A stretch of 15,072 bases of DNA from the IMG/VR virus record IMGVR_UViG_3300029862_000313, one strand, 5' to 3'. The position numbers and the translations under genes were made by a program. This document shows positions 1-15,072 of this stretch, in pieces (positions within the stretch are counted from its first letter, which is position 1; the number at the start of each line of letters is the position of its first letter). The DNA comes from a virus. Its lineage: Duplodnaviria; Heunggongvirae; Uroviricota; Caudoviricetes. The notes beneath the pieces were generated by a model. That model worked only from the letters and a program-made list of their open reading frames with translations. It made no database searches and was not told where the DNA came from.

Positions 1-1228
<1,228 letters not shown>

Positions 1229-1240
1229 TTATCTGTGAAC

Positions 1241-2131
1241 TCAGGCTGCCAGATCATCGTTTCCGATGGAAGCATAATAAGCTTTTTCTGCTTCTGCCGG
1301 AGGAGTATGGCCCAGCCTTTCCAGCAATCGTCGATTGTTATACCAGTCCACCCACGTGAGTGTGGCCAGTTCCACTTCTGCACGGTTTTTCCAGCTCTTA
1401 CGGTGTATTACCTCCGCTTTGTAAAGACCATTGATGCTCTCCGCCATCGCGTTGTCATACGAGTCGCCTGTACTTCCTGTTGATGCCAGTAATCCGGCTT
1501 CCTTAAGCCGCTGTGTGTAGGCCAGCGATACATACTGAGAACCTTTATCACTGTGATGGACCGTGCCGGACGGTCGACGGGCCCATAACGCCTGCTCCAG
1601 TGCATCCAGCACGAATGTCGTCTCCATGGACGATGAGACCCGCCACCCCACAATGTATCCGGCAAACACATCAATGATGAACGCCACATAGACGAAGCCC
1701 TGCCATGTGCTGACGTAAGTAAAATCAGCCACCCACAGCTGGTCAGGTCGTTCTGCCACGAACTGACGGTTTACGCGGTCGCCTGCGGCAACGGCTTTCC
1801 GGCTGATGGTCGTACGGACCTTTTTACCCCGGAGAACACCGGCAAGTCCCATAACCGCCATGAGACGTGCCACAGTGCATCTGGCCACTCTGATACCTTC
1901 CCGTAACAACTGACGCCAGACTTTACGCACACCGTATACCTTGTGATTTTCATCGTATACGCGCTGTATCTCTTTCTTCAGCCAGTCATCGCGCTGCGCA
2001 CGGGCACTGCGTTTATCCGGATGATGTCGCTGTTGCTGACAGTGGTAATACGTTGACGGGGCAATATGCAGTTCGCTGCATAGCGGTCCGACCCCGTACT
2101 GCTCACGCAGCTTATCCAGCAGTGGCATCAT
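1241..2131 (-). CDS. IS629 transposase OrfB (DDE catalytic domain), normally expressed as OrfAB fusion by -1 frameshift
   Basis: 296-aa ORF with DDE-type integrase-core features (WVADFTYV..., HSDKGSQY..., [15 protein letters not shown]). Overlaps OrfA by 4 nt at the A-run. Confidence 0.9.
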
Positions 2132-2454
2132 TTTTTCCAGAGGCGGTCGAACTCCGCCTTCGCAAAATAAGCGGAAGCCTGGCGAAGGATATCGTTACTG
2201 CGGCGCAGTTCACGATTTTCACGTTCCAGCTCTTTCAGACGCTGACGTTCAGCGGTGGTGAGCCCTCCATCACCGCCCCCGGTATCCCGCTCATGCTGGC
2301 GAACCCAGACACGCAGAGTCTCCGGCGTACAGCCAATCTTTGGAGCAATGGAACAAATTGTCGCCCATTGTGAGTCATATTCGCCCTGACTTTCCAGAAC
2401 CATACGGACTGCCCGTTGACGGACTTCAGGGGAAAAACGAGTATTTTTAGTCAT
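2128..2454 (-). CDS. IS629 transposase OrfA (HTH DNA-binding part)
   Basis: 108-aa ORF with leucine-zipper-like C-terminus ([19 protein letters not shown]). Ends in an A6 run overlapping the OrfB start, typical of an IS3-family -1 frameshift window. Confidence 0.9.
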
Positions 2455-2839
2455 CCTGTTTACCTCTTTCTCAGGAAGTTTAGTCTCCAGGATTCCCGGG
2501 GCGGTTCACCTAGTCAGACACTCAGATGTAGTGCTCCGCAGCGGCATGCGGGGGAATACAAAAACTCGGACAAAATTGGGCCCTCCTTTTTGAATCACTC
2601 GCGGGGATGTAGTTATTAATACATGGGAAAAGATCTGTTTTCAAATCCAACATTATATGGTTTCAATACCACGGGGTGGCTATGTGGCTATGTGTTTCTC
2701 ATTATTATTTACAATCTACTGTAATCGCTCCGAACGCAAATGCGTCAATACTCGAATCAACTGATCATCCTGCCACGACTGAAATCTCAAATAGGCCGTT
2801 TCTCAAGTAAGAGATTTTGAATGCATTATTGGCTACTGA

Positions 2840-2868
2840 AATAAAAAACCCAGCGCCAACTGGGTTCA
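2840..2868 (-). terminator. Rho-independent terminator downstream of the 164-aa secreted-protein gene
   Basis: AACCCAG (2847..2853) pairs with CTGGGTT (2860..2866). On the - strand transcript the hairpin is followed by a U-run (A-run 2841..2847 on +). Confidence 0.55.
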
Positions 2869-2883
2869 TATGAAATTTTTTTG

Positions 2884-3378
2884 TCATTTCCAATTGCAAG
2901 ACTGTGAAATTTTTTCCACAACCTTATCAATCTCAGACAAGTCAAACTCAACTACTTGCATAGTTGATCCATAAGGTTCAAACCCAAAAATAGCTTTTTT
3001 ATGCTTAGCCAAGGTCTTTATAAATTGTATTGGTTGTGGAGCAAATGCAGAATCACCGCCTTCCCCACCTCCCCAAGCACTCTTGACCGGCTTTCCGCCA
3101 TCTAACCGCACTGTAATTCTTGGGTTGTCCGAACCCATATAATCATTGAATGATAAATAGGCATCTGTTTTGTTATCACTACAACGCAACACCAGTGAAG
3201 TTGCACGATCAGTACCTGCTTTGTTATATGAATCTGGTGATAAATTAAGAGCCACAAAGTCAGTCTGGTCAGTCATTTTATTTATCTCAGACTTTGTTAT
3301 CCACGACCCTAACTTCTCTACACCAGCATTTGCAGTAAACGAGGCACTTATGACAAAGGCTATAATAAATTTTCTCAT
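2884..3378 (-). CDS. Secreted protein of unknown function, 164 aa, N-terminal signal peptide (cargo gene in AT-rich segment)
   Basis: Signal peptide MRKFIIAFVISASFTANA followed by a hydrophilic mature domain with a Gly-rich patch (WGGGEGG). Low-GC gene in low-GC flanks with its own terminator. No family recognised. Confidence 0.6.
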   Translation of the reverse strand: MRKFIIAFVISASFTANAGVEKLGSWITKSEINKMTDQTDFVALNLSPDSYNKAGTDRATSLVLRCSDNKTDAYLSFNDYMGSDNPRITVRLDGGKPVKSAWGGGEGGDSAFAPQPIQFIKTLAKHKKAIFGFEPYGSTMQVVEFDLSEIDKVVEKISQSCNWK

Positions 3379-3524
3379 AACCCTATCTCCTTGGATTTAA
3401 AGAACTAAATATTATCAAGTCTCTTGCCACTAGAAAACCCACTTTATTTCCAAACTCTGATGGCATTCCTGAAAATCCGCTTCATACTCACTTGCCCCGC
3501 CCTATCATCCTGAGTAGCTAACCG

Positions 3525-3698
3525 TTAAACAAACGTTCGCCAGACCTTACCATCAATGACCAGGATTCCTGCCCGCGCCATTTTTGCCGCAGCCTGATTT
3601 ATGCTGGTTAATGTCACACCTGTTGTCGCAGCAACGTCCGGCGCACAGAAGCTCTTGTGCGTCTCCAGATAATGAATAATTGCCTCTTTGCCCGTCAT
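3525..3698 (-). CDS. ren: Ren-like protein, C-terminally truncated/divergent (57 aa versus 96 aa in lambda)
   Basis: ATG overlaps the P stop codon (ATGA at 3695..3698 on -). My translation is MTGKEAIIHYLETHKSFCAPDVAATTGVTLTSINQAAAKMARAGILVIDGKVWRTFV*, matching remembered lambda Ren up to about residue 55 and then diverging into AT-rich DNA. This ORF is below the 60-aa cutoff of the ORF track. Confidence 0.6.
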   Translation of the reverse strand: MTGKEAIIHYLETHKSFCAPDVAATTGVTLTSINQAAAKMARAGILVIDGKVWRTFV

Positions 3699-4396
3699 AC
3701 AGTTGCTCCTTTCAGTCCGAACTTCGCTTTGATTTCTGCGATCTTCGCCAGAGCCTGTGCACGATTTAGAGGCCTACCGCCCATGACAGGAAGTTGTTTT
3801 ACTGGTTCAGGTATCGCCTCACCACGGTTAATTCGCGCGGTCATACAGGTCAGCTCATCGGCAGCTTTACGCCGTAATTCCGCGTCAGTCAGCGCATTGG
3901 CCCGCATGTTCTGGTACAGGTTGGTAACCAACCAGTAGTGCGCGTTTGATTTCCATGGATAAGACTCTGCGTCCGGATACAGGCCACGCTTCCGGCAATA
4001 CTCGTAAACCATATCAACCAGCTCGCTGGCGTTTGGCAGTCCGGCGGTAACGGATGCTTCTTCCCGGCACCAGGCGACAAACTGCCCGGGTGATGGCAGG
4101 AATGGTCGATTCTGCCGACGGGCTACGCGCATTCCTGCGTTAACCTGTTCCATTGTGGTGATCCCGTTTTCCCGGAAAGCCAGAACCCACTGGCGGCGGA
4201 TTTCGTTCAGTTCGTTCTGGTCCCGGTTAGCCAGGCTCGCCGGGAAAGTTGCCAGTAACTGGCTGAACACACCGTTGATGATCCGCGCTACCTGCTGTAC
4301 CTGCGGCTTTTCGTCGTACTGTTCCGGCATGTTGTTGGCGATCCGGCGCATCTGCTCACGGTCAAAGTTAACCATCTGTGCGGCGATGTTTTTCAT
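3695..4396 (-). CDS. P: Replication protein P (DnaB helicase loader), lambda-type
   Basis: 233 aa, near-identical to remembered lambda P (MKNIAAQMVNFDREQMRRIANNMPEQYDEKPQ...). Start overlaps the O stop. Confidence 0.95.
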   Translation of the reverse strand: MKNIAAQMVNFDREQMRRIANNMPEQYDEKPQVQQVARIINGVFSQLLATFPASLANRDQNELNEIRRQWVLAFRENGITTMEQVNAGMRVARRQNRPFLPSPGQFVAWCREEASVTAGLPNASELVDMVYEYCRKRGLYPDAESYPWKSNAHYWLVTNLYQNMRANALTDAELRRKAADELTCMTARINRGEAIPEPVKQLPVMGGRPLNRAQALAKIAEIKAKFGLKGATV

Positions 4397-5322
4397 AAAT
4401 CCACCCCATAAATCCAGTCAGTGTTTGTCAGGTCGAGTTTTGATTTTCCGGCTGTCACGCCAGCCTGTTGCTTGTTACGGTTGATTTCGAGTTGGGTCCA
4501 CTTGTCGCGGAGTTTGGCCGGACTTAGCACGTTACCGGACCAGAAGTTGTCCTGGCATGCCCAGCGGAACAGCACGCACATGTCGCGGTGGTTACGTCCG
4601 TCACGTTCACGCATCAGGCGGATATCGTTAGCCCACCCTGCAAAATTCGGTTTTCTGGCTGATGGCGCGATGGTCTTCACCATGTCAAACATCCACTCTG
4701 CGGCGGTCAGGTCTTCTGCTGTCCCCCACCTGCTGCCGCTCTGAATTGCAGCATCTGGTTTCTCCACAGGAAGATCGTTTTCTGGTTGGTCAGAGGATTC
4801 GCCAGAATTCTCGGACGAAAAAGGTTTTATATTGTCTTTTGTTAGTTTGTCTTTTGTGTTTACCTGATTCGGGTAAACGCCTTTACCTGATTTGGGTAAA
4901 CTTTTCTTACCTGATTCAGGTAAATTTACCTCTTTCAGGTAAACTTTATTTTTCTTACCTGATTCGGGTAATGTTGACCATTCACTGACCACATTATTAA
5001 TGCCGATATTCCGCCCGCTCTGAATAAGAATCCCACGCTTTACCAGAACGCTTTTTGCAGCAGAACACTTGTGCGGCAATATCCCGGTCAACTCGGAAAG
5101 TTGCTCGTTGCTCACCCAATCCAGTTTTTTATTAAAGCCATATGTTTTGCGCATGACAGCCAGGAAGACCAGAAGCTGGTGCTGTGTTAATCCGGCCAGC
5201 ATCACAGCTTCCAGCAACTCATTTGCAATGCGCGTATAACCATCATCGAGATCTGCCACGCGCGGCTCCTTTTGTGCCGCATCCGGCACTGGAAAATTGA
5301 ATATCTCAGCAGTGTTTGCCAT
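4393..5322 (-). CDS. O: Replication initiator O, mosaic: non-lambda N-terminal iteron-binding domain, lambda-like C-terminal P-interacting domain
   Basis: Alignment to lambda O begins at MANTAEIFNF (lambda MTNTAKILNF), and GGAGG lies 6-10 nt upstream of the ATG at 5320..5322. The track ORF extends to 5412 (ATGA overlap with upstream gene) but the extra 30 aa have no lambda counterpart. Iterons are embedded in the coding sequence as in lambda ori. Confidence 0.85.
   Translation of the reverse strand: MANTAEIFNFPVPDAAQKEPRVADLDDGYTRIANELLEAVMLAGLTQHQLLVFLAVMRKTYGFNKKLDWVSNEQLSELTGILPHKCSAAKSVLVKRGILIQSGRNIGINNVVSEWSTLPESGKKNKVYLKEVNLPESGKKSLPKSGKGVYPNQVNTKDKLTKDNIKPFSSENSGESSDQPENDLPVEKPDAAIQSGSRWGTAEDLTAAEWMFDMVKTIAPSARKPNFAGWANDIRLMRERDGRNHRDMCVLFRWACQDNFWSGNVLSPAKLRDKWTQLEINRNKQQAGVTAGKSKLDLTNTDWIYGVDL
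4857..4975. repeat. Replication origin iterons inside O: five copies of an 18-19 bp palindromic repeat TTACCYNWTTYRGGTAAA, flanked by an AT-rich stretch (4800..4860)
   Basis: Copies at 4861..4878, 4884..4901, 4909..4926, 4928..4945 and 4957..4974 (e.g. TACCTGATTCGGGTAAAC). Adjacent AT-rich tract aaaaggttttatattgtcttttgttagtttgtcttttgtg. Architecture mirrors lambda ori (iterons plus AT-rich region within O) but the iteron sequence differs from lambda's. Confidence 0.8.
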
Positions 5323-5408
5323 AATTCCTCCCGCAATGAGTGTGTTACGATTTGCACCTGAAAGTCGGTTCTGTTCCCGCAGACCGACTTTCGCCATTTC
5401 TGAACCTG

Positions 5409-5948
5409 TCATATTGCCCCCAGCATGGTGGTCACCATCGCCATTAATGGACCAGCCAGATCCGGGTCCACACGAAACATCGACACAATACCTTCACTCA
5501 TTTCCTTCAGTTTCTGGTGGCGTGGTGCGTTGAGAATGACAGCCTGTTTTGCCTCACTGAGTTCCTTTTCCATTTCAGCCAACCGAGTCATGAAGCTATC
5601 CTGCTCAACCAGGTAACCGCGATATTCCAGCGGTAGTACCGCCAGAATTGCCGGGGTCAGTTCACGCACGTTATTTCGGTATTTTTCAGAATCGAATTTG
5701 TTATCGAGGAAGCGGAACAGCTTCTGGCGTGCACGGCTGACATCATCAGGGAAATCGATGGTGCCGTCGCCCTGCTCCCGATACTCATTCACAATGAGTG
5801 CGGCAACGACATCCTGATTATCTACAGCCGACCAGGCGCGGACGGCATCACGGATTTTTTCGTGGCCTGGAGCTTGTTTTGTTTGAGAACGATTTATCAC
5901 CGCAGTCGGAATAAATCCGCTAGTCTGTTGGTATGTAAGTGGTTGCAT
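5409..5948 (-). CDS. CII-position regulatory protein, 179 aa, possibly YdaT-family (functional analogue of CII)
   Basis: Sits between cro-like and O where lambda has cII. AAGGAG RBS 7 nt upstream of ATG at 5946..5948. Family assignment rests on position and on the Cro partner resembling the YdaS type; the sequence was not confirmed. Confidence 0.5.
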   Translation of the reverse strand: MQPLTYQQTSGFIPTAVINRSQTKQAPGHEKIRDAVRAWSAVDNQDVVAALIVNEYREQGDGTIDFPDDVSRARQKLFRFLDNKFDSEKYRNNVRELTPAILAVLPLEYRGYLVEQDSFMTRLAEMEKELSEAKQAVILNAPRHQKLKEMSEGIVSMFRVDPDLAGPLMAMVTTMLGAI

Positions 5949-6017
5949 AATTGACTCCTTTAGTTTGAATTGACTGTTAAGTTGATTGCTTATTGTTAAA
6001 GAGCGTGAAATGGAAAT

Positions 6018-6248
6018 TTAAGCTGCGTTCTTTTCGGTGTGTGGAAACAACTTCGGAAGATCCGGGCGAATCTGGTATGCCTTCACAACTCCACCAGTAG
6101 CCGTAACAATGCTGCCGACATGTTCAGGGGATACCTTTGCTTTGTTGTGAAGCCACTTATAGACGGCCTGCTGTGAAACTTCGCAGGCATCGCCTAGTTT
6201 CTTTTGTGAACCAACGATATTGATCGCTGTTTTGATTGCTGGGTTCAT
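6018..6248 (-). CDS. cro: Cro-like HTH transcriptional regulator (YdaS/Cro type), 76 aa
   Basis: Divergent from cI across an operator-rich 104-bp intergenic region. HTH-like segment (QKKLGDACEVSQQAVYKWL) and a C-terminal YQIRPDL motif. Confidence 0.7.
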   Translation of the reverse strand: MNPAIKTAINIVGSQKKLGDACEVSQQAVYKWLHNKAKVSPEHVGSIVTATGGVVKAYQIRPDLPKLFPHTEKNAA

Positions 6249-6352
6249 AACAACCTCCGTGGTTAATCCGAATCAAGATTAAAACTATGGTTGTTTTTAG
6301 TCAACAACCATTTTCGTTTGATGAAATAAAACCTTGGTTGTACATTTGATCT
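6249..6352. promoter_or_regulatory. OR-like operator/promoter region between divergent cro-like and cI genes
   Basis: Inverted repeat ATGGTTGTT-N6-AACAACCAT at 6287..6310. Additional AACAACC/GGTTGT motifs at 6249..6255 and 6334..6340. The same ACAAC/GTTGT half-sites recur at the OL-like region near 7784..7847. Confidence 0.6.
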
Positions 6353-7042
6353 ATGAAAACAACACTCTCAGAAAGACTTAAAGAAGCCAGATTAGCGCGA
6401 GGCCTTACACAAAAGGCGCTTGGGGATTTGGTCGGGGTTAGCCAGGCTGCTATTCAGAAAATCGAAACAGGGAAAGCTAACCAAACAACTAAAATCGTGG
6501 AGATCGCGAACGCTTTGGGTGTGCGCGCAGAATGGTTATCTTCTGGCGTTGGAAATATGTCAGACAGTACAGTGCAACCAATACAATCAACTGTCAGCCA
6601 TTCCAAATACTTCAAAATTGACGTTCTTGATATAGAAGTCAGTGCCGGGCCAGGTGTAATCAACCGTGAGTTTGTAGAAGTTCTACGCTCGGTTGAGTAC
6701 TCGTTTGACGATGCTCGTCACATGTTCGATGGCAGGAAGGCGGAAAATATCCGCATCATTAACGTGCGAGGTGACAGCATGTCAGGGACGATCGAACCAG
6801 GTGACCTGCTGTTCGTTGATATCACTGTTAAATCTTTCGACGGTGATGGCATCTATGCGTTTCTGTACGACGACACTGCCCATGTAAAACGTCTTCAAAT
6901 GATGAAGGATAAGCTGCTGGTTATCTCTGATAACAAGAGCTACTCGCCGTGGGACCCGATCGAGAAAGACGAGATGAACCGGGTGTTCATATTCGGTAAG
7001 GTCATTGGAAGCATGCCGCAGACGTACAGGAAGCATGGTTAA
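6353..7042 (+). CDS. cI: CI-type prophage repressor, N-terminal HTH plus C-terminal S24 (LexA-like) autopeptidase domain; not lambda immunity
   Basis: 229 aa. HTH (LTQKALGDLVGVSQAAIQKIETG), candidate Ala-Gly cleavage site (EVSAGPG), Ser nucleophile in GDSMSGTIEPGD and Lys in HVKRL. Unlike remembered lambda cI. Confidence 0.85.
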   Translation: MKTTLSERLKEARLARGLTQKALGDLVGVSQAAIQKIETGKANQTTKIVEIANALGVRAEWLSSGVGNMSDSTVQPIQSTVSHSKYFKIDVLDIEVSAGPGVINREFVEVLRSVEYSFDDARHMFDGRKAENIRIINVRGDSMSGTIEPGDLLFVDITVKSFDGDGIYAFLYDDTAHVKRLQMMKDKLLVISDNKSYSPWDPIEKDEMNRVFIFGKVIGSMPQTYRKHG

Positions 7043-7271
7043 TTTATCTACGACTTAAGGGAGCGAAGGTTAAGGTTTATACCACTCGGATTAGATATTG
7101 CACTAAATTCTCTATAAGAACGCCAAATCTGTTTGCATATTTCAGTAAATATTCTCGTTGTTAGCTGAGATTTGTTGCTACTGTCAGCAAAATGTCCCCC
7201 TATCTCGTAGCGGTTTTTATTTCGAATCATTATGTTAAGATGTTTCTGATTATAATGAATGGAAACATAAA

Positions 7272-7652
7272 ATGAGAAAAATCCTAATCGCTGCCATGAT
7301 GGCATCTGTATTGGCTGGGTGTGCTTCTTCAGGCAACCAGCAACTCAAAAATGAAACTGAAATTAGTGTCCAGTCTAAACTTCAGGAAGGTAAAACAACC
7401 AAGAATGAGGTTAAATCTTACTTTGGTTCTCCTGATGCTGTTTCATATACTGACAGTGGAAACGAGATCTGGAAGTACGCCTTTGCAAAAGTAAAAGTTA
7501 ATGGCACCACTTTTATTCCATTCTATGGATTATTCCATAATGGAACGAACGGTACGAAAAAAGAACTTACTATTCTTTTTAACGATGACACGATTAAGAA
7601 ATACACAATGTCAGAAACCCAAATAAACTCGAAATCAGGTTGGGCTGACTGA
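7272..7652 (+). CDS. Lipoprotein of unknown function, 126 aa, in the rexAB/sieB-equivalent position downstream of cI
   Basis: Signal peptide with lipobox LAGC (Cys18). Preceded by a 229-bp AT-rich spacer and followed by a hairpin terminator. Low GC relative to neighbouring phage genes. Confidence 0.7.
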   Translation: MRKILIAAMMASVLAGCASSGNQQLKNETEISVQSKLQEGKTTKNEVKSYFGSPDAVSYTDSGNEIWKYAFAKVKVNGTTFIPFYGLFHNGTNGTKKELTILFNDDTIKKYTMSETQINSKSGWAD

Positions 7653-7660
7653 TAATCATA

Positions 7661-7690
7661 CCCGGCAACCGCGCCGGGTTTTCTTTTCCT
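7661..7690 (+). terminator. Rho-independent terminator after the lipoprotein gene
   Basis: CCCGGC (7661..7666) pairs with GCCGGG (7673..7678), followed by TTTTCTTTTCC. Confidence 0.7.
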
Positions 7691-7779
7691 CCCCCTCATA
7701 ACTCATACCGTCCAAAAAACCACCACACCTCACTTCAGTTATCGCTATGCGATGCAAGTCACAAAATAAATCCATCCTA

Positions 7780-7860
7780 AATACAACCAGTTATATTTAA
7801 AACAACCGACAAAACAACTTTTGTTGTTGACGATAAAACAACTATAGTTTTAAATAAATT
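7780..7860 (+). promoter_or_regulatory. OL/pL-like operator-promoter region driving the early operon toward gam-bet-exo
   Basis: Operator-like repeats ACAACC (7784..7789, 7802..7807) and palindrome ACAAC-TTTT-GTTGT (7814..7827). Candidate -35 TTGACG (7827..7832) with -10 TTAAAT (7850..7855) at 17-bp spacing. Orientation matches the downstream + strand early genes. Confidence 0.5.
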
Positions 7861-7910
7861 CATCGCAACGACACAACGATACGGTAACCACCTGTTTCAC
7901 CGTTGCGATG
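7861..7910 (+). promoter_or_regulatory. Structured 5' leader: perfect 10-bp inverted repeat (CATCGCAACG ... CGTTGCGATG) with 30-nt loop, immediately downstream of the pL-like promoter
   Basis: 7861..7870 is the exact reverse complement of 7901..7910. Further GC-rich self-complementary segments follow to about 8045 (e.g. GTCGC-N9-GCGAC at 8025..8043). Function not established. Confidence 0.35.
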
Positions 7911-8132
7911 ACCGCTTAGATCCGCAGTTTGAATTTCAGCAGGCTTCGGGGAGTGCGAGGGGTGAAGCGGACGCGTGAACGTCGGTGTGACCAGCTGAAA
8001 TCAACTCAACACTTCATACCTCAGTCGCTTCAACGAGGCGACTTAGTTATGACAACCGGCGGCCATCCACCGCCTGAATACGCGCAGAAGTCTCTATATG
8101 TTCAGCAGCCCAGCTTACGGGCAGGAGTTTTT

Positions 8133-8339
8133 ATGGTTCATCAACATTACGGAACGCAGACCGTTAATCGAGGTGCGGTCATGCCAGGAATGCTGGTCAA
8201 ACACAAAGATGGTACCTGGACTGCATCAGCTAATTTACGCGGACGGCTTTATCTGCATCGCGGCATCGAGCGCACTTATACCCGTGATTTGCTCGTGGAA
8301 GTTTTTCTCGACGGACGCGGTAACGGCCTGAATCGCTAA
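8133..8339 (+). CDS. Hypothetical early protein (68 aa from the AGGAG-associated start; the ORF is open from 7929, 136 aa)
   Basis: Strong RBS AGGAG (8123..8127) 5 nt before ATG at 8133. Occupies the position of lambda N..kil but shows no similarity to either. The stop at 8337..8339 abuts the point where lambda-like sequence resumes (8340). The longer ORF has an Arg-rich N-terminus but no evident RBS. Confidence 0.35.
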
Positions 8340-8414
8340 TCCCCTTTCCTGTTTTCCTAATCAGCCTGGCATTTCGCGGGCGATATTTTCACAGCCATTT
8401 TCAGGAGTTCAGCC

Positions 8415-8711
8415 ATGAACGCTTATTACATTCAGGATCGTCTTGAGGCTCAGAGCTGGGCGCGTCACTACCAGCAGATCGCCCGTGAAGAGAAAGAGGC
8501 AGAACTGGCAGACGACATGGAAAAAGGCCTGCCCCAGCACCTGTTTGAATCGCTATGCATCGATCATTTGCAACGCCACGGGGCCAGCAAAAAAGCCATT
8601 ACCCGTGCGTTTGATGACGATGTTGAGTTTCAGGAGCGCATGGCAGAACACATCCGGTACATGGTTGAAACCATTGCTCACCACCAGGTTGATATTGATT
8701 CAGAGGTATAA
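8415..8711 (+). CDS. gam: Gam, RecBCD nuclease inhibitor (short GamS-length form, 98 aa)
   Basis: Near-identical to the C-terminal 98 aa of remembered lambda Gam ([21 protein letters not shown]...). Upstream DNA from 8340 matches the lambda gam leader, but the long-form N-terminus is replaced. Confidence 0.93.
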
Positions 8712-8716
8712 AACGG

Positions 8717-9502
8717 ATGAGTACAGCACTCGCAACGCTGGCTGGGAAGCTGGCTGAACGTGTCGGCATGGATTCTGTCGACCCACAGGAACTGATCACC
8801 ACTCTTCGCCAGACGGCATTTAAAGGTGATGCCAGCGATGCGCAGTTCATCGCATTACTGATCGTTGCCAACCAGTACGGCCTTAATCCGTGGACGAAAG
8901 AAATTTACACCTTTCCTGATAAGCAGAATGGCATCGTTCCGGTGGTGGGCGTTGATGGCTGGTCCCGCATCATCAATGAAAACCAGCAGTTTGATGGCAT
9001 GGACTTTGAGCAGGACAATGAATCCTGTACATGCCGGATTTACCGCAAGGACCGTAATCATCCGATCTGCGTTACCGAGTGGATGGATGAATGCCGCCGC
9101 GAACCATTCAAAACCCGCGAAGGCAGAGAAATTACGGGGCCGTGGCAGTCGCATCCCAAACGGATGTTACGGCATAAAGCCATGATTCAGTGTGCCCGTC
9201 TGGCCTTCGGATTTGCGGGTATCTATGACAAGGATGAAGCCGAGCGCATTGTCGAAAATACCGCATACACTGCAGAACGTCAGCCGGAACGCGACATCAC
9301 TCCGGTTAACGATGAAACCATGCAGGAGATTAACACTCTGCTGATTGCCCTGGATAAAACATGGGATGACGACTTATTGCCGCTCTGTTCCCAGATATTT
9401 CGCCGCGACATTCGCGCATCGTCAGAACTGACACAGGCCGAAGCAGTGAAAGCTCTTGGATTCCTGAAACAGAAAGCCACTGAGCAGAAGGTGGCTGCAT
9501 GA
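8717..9502 (+). CDS. bet: Bet (Red-beta) single-strand annealing recombinase
   Basis: 261 aa, near-identical to remembered lambda Bet ([59 protein letters not shown]...). Confidence 0.97.
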
Positions 9503-10179
9503 CACCGGACATTATCCTGCAGCGTACCGGAATCGACGTGAGAGCTGTCGAACAGGGGGATGATGCGTGGCACAAATTACGGCTCGGCGTCATCACCGCT
9601 TCAGAAGTTCACAATGTGATAGCAAAACCCCGCTCCGGAAAAAAGTGGCCTGACATGAAAATGTCCTACTTCCACACCCTGCTGGCTGAGGTTTGCACCG
9701 GTGTGGCTCCGGAAGTTAATGCTAAGGCGCTGGCATGGGGAAAACAGTACGAGAACGACGCCAGAACTCTGTTTGAATTCACTTCCGGCGTGAATGTTAC
9801 TGAATCCCCGATCATCTATCGCGACGAAAGTATGCGTACCGCCTGCTCTCCCGATGGTTTATGCAGTGACGGCAATGGCCTTGAGCTGAAATGCCCGTTT
9901 ACCTCCCGGGATTTCATGAAGTTCCGGCTCGGTGGTTTCGAGGCCATAAAGTCGGCTTACATGGCCCAGGTGCAGTACAGCATGTGGGTGACGCGAAAAG
10001 ATGCCTGGTACTTTGCCAACTATGACCCGCGTATGAAGCGTGAAGGCCTGCATTATGTCGTGGTTGAGCGGGATGAAAAGTACATGGCGAGTTTTGACGA
10101 GATGGTGCCGGAGTTCATCGAAAAAATGGACGAGGCACTGGCTGAAATTGGTTTTGTATTTGGGGAGCAATGGCGATGA
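9499..10179 (+). CDS. exo: Exo (Red-alpha) 5'-3' exonuclease
   Basis: 226 aa, near-identical to remembered lambda Exo ([43 protein letters not shown]...). Overlaps the bet stop. Confidence 0.97.
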
Positions 10180-10358
10180 CGCATCCTCACGATAATATCC
10201 GGGTGGGCGCGATCACTTTCGTCTACTCCATTACAAAGCGAGGCTGGGTATTTCCCGGCCTTTCTGTTATCAGAAATCCCCTGAAAGCACAGCGGCTGGC
10301 TGAGGAGATAAATAATAAACGGGGAGCTGTATGCACAAAGCATCTCCCGTTGAGTTAA
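10170..10358 (+). CDS. Lambda orf60a-like small protein
   Basis: 62-aa ORF ([31 protein letters not shown]...) directly after exo, as in the lambda orf60a position. Confidence 0.75.
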
Positions 10359-10522
10359 GAACGAGTATCGAGATGGCACATAGCCTCGCTCAAATTGGAG
10401 TCAGGTTTGTGCCAATATCAGTAGAAACAGACGAAGAATTTCATACGTTAGCCGCATCCCTTTCACAAAAGCTGGAAATGATGGTGGCGAAAGCAGAAGC
10501 AGATGAGAGAGACCAGGTATGA
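10331..10522 (+). CDS. Lambda orf63-like small protein
   Basis: 63-aa ORF in the lambda orf63 position; overlaps neighbours in the compact lambda-like arrangement. Confidence 0.7.
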   Translation: MHKASPVELRTSIEMAHSLAQIGVRFVPISVETDEEFHTLAASLSQKLEMMVAKAEADERDQV

Positions 10523-10598
10523 CAACCACTGAATGCATTTTTCTGGCAGCGGGCTTCATATTCTGTGTGCTTATGCTTGCCGACATGGGGCTTGTTCA

Positions 10599-10814
10599 AT
10601 GACACCTCAGCAAGAAAACGCCCTTCGCAGCATTGCCCGTCAGGCTAATTCTGAAATCAAAAAAGCCAGACAGCAGTTTCCGGATAAAAACGTCGATGAC
10701 ATTTGCCGTAGCGTACTAAAGAAGCACCGCGAAACGGTAACGCTGATGGGATTCACACCGACTCATTTAAGCCTGGCGATCGGCATGTTGAACGGCGTCT
10801 TTAAGGAACGGTGA
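10599..10814 (+). CDS. Lambda orf61-like small protein (start uncertain; track ORF opens at 10533)
   Basis: ORF ending at 10814 with MTPQQENALRSIARQANSEIKK... from ATG at 10599. The upstream in-frame extension is hydrophobic and Cys-rich and may not be translated. Confidence 0.6.
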   Translation: MTPQQENALRSIARQANSEIKKARQQFPDKNVDDICRSVLKKHRETVTLMGFTPTHLSLAIGMLNGVFKER

Positions 10815-10912
10815 ACATGAAAAGCAAAATCATCAGGGAGCTACAGGCTCCTTTTTTATTATTCGCATTCACCCTCAAGCGTATTAACCAACAATTCAGG
10901 GATTAATGAAAG

Positions 10913-11134
10913 ATGGCAGACATAATTGATTCAGCATCAGAAATTGAAGAATTACAGCGCAACACAGCAATAAAAATGCGCCGCCTGAACCACCAGGCTA
11001 TATCTGCCACTCATTGTTGTGAGTGTGGCGATCCGATAGATGAACGAAGACGACTGGCCGTTCAGGGTTGTCGGACTTGTGCCAGTTGCCAGCAAGATCT
11101 GGAGCTTATCAGTAAACAGAGAGGTTCGACGTGA
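10913..11134 (+). CDS. TraR/DksA-family C4 zinc-finger protein (lambda orf73-like), a likely RNA polymerase-binding modulator
   Basis: 73 aa with CxxC...CxxC (CCECGDP ... CRTCASC) and the N-terminal MADIIDSASEIEELQRN characteristic of TraR-like proteins. Lambda position between orf61 and ea22. Confidence 0.8.
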   Translation: MADIIDSASEIEELQRNTAIKMRRLNHQAISATHCCECGDPIDERRRLAVQGCRTCASCQQDLELISKQRGST

Positions 11135-11538
11135 GCGAAATTAACTCTCAGGCACTGCGTGAAGCGGCAGAGAAAGCCGGTGAAGATAAGTGGCAGGCTA
11201 AAAAAATAAATGGTGATTTTTTCGTTATTCGTCACGGTAGTTATACAAGACAGCATGGCTACACATCGTATCAACCCATTGCGGAGATTGATTGTAAGCC
11301 AGTCCGGGATTTTGTTGCCAAGGCTAATCCGGCTACCGTGCTGGAATTACTGGATGAACTGGAAGCAGCAAAAAAGCGCATTGCAGAACTGGAAGCGCGG
11401 GAAATACTGCTCCCGGAACGTAGCAGCATGCTTCATCGAACAGATTTTCACGATGATTACCAAACGGTAATGGCATACAAAGTTTCTGAAGTCATCGATG
11501 CAATCCGCGCTACTGGCATTCGCATCAAAGGAGAGTGA
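11131..11538 (+). CDS. ea22: Ea22-like protein, mosaic (lambda-like N- and C-termini, different central region; 135 aa versus about 182 aa in lambda)
   Basis: N-terminus MSEINSQALREAAE and C-terminus GIRIKGE match remembered lambda Ea22; the middle, including a coiled-coil-like LELLDELEAAKKRIAELEARE, does not. Confidence 0.75.
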   Translation: MSEINSQALREAAEKAGEDKWQAKKINGDFFVIRHGSYTRQHGYTSYQPIAEIDCKPVRDFVAKANPATVLELLDELEAAKKRIAELEAREILLPERSSMLHRTDFHDDYQTVMAYKVSEVIDAIRATGIRIKGE

Positions 11539-11539
11539 G

Positions 11540-12295
11540 ATGATTCACTACCACGGTGGGCCTATTACTCCTGATACGTGCGCAATGAGAGCATGGAAAG
11601 GGCGACATGCGTTTATCAGTTTTGCGCATTCAGGCCAGATCAATCTCGCGGCTGAATACTGTCAGTCGTTCGCGCTGGACAACGGTGCATTCACCGCCTG
11701 GAAAGCAGCTGGCAAAAACAAAATCGACTGGAGCGATTACTACGAGTTTGTTGCTCGCTGGAAGAATCACCCAAGATTCGATTTTGCCATTATCCCGGAT
11801 GTTATTGATGGCGGAGAGGAGGAAAATGATGCGCTTCTGAATGAGTGGCCTCACGGAAAACTAGCTGGCGTTCCAGTGTGGCACATGAATGAAAGTGACG
11901 AGCGATTTATTCATTTGTGCAATGAGTTTCCGCGAGTGGCTATCGGTAGTTGTGGCGACTATGACGTAAAGCGCCCAACTCTTGCGGTAGCCAGAATGAA
12001 AGACCTGATTCGTCACATTGTTGATGGGCATGGTCAGCTGGTTACGAAACTACATGGATTGCGCATGTTAAATCCGCTGATATTCACAAAATTACCCTTA
12101 GCCAGCGCAGATAGTACGAACGTCGCTCGAAACATCGGTATTGATAAAGCCTGGTCTGGGGCTTATGCACCTGCAAGTAAAGAGACACGCGCAGCATTAA
12201 TGGTAGAACGGATTGAGGCACACAATAGCCCTGGTTCTCTTGCGTATTGTGAACAACGCGACCGCTTTGAAATGCAATTGCAACTAGCAGTTTAA
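11540..12295 (+). CDS. Candidate TGT-superfamily (DpdA-like) base-exchange enzyme, 251 aa; not present in lambda
   Basis: Start ATG at 11540, 1 nt after the ea22 stop, with AAGGAG 8 nt upstream. By eye, ordered motifs resemble remembered bacterial Tgt motifs: LDNGAF vs TDSGGFQ, AIIPDVIDG vs IVMIFDEC, RVAIGSCGD vs AVGGLAVGE, LHGLRMLNP vs LMGVGKP, ASADSTNVARN vs DMFDCVMPTRNARN. No Zn-binding Cys cluster. Assignment is a hypothesis, not a search result. Confidence 0.4.
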   Translation: MIHYHGGPITPDTCAMRAWKGRHAFISFAHSGQINLAAEYCQSFALDNGAFTAWKAAGKNKIDWSDYYEFVARWKNHPRFDFAIIPDVIDGGEEENDALLNEWPHGKLAGVPVWHMNESDERFIHLCNEFPRVAIGSCGDYDVKRPTLAVARMKDLIRHIVDGHGQLVTKLHGLRMLNPLIFTKLPLASADSTNVARNIGIDKAWSGAYAPASKETRAALMVERIEAHNSPGSLAYCEQRDRFEMQLQLAV

Positions 12296-12305
12296 GGACT
12301 AACAA

Positions 12306-12881
12306 ATGACCACTATTACCAAAGAACGTATTGAATTGTTCATTAAAAATCCGCTTGAAAACGGGCTTACTCGTGGCGAACAAATGGAACTGGCACGAAT
12401 TGCACTGGCATCACTGGGAGCAGAACCTGTAAGCCAAACTTACAACTTGCCAGAATTAATCGAAGGCATGGAGGTTTCCATTGATGTAAGCACTTGTGAT
12501 GCGGATTTAGGTAATCGCTATTTCGGTACCGTCACCGAGGCGTTAGAACTTGATACTGCCAAGAATGGTTACATCCTCCTGGTTCAGGACGCAGAGCCAA
12601 ACTTCGATATAAATGGCAATTCTCCGGTAACTCCGGATGGTTGGGTTATAGTGCCGAAGAAACTAACCGCTGAGAACGGCGCTAAGGGTGTGCTATCCGG
12701 TGAATTTTCAGAAACTACGTTTATAAGCTGCCCGGAATGCTTTGGTGATGATGATTGCGAAACTTGTGACGGCAGCGGAAGAATCGAAATCAAGGTTCCA
12801 GTCAGTTGGACAACTATCAAAACTATTTGGGCTAAAGGGTGTGAGTACTTTTCAATAGTAGCACCGCAGCAAGATGGGTGA
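12306..12881 (+). CDS. Hypothetical protein with C-terminal DnaJ-type zinc ribbon (CPEC...CETCDGSG), 191 aa; gene immediately downstream of the TGT-like gene
   Basis: ATG 10 nt after the upstream stop with an AGGA RBS. Acidic central region; CxxC-N7-CxxCxGxG motif near the C-terminus. No lambda counterpart recognised. Confidence 0.55.
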   Translation: MTTITKERIELFIKNPLENGLTRGEQMELARIALASLGAEPVSQTYNLPELIEGMEVSIDVSTCDADLGNRYFGTVTEALELDTAKNGYILLVQDAEPNFDINGNSPVTPDGWVIVPKKLTAENGAKGVLSGEFSETTFISCPECFGDDDCETCDGSGRIEIKVPVSWTTIKTIWAKGCEYFSIVAPQQDG

Positions 12882-12939
12882 TGAAAACAAGTATTTATAA
12901 CTTAAAAGCATTAAAAAATCGCTTATAGATCAAAAGAAA

Positions 12940-12980
12940 TCTACGTCAAATATTACTATATTTCAATGTGTTATAATTAC
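12940..12980 (+). promoter_or_regulatory. Candidate sigma70 promoter with extended -10 (TGTTATAAT) in an AT-rich spacer
   Basis: TGnTATAAT at 12969..12977, with TCAAAT (12945..12950) as a possible -35. Precedes the 80-aa ORF starting at 13008. Confidence 0.45.
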
Positions 12981-13007
12981 CCCGTCCATAAAATGGGGGG
13001 ACACAAA

Positions 13008-13250
13008 ATGTTCAAACGCTGCATCACCAAGTGTGGAAGCACACCTGACATCCAAGCTTTTATTAATGAAGATGGTAAGCTTGTTGTTGAGAGGAGTGGT
13101 CCTTTTATTAGCAAACAACTTATCATTACCTCTCCAGCGGAGATGGCCGGGGAATGGATAGTTTCTGAACCAGAGGAGTTGCACATCCCGCTTCCTTATG
13201 GCCCTCAGGGACTGATTTATAACCGTTATGTTCAGAAGGAGGCGGGTTGA
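13008..13250 (+). CDS. Hypothetical small protein, 80 aa, with its own promoter and RBS
   Basis: GGGGGG RBS 7 nt before ATG at 13008; sequence MFKRCITKCGSTPDIQAFINEDGKLVVERSGPF.... The track ORF begins further upstream at 12966 with no RBS. The overlapping 152-aa - strand ORF has implausible composition. Confidence 0.4.
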   Translation: MFKRCITKCGSTPDIQAFINEDGKLVVERSGPFISKQLIITSPAEMAGEWIVSEPEELHIPLPYGPQGLIYNRYVQKEAG

Positions 13251-13528
13251 CAATGTCAGGCATAACATCGCCGAGAAATCGAAAGAAAAACAGAACAAGG
13301 TAAACGTTGACCTTGCAGCATCAGGCATGGAGTACAGAGAGCGCCTTAACATACCTGTTATCACTGAGCAGGTATCATGAGAGCAACCTGAGCACTCACG
13401 CGAGTATTTCATGGAGCGCATCAGATACTATCGCGAGCAGTCGTTAAACATGCCCAAGGGAAGCAACCCATGGTATATCGATATGGATGAACAGAACGCC
13501 AAGAAGTAAACGCAATTTGAACGAATGC

Positions 13529-13558
13529 GAACCCGCCGAGTGCGGGTTTTCTTTTATC
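13529..13558 (+). terminator. Rho-independent terminator
   Basis: AACCCGC (13531..13537) pairs with GCGGGTT (13543..13549), followed by TTCTTTTAT. Confidence 0.6.
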
Positions 13559-13598
13559 TGAACTCGCTACGGCGAGTTTTGTTTTATGGCGATGATAA

Positions 13599-13766
13599 AT
13601 GCACTTCCGAGTTACAGGTGAATGGAATGGAGAACCATTCAACAGAGTTATCGAAGCCGAGAACATCAGCGACTGCTATAACCACTGGATGCTGTGGGCG
13701 CAGATAGCACATGCAGACGTAACCAATATTCGAATTGAAGAACTGAAAGAACACCAAGCCGCCTGA
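13599..13766 (+). CDS. Small ORF, 55 aa, in the lambda orf55 position just upstream of xis
   Basis: My translation is MHFRVTGEWNGEPFNRVIEAENISDCYNHWMLWAQIAHADVTNIRIEELKEHQAA*. Below the 60-aa track cutoff. Weak RBS. Confidence 0.4.
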   Translation: MHFRVTGEWNGEPFNRVIEAENISDCYNHWMLWAQIAHADVTNIRIEELKEHQAA

Positions 13767-13780
13767 TGGCGGTTTTTTCT
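13756..13780 (+). terminator. Hairpin plus T-run terminator immediately upstream of xis
   Basis: GCCGCC (13758..13763) pairs with GGCGG (13768..13772), followed by TTTTTTCTT. Confidence 0.55.
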
Positions 13781-13805
13781 TGCGTGTAATTGCGGAGACT
13801 TTGCG

Positions 13806-14024
13806 ATGTACTTGACACTTCAGGAGTGGAACGCTCGCCAGCGACGCCCAAGAAGCCTTGAAACAATTCGTCGATGGGTGCGCGAATGCAGGATATTCCC
13901 TCCTCCGGTTAAGGATGGAAGAGAATATCTGTTCCACGAATCAGCGGTAAAGGTTGACTTAAATCGACCAGTAACAGGTAGCCTTTTGAAGAGGATCAGA
14001 AATGGGAAGAAGGCGAAGTCATGA
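13806..14024 (+). CDS. xis: Excisionase Xis, lambda-type
   Basis: 72 aa, near-identical to remembered lambda Xis (MYLTLQEWNARQRRPRSLETIRRWVRECRIFPPPVKDGREYLFHESAVKVDL...). Its 3' end overlaps the int start. Confidence 0.95.
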   Translation: MYLTLQEWNARQRRPRSLETIRRWVRECRIFPPPVKDGREYLFHESAVKVDLNRPVTGSLLKRIRNGKKAKS

Positions 14025-15072
14025 GCGCCGGGATTTACCCCCTAACCTTTATATAAGAAACAATGGATATTACTGCTACAGGGACCCAAGGACGGGTAAA
14101 GAGTTTGGATTAGGCCGAGACAGGCGAATCGCAATCACTGAAGCTATACAGGCCAACATTGAGTTATTTTCAGGACACAAACACAAGCCTCTGACAGCGA
14201 GAATCAACAGTGATAATTCCGTTACGTTACATTCATGGCTTGATCGCTACGAAAAAATCCTGGCCAGCAGAGGAATCAAGCAGAAGACACTCATAAATTA
14301 CATGAGCAAAATTAAAGCAATAAGGAGGGGTCTGCCTGATGCTCCACTTGAAGACATCACCACAAAAGAAATTGCGGCAATGCTCAATGGATACATAGAC
14401 GAGGGCAAGGCGGCGTCAGCCAAGTTAATCAGATCAACACTGAGCGATGCATTCCGAGAGGCAATAGCTGAAGGCCATATAACAACAAACCCTGTCGCTG
14501 CCACTCGCGCAGCAAAATCAGAGGTAAGGAGATCAAGACTTACGGCTGACGAATACCTGAAAATTTATCAAGCAGCAGAATCATCACCATGTTGGCTCAG
14601 ACTTGCAATGGAACTGGCTGTTGTTACCGGGCAACGAGTTGGTGATTTATGCGAAATGAAGTGGTCTGATATCGTAGATGGATATCTTTATGTCGAGCAA
14701 AGCAAAACAGGCGTAAAAATTGCCATCCCAACAGCATTGCATGTTGATGCTCTCGGAATATCAATGAAGGAAACACTTGATAAATGCAAAGAGATTCTTG
14801 GCGGAGAAACCATAATTGCATCTACTCGTCGCGAACCGCTTTCATCCGGCACAGTATCAAGGTATTTTATGCGCGCACGAAAAGCATCAGGTCTTTCCTT
14901 CGAAGGGGATCCGCCTACCTTTCACGAGTTGCGCAGTTTGTCTGCAAGACTCTATGAGAAGCAGATAAGCGATAAGTTTGCTCAACATCTTCTCGGGCAT
15001 AAGTCGGACACCATGGCATCACAGTATCGTGATGACAGAGGCAGGGAGTGGGACAAAATTGAAATCAAATAA
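14002..15072 (+). CDS. int: Tyrosine integrase Int, lambda-type (attP/attL expected just beyond the window end)
   Basis: 356 aa, near-identical to remembered lambda Int (MGRRRSHERRDLPPNLYIRNNGYYCYRDPRTGKEFGLGRDRRIAITEAIQ... HELRSLSARLYEKQISDKFAQHLLGHKSDTMASQYRDDRGREWDKIEIK). The window ends at its stop codon. Confidence 0.97.
   Translation: MGRRRSHERRDLPPNLYIRNNGYYCYRDPRTGKEFGLGRDRRIAITEAIQANIELFSGHKHKPLTARINSDNSVTLHSWLDRYEKILASRGIKQKTLINYMSKIKAIRRGLPDAPLEDITTKEIAAMLNGYIDEGKAASAKLIRSTLSDAFREAIAEGHITTNPVAATRAAKSEVRRSRLTADEYLKIYQAAESSPCWLRLAMELAVVTGQRVGDLCEMKWSDIVDGYLYVEQSKTGVKIAIPTALHVDALGISMKETLDKCKEILGGETIIASTRREPLSSGTVSRYFMRARKASGLSFEGDPPTFHELRSLSARLYEKQISDKFAQHLLGHKSDTMASQYRDDRGREWDKIEIK

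Follow-up and report, generated by a model that had tools for sequence, protein, structure and literature searches.

A low-GC one-gene cassette in a lambdoid prophage remnant encodes a putative periplasmic moron protein of the VasI-like family

Analysis of a 15,072-nt stretch of viral DNA (IMGVR_UViG_3300029862_000313), hereafter called the window, led us to a cassette at positions 2832–3453 which, taking the explanation as a whole, we are inclined on balance to read as a phage moron, namely an independently transcribed and mobile one-gene unit whose product would act in the cell envelope. The protein of 164 aa encoded by this gene is very probably a functional periplasmic moron product belonging to a VasI-like family. 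The gene is already present in the databases under the misleading name TagO (PGAP); the protein is not a T6SS component.

The cassette, its signals and its surroundings

The features of the window are as follows.

1199..2508, minus strand: IS3-family element of 1310 bp (from its ORFs, its ends as read and an ALIL pseudoknot), which truncates the prophage at 2509
2716..2802, minus strand: remnant of a P22AR-C antirepressor-type gene, its last 28 codons and stop (from local alignment to locus L003 and translation)
2832..3453, minus strand: the mobile cassette itself, 38.3% GC over 622 bp, comprising the promoter-like element, the leader, the ORF and the terminator
2837..2867, minus strand: intrinsic terminator, AACCCAGUU-GGCG-CUGGGUU and a U-run, 17 nt past the stop codon
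2884..3378, minus strand: ORF of the 164-aa pre-protein, identical to RefSeq WP_001224617.1
3325..3378, minus strand: signal peptide of Sec/SPase I type, codons 1–18 (MRK, FIIAFVISASF and TANA), with predicted cleavage between ANA and GV
3387..3391, minus strand: Shine-Dalgarno sequence AGGAG, 8 nt upstream of the ATG
3409..3417, minus strand: extended -10-like element TGATAATAT, about 30 nt upstream of the ATG, aligning with cTGnTAGGAT of the relatives
3454..3524, minus strand: untranslated ren-homologous tail, about codons 59–82 of ren (from blastn, frame-2 translation and the RefSeq pseudogene)
3525..3698, minus strand: Ren-like ORF, 57 aa, with an in-frame TAA as its stop

The first-pass annotation had described a low-GC segment here, and this is clearly visible: GC content is 36–41% across 2550–3450 as against 50–57% on both sides, and the ORF and the cassette lie at 38–39% (39.2% for the ORF, with a GC3 of 32%) compared with 50–55% for ren, P and the IS. 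The borders of the cassette follow from homology, since similarity to ren stops at about 3454 and similarity to DLP12-type prophages resumes at 2831.

Upstream of the cassette, the Ren-like product was found to be 57 aa in length, as reported earlier. Its ORF matches phrog_7054 from end to end (E 9e-44) as well as the Ren-like phrog_142 (E 5e-20), is preceded by homologues of lambda P and O on the minus strand and is annotated with the same 57 codons in the viable phage IdasGreatGrand; RefSeq annotates the truncated ren as a pseudogene. In blastn comparison with lambdoid phages the ren region (query 1–247) aligns at 79–84% identity down to about 3454, and past the TAA the same frame stays Ren-like, reading RLATQDDRAGQVS, for which we take the matching lambda Ren segment to be RFATREEREGKMS. 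Since this same-frame homology continues for 71 nt beyond the stop of the 57-aa ORF, the truncation is an in-frame TAA and not the mosaic junction, which is located some 71 nt beyond it. Of the distal part of ren, described earlier as replaced, only roughly the last 14 codons are affected.

On the other side of the cassette, the DNA from 2506 to 2831 is about 90% identical to DLP12-type prophages (E. coli K-12-like), which share with the window the same insertion point, from ren to ybcN/ninE, and a degraded ren, but carry entirely different cargo (emrE-ylcJ-ybcK) in this slot. The antirepressor-type remnant also lies here, its translation ending in ETAYLRFQSWQDDQLIRVLTHLRSERLQ and a stop, compared with ETAHVKFRPWQDDKWSRVLPHLRSDRLQ and a stop in L003. 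The interval between the ORF and the IS thus has the length of 375 bp that had been given to it, but its description as non-coding does not hold, as it contains both the DLP12-like DNA and this remnant. The cassette had also been thought to stand in place of the nin region. Intact relatives keep ybcN-ninE-ybcO-rusA-ylcG-quuD after the gene, followed by the lysis genes, as seen in strains 582, 120899, VR50 and 23CRST038 and in phage IdasGreatGrand; therefore the cassette adds to the ren–nin junction and nin is not replaced. The loss of everything beyond 2509 in the window, the nin region included, is due to an IS-associated rearrangement which joined the prophage to yieK. The position given earlier for this left border is exact, the IS end (…GGCGGTTCA) lying at 2508. 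The element, which from its length and end sequence is presumably IS629, contains an ALIL frameshift pseudoknot (Rfam RF01497) at 2057–2173. Its left flank is the chromosomal cbrC-yieK locus, and the two flanks (GTT and CTA) differ, without a target-site duplication, which indicates recombination between IS copies and not simple insertion.

The 100 nt before the start codon were compared in 11 loci, which represent three different genomic contexts. In this alignment the TG and the TA..T of the -10-like element are invariant or nearly so, whereas the flanks average 58% identity. The combination of TGn with a TAnnnT hexamer is the extended -10 promoter pattern, and the conservation of TGATAATAT across loci suggests promoter activity, although descent of the leaders from a common ancestor could account for part of this conservation. 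In 10 loci the exact motif CTGNTAGGAT is found a single time each, and in nine of them it is located upstream of the gene, the exception being the scrambled scaffold L009, where it lies elsewhere. A simple -35/-10 sigma-70 scan gave no canonical promoter upstream of the gene. The 5′ leader, GGAGATAGGGTT-ATG, holds the AGGAG and is homologous to the GGGGATAGGGAT-ATG leader of the relatives in the upstream alignment. Further upstream, most of the 11 loci have a terminator hairpin (AACCCGC…GCGGGTTTT), of which the window keeps only the 3′ half (GTGGGTTTTCT).

Downstream of the gene, the terminator proposed earlier was recovered both by a terminator scan, as a GC-rich 9-bp hairpin at 2867..2846 (minus strand) with a T-run after it, and by RNA folding (-14.3 kcal/mol, z = -2.3). 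A hairpin with a T-run lies 3′ of the gene in 9 of the 10 relatives examined, L007 being the exception, and the Rfam search returned no RNA element in the cassette. In the Klebsiella locus L010, the same kind of module precedes the next small gene as well. Juhala and Hendrix are said to have defined a moron as a gene of differing base composition, inserted where related phages have two neighbouring genes or other cargo, with its own promoter and terminator, which is expressed from the repressed prophage. By its deviating GC content, its own terminator and the conserved promoter-like element, the cassette is a moron in the structural sense, and the reading of it as low-GC, horizontally acquired cargo that brought its own terminator into what is now a lambdoid prophage remnant is supported.

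The encoded protein and its family

The ORF, whose 164-aa length agrees with its first description, is placed at 2884..3378 on the minus strand. The N-terminus of the pre-protein, MRKFIIAFVISASFTANA followed by GVEK after the predicted cleavage site, carries a charge of +2, a 10-residue hydrophobic core (mean Kyte-Doolittle 2.5) and an A-x-A motif. By manual n/h/c criteria the layout of a signal peptide is present in 24 of the 24 homologues, and the proposed cleavage after ANA agrees with this rule-based assessment. The lipoprotein reading was rejected, there being no cysteine in the signal region of the protein. A few homologues have a cysteine at position 12 in a lipobox-like context, but with too little sequence before it to serve as a lipoprotein signal. 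The protein had been called secreted; nothing points to its release from the cell, and exported to the periplasm is the better description.

In the AlphaFold2 model (mean pLDDT 78, pTM 0.75) residues 1–17 are disordered (pLDDT <50) and the fold begins at residue 20. The mature part of the protein is predicted to consist of one beta-sandwich domain of the VasI/IalB type. Its cysteines C66 and C161 are both among the 45 invariant alignment columns of the 24 homologues. Sequence searches of the PDB, with the protein as well as with the family profile, gave nothing meaningful, a Foldseek search of the PDB with the model found nothing, and a BFVD structure search returned only uncharacterised phage proteins.

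No family had been assignable by eye in the first-pass annotation, and profile searches now provide one, namely phrog_1848 together with the PF11319 VasI/IalB-like superfamily. The match to phrog_1848, whose function is unknown, runs from end to end (E 1e-70). Pfam PF11319 (VasI) matches at 27.5 bits against a gathering threshold of 26.5, which is marginal for a single sequence, and the match spans residues 56–163 and covers only the C-terminal half of the Pfam model. With a family profile built from the 24 homologues, 3830 cluster representatives are recovered at E<=1e-3, and all 10 of the long family members checked carry PF11319. In these longer relatives the VasI-like domain is C-terminal and is fused to cytochrome c, Sel1 or DUF2939 modules; as these modules are extracytoplasmic, the fusions fit an extracytoplasmic VasI-like domain. 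Judged from its sequence, the protein belongs to the PF11319 superfamily as a minimal, domain-only form.

A true accessory role in T6SS, as a VasI/TagO protein, has to be weighed against this placement. The reference proteins for such a role are V. cholerae VCA0118 and E. coli EDL933_RS01165. With them the protein shares PF11319, where its score is just above the gathering threshold, a signal peptide, a strand with RC..N.T and a C-terminal C-x-W motif, and it carries the PGAP name TagO. In alignments C66 and C161 fall on the SCVDN and ACHW motifs of EDL933 VasI, and they also match the corresponding positions in the Brucella and Klebsiella phage members. The T6SS equivalog model TIGR03360, however, gives 14.9 bits against a cut-off of 124.2, compared with 257.4 bits for EDL933 VasI, whose identity to the 164-aa protein is 18% (E 0.024, hhalign probability 15%). 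The protein is about 80 residues shorter than T6SS VasI/TagO. One or more copies of an N-terminal Cys…RLxCYD module are found in EDL933 VasI, in Brucella phage gp67 and in a Klebsiella P2-like phage protein, whereas the 164-aa family has none and its mature protein opens directly with the beta-sandwich.

Genomic context argues in the same direction. The canonical arrangement of VasI, inside a T6SS cluster between tssH/vasH and tssA, is seen in EDL933, but no T6SS gene was found near the 164-aa gene in about 20 loci inspected, where the neighbours are ren, P, O, nin or tail genes. Relatives occur moreover in Brucella phages, and to our knowledge the genus Brucella has no T6SS. A true accessory role is therefore highly unlikely. 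Since the protein fails the equivalog model, shares 18% identity with VasI and has no N-terminal module, these comparisons mark the name TagO as an over-annotation from a Pfam-level match.

IalB offers a second point of comparison. The structural similarity of the 164-aa protein to a solved IalB (PDB 3dtd; Pfam PF06776) counted as significant, and the protein is accordingly assigned an IalB-like fold, the resemblance being at the level of the fold only, with 9% identity. IalB itself is chromosomal in alpha-proteobacteria. The 164-aa protein has no match to Pfam IalB, whereas its relatives in P2-like phages have sub-threshold matches over the same region as the VasI-like domain, and these sequence matches support a relationship between VasI and IalB.

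Distribution, selection and genomic slots

The gene was found in 85 of 5426 complete E. coli genomes (1.6%) and is essentially full length in 83 of the 85. The carriers come from human, cattle, pig, poultry, frog, crayfish, soil, sediment, salad and wastewater sources and include commensal, STEC, ETEC and urinary isolate backgrounds. A profile search of genome contigs with the family alignment gave three loci only, one of them being the scrambled scaffold L009. In all E. coli carrier loci for which annotation was listed or inspected, the gene adjoins ren, and the isolated phage IdasGreatGrand, viable and obtained from swamp mud, has the order O-P-ren57-gene.

Secreted cargo of prophages had been linked to virulence in the first description of the gene, and the fold of IalB (invasion-associated locus B) could be taken as a hint of a virulence or host-interaction factor. 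The distribution does not bear this out, as no pathotype pattern is apparent among the 85 E. coli carriers, which comprise commensals, several pathotypes, and animal and environmental isolates. The low frequency and mixed backgrounds of the carriers, with no visible enrichment, and the presence of the gene in a swamp-mud phage argue against such a factor, and the likeness to IalB is confined to the fold. We consider a virulence function quite improbable.

The same survey bears on whether the gene is a decaying, non-functional remnant in a defective prophage, as might be thought from the damage around it (ren truncated, an IS inserted, the region from nin to lysis lost). Its ORF is intact. Comparison with relatives from Salmonella, Klebsiella and metagenomes whose dS is below saturation gives a dN/dS of 0.09–0.19, and among E. 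coli copies the value is 0.27 (three synonymous and three non-synonymous changes). An identical copy is found in several genomes, and the gene is present in a viable phage. Decay is thus hardly credible. The original claim of a genuine gene stands: relatives of this prophage and a viable phage carry it, it is intact in 83 of the 85 carriers, and its dN/dS is 0.1–0.27.

Outside E. coli, homologues at 54–81% identity were found in Klebsiella, Salmonella, Citrobacter, Pantoea and metagenomic prophages. All of those examined lie in the tail module, between a DUF6246 tail-chaperone-like gene and the tape-measure gene; at most of these loci it immediately precedes the start of the tape-measure gene, and in three Klebsiella loci two small ORFs intervene. 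The island between chaperone and tape measure sometimes also holds KilA-N, Bro-N/P22_AR_C, Arc and SocA genes. More distant members occupy other positions of the lysogenic-conversion kind: in Brucella phage BiPBO1 the gene is directly downstream of a CI-like repressor, and in Klebsiella phage 3LV2017, which is P2-like, it follows a zinc-ribbon membrane protein in the interval from ogr to attR. The record of Escherichia phage 500465-2 was considered as a defence-hotspot location and dropped, as it includes flanking host genes.

These positions raise the question of a role in the lytic cycle, where the gene would be a passenger of the N-antiterminated pR operon or of the late tail operon, with its product acting for example in envelope modification before lysis or in exclusion of competitors. 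Such a role would agree with the orientation of the gene, which is that of O-P-ren in the window, with no intact terminator before it, and that of the tail genes in the relatives. In most relatives, however, terminators lie on both sides of the gene and its own promoter-like element, and this arrangement is a signature of independent expression. The gene is also dispensable for the tail module, since the lambda-type tail region of IdasGreatGrand does not contain it. A lytic-cycle role is, in our view, rather unlikely, and independent expression as a moron remains our preferred reading.

Possible mode of action and comparison with HK97 gp15

As a moron, the gene would be transcribed from its own putative extended -10-type promoter, TGATAATAT at 3417–3409. 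Read-through from the early-right pR operon via O-P-ren would also be possible, because no intact terminator precedes the gene in the window. Translation would begin from the strong AGGAG site and transcription would probably stop at the cassette's own terminator, the sequence features of both being visible in the window. The 164-aa pre-protein would then be exported by Sec and cleaved after Ala18, giving a product of about 146 residues which is predicted to fold as a periplasmic VasI/IalB-like beta-sandwich, with a probable disulfide between C66 and C161. From the occurrence of the relatives in lysogenic-conversion slots of unrelated temperate phages, we infer that lysogens produce the protein and that the cell envelope is its site of action.

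HK97 gene 15 is the founding moron. Cumby et al. are reported to have described superinfection exclusion by HK97 gp15 in 2012. The gp15 moron occupies the slot between chaperone and tape measure in which the homologues outside E. coli lie, and its product blocks genome injection by superinfecting phages (PMC3594210). Like the 164-aa gene, it is a one-gene cassette with its own terminator and a deviating GC content, whose product goes to the cell envelope. An own promoter is stated for gp15, whereas the 164-aa gene has a promoter-like sequence motif, and the E. coli cassette lies at the ren–nin junction whereas gp15 lies in the tail operon. The products differ entirely: gp15 is a small YebO-like inner-membrane protein and the 164-aa protein a predicted soluble periplasmic beta-sandwich, with no relationship in sequence or fold.

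The positional parallel with HK97 gp15, together with the distant kinship to a T6SS-cluster protein, leads to the hypothesis that the protein interferes with entry at a step dependent on the tape measure. Its most likely role would be to interfere with genome injection across the periplasm by superinfecting phages, or with another tail-like puncturing device, such as a T6SS. This exclusion idea is an argument by analogy of position only, from a protein to which it is unrelated, and an exclusion or envelope-defence role is proposed here tentatively. Against the exclusion idea also speaks the location of the gene in E. coli, away from the tail genes, with the lambda-type tail module of phage IdasGreatGrand lacking it, and PADLOC gave no defence-system match for the protein. 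A literature search for functional data on VasI, TagO, PF11319 or IalB in connection with prophages, and on periplasmic exclusion in connection with the tape measure, found none.

It could also be asked whether the lysogen is protected specifically from incoming T6SS attack, and not from phages, by a periplasmic guard or orphan immunity-like protein. The predicted periplasmic location, the distant homology to a T6SS-cluster protein and the lysogenic-conversion slots in prophages would be in line with this. There is, however, no adjacent effector gene, literature support was not found, and a family at 54–81% identity across genera is far more conserved than typical fast-evolving immunity proteins, so we regard a guard of this kind as unlikely. 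Returning to interference with phage entry, a wider and more speculative extension, to which we give little weight, is that domain-only periplasmic proteins of the VasI/IalB fold are widespread, unrecognised envelope guards of prophages which bind tail-like puncturing devices in the periplasm, as in the tape-measure-dependent injection by siphophages and possibly also T6SS spikes.

The result has a direct consequence for annotation. As the protein fails the T6SS-specific model and the gene was T6SS-linked in none of the loci inspected, inventories of virulence or T6SS genes which trust the name TagO would over-count. Should no phenotype emerge, the gene would be one more conserved phage moron. 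Its recurrence in lysogenic-conversion slots and the strong purifying selection on it recommend it as a well-defined and inexpensive candidate for envelope defence mediated by prophages. In a 2026 review, TagO/VasI appears as a protein of unknown function. If envelope defence is true, it would shed light on VasI/TagO and IalB, and if proteins of this kind are indeed envelope guards, they would provide the first functional handle on TagO/VasI, and the conserved module of terminator, TGnTAGGAT and leader would be a portable cassette for expression in lysogens.

Further genes of the prophage and the short Ren

The window and one compared locus carry the following features:

window 3525-3698, minus strand: short Ren of 57 aa
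L004 (a compared locus) 5681-5854: short Ren of 57 aa
window 5409-5948, minus strand: gene for a 179-aa protein in the cII position, 'toxin YdaT domain-containing protein' by annotation in relatives
window 6353-7042: CI-like S24 repressor gene
window 7272-7652, plus strand: ORF of 126 aa, SEN1984-family lipoprotein or BamE-like protein by annotation in relatives

The 57-aa Ren is not a defect private to the window remnant. It has a full-length match to a PHROG of its own (phrog_7054) and is annotated at this length in the viable phage IdasGreatGrand. A Ren shortened to this N-terminal, winged-helix-like portion could represent a stable variant. The gene in the cII position codes for the YdaT-annotated protein instead of a lambda-type CII. 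The 126-aa ORF lies closely downstream of the CI-like repressor gene, which is the position of rexAB in lambda, in a patch of 36-39% GC, and its Pfam BamE match (21.8 bits) falls slightly under the cut-off. This ORF is a second envelope-directed moron of the prophage.

Regulatory module and IS junction

Upstream of the VasI-like gene lies a portable regulatory module that consists of a terminator hairpin (AACCCGC..GCGGGTTTT), followed by cTGnTA(G/A)(G/T)(A/C)T and a leader ending in GGGATAGGGAT-ATG, as read at L010 7505-7612 and in the upstream regions of L008, L019, L020 and L021. In the Klebsiella locus L010 the same module is also present 5' of the next small gene, which is unrelated to the VasI-like gene. 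Its presence ahead of two unrelated genes suggests a moron expression cassette common to this phage group.

A truncated chromosomal yieK, with cbrC upstream, is linked to the interior of the lambdoid prophage by an insertion element:

window 1199-2508: IS3-family element of 1310 bp

From its length and ends we take this element to be IS629-like. Simple insertion is ruled out by the unequal flanking triplets, GTT (1196-1198) and CTA (2509-2511); because they differ, the junction is an IS-mediated rearrangement, by inversion or deletion between copies. In close relatives the same IS is located elsewhere in the same prophage: within P in 23CRST038, and in place of P and O in VR50.

VasI-domain genes in other phages

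VasI-domain genes are also present in three further phages:

L026 3184-4432: VasI-domain gene and partner, Klebsiella phage 3LV2017
L018 4235-5465: VasI-domain gene and partner, Escherichia phage 500465-2
L027 3012-4429: region with VasI-domain gene gp67 (201 aa), Brucella phage BiPBO1

In the P2-like phages the protein is longer (297-312 aa), with three Cys..RLxCYD repeats, and its gene is paired with an upstream gene for a zinc-ribbon membrane protein. Located between ogr and attR, and without annotation in 3LV2017, the pair resembles a module of two genes. BiPBO1 gp67, named TagO in RefSeq whereas GenBank has 'type IV secretion protein', lies 9 nt downstream of a co-oriented CI-like repressor gene, a rexAB-like position. 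Its host genus, Brucella, is not known to have a T6SS. In a Pantoea sp. BRM17 scaffold (L009, 7900-8600) the order of the VasI-like gene and the adjoining tail genes seems to be scrambled: the C-terminal part comes before the N-terminal part, with a fusion to DUF6246-like sequence. Misassembly or rearrangement is the probable cause, and the locus was left out of use.

Possible Sel1 link of the fold

Sel1 repeats are fused to the VasI domain in a relative, P0112, a representative of 469 aa. Among the structural matches of the window protein, second place goes to a component of the LPHT ring of the polar flagellum. In this ring MotY is bound by MotX, a Sel1-repeat protein. The fusion together with the structural match hints that the fold may be a Sel1-binding module.

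Follow-up and report, generated by a model that had tools for sequence, protein, structure and literature searches.

A lambda-like Escherichia coli prophage carries a lysis-lysogeny switch with a 434-like repressor, a YdaS-type Cro and a phi80/YdaT-type CII

Which regulators control lysogeny in a prophage whose recombination and replication genes are those of lambda, and where do they act? This question is raised by the window, i.e. the whole stretch of 15,072 nucleotides (IMG/VR record IMGVR_UViG_3300029862_000313) that was analysed here. The preliminary description had called the flanking genes lambda-like, and blastp comparisons with lambda agreed (Int 99.4%, Xis 97%, Exo 98.7%, Bet 99.2%, Gam 98% and P 97.4% identity; O 66%, in its C-terminal part only). 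Homology to lambda DNA was absent across positions 4860-8332 (blastn), and the prophage is truncated on the ren side by an IS3-family element. Three open reading frames occupy the positions at which the regulatory genes had been placed:

6353-7042, plus strand: cI, 229 amino acids, with HTH_3 (49 bits) and Peptidase_S24 (67 bits) domains in Pfam
6018-6248, minus strand: cro, 76 amino acids, YdaS-type, all-helical
5409-5948, minus strand: gene in cII position, 179 amino acids, YdaT family, phi80-type CII; AAGGAG 7 nt before the ATG

On the minus strand, cro and cII are followed by O (4393-5412). In blastp searches against lambda, cI showed 23% identity (E 0.03), Cro a non-significant 25%, and CII gave no hit (best E 2.8). 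The claim that the three proteins are unrelated to their lambda counterparts thus stands for Cro and CII, but not for the C-terminal S24 domain of cI, which belongs to the lambda cI/LexA family. The region is the lysis-lysogeny switch of a lambda-like E. coli prophage, composed of a 434-like repressor, a YdaS-type Cro and a phi80/YdaT-type CII. As a whole, it is very probably best explained as a replaced but functionally equivalent control cassette with its operators and a CII-driven, PRE-like promoter.

The DNA-binding domain of cI (residues 5-68) is a 434-like HTH domain, and its closest PDB structure is the 434 repressor (E 4.5e-9). A complete autocleavage set can be read from the translation, consisting of the site Ala98-Gly99, Ser142 (GDSM) and Lys179 (VKRL). 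With HTH and Peptidase S24 domains, cI shows all sequence features of a LexA/lambda-cI type repressor and is predicted to be SOS-cleavable. No Shine-Dalgarno sequence precedes its ATG at 6353.

The HMM searches for YdaS and YdaT domains that had been proposed as a check were positive for both proteins encoded downstream of PR. Cro belongs to the Pfam family YdaS_toxin (PF15943, 61.5 bits, cut-off 30) and is 30% identical to YdaS of Rac (E 1e-8), and its nearest PDB entry, 3bd1, is itself a Cro. Its gene is the first of the PR operon and divergent from the repressor gene, as in the case of a YdaS-type Cro. The 179-residue protein, almost twice the size of lambda CII (97 amino acids) as had been stated, was found in PF06254 (YdaT_toxin; 104.5 bits, cut-off 21, E 4.3e-30, residues 67-154) and matched no other Pfam family. 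In agreement with this, it matched the YdaT structures 8bt1 and 3c4r (phmmer E 5e-4 and 1e-3; 3c4r is a protein of an O6:H1 strain, the Rac YdaT of K-12 being b1358), aligned to Rac YdaT with 97.9% probability in hhalign and fell into PHROG 163, 'CII-like transcriptional activator' (E 1.4e-66), so that the suspected YdaT type was confirmed. Over its full length, it is 66% identical to the cII product of phi80. Known members of the YdaT family are tetrameric HTH proteins; in the protein of the window, the HTH domain comprises residues 28-106 and contains the conserved DNA-contact residue R79, which is invariant and corresponds to R57 of Rac YdaT, and residues 1-27 form an N-terminal extension missing in YdaT of Rac and CP-933P. 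A single-sequence AlphaFold2 model was too poor for use (pLDDT 37) and showed no more than an all-helical secondary-structure pattern. The gene directly follows a YdaS-type cro and precedes the replication genes, which is the context of the YdaT family.

For the operators, palindromes with ACAAC/GTTGT had been proposed in both control regions. This pentamer occurs 41 times in the 15 kb, and the two densest accumulations are located at 6250-6363 (five copies) and 7783-7877 (six copies). The recurring unit A[CA]AAC-N4-GTT[GT]T was found in four exact copies in the window, all of them within the two control regions, with an expectation of 0.11 copies and a maximum of two among 2000 shuffles. These sites represent the sole recurring palindromic motif common to both regions and are kept in diverged relatives; five sites at 23-24 bp spacing are enriched about 40-fold over shuffles and kept in three diverged phages. 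The operators of 434 are also 14 bp long and contacted at the outer 5+5 bp (PMC1636474). Judged by sequence, the architecture is of this 434 type, with two-fold 14-bp sites, specific outer 5+5 and free inner 4 positions and a tandem arrangement at OR and OL. The following sites were assigned, the operators being given without a strand:

6250-6263: possible auxiliary operator, ACAACCTCCGTGGT; half-sites match in 9 of 10 positions; overlaps the cro Shine-Dalgarno sequence
6299-6304 and 6276-6281, minus strand: PR, -35 TTGACT and tentative -10 TAATCT, with OR1 between
6281-6294: OR1, AAAACTATGGTTGT; exact motif match, aligned with the HK639 site ATAACCCAAGTTAT
6304-6317: OR2, ACAACCATTTTCGT; abuts the -35 hexamers of PR and PRM; right half weak
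6318-6323 and 6341-6346: PRM, -35 TTGATG and -10 TACATT; predicted start at about 6353
6328-6341: OR3, AAAACCTTGGTTGT; exact motif match, between -35 and -10 of PRM
7783-7796: possible OL3, ACAACCAGTTATAT; aligned by eye, left half kept in four phages, right half degenerate; weak
7814-7827: OL2, ACAACTTTTGTTGT; exact motif match, abuts the -35 of PL; kept in the relatives L002, L003 and L005
7827-7832 and 7850-7855: PL, -35 TTGACG and tentative -10 TTAAAT, with OL1 between
7838-7851: OL1, ACAACTATAGTTTT; exact motif match; the distance of 24 bp to OL2 is the same in the four phages

The weak site OR2 lies 23 bp from OR1 and 24 bp from OR3, aligns column by column with a perfect site of HK639 (ATAACCTTTGTTAT) and is kept in the relatives L002 and L003. 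At the position of the possible auxiliary operator, a perfect site is present in the Providencia phage PSTCR7lys; alternatively, this stretch could be inherited leader sequence. The promoters are hand assignments backed by conservation, and a scan under strict rules missed PR, PL and PRM. The cores of PL and PR are almost the same (GTTGTTGAC..AAAACAACyATAGTTTTAA), their -10 hexamers are ambiguous with possible spacers of 15-18 nt, and the TAnnnT directly after OR3 is kept in four of four aligned phages. From the predicted start of PRM at the ATG it follows that the cI mRNA would be leaderless.

According to this arrangement, a cI dimer would bind the 14-bp sites, three at OR and at least two at OL, and thereby shut off PR (leftward; cro, cII, O and P) and PL (rightward; kil, gam, bet and exo). 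Bound at OR2, cI would activate PRM and the synthesis of its own leaderless mRNA, and the YdaS-type Cro would use the same operator sites. The identities and families of the genes, the motif statistics and the conservation are shown by the analysis; the occupation of individual sites, the promoter activities and the transcription start sites are inferred.

How might CII promote the establishment of repression? YdaT of CP-933P and Rac binds TTGATT-N6-AATCAA at the ydaS/ydaT junction and activates a reverse promoter (PMC9986795, PMC8630535, PMC11879457). A comparable inverted repeat and a hexamer next to it were found within the 5' end of cII:

5883-5900, plus strand: candidate binding box of the YdaT-type CII, TTGAGA-ACGATT-TATCAC, within cII codons 17-22
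5921-5926, plus strand: TAGTCT, candidate -10 hexamer 20 nt downstream of the box; the PRE-like promoter would be directed towards cI and run antisense to cro and cII

The box has the 6-N6-6 geometry of the footprinted YdaT-box and, read on the cII strand (GTGATA-AATCGT-TCTCAA), matches 8 of 12 consensus positions with intact TGAT and TCA cores. These cores are invariant across 66 distinct phi80-type genes, as indicated by synonymous-site constraint: the Ile18 codon is ATA in 56 genes, ATT in 10 and never ATC, and codon 21 ends in T in 66/66 genes, although its amino acid varies. TAnnnT was present at the same offset from the box in all 66 phi80-type loci, and the third base of codon 9 was always T, though the residue is N, S, D, G or T. 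Since the first IMG/VR scan for short-type YdaT loci returned near-identical Rac copies only, a Stenotrophomonas-type query was then used for diversity. In the short-type loci, TAnnnT occurred 19-21 nt from the box in 75 of 75 cases, among them Rac (TATGAT), and in none of the 75 on the sense side. The box-adjacent TAnnnT often has an upstream TG. In the phi80-type genes including that of the window, box and candidate -10 both lie within the first 22 cII codons.

The conservation of the box-to-TAnnnT spacing in 66/66 and 75/75 loci suggests a box-adjacent PRE in the YdaT family, possibly a new side result of this analysis; with a -10 located 20-21 nt from the YdaT-box, the centre of the box would lie at about -41.5. 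It is somewhat more likely than not that the establishment promoter of YdaT and phi80-type CII proteins is, throughout the family, a promoter without a -35 beside the box, with TAnnnT exactly 20-21 nt away, and no remote or loosely positioned reverse promoter. The 27-residue extension of the phi80-type proteins would then be dual-coding and retained for the sake of the promoter. In the window, CII would bind the inverted repeat at 5883-5900 in its own first 22 codons and switch on an otherwise silent promoter with its -10 at 5921-5926. Transcription from there, antisense through cro into cI, would establish repression as CII of lambda does at PRE. In the published work on Rac, by contrast, the promoter activated by YdaT is not box-adjacent but lies at a distance of about 190 bp. 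The literature search yielded no paper on PhiR phages or on PRE of phi80.

Two further repeats of this region invite other readings. The inverted repeat ATGGTTGTT-N7-AACAACCAT at 6287-6311 had been taken for the shared operator; it is real, as is the palindrome at 7814-7827, and with its perfect 9-bp arms, a compensatory change at one arm-pair position in PSTCR7lys and T runs for which the terminator scan flagged both strands, it might itself act as a repressor operator or as a bidirectional terminator hairpin. This is very unlikely. Two neighbouring palindromic operators necessarily create such a repeat, the gap from GTTGT to ACAAC differs between OR (9 nt) and OL (10 nt), whereas the ACAAC-N4-GTTGT spacing is invariant in all sites of all phages, and the extensions of the arms are lost in the Klebsiella phage. 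A terminator would also make no sense between divergent promoters, with the -35 of PR inside it. The operator unit is therefore most probably the 14-bp 5-N4-5 site, and 6287-6311 would be formed by the two half-sites that OR1 and OR2 turn towards each other. The direct repeats of CII in lambda are TTGC-N6-TTGC, and repeats in direct orientation are also present in the cro-cII spacer:

5949-5956, 5968-5975 and 5980-5987: direct repeats AATTGACT, AATTGACT and AGTTGATT

It is very unlikely that CII acts at these repeats instead of the intragenic box. They contain TTGACT-N6-TTGATT hexamers resembling YdaT half-sites with the correct 12-bp period, and they lie between cro and cII, where PRE was sought in CP-933P. 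However, cro and cII abut or are 30 nt apart in most phi80-type loci; because most relatives thus lack the spacer, its TTGACT/TTGATT repeats were set aside as CII sites. The 222 symmetry of the YdaT tetramer suits inverted repeats, and both the intragenic box and its -10 are kept throughout the family.

The names of the Pfam families (YdaS_toxin, YdaT_toxin) and the RefSeq product 'toxin YdaT domain-containing protein' would rather point to a YdaS/YdaT toxin-antitoxin pair, and ydaS and ydaT of Rac are reported to be toxic on ectopic expression. This reading of cro and the cII-position gene can hardly be upheld, as both genes are placed exactly where cro and cII belong, with OR on one side and the replication genes on the other, plaque-forming phages carry the same gene, and cII of phi80, whose product is 66% identical, has been defined genetically as a lysogeny gene. 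In Jurenas 2021 and Prolic-Kalinsek 2023, these proteins were shown to be DNA-binding regulators and no toxin-antitoxin pair, and a type II pairing has been rejected for the homologues (PMC8630535, PMC5917428).

Beside these regulatory elements, the surroundings of the switch contain:

5993-6005, minus strand: candidate boxA consensus CGCTCTTTAACAA in the cro-cII spacer at a nutR-like position, the only copy in the window
7272-7652, plus strand: lipoprotein moron in the position of rexAB (phrog_3135, E 3e-48)
7660-7679: intrinsic terminator after the lipoprotein moron (terminator scan)
8133-8339, plus strand: Rac-type Kil, an FtsZ inhibitor and first gene of PL (NCBIfam NF008465, E 1e-16; phrog_294, E 1e-38)

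The open frame of kil extends upstream to 7962 or 7929, and RefSeq places the start at 8133. Due to its KRTRERR N-terminus, the frame 7962-8339 may alternatively encode an N-like protein, although the C-terminal part is a Rac-type Kil. Genes for cIII and N are absent here, and the control of CII stability and antitermination consequently differ from those of lambda. When a put-like antiterminator RNA was sought by aligning the PL leader with putL of HK639, the alignment did not extend beyond the first ~30 nt downstream of PL, and the fold stability of the leader was not unusual (z -0.84). Rfam matched only the IS3 ALIL frameshift pseudoknot in the whole window, and no oop- or put-like RNA in the immunity region.

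The switch is already known, because Escherichia phage PhiR26_1 (PV340555), 99.9% identical over 5300-7950, is annotated with cI, Cro and cII, and the cro-OR-cI core was found in 1519 of 5426 complete E. coli genomes. The phages PhiR26_1, PhiR34_1, PhiR5_1, PhiR47_2, Turner and IdasGreatGrand encode cI and Cro proteins with at least 99.6% and at least 97% identity, respectively, and isolated phages with the exact module grow on K-12 or C hosts. The Klebsiella phage ST101-KPC2phi6.1 (cI 77%, Cro 87%) and PSTCR7lys (cI 50%, Cro 72%) share the operator layout with diverged flanks. The module combines a CII of the phi80 type with an immunity type that is very common in E. coli, and it is neither rare nor undescribed. 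The first reading was correct, but describes a standard lambdoid mosaic; annotations of its parts already exist in GenBank phages, RefSeq and PHROGs. For annotation, it follows that the 'toxin YdaT domain-containing protein' of more than 1500 E. coli genomes should be read as a lysogeny activator of the CII type. The immunity group defined by the operator set is among the commonest in E. coli, and the set helps to predict superinfection immunity among prophages. If true, the box-adjacent promoter would revise the published Rac model and provide a defined PRE for a module carried by about a quarter of complete E. coli genomes; the conserved spacing between box and -10 gives a directly testable location of PRE in the YdaT family.

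In comparison with known systems, the module shares with lambda the gene order PL/OL, cI, OR/PRM/PR, cro, cII, O and P and the same logic, as well as the S24 autocleavage domain, a leaderless cI (predicted here) and a candidate CII site within the 5' end of cII. It differs in operators of 14 instead of 17 bp, in a CII of another fold family and in the absence of N, cIII and rexAB. With 434 it shares the nearest solved structure to the cI DNA-binding domain (37% identity) and 14-bp operators read as 5+4+5, with outer bases ACAA...TTGT and three sites at OR. However, the operators of the window invariably have C as base 5 and either C or A as base 2, helix 3 differs at 5/9 positions (TQQSIEQLE in 434, SQAAIQKIE here), and Cro of 434 is an HTH protein resembling the 434 repressor, whereas Cro of the window is YdaS-type. 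The half-sites A[CA]AAC instead of ACAAT/ACAAG, together with the different helix, are not those of 434 immunity.

The immunity region of HK639 is closer (cI 44%, Cro 63%, CII 52%) and has three aligned OR sites of the same 5-N4-5 design. Its half-site is ATAAC, with ATAAC-N4-GTTAT at the three aligned OR positions, and both its cI and its Cro have a Pro after the conserved S-Q of helix 3, a position occupied by A33 in cI of the window; its immunity specificity is presumably different. Within the PhiR26_1 group, only the moron between cI and OL varies, being a lipoprotein in the window and HipA-like or GevT/GevA in the others.

The CII proteins of phi80 (JX871397, cII 35671-36213), mEp237, HK639 and HK225 share with that of the window a length of 179-181 amino acids and the position after cro; the identity is 66% to phi80 and about 52% to HK639. 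Phage 4A7 carries the CII of the window together with another cI and Cro. Common to phi80-type CIIs is also the N-terminal extension with a TGATA-N6-nnTCA box and the antisense TAnnnT. In contrast, phi80 has an unrelated cI and Cro and unrelated operators (annotated with 19 bp), and an oop-like M3 RNA lies between its cII and its O-like gene, whereas cII overlaps O here. YdaT of CP-933P (8bt1) and Rac shares the Pfam family, the Arg of the recognition helix, the gene position, the box geometry and the spacing from box to TAnnnT, and HTH residues 4-96 of Rac YdaT align to residues 28-120 with 33% identity. These proteins are shorter (140-141 amino acids) and lack the 27-residue extension, their C-terminal 60 residues are unalignable, and their box overlaps the ydaT start codon, whereas that of the window lies inside the coding region.

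The window represents a lambda-like E. coli prophage, oriented so that the replication genes come before int. Around the immunity region, it carries the following features:

5409-5948, - strand, gene at the cII position
6018-6248, - strand, cro
6353-7042, + strand, cI
7272-7652, + strand, lipoprotein gene
about 7780-7860, second control region, followed by kil, gam, bet, exo, xis and int

Identity to the lambda counterparts is 97-99% for Int, Xis, Exo, Bet, Gam and P, 66% for O, where the match is confined to the C-terminal part, and 23% for cI (E 0.03); neither Cro nor the 179-aa protein encoded at the cII position had a significant match among the lambda proteins. Homology to lambda was detected by blastn at 3454-4859, 8333-11172 and 13544-15072 and was absent from 4860-8332, in accordance with the preliminary description of a lambda backbone carrying a foreign immunity cassette. 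The accompanying statement that the switch proteins are unrelated to those of lambda applies to Cro and the 179-aa protein but is too strong for the S24 half of cI. The N-terminal, origin-binding part of O (4393-4860) is not lambda-like, whereas its C-terminal part and P are, and therefore the replication-origin specificity was exchanged along with the cassette.

The immunity module is not new, since the isolated phage PhiR26_1 is 99.9% identical to 5300-7950 with genes annotated as cI, Cro and cII, five further isolated phages share cI and Cro, the 179-aa protein is named 'toxin YdaT domain-containing protein' in RefSeq, and the cro-OR-cI core occurs at a coverage of at least 80% in 1519 of 5426 complete E. 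coli genomes. The cassette is also mosaic: in phages 4A7, D2 and Perceval, CII is the same (97%) and Cro a different one (49%), and in Klebsiella phage ST101-KPC2phi6.1, cI and Cro of the type seen here occur beside a small lambda-type CII.

The position of rexAB is occupied by the lipoprotein gene and its own terminator (7272-7679). At this site, phages whose cI is identical have toxin systems instead, either HipA-like or GevT/GevA, which marks the position as a hotspot at which accessory or defence genes are exchanged. Further features were found towards the left end:

1-588, chromosomal cbrC
650-1012, yieK remnant
1241-2454, IS3-family element with an ALIL pseudoknot (2057-2173), joining the chromosomal part to the prophage edge
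2884-3378, VasI/TagO-like gene in the prophage nin region (type VI secretion-associated Pfam PF11319, 27.5 bits)
3525-3698, truncated ren (57 aa) at the prophage edge

The junction of cbrC/yieK, IS3 and prophage (1-3698) was present in none of the 5426 complete E. coli genomes; elsewhere, the same prophage resides at attB-lambda beside ybhC. The junction resembles the product of a rearrangement or deletion mediated by the IS element. In strain 582, the VasI/TagO-like gene is annotated in RefSeq as 'type VI secretion system-associated protein TagO'.

Neither an N gene nor a cIII gene is present in the module. A perfect boxA consensus, CGCTCTTTAACAA, the only one in the window, is located in the cro-cII spacer (5993-6005, - strand), and no obvious boxB hairpin was found with it. 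The PL leader contains an inverted repeat with an 11-bp stem (7860-7870/7901-7911). Upstream of a Rac-type Kil domain, which forms residues 58-122 of a 125-aa reading, the open frame (7929-8339) starts with KRTRERR, an Arg-rich sequence that recalls the RNA-binding motifs of N proteins; the start of kil is set at 8133 in RefSeq and at 7962 in the PhiR26_1 annotation.

The clustering of ACAAC/GTTGT pentamers at both control regions noted previously is real, as 5 of the 41 copies in 15 kb lie in 6250-6363 and 6 in 7783-7877. What recurs is a 14-mer, A[CA]AAC-N4-GTT[GT]T, of which four exact copies occur in the window (starting at 6281, 6328, 7814 and 7838; 0.11 expected, maximum of 2 among 2000 shuffles). 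The candidate operators are:

6281-6294, OR1
6304-6317, OR2, ACAACCATTTTCGT, whose weak right half is conserved in relatives
6328-6341, OR3
7814-7827, OL2
7838-7851, OL1

The spacings of 47 bp at OR and 24 bp at OL recur, with different flanks, in two diverged phages, Klebsiella phage ST101-KPC2phi6.1 (cI 77%, Cro 87%) and Providencia phage PSTCR7lys (cI 50%, Cro 72%). HK639 (cI 44%, Cro 63%) differs in having three perfect ATAAC-N4-GTTAT sites, which align to 6281-6294, 6304-6317 and 6328-6341; the middle one identifies OR2 and results in a lambda-like spacing of 23/24 bp. The distance between facing half-sites changes from 9 nt (OR) to 10 nt (OL), whereas the N4 gap is invariant. Of the palindromes described initially, 7814-7827 corresponds exactly to OL2, but 6287-6311 joins the right half of OR1 to the left half of OR2. 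Operators of phage 434 have the same 14-bp, 5+4+5 design with outer bases ACAA...TTGT (PMC1636474), and the 434 repressor is the closest solved relative of the cI HTH_3 domain (E 4.5e-9). In helix 3, the residue after the conserved S-Q is Pro in cI and Cro of HK639, whereas the ACAAC group has Ala (cI) and Gln (Cro); this co-variation fits cI and Cro both reading the predicted operators. C-terminal to HTH_3, cI possesses an S24 domain with Ala98-Gly99, Ser142 and Lys179 and should therefore be RecA-cleavable.

The promoters, which are conserved, were assigned by hand:

6299-6304, - strand, candidate PR -35 (TTGACT), with OR1 between it and a weak -10
7827-7832, candidate PL -35 (TTGACG), its core near-identical to that of PR
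6318-6323 and 6341-6346, candidate PRM -35 (TTGATG) and -10 (TACATT), 17 nt apart

The -10 assignments of PR and PL are uncertain. OR3 lies between the predicted PRM hexamers, and OR2 adjoins the -35. Transcription from PRM is predicted to start at the first base of the cI start codon, which no Shine-Dalgarno sequence precedes, and this indicates a leaderless cI mRNA, as in lambda and CP-933P.

The suggestion that the 179-aa protein is of the YdaT type was borne out. It passes Pfam YdaT_toxin (104.5 bits, cut-off 21), matches both solved YdaT structures (8bt1 and 3c4r) and belongs to PHROG 163, 'CII-like transcriptional activator' (E 1e-66). In a profile comparison, residues 28-120 align to residues 4-96 of Rac YdaT (97.9% probability), and the invariant R79 is the counterpart of the Rac DNA-contact residue Arg57. 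Likewise, Cro passes Pfam YdaS_toxin and is 30% identical to Rac YdaS. Identities to CII proteins of phages (phi80 66% over the whole length, mEp237 66%, CobraSix 73%, HK639 and HK225 about 52%) place the protein in the long, phi80-type branch, which has about 27 additional N-terminal residues. The stop codon of cII and the start codon of O overlap within ATGA (5409-5412), so that there is no intergenic space in which an antisense RNA of the oop/M3 type could be encoded, as it is in phi80 and HK639 between cII and the replication gene.

YdaT of CP-933P and Rac are tetrameric HTH proteins, which bind TTGATT-N6-AATCAA (the YdaT-box) at the ydaS/ydaT junction and switch on a reverse promoter of the repressor gene (PMC8630535, PMC9986795, PMC11879457). 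In the window, cII codons 17-22 read GTGATA-AATCGT-TCTCAA (5883-5900). Among 66 distinct phi80-type genes, taken from phages and 68 enterobacterial genome loci, the TGAT and TCA cores of this candidate box are invariant. Ile18 is encoded by the rare ATA in 56 genes, by ATT in 10 and by ATC in none, and the third base of codon 21 is always T, even though the residue varies (N, A, S, Y, D). On the strand antisense to cII, all 66 genes have TAnnnT, a candidate -10 hexamer, 20 nt past the box (TAGTCT in the window, 5921-5926); codon 9 ends in T in all of them, although its residue varies (N, S, D, G, T). A codon bias at large is not the cause, since the nearby codon 19 is either AAT or AAC. In Rac, TATGAT likewise lies 20 nt past the footprinted box. 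Short-type loci were compared as well, 75 distinct ones with 60 different spacers (Rac-like, CP-933P-like, Klebsiella and Stenotrophomonas-like): all 75 have TAnnnT on the antisense side, at 19-21 nt from the box, and none has it on the sense side, at a background of 1.1% per offset. The rule covers locus L080 (2678-2695), loci L082-L246 (Rac, Tritos, IMG/VR contigs) and the window (5883-5926).

The simplest reading of these sequences is that the CII target would be a promoter lacking a -35 element, activated from a box centred near -41.5. Such a box-adjacent promoter would read antisense through cro into cI. Published YdaT-activated promoters are termed putative or, in the case of PracR4 in the Rac model, lie about 190 bp from the box (PMC8630535, PMC9986795, PMC11879457), whereas the family-wide TAnnnT is found 19-21 nt from the YdaT-box.

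Follow-up and report, generated by a model that had tools for sequence, protein, structure and literature searches.

A BamE-like lipoprotein gene behind the repressor of a lambda-like Escherichia coli prophage is optional cargo with a putative promoter and leader found before unrelated lipoprotein genes

This analysis revealed that the gene following the repressor gene cI in a lambda-like Escherichia coli prophage is a classical phage 'moron', an optional cargo gene bounded by the cI stop codon on one side and by the terminator of the cI operon on the other. Judging from profile comparisons and a structural model, its product belongs to a subfamily of the BamE/BLIP fold that is both distinct and divergent, and it is not a BAM subunit. 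The gene is preceded by a putative promoter and leader, and the new element of this work is that this one module also stands before unrelated prophage lipoprotein genes; no published account of a common promoter or leader before unrelated lipoprotein cargo was found in the literature searched. With regard to function, position and analogy suggest that the product may protect the lysogen at the envelope, most likely by superinfection exclusion through receptor masking or a block to DNA passage, a reading to which we assign a probability of about 0.4.

The window, by which we mean the whole stretch of 15,072 nucleotides that was analysed, is the early region of this prophage. Its genes are arranged in the order P and O, a YdaT-type cII-like gene, a YdaS-type cro, cI, the lipoprotein gene and the terminator, beyond which follow the leftward promoter region, kil, gam, bet, exo, xis and int. 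The elements to which the text refers are the following.

3695-5412, minus strand: P and O
6018-6248, minus strand: YdaS-type cro
6353-7042, plus strand: cI-type repressor gene, 229 aa, with HTH_3 and Peptidase_S24 domains; upstream gene of the operon that the cargo has joined
7043-7232, plus strand: AT-rich non-coding spacer with a GC content of about 0.34, left part of the inserted cargo, recognised by its composition and absent from the empty-slot allele
7048-7305, minus strand: putative ORF of 85 aa overlapping the spacer
7233-7271, plus strand: putative promoter and leader module, conserved across genomic contexts and before other lipoprotein families
7272-7652, plus strand: lipoprotein gene, 126 aa, with a phrog_3135 match, a lipobox and a BamE-like predicted fold
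7660-7689, plus strand: Rho-independent terminator (hairpin 7660-7679 and T-run), a backbone element ending the cI operon
7790-7870, plus strand: putative PL/OL equivalent (leftward early promoter and operator), as read from the sequence

The repressor was recognised by Pfam matches to HTH_3 (5e-13) and Peptidase_S24 (1e-18) and by a PHROGs match to phrog_4, transcriptional repressor (9e-73). The region at 7790-7870 contains AACAAC...GTTGTT palindromes like those of the cro/cI divergent promoters (6287-6311), and this PL/OL-equivalent region probably forms the right-hand limit of the immunity-region slot. The order of cI, lipoprotein gene, terminator and PL region agrees with the preliminary description of this DNA, which had placed the gene downstream of cI where lambda has rexAB; lambda rexAB indeed occupies the equivalent position after cI. 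A related complete phage, Escherichia phage PhiR26_1 (PV340555.1), is 100% identical to the window over 7043-7700 and 98.9% identical over 7700-8140. It encodes three outer-membrane barrel proteins (Lom, an OmpD-like porin and an OmpT-like protease) as well as Bor. The C-terminus of its J protein is 46% identical to lambda J. A literature search for PV340555 or PhiR26_1 found nothing, the matches to PhiR26 being to an unrelated Pseudomonas phage.

The 126-aa lipoprotein gene with the lipobox LAGC, as initially described, was located at 7272-7652, and its product has the signal peptide and lipobox of a bacterial lipoprotein. Its N-terminus, MRKILIAAMMASVLAGC, comprises a basic n-region and a hydrophobic core followed by L-A-G-C (MRK-ILIAAMMASV-LAGC). 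The predicted signal peptide covers residues 1-16 (7272-7319) and the lipobox lies at 7311-7322, with the Cys17 codon at 7320-7322, which leaves a mature domain of 110 aa. The pattern used was [LVI][ASTVI][GAS]C with the cysteine within about 15-35 residues, a basic n-region and a hydrophobic h-region, and the lipoprotein class, Lol sorting and signal peptidase II processing were all judged by rule. Cys17 is invariant across 60 distant homologues (29-61% identity). The family is large, with more than 200 close homologues and 854 clusters at 50% identity (E<1e-3). The gene is under purifying selection, since dN across genera is 0.10-0.21 with dS saturated; for the two computable pairs, dN/dS is about 0.05-0.06.

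The composition of the gene differs from that of its surroundings, with a GC content of 0.381 against 0.475 for the window and a GC3 of 0.354 against 0.51-0.61 for cI, bet and exo. The AT-rich spacer reported between the cI stop codon and the gene measures 229 bp as claimed (7043-7271), with a GC content of 0.341. The suggestion of an acquired insertion, which had been made from composition, is now strengthened by the finding that, behind one and the same cI allele, the slot can be empty or can hold either other genes or the lipoprotein gene. Positions 6500-8340 were searched against 5,426 complete E. coli genomes, and the slot types were compared among prophages that share both cI (about 95% identity) and the PL/kil region. 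Three types of slot were observed between cI and PL/kil, which are empty, occupied by two other hypothetical genes, or occupied by the lipoprotein gene. The empty junction of cI and terminator is present in 758 complete E. coli genomes, and the lipoprotein allele in 69-78. The gene itself was detected in 78 of the 5,426 genomes (about 1.4%), every copy being prophage-borne; the ORF is intact in every copy seen and is 99-100% identical in 71 of the 78 carrying genomes.

In the alignment of the three types, homology ends exactly at the cI stop codon and restarts at the terminator hairpin. The gene displays both marks of a moron, namely a presence/absence polymorphism with sharp boundaries (the cI stop codon and the hairpin), and a putative promoter of its own, a terminator and a deviant composition, although the terminator in the window is the backbone one. 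Its hairpin at 7660-7679 has a stem of 7 bp, of which 6 are G-C, followed by TTTTCTTTT. The same terminator is common to prophages in which the slot is empty or holds other cargo, and because of this it is a part of the phage backbone that ends the cI operon and has no specific tie to the inserted gene. The downstream terminator noted earlier is thus present but does not belong to the lipoprotein gene. A terminator follows the stop codon in all aligned contexts except Serratia. No terminator-like site was found between cI and the lipoprotein gene, so that transcripts from the repressor promoter should run into the latter, and co-transcription of the two genes in lysogens is plausible by analogy with lambda cI-rexA-rexB. 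For the left part of the spacer no homologue was found, as no other locus matched upstream of 7219 (spacer position 177) by blastn or tblastx.

The slot behind cI is also a defence hotspot. In Salmonella phage S107, cI is followed by a split BstA abortive-infection gene (PADLOC 9e-100) and then by a copy of the lipoprotein gene with 82% identity, and in a Scandinavium prophage the lipoprotein gene adjoins a weak PDC-M66 A/B candidate pair. The presence of BstA in the cI slot of S107, beside the lipoprotein copy, supports the positional argument of the preliminary description, according to which this slot houses defence genes elsewhere. Inference from position is nevertheless weak, because genes of unknown function are found in this slot too.

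With regard to the protein family, a PHROGs search returned phrog_3135 (unknown function) at 2.9e-48, with residues 1-124 aligned to positions 1-114 of the 114 in the profile. An identical E. coli protein, WP_001226568.1, is named 'SEN1984 family lipoprotein' in RefSeq, where members are mostly named 'BamE' and newer records carry the SEN1984 name; the NCBIfam release searched contains no SEN1984-family model. The family is already in the databases, uncharacterised and usually mis-named as the housekeeping BamE. SEN1984 is a 378-bp gene of the Salmonella Enteritidis ROD21 island with a predicted BamE-like lipoprotein as its product. The papers found to name it offer predictions only and nothing functional, and literature searches on BamE and phage returned nothing on the SEN1984/phrog_3135 family.

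The similarity to BamE is remote but consistent. The Pfam BamE model (PF04355) scores the window protein at 21.8 bits, under the gathering cut-off of 23.2, and it matches 49 of the 60 distant family members at E<0.01 (best 4e-9). The family profile aligns with E. coli BamE at 91% probability (hhalign, E 9e-7), with an identity of about 22-24%. In the AF2 model (mean pLDDT 70, about 90 in the core and below 50 in a family-specific hairpin), two helices are followed by a three-stranded sheet (alpha-alpha-beta-beta-beta), which is the arrangement of a BamE/BLIP-like fold. Foldseek against the PDB matched the model to BamE with a probability of 0.99, and the top matches in a BFVD fold search were SmpA/OmlA lipoproteins of the Pseudomonas phages PP9W2 and B3. 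BtiO and BLIP were matched as well, at fold level only.

Several features nonetheless separate the protein from BamE. The profile alignment shows a conserved insertion of 14 residues, the FIPFYGLFHNG hairpin at residues about 76-91, together with a C-terminal extension. The RPDINQG segment of BamE, which we take to contain the BamD-contact residues I32 and Q34, faces a gap in this alignment. The family has instead a conserved C-A-S-x-G-N segment beside the lipid anchor, whose invariant G21-N22 could be a shifted equivalent of the BamD-contact segment. A true BamE orthologue was rejected on the sub-threshold Pfam score, the unaligned BamD-contact segment and the genomic distribution, which is that of a prophage-only gene in 1.4% of the genomes (78 of 5,426) and not that of a single-copy core gene.

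The preliminary description had likened the protein to Cor and Llp and proposed a search for BamE/SmpA-OmlA-like or Cor/Llp-like domains. The first kind was found at superfamily level, and the second was not. The Cor profile phrog_1119 matched residues 1-29 only (E=0.066), which is the signal peptide, and neither Cor nor Llp is among the fold matches listed for the PDB and BFVD; a Cor/Llp homologue is therefore rejected. A known defence system was discarded as well, as PADLOC-DB 2.0 returned zero families at E<=1. No homology was found between the lipoprotein and known exclusion proteins.

Relatives of the gene were found after the repressor in Citrobacter prophages, where they lie between the repressor and kilR, and in Pseudocitrobacter, Pseudescherichia, Enterobacter and Scandinavium, with repressors down to 23% identical to the window cI. 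Others stand immediately before the tape-measure gene, as seen in Serratia (71% identity), in Klebsiella phage RAH1, in Phytobacter and in an unrelated Salinicola prophage. One ORF separates the relative from the tape-measure gene in Raoultella and several do so in Entomohabitans, and in Buttiauxella the relative lies downstream of it. This tape-measure-side region also carries antirepressor, SocA/Panacea and YafO-like cargo. A tail assembly chaperone, which the position before the tape-measure gene would suggest, was ruled out by the invariant lipobox cysteine and the BamE-like fold, and also by the variable cargo region with its toxin-antitoxin-like and antirepressor genes and by the one copy downstream of the tape-measure gene. 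A distant relative lies beside the integrase in Pseudomonas phages. The mobile elements that carry the family comprise prophages, Pseudomonas phages and the Salmonella ROD21 island.

Members with 43-52% identity are chromosomal and were found in Celerinatantimonas, Halomonas pelophila, one genome each of the Francisellaceae and the Nitrospirae, and Pannonibacter indicus. Their neighbours include uppP-X-gcvT (an arrangement kept in two Celerinatantimonas species), MFS/MAPEG, TerC and a diguanylate cyclase. Because members at this level of identity reside in ordinary chromosomal neighbourhoods, the ancestral role was probably cellular and not anti-phage, and the phage gene was probably captured from a cellular envelope lipoprotein family. 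Homology to a housekeeping family had been named at the outset as a finding that would speak against exclusion; the ordinary chromosomal genes among the distant relatives speak in part against an anti-phage role as the dedicated function.

About 45 nt at the end of the spacer are retained in every setting of the gene, and the sequence further upstream is unrelated. This module comprises a putative extended -10 element (TG at 7233-7234 and TAAGAT at 7236-7241, i.e. TGtTAAGAT at 7233-7241), an imperfect palindrome, GTTTCTGATTATAATGAATGGAAAC, at 7242-7266, and a Shine-Dalgarno GGA at 7261-7263. The palindrome has the layout GTTTCC-GATTG/CAATC-AAAGGAAAC, and the full module reads TGtTAAGAT-GTTTCCGATTGCAATCAAAGGAAAC-ATAAA-ATG. 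In S107, the same 45 nt have a second site in the tail module, before an unrelated 117-aa lipoprotein of phrog_7441. A scan of IMG/VR with TGTTARGATNNTTCYGATTNNAAT yielded at least 120 loci. Among the matches listed, 109 ORFs start within 45 nt downstream of the leader motif, and 108 of these encode a lipobox. The downstream lipoproteins fall into at least six unrelated families, i.e. the BamE-like family and at least five others, with the following copy numbers among the matches listed.

F1, 118 aa: 63 copies
F2, BamE-like, the family of the window gene: 18 copies
F3, 110 aa: 14 copies
F4, 227 aa: 10 copies
F5, 109 aa: 2 copies
F6, 145 aa: 1 copy

Nucleotide conservation between the families extends from the TG of the extended -10 element to just past ATGAAAAA. 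The consensus of 81 unique copies shows a -35-like TTGA with a spacing of 16 nt, and 67 of these 81 have 15 nt between motif and ATG. All 18 BamE-like copies among the matches listed follow cI. F1 is mostly located beside the tape-measure gene and sometimes after cI; F3 and F4 are located beside the tape-measure gene, where they can share an identical left flank. The occurrence of F3 and F4 behind the same left flank indicates allelic replacement. In complete E. coli genomes, the leader is present only with the BamE-like gene, and no origin of the leader in a core E. coli gene was found. No homology was found between the lipoprotein families behind the leader and the Lpp proteins of mEp021 and mEp010.

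An RNA hairpin or thermosensor was not apparent in the leader, whose fold z-scores (-0.6 and -0.9) are no better than those of shuffled sequence, and the constraint is therefore more likely to act at the DNA level. The core of the palindrome, cTGAT-TGCA-ATCAA, resembles a site of the FNR/CRP family, the consensus of which we take to be TTGAT-N4-ATCAA; this likeness serves as a lead only. The combination of one expression module with interchangeable families suits specificity variants of a single envelope role. A more far-reaching interpretation, which we put forward as a tentative possibility, is that enterobacterial temperate phages have a dedicated lipoprotein cargo system with one promoter and palindromic leader, at least six interchangeable families and two slots, of which the BamE-like gene would be one allele. 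The alleles would then be variants of exclusion specificity under the joint control of a host or phage protein that binds DNA at the palindrome. The shared leader provides a sequence handle for finding prophage lipoprotein cargo genes and points to a common regulator.

The proposed action of the gene can be outlined as follows. Lysogens would transcribe it both by read-through from the repressor promoter and from its own extended -10 promoter (7233-7241). The product would be exported, lipidated on Cys17 and transferred by the Lol pathway to the inner leaflet of the outer membrane. This sorting is predicted because residue +2 is an alanine and not an aspartate (residue +3 is a serine), and E. 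coli lipoproteins are directed to the outer membrane when residue +2 is not an aspartate. The mature BamE/BLIP-type domain may then engage another protein on the periplasmic side of the outer membrane, and the lysogen would be protected at the envelope, most likely because a phage receptor is blocked or the periplasmic passage of incoming DNA is stopped.

The BtiO and BLIP matches would also accommodate an orphan immunity protein or inhibitor, which would neutralise a periplasm-acting antibacterial protein (a T6SS effector, a colicin or bacteriocin domain, or a muralytic enzyme) and would thus shield the lysogen against competitors, not against phages. BamE-like immunity proteins have indeed been predicted in the literature. 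This explanation appears unlikely, however, as these structural matches hold at fold level only, no toxin gene adjoins the lipoprotein gene in any context examined, and immunity proteins are described as evolving rapidly, whereas this protein keeps an identity of 70-85% across genera.

Alternatively, the protein could be a BamE paralogue that tunes the host envelope by docking on BAM or on another outer-membrane assembly or stress pathway, for example to favour phage-encoded barrels, and that acts as a fitness or virulence factor. The three barrel proteins of PhiR26_1 and the family member on the Salmonella ROD21 pathogenicity island would fit such a role, and the chromosomal relatives suggest a cellular envelope function; the hhalign match to E. 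coli BamE (91%, E 9e-7), the Pfam BamE matches at E<0.01 in 49 of 60 members and the place of BamE among the top structural matches point in the same direction. On the other hand, the Pfam score of 21.8 bits falls short of 23.2, RPDINQG with its presumed BamD contacts I32 and Q34 lies opposite a gap, and the host already has bamE. The promoter and leader common to unrelated lipoproteins further argue for a role outside BAM, and we regard this explanation, too, as improbable. A functionless hitch-hiking remnant, passively carried in E. coli in a variable slot, would account for the minority status of the allele (about 70 against 758 empty-slot genomes) and for a spacer that resembles degraded sequence, but is highly improbable given the unbroken ORF in every copy seen, with 99-100% identity in 71 of 78 genomes, a dN far under dS across genera, and the conservation of promoter, Shine-Dalgarno and lipobox alike.

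If superinfection exclusion by a block of the receptor or of DNA entry proves true, the protein would represent a new structural class of superinfection-exclusion protein and would offer a probe of infection events on the inner side of the outer membrane. Few accessory genes are known to alter how a lysogen meets phages or host defences; prophage lipoproteins such as Cor, Llp and Bor belong to them, whereas most such genes are still labelled 'hypothetical'.

The comparison with known systems places the gene beside several of them. BamE is a core gene encoding a lipoprotein subunit of BAM, whereas the window gene is an optional gene carried by prophages in about 1.4% of E. coli genomes, and its product differs by the 14-residue hairpin insertion, the C-terminal extension and the unaligned BamD-contact segment. 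SEN1984 belongs to the same family but lies on an excisable genomic island, whereas the window gene lies in a prophage immunity region. Lambda Bor and Lom are similar in being lysogenic-conversion envelope proteins with their own promoter and an atypical composition, and Bor is also a small lipoprotein; both differ from the window gene in fold, family and genomic position, and the known phenotype of Bor is serum resistance and not phage exclusion.

Cor (phi80, N15, HK022) and Llp (T5) are phage lipoproteins that block the phage's own receptor. The Lpp proteins of mEp021 and mEp010, encoded in tail regions, exclude OmpA- or LamB-dependent phages (PMC11893012). All of these resemble the window protein in being small phage-encoded accessory lipoproteins, and relatives of the window gene also occur in tail-gene regions. 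The mEp021 Lpp is a Cys-rich protein of 72 aa encoded downstream of J and is an analogue only; a tblastn search with the window protein returned none of the mEp phages, and the mEp021 genome yielded no copy of the leader. Finally, lambda rexAB and the BstA of Salmonella BTP1-type phages, which are defence genes expressed in the lysogen, occupy the same slot as the window gene and are probably co-transcribed with cI up to the shared terminator in the same manner. In contrast to these cytoplasmic or inner-membrane abortive-infection systems, the window product has no homology to them and is predicted to be an exported lipoprotein.

The analysis revealed that the lipoprotein gene is preceded by a module of 45 nt, made up of a promoter and a palindromic leader. 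Prophage lipoprotein families that are unrelated to one another, at least six in number, have this module in common; it was found in the window, in phage S107 and in the IMG/VR loci L060-L179 of the leader-motif scan.

Promoter and leader module
7233-7271, plus strand: the window copy
15774-15829 of L017 (Salmonella phage S107): counterpart
L060-L179 (IMG/VR): further counterparts

A lipobox was present in 108 of the 109 ORFs downstream of the module, among the matches listed, and the lipoprotein cargo occupies two slots, one after cI and the other around the tape-measure gene. The left flank is identical in two of the families, and this indicates allelic replacement. The slot after cI was also found to hold other cargo in relatives (E. 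coli strain 7CC and Citrobacter), namely hypothetical proteins.

Alternative cargo in the slot after cI
923-1641 of L059 (E. coli strain 7CC): pair of 89 and 146 aa, phrog_4231 and phrog_3556
7003-7911 of L008 (Citrobacter): 302-aa protein encoded upstream of the lipoprotein gene, phrog_4506
3278-4932 of L021 (Scandinavium prophage): two genes with weak matches to the candidate defence pair PDC-M66 A/B

In the Serratia prophages (L012-L015), where the lipoprotein gene lies in the tail module, its stop codon and the beginning of a 95-aa ORF (8381-8668) overlap in a TAATG-type arrangement, as taken from the coordinates, and the tape-measure gene lies directly 3' of this ORF. The ORF, which gave no PHROG match and is missing from the E. 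coli context of the lipoprotein gene, may be a translationally coupled partner of the lipoprotein. Most RefSeq records of WP_001226568.1 and its relatives are labelled "outer membrane protein assembly factor BamE"; a single record carries the name BamD. Given that the resemblance to BamE is at the level of the fold, these names are over-annotations.

Outside this region, the window carries a second low-GC accessory gene, located just past ren and P, and chromosomal DNA at its left end.

Other features of the window
1-588: cbrC, chromosomal
650-1012, minus strand: yieK, truncated, chromosomal
1241-2454: IS3-family element
2057-2173: ALIL frameshift pseudoknot of this element
2884-3378, minus strand: 164-aa secreted protein, GC about 0.36-0.41

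RefSeq names the 164-aa protein "type VI secretion system-associated protein TagO", and the counterpart of its slot in PhiR26_1 holds the defence gene PD-lambda-1. Within 1-2700, cbrC and the truncated yieK abut the IS element, whose far side abuts prophage DNA, and 1-3700 is contiguous in none of the 5,426 complete E. coli genomes; the source genome has therefore undergone an IS-mediated rearrangement or deletion that cuts off the prophage on its late-gene side.

No N-like antiterminator gene was found between the leftward promoter and kil (7870-8134), where PHROGs matched Kil only. The untranslated leader in this interval contains a two-hairpin element, especially at 8014-8074 (-25.8 kcal/mol, z -5.3). 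Separately, the N-terminal extension of a long TTG-start ORF (7929-8339) is rich in arginine (RLRGVRGVKRTRERR). Positions 8013-8074 show 95% identity to phage HK225 sequence that carries no annotation, and they likewise match phi80; the two-hairpin element may be a put-like RNA antiterminator.

Follow-up and report, generated by a model that had tools for sequence, protein, structure and literature searches.

How can an early-left operon that contains intrinsic terminators be transcribed to its end in a lambda-like prophage that has no N gene? The question is raised by a stretch of viral DNA of 15,072 nt (IMG/VR record IMGVR_UViG_3300029862_000313), referred to here as the window, in which a pL-like promoter is followed by a structured leader. 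To our knowledge, the read-through of early terminators is largely unstudied in many N-less lambdoid phages, and very few systems of processive antitermination by RNA only are known (put and EAR). One genome paper merely guesses 'put-like' for an N-less phage (PMC12315714).

Organization of the early-left leader

The region is best explained as the untranslated pL (early-left) leader of an N-less, lambda-like E. coli prophage. An overview of its features is given in Table 1. The pL promoter is predicted from sequence: a -35 element (TTGACG, 7827-7832) and a -10 element (TTAAAT, 7850-7855) are separated by a spacer of 17 nt, and the predicted start lies at about 7861-7862. A consensus promoter scan of the window does not list the site because position 2 of its -10 element is a T. 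The annotated pL of phi80 has the same spacing and the same initial transcribed sequence, (C)ATCG.AACGA, and the mosaic breakpoint against other immunity types is located at 7862/7863. The leader extends over about 270 nt from the predicted start to kil and is composed of three modules, namely a 5'-terminal hairpin (module A), a conserved structured RNA (module B) and a cassette of 120 nt (module C, 8015-8132).

Table 1 Features of the early-left leader, its operon and the pR side; positions refer to the window
Feature	Position	Strand	Description
OL operator repeats and pL promoter	7780..7859	+	AAAACAAC-type half sites; read from sequence
Module A, 5'-terminal stem-loop	7860..7911	+	perfect 11-bp stem, TCATCGCAACG (7860-7870) paired with CGTTGCGATGA (7901-7911); 30-nt loop
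Module B, conserved structured RNA	7906..8003	+	98 nt; candidate cis-acting antitermination element in the putL/nutL slot
Hairpin B1	7922..7949	+	inner stem 7926-7931/7940-7945; outer stem 7922-7924/7947-7949
Hairpin B2	7961..7992	+	7961-7963/7990-7992, 7967-7968/7985-7986, 7970-7973/7980-7983; loop variable
Tail GCUGAAAU	7994..8001	+	complementary to B1 loop 7933-7940; candidate pseudoknot helix
HP1	8015..8051	+	CAUACCUCAGUCGC-loop-GCGACUUAGUUAUG; loop UUCAnnGAG
HP2	8058..8074	+	GGCGG-CCAUCCA-CCGCC; nearly invariant
Module C, 3' half	8082..8127	+	GCGCAGAAGUCU motif 8082-8093, GUUC, HP3, Shine-Dalgarno AGGAG 8123-8127
HP3	within 8082..8127	+	GCCC 8108-8111 / GGGC 8119-8122
kil	8133..8339	+	predicted cell-division inhibitor of the KilR type (68 aa); opens the pL operon
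Strong intrinsic terminator	10835..10853	+	within the pL operon, behind the orf61 homologue
Tandem terminator-like hairpins	13529-13549, 13560-13579	+	upstream of xis/int
Terminator-like hairpin	13756..13775	+	just upstream of xis (13806)
Consensus boxA CGCUCUUUAACAA	5993..6005	-	pR transcript, between cro-like ydaS and ydaT; no copy of the pL element

Comparison of homologues confirms that a conserved, structured, non-coding RNA element follows pL, as had been predicted from the sequence. The self-complementary segments that had been noticed as far as about 8045 correspond to hairpins found up to 8051 (B1, B2 and HP1). The folding energy of the whole stretch 7850-8060 is modest (z = -1.96). 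An Rfam scan of the leader gave nothing at the gathering threshold and chance-level matches only under permissive settings (E >1), and no Rfam family matched the homologous loci.

The perfect inverted repeat of the original prediction is present in module A and comprises 11 rather than 10 bp. No other perfect inverted repeat in the window reaches 11 bp with a loop of at most 40 nt. The mere existence of the repeat is only mildly unusual, because 12% of dinucleotide shuffles have at least one such repeat (0.18 per window). The hairpin is unusual in its stability (-19 kcal/mol, z = -4.7, matched by 0 of 200 shuffles) and in being placed at the predicted +1 of pL. Module A is the local version of a 5' leader module (CCATCGAAACGAAACATCGA...) that is common to phi80, HK225 and HK639, and homology to this module covers its first ~25 nt (alignment A4). 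The 5' arm belongs to the immunity-specific DNA in three immunity types of E. coli, where it still pairs with the conserved 3' arm via G-U wobbles. The perfect hairpin is a local form of the 5' closing helix and not the conserved core of the leader. Starting at +1, module A would close off the 5' end of the transcript and is probably protective there.

The kil-proximal cassette

The last 120 nt of the leader are a different, widespread intergenic cassette that covaries strongly and recurs in more than 100 lambdoid contigs. Its profile matches the window with E = 5e-35 (nhmmer), and the complete layout CAUAC-HP1-UUAGUUAUGACAACC-HP2-GCGCAGAAGUCU-GUUC-HP3-SD is present. HP1, which pairs the AUG at 8049 with the CAU at 8015, covaries: 9 of its 15 pairs show two-sided changes across 49 sequences (z = -4.75). 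In the tested structure of module C, 94.8% of the cells are paired, compared to 31-51% with slid partners, and none of 500 shuffles attains the observed values. Variants of HP2 (GCGG..CCGC) keep the pairing and alter the encoded peptide. In some homologues HP2 is followed by a T run, which the window lacks; the HK639 annotation lists HP2 as a terminator.

The short open reading frame from the AUG at 8049 (MTTGGHPPP...) may be translated but is probably no conserved leader peptide, since homologues with the same hairpin encode another peptide. The GCGCAGAAGUCU motif is conserved as nucleotides, because homologues read it in three frames, and the nucleotide conservation at this reading frame is probably at the RNA level. 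The usual upstream terminator of the cassette, t1, is absent from the window. The segment GACCAGCUG (7990-7998) was considered as a decayed copy of t1 and discarded, as L196-type leaders conserve this segment within module B. Polymorphism in the leader is lowest next to kil, where 84 nt contain 4 variable sites. The hairpins of module C surround the ribosome-binding region and probably adjust how well the next gene, here kil, is translated or how stable its message is.

The first gene and the absence of N

The product of the first gene matches the Kil profile phrog_294 over residues 1-67 (E = 1.7e-37). PF27398 is found on all 133 of 133 homologues, most of which comprise 68 aa, and the ATG at 8133 is the start used by PGAP and most homologues. 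In kil, third codon positions account for 17 of the 20 polymorphic sites. Homologues of N are not found. The ORF upstream of kil, which had been described as unlike lambda N, has no match in Pfam or PHROG; tblastn searches with lambda N, phi80 N and Nun gave nothing in the window or in its intact, plaque-forming relatives Perceval and PhiR26_1, and no homologues of these proteins were found in contigs that carry module B.

The Arg-rich reading frame from 7929, proposed earlier as a possible ARM-type antiterminator, is not coding. Single nucleotide polymorphisms between 7929 and 8048 are distributed 9/5/7 over the codon positions (13 non-synonymous and 8 synonymous) and show no third-position bias. 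A nonsense change (CAG to TAG at 8022) is found in 4 haplotypes, and indels of 1 nt and 5 nt shift the frame. The segment 7962-8048 was also considered as a remnant of the Arg-rich N-terminus of an N gene. It was rejected on the basis that tblastn finds the same leaders only and that homology to L196-type leaders ends at 8001, with unrelated sequence beyond.

Structure and covariation of module B

Both hairpins of module B are marked by compensatory changes. In B1, whose loop AAUUUCAG is invariant among homologues, two pairs are changed on both sides (A-U to C-G and G-C to A-U) and one U-G pair is changed to C-G. In B2, which is present in the minimum-energy fold of all three lineages, the pair 7971/7982 is changed from A-U to G-C and the pair 7967/7986 is seen as G-U, A-U and G-C. 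Between lineages, four base pairs of B1 and B2 have two-sided changes; the covariation amounts to a handful of events because the family has only about four lineages. Overall, 94.8% of the cells are paired, compared to 29-39% with slid partners, and common E. coli polymorphisms at paired positions are all wobble-compatible. Module B is not unusually stable in comparison to shuffles (z = +0.5 for 7906-8003; range +0.5 to -0.6). The predicted fold is supported by sequence comparison, not by energy.

A further helix may form between the tail and the B1 loop. Both partners are conserved, the sole variation being a wobble-compatible change from A to G, and two-sided changes were looked for across the lineages and not seen. 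This pairing competes with B1 in the single-sequence fold.

Distribution of module B and the putL/nutL slot

Among 5426 complete E. coli genomes, 2210 (~40%) carry module B without an annotation, ST131 and O157:H7 strains among them. Its homologues are 81% identical and located behind at least 10 different operator/promoter (immunity) types. According to covariance model R2, the element is single-copy per genome, with one copy each in the window, Perceval and PhiR26_1. A scan of metagenomes for more lineages returned known types only.

The position of module B is shared with other elements. In several phages, pL is followed by the 5' module CCATCGAAACGAAACATCGACAGCTGAGCGAAGTTAGCCAGCGG. Behind it, phi80 carries the annotated nutL boxA/boxB and N, HK639 and CobraSix carry an annotated putL-like RNA, and 20-odd IMG/VR and metagenome contigs carry module B. 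In the contig L257, 54 nt upstream and 150 nt downstream of the slot, including the same first gene, match HK639 at 96% identity; between these flanks, L257 has 107 nt with module B where HK639 has the 87-nt put segment. As in L257, module B of L255 occupies the exact putL position of HK639, and in L255 and L261 it follows HK022-type operators in place of putL. Among 100 cassette-bearing contig segments, put was matched in 23, module B in 2 and both in none.

The genes behind module B vary (kil, HNH, TerB-like, MADKK... and others), as does the distance to the start codon. The independence from immunity type and first gene is expected for an autonomous cis element. No protein common to all B-bearing loci was found, with incomplete coverage of the loci, which are fragments. 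Related kil-first leaders of other genera (L007-L013, L017, L020) contain no nut, put or module B in the DNA searched. The shared slot could be a recombination hot spot instead of a functional position.

Terminators downstream of the leader and the pR side

The hairpin terminators that had been predicted ahead of xis and int were recovered on the + strand, together with a strong one further upstream (Table 1). The latter is identical to lambda 30669-30691, between orf61 and ea22, and is present in Perceval and PhiR26_1. Terminator-like sites number 22 in the region, compared to 9.2 ± 2.8 in shuffles. In L196 and L153, strong terminators (t1) are located between module B and the downstream genes.

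A symmetrical element on the pR side (5949-6017), which the original prediction had suggested looking for, is not present: neither blastn nor the covariance model detects a second leader copy there. The spacer holds a consensus boxA, the sole exact match to YGCTCTTTA in the window, which is conserved in PhiR26_1 and absent from Perceval and the other B-bearing loci. In Perceval and PhiR26_1, terminator-like sites occur between P and Q and the pR operon has no copy of module B; these phages must handle the P-Q terminators by other means than module B.

Comparison with known antitermination systems

The activity of put was established by genetics, biochemistry and cryo-EM (PMC9378689). Like module B, the put elements (putL/putR of HK022 and the putL-like RNAs of HK639, CobraSix, phiEt88 and S9-5) lie in the pL leader within a few tens of nucleotides of the start, comprise ~70-100 nt and form two hairpins; module B starts ~45 nt past the predicted pL start. 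The phages that carry them likewise have no N gene and early-left operons with intrinsic terminators. Despite these parallels, put and module B have no similarity in sequence or covariance model. A put model (R1, built from 7 put RNAs) gave a best score of 6.6 bits in the window (E = 0.85), outside the leader, compared to 35-103 bits for true put controls, and had no match at region B of 8 B-bearing or related loci. The put family is characterized by two stem-loops with the invariant blocks GAACGGC, GUCGG, GGCGGG, CAGGAnGA and CAAU; module B does not fit this profile, the first four blocks being absent. An element of the HK022 put type, one of two possibilities raised earlier, is therefore not what the leader contains. 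HK022 and HK75 also have a second copy after pR (putR), whereas module B has none; in the 3-kb stretch of HK639, only putL is annotated. In place of the triple helix of put, module B may have a loop-tail pseudoknot.

The other possibility, a divergent nut site, is not borne out either. No boxA (CGCUCUU(U)A) with ≤2 mismatches is found on the + strand between 7860 and 8132, where the nearest sequence is CGCUUAGA, and no boxB/N pair is recognised in the leader. In phi80 and HK225, nutL occupies the same slot as module B after the shared 5' module, and lambda-type operons have the same kind of downstream region, including the terminator shared with lambda. In contrast to the nutL/N systems of lambda, phi80 and HK225, the leader studied here has no boxA, no short hairpin of the boxB type and no N protein, and the pR operon has no matching site; N systems have nut sites in both operons. 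Antitermination by boxA and Nus factors is known from rrn operons and CRISPR arrays. In this prophage, a perfect boxA is located at the nutR position, that is, in another operon than module B, and boxA-only complexes are known mainly to counter Rho and not intrinsic terminators.

In Bacillus, the EAR (eps-associated RNA) acts in cis from an operon leader as a processive antitermination RNA. It represents the same concept as proposed for module B, a structured RNA that makes polymerase terminator-resistant without a dedicated phage protein, in an unrelated organism, sequence and context. The lambda N leader is structured and has an RNase III hairpin, and ompA has a 5'-terminal stabiliser hairpin. 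Such hairpins resemble module A, at +1, and module C, around the first ribosome-binding site; they do not explain module B. The prophage sRNAs described in the literature (AgvB/AsxR, Pas sRNAs) map elsewhere in prophages.

Proposed function and alternative explanations

Module B is probably an antitermination RNA, because it is placed exactly where related phages keep nutL or putL. Since it occupies this slot, shared with putL of HK639 and CobraSix and nutL of phi80, cis-acting antitermination, as had been suggested for the leader, is its best reading. In full, our tentative proposal, to which we give not quite an even chance, is that module B is a new cis-acting antitermination RNA, analogous to put, that functions without N, with A and C as separate leader modules. 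Its two hairpins, the loop of the first being able to pair with the 3' tail, would constitute the antitermination signal of the operon. The element would fold on the nascent transcript and stay bound to the RNA polymerase that made it. This polymerase would resist the intrinsic terminators downstream (10835, 13529/13560 and 13756), which would allow expression of kil-gam-bet-exo ... xis-int without an N protein. Our inference, drawn from position and conservation, is twofold: module B would cause read-through of terminators, and no protein would be needed for this. The mechanism is argued from position only, because module B is unlike put in sequence and modelled structure.

A different role of the leader would be that of a 5' UTR unrelated to termination, controlling stability, processing or translation of the early-left mRNA by, for example, an RNase E-protective hairpin, RNase III sites like those of the lambda N leader, blocked ribosome access to kil or processing into a small RNA. 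Modules A and C very likely have such a role: a very stable hairpin is located at +1, HP1 pairs an AUG, HP3 abuts the Shine-Dalgarno sequence of kil, and the 84 nt next to kil are the least polymorphic. Kil proteins are toxic (KilR, lambda Kil), which makes tight control of kil plausible. As an account of the whole leader we consider it somewhat unlikely, as module B also precedes first genes other than kil, at variable distance to the start codon, and matches no known sRNA or riboswitch family, and control of translation leaves the exact replacement of putL and the nutL slot unexplained. Module B might also be a nut-like site that recruits an unrecognised phage or host protein, an analogue of N, rather than an autonomous RNA. 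The nutL sites of phi80 and HK225 in the same slot are consistent with this, as are the invariant B1 loop GAAUUUCAGC and segment ACCGCUUAGA, since protein-binding sites are often invariant, and the boxA on the pR side of this immunity type, which implies that Nus factors may be used by this phage. We regard a recruitment site as distinctly unlikely: the leader has neither a boxA nor a homologue of N, Nun or phi80 N, the genes after module B differ between phages and no protein of the window is common to all B-bearing loci (with incomplete coverage), the pR operon has no second site, whereas N systems have nut in both, and other phages with module B lack the pR boxA.

Two further readings carry very little weight. 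A divergent member of the HK022 put family would explain the same position, the similar size and the two-hairpin layout, and CGGGCAAUGG is common to L196-type copies and the invariant put motif CGGCAAUG; given that the put model matches no B-bearing leader and that the invariant put blocks are absent, this is highly improbable. That the ORF 7929-8339, or a version starting at GTG 7962, encodes an Arg-rich, N-like (ARM) antiterminator or its remnant is scarcely credible and already contradicted. The translated KRTRERR resembles arginine-rich motifs and GGGGAG is located 8 nt upstream of the GTG, but the upstream part has the nonsense, indel and codon-position pattern described above and belongs to no Pfam or PHROG family, L196-type homologues run into unrelated sequence, tblastn finds the same leaders only, and Kil homologues comprise just the 68 aa from 8133.

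Implications

It is possible, though still doubtful, that module B represents a second class of polymerase-modifying antiterminator RNA that acts in cis, is structurally unrelated to put, requires no phage protein and has gone unnoticed. Even with a different function, module B deserves a family entry as a structured RNA that is conserved and unannotated. If the proposal is true, HK639 and L257-type phages would constitute a natural swap experiment, and plaque-forming phages for a test exist in PhiR26_1 and Perceval. RNA polymerase would then be reprogrammable by more than one RNA fold, and the element would bear on prophage induction, excision and the expression of recombination genes in two-fifths of sequenced E. 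coli.

Extent of the untranslated leader

The pL-like promoter (Table), which a simple promoter scan of the window does not list, agrees in spacing and initial transcribed sequence with the annotated pL of phi80. Because of this match, the pL transcript is predicted to start at about 7861-7862, which would make the 11-bp hairpin 5'-terminal. The start codon of kil is the one used by PGAP and most homologues, so about 270 nt of leader are untranslated. The original prediction had also considered an Arg-rich ORF from 7929 as an ARM-type antiterminator. This candidate (7929-8339) was rejected as a gene. Among 57 distinct haplotypes out of 80 viral contigs, the variable sites of kil (8133-8339) are distributed over codon positions 1/2/3 as 1/2/17 (19 synonymous, 3 non-synonymous), and none of the stop codons or indels seen upstream occurs in it. 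For 7929-8048, the distribution is 9/5/7 (8 synonymous, 13 non-synonymous) with no bias to position 3; four haplotypes have a stop codon and indels of 1 nt and 5 nt are found. No protein family matches the stretch upstream of kil, and tblastn with the Arg-rich peptide recovered the same leaders only.

The inverted repeat at the start of the leader, predicted with 10 bp, is present with 11 bp, and the window contains no other such repeat. An equally good repeat occurs somewhere in 12% of shuffled windows; the repeat is notable for its stability (z = -4.7) and its place. Mosaic breakpoints among E. coli genomes are located at the hairpin start and within the hairpin; the remainder of the leader is divided into modules by comparison beyond E. 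coli. Module A, the first ~50 nt, corresponds in diverged form to a 5' leader module (CCAUCGAAACGAAACAUCGA...) common to module-B contigs, phi80, HK225, HK639 and CobraSix.

Features of the window and its pL leader
Feature	Position	Strand	Remark
IS3-family insertion sequence	1241-2454		ORFs 2454..2128 and 2131..1241; interrupts nin region, cuts off rest of right operon
ALIL frameshifting pseudoknot of IS3-family element	2057-2173	-	120 bits
O and P		-
cII-like YdaT gene	5948..5409	-
Perfect consensus boxA CGCUCUUUAACAA	5993-6005	-	pR transcript, spacer from cro-like ydaS to ydaT (nutR position)
cro-like gene, YdaS family	6248..6018	-
cI	6353..7042	+
BamE-like lipoprotein moron	7272..7652	+	own terminator 7660-7679
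pL-like promoter	-35 7827-7832; -10 7850-7855	+	TTGACG; TTAAAT
Inverted repeat (module A, 7860-7911)	7860-7870/7901-7911		11 bp
Module B	7906-8003		98 nt
Hairpin B1	7926-7931/7940-7945		between lineages A-U to C-G and G-C to A-U
Hairpin B2	7961-7992		between lineages A-U to G-C; another pair G-U/A-U/G-C
Module C (cassette)	8015-8132		last ~120 nt of leader
kil, 68 aa	ATG 8133	+	behind AGGAG; phrog_294, E = 1.7e-37
Intrinsic terminator	10835-10853	+	stronger than those of the original prediction
152-aa ORF	12963-13421	-	flanked by tandem plus-strand terminators (13529-13579)

Conservation and structure of module B

Sequence comparison marks module B as an RNA with a conserved structure. Homologues with 81% identity are found in about 20 further contigs, and the comparison rests on about four lineages only. 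Both hairpins show pair-preserving changes between lineages (Table), and 94.8% of cells are paired, versus 29-39% with slid partners. Within E. coli, the common polymorphisms at paired positions are all wobble-compatible transitions, and pair-breaking variants are singletons. A pseudoknot is suggested, since the tail GCUGAAAU (7994-8001), itself conserved, could pair by complementarity with the invariant B1 loop AAUUUCAG; here, the variation seen is of the wobble type only. Module B alone is not unusually stable (z about 0).

Module B occupies the slot of putL and nutL

Downstream of the shared 5' module, phi80 and HK225 carry a nutL boxA and boxB and then N (nutL annotated, N annotated in phi80 only), HK639 and CobraSix a putL-like antiterminator RNA (GenBank annotation; 98 bits with a covariance model built from 7 put RNAs), and the contigs of the L196/L255 group module B. 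Contig L257 and HK639 share 96% identity over 54 nt upstream and 150 nt downstream as well as the first gene, their sole difference being module B (107 nt) versus put (87 nt). In contigs L255 and L261, the operators are of the HK022 type and module B is found at the position of HK022 putL. Segments of cassette-bearing contigs contain put in 23/100 cases, module B in 2/100 and both in 0/100. B-bearing operons contain strong intrinsic terminators; no homologues of N, Nun or phi80 N are detectable for B-bearing phages; and the gene after module B varies, module B being independent of immunity type. This is as expected of an autonomous cis element like put, and by its position module B is a candidate cis-acting antitermination RNA of the lambdoid pL leader. 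The proposal of a put- or nut-type leader holds for the slot but not for the element itself: module B as an HK022-type put was rejected, with no match to the put covariance model, and the leader has no boxA. No Rfam family matches module B.

Terminator-like sites are enriched on the coding strand (22 versus 9.2 +/- 2.8) and include the downstream hairpins named in the original prediction. The site at 10835-10853 is identical to lambda 30669-30691 (pL operon, between orf61 and ea22) and is conserved in the intact relatives Perceval and PhiR26_1. It is the one strong terminator that these pL operons have in common.

A symmetrical element on the pR side (5949..6017) was not found; this spacer contains a boxA instead, with 12/13 identity to rrn boxA and the sole exact YGCTCTTTA match in the window. 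Neither a boxB hairpin nor an N gene accompanies it. It is kept in PhiR26_1 and absent in Perceval and other region-B phages. Module B is single-copy: with a covariance model of it, the window, Perceval and PhiR26_1 score exactly one hit apiece (117.8-119.9 bits), and all else stays within noise.

The pR operons of Perceval and PhiR26_1, with terminator-like sites before Q and no module B, speak against antitermination by module B; these phages must handle pR-operon termination in another way. Kil-first leaders of other genera (Citrobacter, Kluyvera, Leclercia, Enterobacter and others; loci L006-L020, kil at 3001) also speak against such a role; searches for put, nut and region B gave nothing there. 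They consist only of a 5' hairpin (CAUCGACAAC...GUUGUC or similar) and the 3' half of the cassette (GCGCAUnAGG...AACGUUCCGCCAGCCUGGCGACAAGGGCAA); L013 and L014 have HK022-type operators. The shared slot could also be a recombination hot spot that mimics a functional position. Since function is read from position, two other readings are kept for these reasons. That module B is a nut-like site for a phage or host protein acting as an N analogue is quite improbable, and a regulatory role of the leader other than in termination is somewhat doubtful; for modules A and C, such a role is likely.

In the 3' flank shared after putL or region B (ACCAGCAGCUCUUUGCGAGGGGCUGACGG), a CAGC/GCUG stem has a boxA-like GCUCUUUG in its loop (L110 1600-1640; downstream of region B in L255, L257, L247 and L153), which is kept in put-bearing and B-bearing leaders and absent in the window. 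In L196-type leaders (L196 4497-4900, minus strand; L241 and relatives), a three-codon mini-ORF (AUG AAG CAC UAA) with a strong upstream SD comes after region B, and downstream of it lie ~400 nt of apparently non-coding GC-rich sequence, of which 47 nt match 16S rRNA 237-283 (RF00177, 37 bits, E = 9e-8).

The cassette at the end of the leader

Module C is found in HK225, HK639, Enterobacter phage ENT1 and >100 IMG/VR contigs, with the layout CAUAC, HP1, UUAGUUAUGACAACC, HP2 (GGCGG-CCAUCCA-CCGCC), GCGCAGAAGUCU, GUUC, HP3 and Shine-Dalgarno. Outside the window, an intrinsic terminator lies upstream of the copies, and the genes downstream are many and unrelated. Changes on both sides at 9/15 pairs (49 sequences), which no shuffled or slid control comes near, mark HP1 as a well-supported RNA helix. 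Some copies have a T run behind HP2, the GGCGGCCAUCCACCGCC hairpin, which is a terminator in some copies and carries this annotation in HK639. The small ORF from 8049 is probably not the conserved entity, because the peptide differs in copies that retain HP2, and the GCGCAGAAGUCU block occurs in three reading frames. The cassette has no Rfam family. It is widespread in lambdoid early-left operons (e.g. L110 2620-2787, L116 2481-2651, L119, L120-L239), up to twice per operon (L153).

Prophage context and distribution

The window represents a lambda-like E. coli prophage that is defective; its stretch 7780-8140 (361 nt, pL promoter and leader) matches the strain 582 chromosome at 100% identity. 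The BamE-like lipoprotein gene, a lysogenic-conversion moron, is located with its terminator between cI and pL, where lambda carries rexAB and Perceval has two different genes. Downstream of the BamE-like gene, the plus strand has operator repeats, the pL-like promoter, leader, kil, gam, bet, exo, orf60a/63/61 homologues, a TraR-like gene, further small genes, xis and int. The 152-aa ORF, on the opposite strand inside the pL operon, resembles a moron insertion that separates the early genes from xis. No Q, lysis or structural genes lie within the window, and this prophage copy is therefore defective. Among plaque-forming relatives with the same leader are PhiR26_1, Perceval and 4A7, whose complete, annotated genomes have Q and no N gene.

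A full-text literature search, whose scope excludes King et al. 2011, returned no description of module B. Of 5426 complete E. coli genomes, 2210 have it once or twice at >=90% identity. Nearly all of the matches listed have no annotated feature over it, and several phage records place it within an over-extended 'Kil' ORF. The putative antitermination role of module B would be directly testable with existing phages.

Follow-up and report, generated by a model that had tools for sequence, protein, structure and literature searches.

A probable KilR/phi80-type kil gene at an ordinary lambdoid module boundary, with a conserved RNA hairpin in its leader

The small gene directly upstream of gam in this lambdoid early region is very probably kil of the Rac KilR/phi80 Kil family and, by homology, would encode an inhibitor of host division. 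The border between this gene and the lambda-type sequence that follows is an ordinary lambdoid module boundary located at a gene border, and it represents a standing combination that is the commonest in E. coli. Upstream of the gene lies an untranslated leader containing a conserved RNA hairpin and a nearly invariant 26-mer, and this leader module is the one feature here without an existing explanation.

The window, the whole stretch of 15,072 nt analysed in this work (IMG/VR record IMGVR_UViG_3300029862_000313), is the early region of a lambdoid prophage or phage. An ORF map and family scans placed a lambdoid early-left operon on the + strand in the order pL, an untranslated leader of ~270 nt, kil, gam, bet and exo, the last two being the lambda Red genes that lie downstream of gam in the same operon. 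Among the window ORFs and annotations, no N, ral, sieB, cIII or lambda-type kil was found between the pL-like promoter and gam. Positions 7700–8420 are represented by 100% identical DNA in prophages of several complete E. coli genomes, 7650–8720 is 99.3% identical to phage PhiR26_1, and identity to phages Turner, IdasGreatGrand, 4A7 and Perceval (genus Bievrevirus) is about 92–97%. The features of the window are as follows.

ORFs 2454–2128 and 2131–1241 (−): IS3-family insertion sequence in the prophage right arm, recognized by its overlapping ORFs and ALIL pseudoknot
2057–2173 (−): ALIL frameshift pseudoknot (Rfam RF01497, 120 bits), between the two overlapping ORFs
5948–5409 (−): YdaT-like gene
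6248–6018 (−): cro-like gene (ORF map/family scans)
6353–7042 (+): cI-type S24 repressor gene (ORF map/family scans)
7272–7652 (+): lipoprotein-like gene in the rex position, with a terminator at 7660–7689
7827–7855 (+): pL-like promoter, −35 TTGACG at 7827–7832, 17-nt spacer, −10 TTAAAT at 7850–7855
7862–8132 (+): untranslated pL leader, ~270 nt, without an N gene, from alignments that show no conserved reading frame
8020–8046 (+): conserved RNA hairpin of 11 pairs with its triloop at 8032–8034, from covariation
8049–8074 (+): nearly invariant 26-mer ATGACAACCGGCGGCCATCCACCGCC, opening a possible upstream ORF MTTGGHPPP...
8108–8127 (+): small GCCC/GGGC hairpin at 8108–8122 followed by the Shine-Dalgarno sequence AGGAG at 8123–8127, found by eye in the sequence
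8133–8339 (+): probable kil of the KilR/phi80-Kil type, 68 aa, predicted host division inhibitor, from profile and pairwise matches
8336–8340 (no strand): module boundary, lambda-type sequence starting at the kil stop codon, from blastn and pairwise alignment
8340–8414 (+): lambda-type gam leader, Shine-Dalgarno AGGAG at 8403–8407, in-frame TAA at 8358–8360
8415–8711 (+): gam, 98 aa (GamS length), RecBCD inhibitor, PF06064, near-identical to lambda
8717–9502 (+): bet, ORF with 97.7% lambda identity, annotated in identical and near-identical records
9499–10179 (+): exo, lambda Red gene, ORF with 97.7% lambda identity, annotated in the same kinds of record

The product of the gene at 7272–7652 has a lipobox-type N-terminus, a weak BamE-domain match and a place in PHROG 3135 (function not assigned). 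With its own terminator, this lipoprotein gene looks like a ‘moron’ expressed in the lysogen.

Identity and start of the gene upstream of gam

The 68-aa ORF matched PHROG 294, annotated as ‘Kil protein for bacterial septation inhibition’, with E = 1.7e-37, residues 1–67 aligning to positions 13–79 of 83 in the profile. The same profile is matched by Rac KilR (7.5e-35), phi80 Kil (4.8e-30) and HK225 Kil (1.7e-34). A second profile, NCBIfam NF008465 (‘FtsZ inhibitor protein’, PRK11354), was matched with 62.1 bits and E = 3.6e-17, a score that does not reach the curated cut-off of 92 bits, so that the protein is placed as a relative of Rac KilR outside the narrow Rac-KilR subfamily. Pairwise comparison gave 40% identity to phi80 Kil over 65 aa (E = 5e-15) and 36% identity to Rac KilR over 61 aa (E = 9e-13), and a five-way alignment of Kil proteins was collinear from Met1 with 17 invariant columns (M1, H5, G7, T8, R13, V16, P18, G19, H24, T28, S32, A33, Y40, D52, V57, L59 and G63). 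Like genes of the KilR/phi80-Kil family, the ORF belongs to the early-left operon and is flanked by the immunity region on one side and the recombination genes on the other. Any activity of this protein on FtsZ or MreB is suggested by its 36–40% identity to these relatives, and no solved structure was found for it.

The gene had been described in the earlier note as novel and uncharacterised, which does not hold given its membership of the PHROG 294 Kil family and the names it already carries in RefSeq and phage records. RefSeq/PGAP lists it as ‘phage encoded cell division inhibitor protein’ (WP_000233577.1, 68 aa), and E. coli 582, with identical DNA, is annotated with this accession. The annotation in phage Perceval reads ‘FtsZ inhibitor protein Kil, phage phi80 Kil homolog’, and PhiR26_1 and 4A7 have ‘Kil’. 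Public annotation thus already covers the gene, the family and the arrangement. The ORF probably seemed novel because Pfam gives no match, either for the 136-aa or for the 68-aa translation (none at E ≤ 10 for the latter), the family being without a Pfam model. Lambda Kil gave no BLASTP alignment to the 68-aa ORF at E ≤ 100, and its Pfam model PF06301 was not matched; the lambda Kil families, PF06301 and PHROG 3924, are distinct from PHROG 294.

Two frames ending at 8339 are open in the window, one from TTG 7929 (7929–8339, 136 aa) and one from ATG 8133 (8133–8339, 68 aa). The strong ribosome binding site described earlier, AGGAG at 8123–8127, is present 5 nt ahead of ATG 8133. Distant DNA homologues (mEp237, SEN34 and several Klebsiella phages) aligned from exactly 8133 (position 434 of a query starting at 7700), and position 1 of the NF008465 profile falls on M1 of the 68-aa form. 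Phage D2 has the window-type leader up to 8132–8135 and then a lambda-type kil, and in phage PhiR30_1 the run of T immediately ahead of the ATG is one T longer, which breaks the upstream frames. The frame from TTG 7929 is open in 24 of 52 related loci, the window included, and interrupted in the other 28 by in-frame stops (one example, at the position of 8022, being CTTAG in place of CTCAG), by length changes of 1–2 nt or by an insertion of 5 nt. From ATG 8049 the frame runs into kil in 47 of the 52 loci and is broken in five. On this comparative evidence the predicted start of kil is fixed at ATG 8133, and the 136-aa translation is not taken as a gene product.

Public records disagree on the start of kil, giving products of 68, 96, 125 or 139 aa (records compared: L001, L002, L003, L012, L013, L015, OM475428 and OM475430), and comparison settles this disagreement in favour of the 68-aa form. 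PhiR30_1 is annotated with a shifted 207-nt ‘Kil’, and two records misname the gene ‘membrane carboxypeptidase’.

A longer real product, of 96, 125 or 136 aa from ATG 8049, GTG 7962 or TTG 7929, would add an arginine-rich N-terminal extension (VKRTRERRCDQLK) that could be read as an N antiterminator-like RNA-binding arm fused to Kil. The frame open from 7929 in the window, the in-frame entry from ATG 8049 in most loci, the 96-, 125- or 139-aa versions in some GenBank records and a superficial likeness of the arginine-rich stretch to N-protein motifs, seen on reading the translation, all favour such a product. Nonetheless it is very improbable and already largely refuted, since fewer than half of the loci are open to 7929 and five also break the 8049 frame, homologues outside this phage group all start at the position of 8133, and in D2 this leader is followed by an unrelated kil. 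Moreover, past codon 9 of the 8049 frame the peptide varies between phages while the nucleotides are conserved, and residues 1–59 have no Pfam, NCBIfam or PHROG match. An N-like arginine-rich protein in the long frame was accordingly rejected as a candidate, given the interruption of the frame in 28 of 52 relatives and the lack of a family match there.

It is likewise highly unlikely that the prophage carrying the ORF is defective and the ORF itself an unexpressed passenger, silent or in decay. The E. coli 582 prophage, whose copy is 100% identical, does carry IS21 and IS2 insertions and ninE and ren pseudogenes, an IS3-family element is found in the window itself, and toxic kil genes are normally held silent (PMC5793797). 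However, the 68-aa frame is intact in thousands of genomes at 90–100% identity and in complete phage records including the PhiR series, Perceval, 4A7 and Turner, and it is preceded by a consensus AGGAG with 5-nt spacing.

With the gene read as kil, derepression of pL would lead to transcription of the operon, and Kil would block host division, with FtsZ rings disturbed and possibly MreB too. Gam would then inhibit RecBCD, and Bet and Exo would carry out recombination.

The boundary between kil and gam

Comparison of the window with lambda by blastn returned one segment, 8336–10527, corresponding to lambda 33190 down to 31000 at 97.7% identity, where the 31000 end is the edge of the lambda piece compared. 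No lambda match was found by blastn upstream of 8336, and pairwise alignment superimposes the window TAA at 8337–8339 on the stop codon of lambda kil (TAA), the sequences preceding it being unrelated. Matches of the window to Stx phages such as 933W also begin at 8333–8336. The abrupt start of lambda-like sequence at about 8340, after the stop codon of an unrelated ORF, is therefore borne out by the blastn start at 8336, and the reading as lambdoid mosaicism stands, homology changing sharply where kil stops and the gam leader begins. Replacement of the lambda N-to-kil segment, as had been described, is correct in that this lambda stretch is absent. It does not extend to a loss of kil. Because a KilR-type gene lies in the lambda kil slot, kil was swapped for a non-homologous analogue and not lost.

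Only a GamS-length Gam had been reported to remain, and the length is confirmed at 98 aa, a longer form being excluded by the in-frame TAA of the leader. The implied truncation is not supported, because the Pfam Gam model itself has 98 positions and PF06064 was matched over 1–98 of 98 (E = 3.4e-65, 216.8 bits against a cut-off of 25). A Gam of 98 aa is the family norm. GamS comprises residues 41–138 of lambda Gam and is the form present in the solved RecBCD complex, and GamS and GamL each inhibit RecBCD (PMC5218532).

The frequency of the boundary was determined among 5426 complete E. coli genomes using a 201-nt probe centred on the junction (8240–8440, coverage ≥80%) and an equivalent probe for the lambda border. 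The window-type junction was present in 2167 genomes (about 40%) and the lambda-type kil–gam junction in fewer, 1387, and 16 phage records cover at least 80% of a 7650–8720 probe. An arrangement found in about 40% of complete E. coli genomes makes the finding an ordinary one, and the commonest Red-operon context in E. coli prophages is one with a KilR-type kil, not a lambda-type kil, and without an N gene. The recombination at gam of the earlier note, taken as a singular and recent event in which a new gene came in, kil was removed and gam was truncated, could draw on the sharp homology break against lambda at 8336 and on an ORF without a Pfam match, but it is refuted by the family matches and the junction frequency and can be dismissed with near certainty, given the same junction in 2167 genomes and 16 phage records, a named gene family with experimentally studied members (PMC12482147) and a Gam of full length by its family model.

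Phage D2 (L014 1001–2013) represents a natural hybrid, with the window-type leader, a lambda-type kil (47 aa) and a 138-aa GamL-type ORF. Its second exchange point lies exactly at the kil start codon.

The pL leader and its conserved hairpin

The pL-like promoter sits inside operator repeats shared with the OR region, the operator AAAACAACTATAGTTTTAA at 7835–7853 being 95% complementary to 6279–6297 beside cro/cI. Transcription from pL and the start of the transcript are predicted from the sequence. Alignments showed the leader to be common to at least three immunity types, a second of which has a different promoter and the same leader from about 7863, while a third joins the leader at about 7900. 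The folding energy of the whole leader is not unusual (z = −0.72). At the gathering threshold, Rfam returned only the IS3-type frameshift pseudoknot across the whole window, and at E ≤ 10 over 7840–8160 only a chance CRISPR-repeat match (E = 1.2). In other phages, three alternative blocks were seen by eye before the Shine-Dalgarno sequence, each with a short stem.

A CA-rich stretch, CAACGACACAACG at 7867–7879 (+), lies where the transcript predicted from pL has its 5’ end and reads CAACAACACAACG in the 4A7 type. It resembles, perhaps by coincidence, the consensus CACAACA of GcvB R1 targets, of which AgvB, an anti-sRNA of prophages, makes use (PMC4104026).

The local hairpin at 8020–8046 is the only fold supported in the leader, its sequence shifting between phages with the pairing kept. 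It was examined in an alignment of 101 covariance-model matches with 45 distinct sequences (A5), in which realignment to the covariance model replaced a MAFFT alignment that had set one hairpin type off by one column. Hairpin cells were paired in 90.8% of cases versus 76.9% in shuffles, none of 500 of which reached the observed value; two-sided changes occurred in 7 of the 11 pairs, and the covariation score was 0.394 versus 0.176. Since the alignment had been fitted to the model, these counts are biased in its favour; slid controls and single-sequence folds agree with them. Sliding the partner lowered the pairing to 32–50%, and of 37 variants folded as single sequences, 36 gave −6 to −16 kcal/mol and one −4.8, with shuffles at about −4. 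A GAGG at 8035–8038 lies within the 3’ arm of the hairpin.

Downstream of the hairpin, the 26-mer occurs once in the window, where no copy is expected by chance, and neither a second copy nor a pR counterpart was found there. An exact-pattern scan found the module in more than 120 IMG/VR contigs with 97 distinct contexts. When eight codon-third positions were left free, the scan returned 15 true sites in species-representative genomes (Enterobacter, Citrobacter, Scandinavium and Trabulsiella), with an identical 26 nt in 14 sites and a single change in one. The block at 8013–8074 is also found in phi80, HK225 and many Enterobacter phages, and the following copies of the module were located.

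L005 3001–3058: phi80
L006 3001–3065: HK225
L007 2999–3077: ENT1

In phi80 the module lies just past N and the intrinsic terminator tL1A and is unannotated. Its usual site is just after the first early-left terminator, in a layout consisting of a variable intrinsic terminator, CATACC, the hairpin, GTT, ATGACAACCGGCGGCCATCCACCGCC, a variable spacer, GCGCAGAAGTCT..., one of three stem and Shine-Dalgarno blocks and the ATG of a variable first gene. A full-text search of the literature for the peptide MTTGGHPP and for the 26-mer in either orientation gave no result, and for the module no Rfam family and no description in the searchable literature were found.

Beyond codon 9 of the upstream ORF, both frame and peptide vary between phages, and in the window this ORF runs into kil. 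Given the invariant third-codon positions, the varying frame and a divergent copy in IMG/VR contig L109, the constraint on the 26-mer looks to be at the level of nucleotides and not of the peptide. A PPP stalling peptide as the object of selection is weakened by the same three observations. Contig L109 has two copies of the module, at 7267–7309 and 6666–6708 (−), flanking an N-like gene, and the first has a divergent post-AUG sequence, ATGAAACGGCTATCCAACCGC, that does not encode the MTTGGHPPP peptide.

The hairpin, the 26-mer opening with an AUG and the hairpin before the Shine-Dalgarno sequence might together form an undescribed cis-acting RNA cassette that gates the first gene after the early terminator, a proposal made tentatively and one that may well prove wrong. 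In this phage the gated gene would be the toxic kil. Control could be exerted over the start of translation at the AUG, whose GAGG lies hidden within the hairpin, or alternatively through Rho loading, for which C/G of up to 1.8 over 7992–8082 (about the 93rd–95th percentile of the window) is a weak hint. If the cassette is regulatory, it would be a new RNA element in one of the best-studied regions of gene control.

Comparison with known systems

For this group of phages, which lack N, the leader is also a possible source of antitermination that does not depend on N. Terminator-like hairpins with T-runs are present at 10835–10853, 13529–13549, 13560–13579 and 13756–13775 (+) in the early-left operon, upstream of xis/int, and the phage has no recognisable N gene. 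The pR and pL leaders have in common only a 13-nt string, AATCAACTYAACA, at 5987–5975 and 7999–8011. The pR transcript contains GCTCTTTAACAA at window 6004–5993 (−), between cro and the YdaT-like gene, which we take to match the boxA consensus of ribosomal operons. This boxA-like sequence and the shared string could bear on antitermination without N.

HK022 is likewise an N-less lambdoid phage, in which transcripts from PL start with putL (PMC9378689), and the conserved RNA of the window also begins at or near the predicted start of the pL transcript. The window differs in having no second related RNA copy in its pR leader and no Rfam match. HK022 putL and putR were both compared with the leader by alignment, and a put-like antiterminator RNA was rejected as a homologue, since the local score of the leader against putL, 27, was not above shuffles (20.4 ± 3.7, maximum 35).

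Rac KilR of E. coli K-12 (b1352, 73 aa) shares PHROG 294 with the window Kil, and both are small basic proteins with a glycine-rich tail encoded in an early-left operon upstream of recombination genes. The window Kil is 5 aa shorter at the C-terminus, where KilR has an unstructured tail reported to be functionally important (PMC12482147). In Rac, kilR is followed by ydaE/racC/recET, whereas the window kil is followed by gam/bet/exo. Rac also has an annotated small RNA, KilS, upstream of kilR, with no evident counterpart in the window. KilS (b4833; L011 6406–6503 (−)) lies about 175 nt upstream of kilR and has no evident similarity to the window leader beyond a short GGGAGUGCG string. Silencing of kilR runs through NusG and Rho (PMC5793797). 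At low expression KilR causes loss of the Z-ring and at high expression mislocalisation of MreB, and its effect is fully suppressed by extra FtsZ (PMC12482147). Within the KilR/phi80-Kil family, the block of Z-rings and its relief by FtsZ are known for Rac KilR only (PMC12482147, PMC5793797).

The Kil of phi80 (PHI80_42, 69 aa) belongs to the same PHROG, and phi80 also carries the hairpin and 26-mer module. There, an N gene and tL1A come before the module and two further ORFs lie between it and kil, whereas in the window the module directly precedes kil, without N.

Lambda Kil (47 aa, PF06301) occupies the same slot, the stop codons of the two genes aligning to the nucleotide before the gam leader, yet the proteins have no detectable sequence similarity and belong to other Pfam and PHROG families. 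FtsZ has been reported as the target of both the lambda Kil and the KilR families (PMC3961180, PMC12482147), although lambda Kil is ZipA-dependent and leaves MreB undisturbed, and KilR differs on both counts (PMC12482147). The alternation of two unrelated division inhibitors in one slot is textbook lambdoid mosaicism.

Follow-up and report, generated by a model that had tools for sequence, protein, structure and literature searches.

Does a closely spaced gene pair lying between an Ea22-like gene and xis in a lambdoid prophage form a dedicated DNA-modification cassette? An initial annotation proposed that it does, pairing a base-exchange enzyme that resembles tRNA-guanine transglycosylase (TGT) and DpdA with a zinc-ribbon protein. 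We analysed the two genes, here called A and B, in their surrounding DNA (15,072 nt of IMG/VR virus record IMGVR_UViG_3300029862_000313, hereafter the window), as well as in related phages and in complete E. coli genomes.

Genes A and B in the early-left operon

The element carrying both genes is an E. coli lambdoid prophage, and the genes lie in its PL early-left operon. The two ORFs are as first described; gene A (11540-12295, + strand) encodes 251 aa and gene B (12306-12881, + strand) encodes 191 aa. An alternative in-frame ATG at 11498 would give a 265-aa gene A product, and the RefSeq annotation uses the identical 251-aa frame. Immediately upstream is an Ead/Ea22-like gene (11131-11538, + strand; PF13935, E 2.6e-17; phrog_1667, E 1.7e-56), with a single nucleotide between its TGA and the ATG of gene A. 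The sequence AAAGGAGAG lies directly 5' of this ATG. Another 10 nt separate the TAA of gene A from the ATG of gene B, and the Shine-Dalgarno sequence of gene B (AAGGA) overlaps the gene A stop codon. Between gene B and xis (13806-14024) there are an ORF of 80-94 aa (phrog_9613) and the remnant of a DNA polymerase III theta-like gene; int (14002-15072) is also located downstream.

A moron, with promoter and terminator of its own, was considered as an explanation for genes A and B. However, the + strand has no promoter-like site from the terminator-like site at 10835 to the one at 13529, and the GC content of the region equals that of its flanks, so this reading was dropped. The whole window is also devoid of the preQ0-pathway genes folE, queD, queE and queC, and gene A would therefore have to draw on 7-deazaguanine precursors made by the host, as the initial annotation had reasoned.

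Family, catalytic residues and fold of gene A

In the PHROG database, gene A matches phrog_887 ('queuine tRNA-ribosyltransferase') with an E-value of 2.9e-103. Its homologs fall into more than 7800 clusters, and its family contains 1527 representative clusters at 50% identity. By tblastn, gene A is 92.4% identical to the proteins of phages BTP1 and SPN3UB, 68% to that of SfI, 38% to that of SEN1, 36% to that of HK106, 36% to the DpdA of phage 7-11 (E 2e-25) and 26.5% to the DpdA of Pseudomonas phage Iggy (E 1e-6). Profile alignment with hhalign extends the last of these matches (probability 98.9%, E 1.4e-17), pairing LDNGAF and SADST of the gene A family with LDSGAF and SCDSS of Iggy DpdA. Gene A thus encodes a TGT-superfamily enzyme belonging to the phage DpdA family, which swaps guanine in DNA for 7-deazaguanine bases. 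The current E. coli RefSeq name, 'hypothetical protein', could become DpdA-family DNA transglycosylase-like protein.

Pfam, NCBIfam and PADLOC scans of gene A returned no match; PADLOC matched 0/48 diverse family members, and the Pfam TGT model (PF01702) matched neither gene A nor any of these 48 at E <= 1. The DpdAs of Iggy, 7-11, HK106 and SEN1 likewise lack a Pfam TGT match. Sequence and profile searches of the PDB with gene A produced only noise, with no chain matched, and Iggy DpdA also found nothing there. Because Iggy DpdA is missed as well, these nulls are typical of phage DpdAs and do not argue against membership. When the gene A family profile was aligned with the single sequence of E. 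coli Tgt, the hhalign probability was 0.6%. The profile searches called for at the outset thus bear out homology to DpdA, but not a match to Pfam TGT or the PDB.

The catalytic motifs noticed by eye are present. Direct reading places FALDNGAF around D47 and ASADSTNVARN around D191, and the translation of E. coli Tgt contains LTDSGGFQ, GIDMFDCVMPTRNARN and CDCYTC, so the parallels drawn with Tgt in the initial annotation are real. Conservation was read from alignments of 48 and 137 sequences; no substitutions occur at D47, H172, S189, D191 or S192 among homologs with 31-55% identity, and the catalytic residues are invariant in more than 130 diverse homologs.

D47 (codon 11678-11680, + strand) is the predicted general acid/base, a role assigned after PMC10164549, and corresponds to D95 of bacterial DpdA (bDpdA) and D89 of E. 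coli Tgt. The stretch D47-N-G-A-F51 is invariant and aligns with LDSGAF of Iggy DpdA. It retains the arrangement of an Asp followed four residues on by an aromatic gate (D95/F99 in bDpdA, DSGGF in Tgt), and strand 43-47 of the structural model has D47 at its C-terminal end. D191 (codon 12110-12112, + strand; SADSTN motif) is the predicted nucleophile, matching D256 of bDpdA and D264 of E. coli Tgt; it aligns with SCDSS of Iggy DpdA, and the model places it on the last barrel strand (residues 189-192). A candidate base-recognition residue is D87 (codon 11798-11800, + strand; IIPDVIDG motif; compare bDpdA D130 and Tgt D143). D87 is invariant or nearly so within the gene A subfamily; in an alignment of eight sequences, Iggy DpdA has Ser at the corresponding position, with an Asp three residues further on. 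Finally, the invariant H172 (codon 12053-12055, + strand; KLHGLRM motif) on strand 7 is possibly a hydrogen-bonding partner of the nucleophile, comparable to H226 in the H226/D248 pair described for Cap10, an equivalence drawn from spacing only.

As first noted, gene A has no zinc-binding subdomain; its five Cys residues are at positions 14, 41, 127, 138 and 237, and the CxCxxC...H motif is absent from its sequence. An AlphaFold2 model was built from the 137-sequence alignment, to which a profile search had contributed distant homologs, and has a TGT-like eightfold beta/alpha barrel (pLDDT 90.3, pTM 0.87). An earlier run with 34 close homologs reached a pLDDT of 61.5 and was not used. The model's matches in BFVD are phage 'queuine tRNA-ribosyltransferases', with proteins of nt-1 and phiST among them and E-values as low as 2e-10. 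The best match among solved structures is Cap10 (PDB 9NTN), ahead of bDpdA by less than one Z unit.

The PHROG name, which also appears in RefSeq phage annotations, would imply that gene A is a tRNA queuine/guanine transglycosylase that remodels Q34 of host tRNA during infection. Gene A and Tgt do have the fold and the catalytic Asp residues in common. However, the name has been transferred by homology only, none of the 48 family members matches Pfam TGT, gene A is about 125 residues shorter than Tgt and lacks its zinc subdomain, and its nearest characterised relatives act on DNA. We regard a role on tRNA as the least credible of the readings considered here.

Gene A is also under purifying selection, with a dN/dS of 0.022 and saturated dS when the E. 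coli copy is compared with its Salmonella ortholog in BTP1. It is a real gene rather than a chance ORF. This bears on whether gene A is simply an idle passenger, carried by mosaic recombination without making any consequential modification in E. coli. One E. coli copy (L018) has an internal stop, gene A occurs in only about 201 (201-204) of 5426 complete E. coli genomes (3.7%), and DNA modification is at trace level in phage 7-11 and absent in mycobacteriophage Orion, both of which carry related genes. Such a passenger would, however, hardly be expected to show so low a dN/dS, invariant catalytic residues in such diverse homologs and a family of 1527 clusters, and we consider this reading improbable.

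Gene B and its association with gene A

Gene B matches phrog_60 (E 1.4e-41), while its N-terminus is common to several other phrogs. With homologs in more than 7900 clusters, it too is a real gene and not a chance ORF. The protein is modular: residues 1-38 form an N-terminal adaptor and residues 40-102 a middle part, after which come a GNSPVTPDGW linker and, at the C-terminus, a knuckle domain for one zinc. The knuckle contains two motifs of the CxxCxGxG type found in the DnaJ Cys-rich domain (12729-12779, + strand), which read directly as C142-PEC-FGDD and C151-ETC-DGSG and are predicted to form one zinc centre. The zinc motifs reported earlier are therefore there, but the statement that the protein has no obvious family does not hold; it is part of the Ea22/EaA/DUF551 set.

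RefSeq names gene B 'molecular chaperone DnaJ'. We rejected a DnaJ/Hsp40 chaperone since gene B has no J domain and only two of the four CxxCxGxG motifs of DnaJ. No J-domain or DnaJ Pfam model matches it, and it resembles the Cys-rich domain of DnaJ (1exk, E 7.3) and Anti-TRAP (PF15777, E 0.68) only weakly. The RefSeq name is an over-call and a misnomer. The resemblances of gene B instead lie with its neighbours in the lambdoid exo-xis ('ea') region. With EaA-type proteins it has in common the N-terminal module (MTTITKER...ARIALASL) and the GNSPVxPDGW linker, although it lacks the PF04447 or DUF551 domain of the EaA/DUF551 proteins; with one protein containing both domains (from L017), only the N-terminus and linker are shared. 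In many prophages, the body of gene B is fused to Ea22, DUF550-like or DUF551-like N-termini. Gene B is thus a mosaic accessory protein of the Ea22/EaA/DUF551 set.

To see how often the two genes occur together, we examined the neighbours of gene A across genomes. Gene B follows gene A in 30 of the approximately 201 E. coli genomes carrying gene A, leaving about 171 without it. A gene for an EaA-type dATP/dGTP pyrophosphohydrolase (PF04447) occupies this position in 101. There is likewise no B-like gene behind gene A in BTP1, SPN3UB, SfI, HK106, SEN1, Caulobacter phage DMCA or three metagenomic phages, and the neighbour differs each time in BTP1, SPN3UB, SfI, HK106, SEN1 and the metagenomic phages. 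Conversely, gene B also occurs without gene A. Its body is joined to many different N-termini, and pieces of it are present in 668 genomes.

These counts speak against the two-gene cassette of the initial annotation, and against a more specific version of it, in which the zinc ribbon of gene B forms a complex with gene A and supplies in trans its missing zinc- or nucleic-acid-binding subdomain. The 10-nt spacing, the Shine-Dalgarno sequence overlapping the stop codon and the CxxC...CxxCxGxG knuckle would all suit such a complex. In addition, 47 E. coli genomes contain a full-length B body, and in 30 of them gene A lies directly in front of it. However, this share can stem from one prophage type (99.8-99.9% identical) having spread clonally. 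The validated DpdA of Iggy also lacks a Cys cluster. Taken together with the many carriers of gene A without gene B, this makes a true two-gene module very unlikely. Gene B is an interchangeable occupant of the next operon slot and not a dedicated partner of gene A.

The more frequent PF04447 neighbour was also considered as a functional link and rejected. This gene, or pieces of it, occurs in 2796 genomes regardless of gene A, and none of the gene A homologs found outside enteric bacteria has it as a neighbour. The adjacency is therefore one of neighbourhood only.

Singleton DpdAs and the function of gene A

Gene A is not new. Hutinet et al. (2019; PMC6884629, Supplementary Data 1) catalogued phages with DpdA only, including HK106, SfI, SPN3UB, BTP1, SEN1 and 7-11, and these comprise near-identical lambdoid copies of gene A. 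It is an example of the short, zinc-less singleton type known from lambdoid, P22-like and P2-like enterobacterial phages, and is hence not the unusual find in a lambdoid early region that it was first taken for. We found no literature after 2019 on BTP1 or lambdoid singleton DpdAs. In all phage and metagenomic loci examined, gene A homologs are placed among early replication or recombination genes. In DMCA the homolog adjoins a QueD/PTPS-like gene, and in three metagenomic loci there is no folE, queD, queE or queC within 8 kb.

Relatives of gene A have been shown to insert host-made preQ0 into E. coli DNA when expressed alone. The DpdA of phage 9g yields 790 dPreQ0 per 10^6 nt, and DpdA2 of nt-1 yields 926 per 10^6 nt in the wild type but 0 when queD is deleted. 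The DNA of phage Iggy carries about 16.5% dPreQ0. Based on the fold, conserved catalytic residues, DpdA homology, purifying selection, early-operon placement and lack of phage preQ0 genes observed here, we think it probable that gene A is a singleton DpdA marking phage DNA with host-made 7-deazaguanine, while gene B is an unrelated, interchangeable accessory. By analogy with its relatives, gene A most likely inserts host-made preQ0 into replicating phage DNA; the activity itself, its base, its target motif and its phenotype are inferred. After induction or infection, gene A would be transcribed from PL together with the recombination genes. In double-stranded phage DNA, D191 would attack a target deoxyguanosine at C1', with D47 acting as general acid/base, and guanine would be expelled. 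The replacement base would be a 7-deazaguanine from the host queuosine pathway, most probably preQ0 and possibly preQ1 or a derivative. The DNA may thereby come to carry sparse marks at specific motifs, and these would weaken restriction, or other defences aimed at DNA, in the next host.

The main competing explanation is that this TGT-fold singleton has diverged in function and lost the ability to place preQ0 in DNA. Host tRNA might be its substrate, or it might excise bases as a glycosylase, or bind or transfer protein-linked 7-deazaguanine in the manner of Cap10; in the last case it could interfere with type IV CBASS or QatABCD-type immunity. Mycobacteriophages retain singletons although their hosts make no preQ0, the DNA of Orion, which carries one, is unmodified, and the DNA of phage 7-11 contains only a trace of modification (50 dADG per 10^6 nt, or 0.02% of G). 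Hutinet et al. (2019; PMC6884629) themselves raised functional divergence of singleton clusters as a possibility. On the other hand, no Cap9/QueC-like gene or CD-NTase was found nearby, PADLOC recognised none of the 48 family members, the lead of Cap10 over bDpdA is within one Z unit, and the relatives at the sequence level are phage DpdAs with proven activity on DNA. Unlike mycobacterial hosts, enterobacterial hosts do make preQ0 (queCDEF pathway). We therefore judge divergence of gene A unlikely, though less so than any other alternative. A broader form of the idea is that the short, zinc-less singletons of temperate phages as a whole are not preQ0-DNA insertases but a diverged branch, with Cap10 as its nearest solved structure. 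This branch, which we hold to be improbable, would explain both the persistence of singletons where hosts make no preQ0 and the trace or absent DNA modification. If it exists, it may disarm type IV CBASS or QatABCD via protein-linked 7-deazaguanine, or exchange some other base or substrate.

If gene A does place host-made 7-deazaguanines in phage DNA, it would give temperate phages a cheap, one-gene epigenetic shield. Gene A is found, among others, in an Stx1a-converting phage and in prophages of O157:H16, O121 and APEC O78 strains. Such a shield could influence which hosts these phages infect and how toxin genes spread, as well as confound restriction- or nanopore-based analyses. Published accounts of both the shield idea and the gene family go back to 2019, and the E. 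coli lambdoid copy is a convenient but not unique test object for the biochemistry of singletons. More practically, annotations of this region can be corrected: the A-B pair is not a cassette, 'DnaJ' should not be used for gene B, and gene A can be upgraded from 'hypothetical protein'.

Among known systems, E. coli Tgt is set apart from gene A by its CxCxxC...H zinc site, its PF01702 match, its tRNA substrate and its 125 additional residues. Bacterial DpdA (Dpd system, PDB 7UI4) has 413 aa, a large Ins8 insertion and a structural zinc site, and needs the DpdB ATPase; there are no dpd genes in the window and no PADLOC match. Cap10 of type IV CBASS is highly similar in fold but only 9% identical. 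It handles protein-linked deazaguanine rather than DNA and works with Cap9 (QueC-like) and a CD-NTase carrying an N-terminal deazaguanine, genes for neither of which are in the window, where all genes are lambdoid early ones.

The phage enzymes are closer. DpdA1 of Iggy and of the E. coli phages 9g and CAjan are validated DNA preQ0 insertases, able to use host preQ0 when expressed alone, and have a homologous core and the LDxGAF and S-x-D-S motifs in common with gene A. However, identity is about 26%, they adjoin folE-queD-queE-queC, and 16-32% of G is modified in these phages, whereas gene A stands alone and is shorter by about 60 residues. The DpdA of Salmonella phage 7-11 (36% identity) is, like gene A, short, zinc-less and solo, although 7-11 is a virulent 90-kb phage whose modification, dADG at 0.02% of G, would involve an amidation step. 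Closest of all are the proteins of BTP1 (SIU02687) and SPN3UB (YP_007011024; group 3 of Hutinet et al., 2019). They differ in their host, which is Salmonella rather than E. coli, and in being followed by EaA rather than gene B, with a PF04447 domain detected in the EaA copy of BTP1 but not in that of SPN3UB. They are nevertheless equal in length to gene A, their 92.4% identity extends over all 251 residues, they too belong to phages without preQ0 genes, and in BTP1 the gene occupies the same early-operon position after an Ea22-like gene.

Genomic setting and transcription

The window holds the early region of an E. coli lambdoid prophage. On the + strand, cI (6353-7042) is followed in order by kil, gam, bet, exo, DUF1317 and DUF1382, then by a TraR/DksA-like gene (10913), an Ead/Ea22-like gene (11131-11538) directly before gene A (11540-12295, 251 aa), gene B (12306-12881, 191 aa), a small ORF of 80-94 aa (within 12882-13250), xis (13806) and, next, int (14002); cro, cII, O, P and an IS element are on the opposite strand. 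The small ORF (phrog_9613, E 3e-51; function not assigned) is preceded by GGGGGG and, before that, by an AT-rich 85-nt gap (GC about 0.37) 3' of gene B. A 50-aa ORF at 13228-13380 matches the N-terminal half of DNA polymerase III theta (HOT-like), a remnant annotated as a theta pseudogene at the same locus in NZ_CP051001, and three terminator-like hairpins lie 3' of it (13529-13549, 13560-13579 and 13756-13775).

The window's two-ORF insertion sequence (1241-2454, - strand; transposase phrog_157 plus phrog_151) sits past gene P in the nin region; in NZ_CP051001 the related prophage instead has an IS66 element, located between its theta remnant and xis. Accessory ORFs encode a UPF0167 (PF03691) protein at the window edge (1-588, +), a VasI-like protein (2884-3378, -; PF11319, E 2.9e-6) and a 126-aa protein with a weak BamE-like match (7272-7652, +), the last in the slot after cI where gene N is expected. 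A 99.9% identical region of E. coli O157:H16 adjoins ybhC, the lambda attachment site.

Both ORFs of the cassette proposed in the initial annotation are real, and their spacing, read from the sequence, is as tight as described: the gene A ATG, preceded by AAAGGAGAG, lies 1 base 3' of the Ea22-like stop, and the gene B ATG 10 nt past the gene A stop. From the terminator-like hairpin at 10835 to the one at 13529, no promoter-like site was found on the + strand, and neither gene differs from its flanks in GC content; genes A and B thus belong to the PL transcript as ordinary members rather than forming a self-contained insert.

Gene B and the slot after gene A

Gene B is a patchwork. EaA-type proteins share its first 38 residues (MTTITKER...ARIALASL) and its GNSPVTPDGW linker, and its body (EPVSQTYNL...APQQDG) is elsewhere fused to Ea22 N-domains and other N-terminal modules. 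Its sole recognisable feature is the DnaJ-like zinc motif noticed earlier, CPECFGDD-x-CETCDGSG, whose two DnaJ-CR-type motifs would suffice for one predicted zinc centre. Gene B has no J domain, and hence the RefSeq name 'molecular chaperone DnaJ' is unjustified.

The idea of a two-gene module did not survive a wider survey. Among 5426 complete E. coli genomes, gene A is present in 201-204, followed by gene B in 30 and by an EaA-type PF04447 gene in 101, while the full-length gene B body occurs in 47 and pieces of it in 668. What follows gene A homologs also varies among phages: BTP1 has EaA/DUF550 there, SPN3UB a domain-less Eaa, SfI small ORFs, HK106 a lambdap35-like ORF and the P2-like SEN1 its replication gene, and three metagenomic phages have ORFs without annotation. 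We conclude that gene B fills the next position in the operon interchangeably with other genes; a genuine partnership with gene A is very improbable.

The Stx1a-converting phage Stx1a_EH2115 (LC744180.1) is 99.5% identical to window positions 11131-12426, from the Ea22-like gene through gene A to 120 nt into the gene after it, and diverges beyond. The N-terminal module of the downstream gene thus serves as a recombination junction. In enterobacterial contexts, the usual gene right after the DpdA-like gene encodes an EaA-type mosaic protein with PF04447, a dATP/dGTP pyrophosphohydrolase domain (comparison loci L015:3360-4064, L016:3360-4064 and L017:3267-3926, and BTP1 eaA, L002:4267-5232). A dGTP-hydrolysing enzyme beside a guanine-exchanging one is suggestive, but roughly one E. 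coli genome in two has PF04447 genes, irrespective of gene A.

Gene A as a DpdA-like protein

Gene A had no match in Pfam, NCBIfam, PADLOC or PDB sequences, and matched phrog_887, 'queuine tRNA-ribosyltransferase', in PHROGs (E 2.9e-103). Among 50,697 phage records searched by tblastn, relatives form a graded series: a Stx1a-converting phage (98% identity), Salmonella phages BTP1 and SPN3UB (92.4%), SfI and Klebsiella phages (68-70%), Vibrio phages (61%), SEN1, HK106 and 7-11 (36-38%) and Pseudomonas phage Iggy, whose protein is annotated as DpdA (26.5%, E 1e-6). Iggy DNA contains about 16.5% dPreQ0. A profile of 48 homologs (31-55% identity) aligned to Iggy DpdA with an hhalign probability of 98.9% (E 1.4e-17), pairing LDNGAF with LDSGAF and SADST with SCDSS. 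Only D47, H172, S189, D191 and S192 are invariant in 48/48 homologs, with D87 and H115 nearly so. A crystallographic study of a bacterial DpdA gives the general acid/base role to Asp95, which Phe99 follows four residues on, base recognition to Asp130 and the role of nucleophile to Asp256 (PMC10164549). The D47...F51 spacing and the place of D191 on the last strand are consistent with this scheme. D87 is only a candidate for the Asp130 role, its column being Ser in Iggy DpdA.

Comparison with the BTP1 copy gives a dN/dS of 0.022 (dS saturated), showing strong purifying selection on gene A. That it is an idle passenger is unlikely, given so low a ratio.

An AlphaFold model from close homologs was poor (pLDDT 61.5), but adding distant homologs raised it to pLDDT 90.3 (pTM 0.87). 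The model shows eight strand-helix units, with every conserved residue at or just after a strand C-terminus. Foldseek against the PDB returned generic TIM barrels only; matches in BFVD (predicted viral structures) were phage 'queuine tRNA-ribosyltransferases', together with entries from Vibrio phage nt-1 and Cellulophaga phage phiST. It was in these two phages that DpdA2 and DpdA3 were defined, a link established at the level of the phage. The fold evidence is modest when taken alone but becomes convincing once added to the chain of sequence relatives leading to validated DpdAs. The central reading of the initial annotation, a DpdA/TGT-like base-exchange enzyme, is thus upheld by phrog_887, homology and fold, and gene A is very probably a DpdA family member.

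Several other homologs were observed. The start of the Caulobacter phage DMCA homolog (L004:5705-6726, 39% identical) coincides with the stop codon of a short QueD/PTPS-like gene (PF01242, 22.5 bits, barely over the cut-off), the only direct link seen between the short subfamily and a preQ0-pathway gene. In SEN1, the homolog (L009:2980-3810) lies immediately upstream of the replication gene, a slot holding a DNA methyltransferase in some P2-like phages. OR850331.1 ('Staphylococcus phage SA 1298 Kay', 1719 bp) contains a 92%-identical copy of the enterobacterial gene and is probably mislabelled or contaminated. The E. coli ERP001 copy (L018:2501-3256) has an internal stop and carries a pseudogene annotation; gene A is thus occasionally lost.

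Solitary DpdAs and the proposed role of gene A

Hutinet et al. (2019) sorted 182 viruses by their 7-deazaguanine genes, and their Supplementary Data 1 gives DpdA as sole entry for HK106 (YP_007151699), SfI, 7-11, SE131, SEN1, SPN3UB (YP_007011024), BTP1 (SIU02687) and PEAT2 (PMC6884629). Gene A matched all of these in the tblastn search. It is therefore a known kind of gene, effectively a known gene; the observation and DpdA call of the initial annotation stand, while its two-gene module and the supposed rarity of such a gene in a lambdoid early region do not. The similarity network in the same study sets the gamma-proteobacterial singletons apart as a cluster whose function may have diverged (PMC6884629). 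We found no later literature on lambdoid singleton DpdAs.

Phage 7-11 DNA contains 50 dADG per 10^6 nt, and mycobacteriophage Orion DNA no modification. Expressed alone in E. coli, 9g DpdA yields 790 dPreQ0 per 10^6 nt in plasmid DNA, and nt-1 DpdA2 alone yields 926 per 10^6 nt, with none left once queD is deleted (PMC10516641). Since both insert alone, host-made preQ0 is sufficient for a solo DpdA.

We propose that the gene A product would be made early after induction, alongside the recombination genes, and would replace guanines at selected sites of phage DNA with preQ0 from the host or one of its close derivatives. It would do so by TGT double-displacement, with D191 as nucleophile and D47 as acid/base, and the resulting sparse marks may aid against DNA-targeting defence. 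We somewhat favour this guanine-to-preQ0 exchange in phage DNA; action on tRNA is scarcely credible for a protein without tRNA-binding parts. The zinc subdomain is missing, as first noted: E. coli Tgt has CDCYTC, whereas gene A has five scattered Cys and no zinc site. This does not argue against gene A activity, because the site is equally absent from Cap10 and, on direct reading, from Iggy DpdA.

Follow-up and report, generated by a model that had tools for sequence, protein, structure and literature searches.

Does a small gene lying behind an AT-rich interval, near the end of a prophage operon, simply ride on the transcription of its neighbors, or does it form a unit of its own? This question is raised by a viral stretch of 15,072 nucleotides (IMGVR_UViG_3300029862_000313), which we call the window. 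The first-pass annotation had proposed that an ORF of 80 codons, equipped with its own promoter, was inserted in the manner of a moron before xis. This core idea appears largely borne out by the comparison of sequences. What stands of it is a conserved putative promoter, a real gene, the presence of the unit in several prophage backbones and, in E. coli, terminators; what does not stand is the low GC, the second ORF, and the defense role.

We established that the ORF is a real gene, that a control region is conserved alongside it, and that they belong to a mobile cassette. In our opinion, this cassette is probably a self-contained and horizontally exchanged accessory transcription unit, i.e., a moron, placed at the distal extremity of the early-left (exo-xis) operon, in a prophage that is integrated at the lambda attachment site; its promoter activity, its start, and its regulation are predicted from the comparisons described below. 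It is an ordinary kind of prophage moron as far as its type is concerned, with an unusually strong conservation of the control region. This strongly conserved region, which contains a candidate regulator box, is the most interesting feature of the locus.

Genomic Setting of the Cassette

The window covers a lambda-like E. coli prophage from its immunity region to its integrase, read in the early-left (PL) direction. RefSeq holds copies that are identical over positions 12700–13600 and whose gene order begins with Kil, Gam, Bet, and Exo. It continues with genes of the exo-xis region (i.e., DUF1317, DUF1382, TraR/DksA, and Ea22-like), then with a 265-aa protein, a zinc-ribbon protein, the 80-aa ORF, a theta pseudogene, and a 55-aa ORF, and it finishes with a lambda-type Xis, Int, and ybhC, the latter marking the lambda attachment site. 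The two first elements of the cassette are the following:

12882–13007, + strand: AT-rich intergenic control region of 126 bp, of which about 105 nt align upstream of homologues located in unrelated contexts
13008–13250, + strand: 80-aa ORF, encoding an acidic (pI 5.3), 8.9-kDa, predicted all-beta protein of PHROG 9613

The AT-richness invoked in favor of a moron holds for the 126-bp spacer, which contains 27.8% GC against 47.5% for the whole window, but not for the ORF, whose 46.1% GC is like that of the phage. A distinct base composition is common in morons, without being obligatory.

The 80-Codon ORF Is a Conserved Gene

The ORF extends from an ATG at 13008 to a TGA at 13248–13250, and the RefSeq annotation is identical (WP_000476264.1). 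Residues 1–80 of its product match positions 3–82 of the 82-position PHROG 9613 profile (E 2.6e-50, 169 bits), and zero matches were obtained in Pfam, NCBIfam, PADLOC, and the PDB sequences. We looked for homologues with a word-seeded search of 5.8 billion protein clusters, together with an exhaustive HMMER search over 1.84 billion cluster representatives. Only six full-length lineages were found, the exhaustive HMMER pass contributing no extra one: the main E. coli type (278 member sequences); a type that is 70% identical to it (P0005, L003/L172); the Pectobacterium carotovorum type (P0011); and three types coming from read-archive assemblies only (P0012, P0013, and P0017). Three large repetitive proteins (P0014–P0016), weakly matched by the family profile, were discarded as repeat artefacts, and this profile gave no matches against the PDB sequences and Pfam.

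The comparison with the 70%-identical relative gives a dN/dS of 0.12 (69 codons), with differences distributed as 13/14/31 over codon positions 1/2/3. Among the lineages, pN (0.17–0.39) is lower than pS (0.42–0.93) in 15 of the 15 pairs, pS being at or near saturation in most of them. On this comparative evidence, the 80-aa ORF noticed in the first-pass annotation is a real gene under purifying selection. Another in-frame ATG, at 12966, was considered as a possible start and rejected. Because, in the 70%-identical relative, a stop interrupts the frame opened by this upstream ATG, and because the ATG at 13008 and its Shine–Dalgarno sequence are kept everywhere, the ORF start is 13008 and not 12966.

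Using the six-lineage alignment, AlphaFold predicts a small all-beta barrel made of six strands (pTM 0.73). The input matters here, since four near-identical sequences led to a pLDDT of 41 and the six-lineage alignment to a pLDDT of 82. The fold comparison gave no informative match: Foldseek returned nothing significant, and the other scores stayed at the generic fold level. It is also at this generic level only that the protein resembles the small split beta-barrels (PilZ, flavin-reductase-like, and phage head–tail adaptor), from which it differs; the PilZ motifs RxxxR and D/NxSxxG are not conserved in the alignment of the family. The protein carries no hydrophobic leader, no helix-turn-helix, and no ribbon-helix-helix, and it is acidic across all the lineages (pI 4.9–6.1). 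A literature search on its accession, WP_000476264.1, found nothing. Homology and structure prediction, which had been suggested as the way to characterize this protein, thus led to PHROG 9613, to six lineages, and to an all-beta barrel model; from sequence or fold, no function is assignable to it.

A Probable Extended −10 Promoter Travels with the Gene

Upstream of the ORF, the control region contains the following elements:

12967–12977, + strand: putative extended −10 promoter TGTGTTATAAT, composed of TRTG (12967–12970), one nucleotide (n), and TATAAT (12972–12977), without a −35 hexamer
12984, + strand: predicted transcription start, placed 7 nt past the −10 by promoter geometry, which gives a leader of about 24 nt
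12995–13001, + strand: Shine–Dalgarno sequence GGGGGGA, a G-run of variable length

The extended −10 first reported at 12969–12977, TGTTATAAT, is the sole TGnTATAAT within the window. By itself, the motif is within chance, because 0.41 perfect extended −10 are expected per window and at least one was obtained in 67 of 200 shuffles. Its significance comes from its conservation across six divergent lineages. Indeed, about 105 nt of upstream DNA travel with the ORF in the six lineages, while the DNA located further upstream is unrelated. In this stretch, TG-n-TAT-nn-T is invariant in 6/6 lineages while the n positions vary, the observed forms being TGTTATAAT, TGTTATGCT, TGTTATGAT, TGATATATT, and TGGTATGAT. 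The motif has thus persisted between lineages whose synonymous sites have reached saturation (pS 0.6–0.9). TRTG is found just before the −10 hexamer in all six (TGTG in five and TATG in one), and the −10 is separated from the ATG by 36–50 nt. No −35-like hexamer was detected 16–19 nt upstream of the −10. This comparative evidence indicates that the promoter is very probably real and that it belongs to the −35-less extended −10 class of sigma-70 promoters.

The G-rich ribosome-binding site that had been proposed is confirmed as well. A Shine–Dalgarno-like purine run lies 5–9 nt before the ATG in every lineage, and the E. coli copies present G-runs of 6, 9, and 10, as well as an interrupted GGGGAG form. 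We found no RNA structure shared or conserved among the leaders of the different lineages. A 5′-UTR hairpin (CCCC...GGGG) able to hide the Shine–Dalgarno sequence was also considered and rejected, since its C-run is located upstream of the predicted start and no structure is common to the leaders.

These observations have to be confronted with a different reading, in which the ORF would be a mere passenger gene of the early-left operon. It would be transcribed in lytic growth only, by N-antiterminated read-through from PL, and the conserved upstream blocks would correspond to a recombination junction, a protein roadblock, or RNA signals. Such a passenger would be expected to look much like this ORF in some respects: it has the orientation of the surrounding operon wherever it occurs, its base composition equals that of the phage, and it is preceded by a promoter that lacks a −35 element and whose −10 match falls, by itself, within chance. 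However, what is invariant in the six lineages is precisely the extended −10 pattern, 36–50 nt before the ATG, and a conserved leader RNA structure was not found. Moreover, a sizeable non-coding gap (170–600 nt) precedes the ORF in every context, whereas the neighboring genes of the operon abut or overlap. We consider this explanation rather unlikely and prefer that of a gene transcribed from its own promoter.

The conserved blocks could also be read on the opposite strand, which carries the following site:

12938–12966, − strand: promoter-like site TTGAAA-17-TAGATT, which reads two of the conserved blocks in reverse complement

A leftward promoter, running from 12966 to 12938, would produce an antisense or divergent RNA, disturbing either the PL read-through or the upstream gene. 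Within the interval 12000–14200, this site alone matches the sigma-70 consensus in full; its hexamers fall on the conserved blocks AATCTA and TTTCAA; and the same site exists in the 70%-identical lineage (L172). This match nevertheless deteriorates in other lineages, which have ATGAAG, TTAAAT, or ATGGAA in place of the −35 and TAGAAA or TAGGTT in place of the −10. Both hexamers degrade in Pectobacterium-type loci (L125, L132, and L133), and the −10 degrades in L129. The DNA that would be transcribed differs in each context and is followed by no minus-strand terminator or conserved RNA, and such a promoter leaves unexplained both an invariant CGTC and a tandem repeat of a 10-mer in the Pectobacterium-type lineages (see below). 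A leftward promoter therefore seems to us very unlikely, and the rightward extended −10 is the one retained in what follows.

A Conserved Box Upstream of the Promoter

Two further elements were identified upstream of the −10:

12938–12947, + strand: proximal box AATCTACGTC, with the invariant core CTACGTC at 12941–12947; candidate regulator site
12917–12926, + strand: putative distal copy of the box, degenerate, AATCGCTTAT, 21 nt above the proximal one and proposed from the alignment with the Pectobacterium-type repeat

The CTACGTC core is invariant in 6/6 lineages, in which it precedes the TG of the −10 by 20–21 nt, and the whole AATCTACGTC box does not vary between divergent alleles of E. 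coli. In the Pectobacterium-type lineages, a second copy of this 10-mer, perfect or almost perfect, is found 21 nt upstream. Relative to the predicted start, the proximal box is centered at about −41.5 and the distal one at −62.5. Sites at such positions are usual for regulators contacting RNA polymerase at −35-less promoters, the likeness being here one of layout.

The box is an integral part of the cassette, because the combination of box and promoter coincides with the ORF loci and because the scans for tandem boxes gave nothing related. Indeed, in IMG/VR, the box plus promoter pattern matched 32 stretches, 31 of which are ORF loci and one a chance match. The cases in which box and promoter seemed to precede other genes (L176 and L139) were rejected as chance matches. 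The tandem-box scan had no matches in IMG/VR; in metagenomes, it gave 50 matches, none with the promoter or the ORF, which were dismissed as a mixture of chance matches and unrelated 21-nt iteron-like arrays. A genome-collection scan (596 Gb) was performed with the 16-mer TATTTCAATGTGTTAT, a query that is too short: all its matches were due to chance, and none was accompanied by the ORF.

Which protein could bind this candidate box? Since there is a single occurrence per prophage locus, the box is not part of the immunity operator set, and the idea of a member of a phage operator set was rejected on this basis. A by-eye check against the consensus sites of CRP, FNR, LexA, MetJ, PhoB, IHF, and DnaA revealed no fit, and a literature search on the box found nothing. 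The simplest idea is that it would be bound by a host factor common to Enterobacterales.

On the other hand, the 80-aa protein itself could bind the CTACGTC box, and the gene would then encode an autoregulated small DNA-binding protein, i.e., a regulator and not an effector. This would account for the fact that the ORF is the only constant companion of the box, and for a box that is found once per prophage and outside the immunity operator set. The properties of the protein do not go in this direction: it is acidic in all the lineages, it lacks the helix-turn-helix and ribbon-helix-helix, and no DNA-binding barrel (AbrB or MazE) is present among the fold matches. Autoregulation of the box by an acidic barrel protein is possible but unattractive, and we hold this reading of the gene to be highly improbable. 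A host-encoded binder is thus kept as the preferred reading.

A Theta/Hot Pseudogene and the Origin of the 16-Codon ORF

The gene located downstream of the ORF was resolved into two overlapping features:

13228–13509, + strand: pseudogene of the theta (HolE)/phage P1 Hot family (PF06440), overlapping the 3′ end of the 80-aa ORF by 23 nt
13253–13303, + strand: 16-codon ORF MSGITSPRNRKKNRTR, with AGGAGG at 13237–13242, corresponding to the ancestral theta start put out of frame

Once its stop is replaced by Arg, the product of the pseudogene matches PF06440 with an E of 3e-29 and 100.9 bits (cut-off 34.6), and it falls slightly under the cut-off of the NCBIfam theta subfamily model (91.4 vs. 97). 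The gene is 60–70% identical to the theta/Hot genes of P1, HK639, and Klebsiella phages. Its likeness to P1 Hot and E. coli HolE consists in this PF06440 match; the difference is that the copy studied here carries a frameshift and a TGA. The in-frame TGA is located at 13378–13380, where the alleles L167 and L168 have an Arg, and RefSeq marks theta with an “internal stop” in all the copies inspected. Of these two IMG/VR alleles with Arg, only L167 has an intact theta frame, L168 being frameshifted near the C-terminus.

The frameshift accounts for what had been described as a basic ORF of 16 codons with its own AGGAGG. In L172, the theta start reads ATGTCAGGCCATAGC... in one frame and encodes MSGHSIAAKSKEEQGKVNVDL...; at 13253, the window reads ATGTCAGGCATAAC, i.e., the L172 start minus one C. 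This 1-nt deletion, after codon 3, converts GGCCAT to GGCAT at about 13261/13262, and, relative to the ATG at 13253, the theta frame of the window, NIAEKSKEKQNKVNVDL, is shifted by one base. The missing C places the ancestral start and its AGGAGG out of frame, so that the 16 basic codons are a frameshifted read-out. Both the ORF and the AGGAGG are therefore present, but they do not form a gene; they are the frameshifted 5′ end of theta. The end formerly assigned to the whole feature, 13260, had to be abandoned since it cuts this 16-codon ORF.

In the window, theta is doubly damaged and the 80-aa ORF is intact. The L167 allele presents the reverse situation, with an intact theta and a stop in the 80-aa ORF. 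As L167 keeps theta and the window keeps the ORF, the two genes are evidently not interdependent. The functional link to theta is further weakened because the partner is either dead or different: theta is dead in nearly all the copies, and in the other lineages its place is taken by a 158-aa PHROG 1636 protein or by an HNH protein. The pairing with theta was seen in two lineages, which are 70% identical. The 80-aa protein shows no similarity to theta, and the 158-aa partner of the Pectobacterium lineages shows none to theta, PDB, or Pfam.

Both the membership of the theta gene in the unit and the CTACGTC box had been missed in the first-pass annotation.

Terminators, Mobility, and Distribution of the Cassette

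A terminator scan identified two tandem intrinsic terminators, which close the unit:

13529–13549, + strand: intrinsic terminator T1
13560–13579, + strand: intrinsic terminator T2

Each of them has a folding energy of about −12 kcal/mol and precedes a T-run, and they are found as exact matches in 35 (T1) and 32 (T2) of the 38 E. coli-type loci. An Rfam rsmX match, below threshold, was rejected, as it merely corresponds to the two terminator hairpins. The terminators accompany theta even where the following gene differs and, because they travel with theta in this way, the E. coli cassette is composed of the promoter, the ORF, the theta remnant, T1, and T2. Downstream of the L172 and Pectobacterium copies, no terminator was found, and the three-part arrangement of a moron is therefore not seen in full there.

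Among 5426 complete E. coli genomes, 88 carry the cassette, and E. coli IAI1 has a copy identical to that of the window (NC_011741.1, 810357–810725). The cassette was found neither in lambda, nor in the 50,697 deposited phage records that were searched, nor in 72,556 plasmids. In E. coli, it occupies at least five prophage backbones or sites, i.e., the lambda attachment site, sbcB, tRNA-Thr/proA, dsdC/torI, and a copy split by IS3. The left neighbors of these E. coli copies vary, and two different right neighbors were found. Some copies of the other lineages occupy nin-type regions, past the replication genes, and those of Pectobacterium prophages immediately precede xis-int, with the 158-aa PHROG 1636 protein as their downstream partner. 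The insertion-like mobility that had been suspected from the location before xis is hence upheld by the occurrence of the unit in several unrelated prophage backbones and positions. It is the combination of a selected ORF, a conserved extended −10, several prophage backbones, and, in E. coli, its own tandem terminators that gives the moron layout.

Proposed Mechanism and Comparison with Known Systems

We propose that the cassette would function as follows. The host sigma-70 RNA polymerase would recognize the −35-less extended −10 at 12967–12977, TGTGTTATAAT, and a DNA-binding factor, most likely encoded by the host and less likely the ORF product, would tune this promoter via the AATCTACGTC box. 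Transcription would start near 12984 and generate a leader of about 24 nt with the Shine–Dalgarno sequence, from which 13008–13250 would be translated into the small acidic all-beta barrel. The mRNA would continue across the overlapping theta/Hot-like gene, dead in the window, and would end at the tandem terminators (13529–13579). Due to these terminators, transcription from a promoter active in the lysogen would be kept out of xis and int. What we infer from the sequences is the activity of the promoter, its start site, and the regulation by the box.

Morons of lambdoid phages are promoter-gene-terminator units, such as those of HK97/HK022 and the bor and lom genes of lambda (literature from the Hendrix laboratory). 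The cassette is, likewise, a small gene with its own apparent promoter, located between the genes of an operon and found in differing prophages beside differing neighbors. It shares the possession of its own terminators with them in the E. coli lineage only. It differs by its phage-like base composition; by a second gene, which is dead; and by a control region whose conservation, putative regulator site included, far exceeds what is generally reported for these units.

A second comparison concerns the layout of the promoter only. The galP1 promoter of E. coli is a class II activator-dependent extended −10 promoter. The cassette likewise presents a TGn extended −10, no −35, and a box near −41.5 relative to the predicted start, with a copy two helical turns upstream. 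In contrast to galP1, its box is unlike the CRP, FNR, and other consensus sites compared, and its −10 hexamer matches TATAAT perfectly and may work without an activator.

A last comparison is offered by the lambdoid exo-xis genes (orf60a, orf63, orf61, orf73, ea22, and ea8.5). The cassette lies in the same neighborhood of small and little-understood early-left genes, located between exo and xis, and the 80-aa ORF is outside their families.

Provided that the promoter works in lysogens, this conserved small prophage protein would be expressed by about 1.6% of the sequenced E. coli, and its control element would have been kept intact between E. coli and Pectobacterium. With a control region of 126 bp and a gene of 80 codons, the cassette is compact and tractable, and it could provide a route to a new regulator–operator pair. 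The practical value of the analysis is mainly one of annotation: the 16-codon ORF is not a gene, theta is dead, and the 80-aa ORF starts at 13008.

Possible Roles of the 80-aa Protein

The role initially put forward was that of a lysogen-expressed defense or anti-defense factor, which would keep out superinfecting phages or block an immune system of the host. The small size of the gene, its autonomous promoter architecture, its location in an accessory hot spot of temperate phages, and its rare and patchy distribution (88 of 5426 complete E. coli genomes) are what one would look for in such a factor. The protein itself, however, has no match in PADLOC (nothing at E up to 1 against the PADLOC-DB 2.0 profiles), no similarity to characterized proteins, and no informative fold match, and its neighbors show no consistent defense context. 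This role is thus unsupported, and we regard it as unlikely.

Our best guess is that the 80-aa protein binds a host or phage macromolecule, possibly in the replisome/proofreading context that its repeated pairing with theta/Hot implies. A bolder scenario, which we hold to be doubtful, can be envisaged. In this scenario, the box would be the site of a new regulator, or of the 80-aa protein, placing the cassette under the control of a host signal, and the barrel protein would be a new effector, for example a modulator of the Pol III core (epsilon–theta) acting beside phage Hot homologues, or an anti-defense or exclusion factor. The cassette could, in any case, help to ask what small beta-barrel proteins do beside theta/Hot homologues.

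Among the E. coli copies of the gene, recent substitutions are mainly nonsynonymous. Some copies carry a stop codon or an altered invariant residue, from which we deduce that they are decaying.

Gene content on either side of the cassette

Two genes precede the cassette, and a short ORF lies between its terminators and xis:

11498-12295, gene of a 265-aa protein, phrog_887 match (E 7e-104)
12306-12881, gene of a 191-aa protein with CxxC...CxxC motifs
13599-13766, 55-aa ORF, phrog_676 (unknown function)

The family matched by the 265-aa protein, encoded just 5' of the cassette, is that of the phage queuine tRNA-ribosyltransferases (Tgt/DpdA-like). The 3'-terminal ~150 nt of the 191-aa protein gene are also found in Ea22 genes from other phages. 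Other E. coli backbones have different genes (DUF550 and others) upstream of the cassette, yet these carry the last ~30 nt of the 191-aa protein gene at their own 3' ends, so that the left side of the cassette looks like a recombination junction. On the right side, the 55-aa ORF possesses its own terminator-like hairpin (13756-13775), and its 5' flank (13544-13600) is ~96% identical to 933W, VT2-Sakai, HK140 and many more phages. An Rfam match to rsmX (13447-13582) was judged spurious, since it coincides with the two terminator hairpins of the cassette and reaches 24 bits, below the gathering score of 56.

The theta/Hot-like pseudogene and its small-ORF partners

The second gene of the cassette is disrupted:

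13228-13509, theta/Hot-like pseudogene, in-frame TGA at 13378-13380, deletion at ~13261/13262

This segment is present in 91 genomes, and the identical in-frame TGA was found in all RefSeq E. coli copies inspected. Rare IMG/VR alleles (comparison sequences L167 and L168) carry CGA (Arg) in place of this codon, and further IMG/VR alleles show different frameshifts in the gene. Its two halves are filed in PHROGs as separate families, phrog_10131 and phrog_29833.

In Klebsiella phage ST13-OXA48phi12.5 (L173, 1325-1767) and likewise in phage HK639 (L174, 1282-1731), the position ahead of theta is occupied by another small basic ORF, ~60 aa long (MSNEEMTPAEKYK...); thus, the pairing of a small ORF with theta recurs, with small ORFs that are unrelated. 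Upstream of this ORF, both loci carry a TATAAT and a CCCCTC...GAGGGG hairpin, the latter annotated as a terminator in HK639.

Sequence variation and rearranged copies

Several metagenome contigs contain arrays of 21-nt iteron-like repeats (GTTAAATCTACGTCGAAGAAC), with copies in direct and inverted orientation:

L205, L209, L215, L216, L220, L221, L230, L231, L238, L243, L246, iteron-like array contigs

The repeat has 13 nt in common with the Pectobacterium-type box, the conserved element upstream of the promoter. These contigs contain neither an extended -10 nor a homologue of the 80-aa ORF, and the likeness is probably a coincidence arising from the search pattern.

The G-run in the Shine-Dalgarno sequence of the 80-aa ORF (12995-13000) differs in length between E. 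coli copies, with 6, 9 or 10 G, or an interrupted GGGGAG (L136, L137, L138, L162-L170). These length differences could reflect slipped-strand variation or homopolymer sequencing error.

Larger changes were also observed. In E. coli NT1W25 (L135, 1181-2409), the 80-aa ORF is separated from the theta pseudogene by an IS3-family element inserted precisely between the two. In Pectobacterium CP063380.2 (L126, 1-10204), the small ORF is kept together with its 158-aa partner and with xis and int, and this group adjoins lysis and nin-type genes of opposite orientation; the locus looks like a rearranged prophage remnant.
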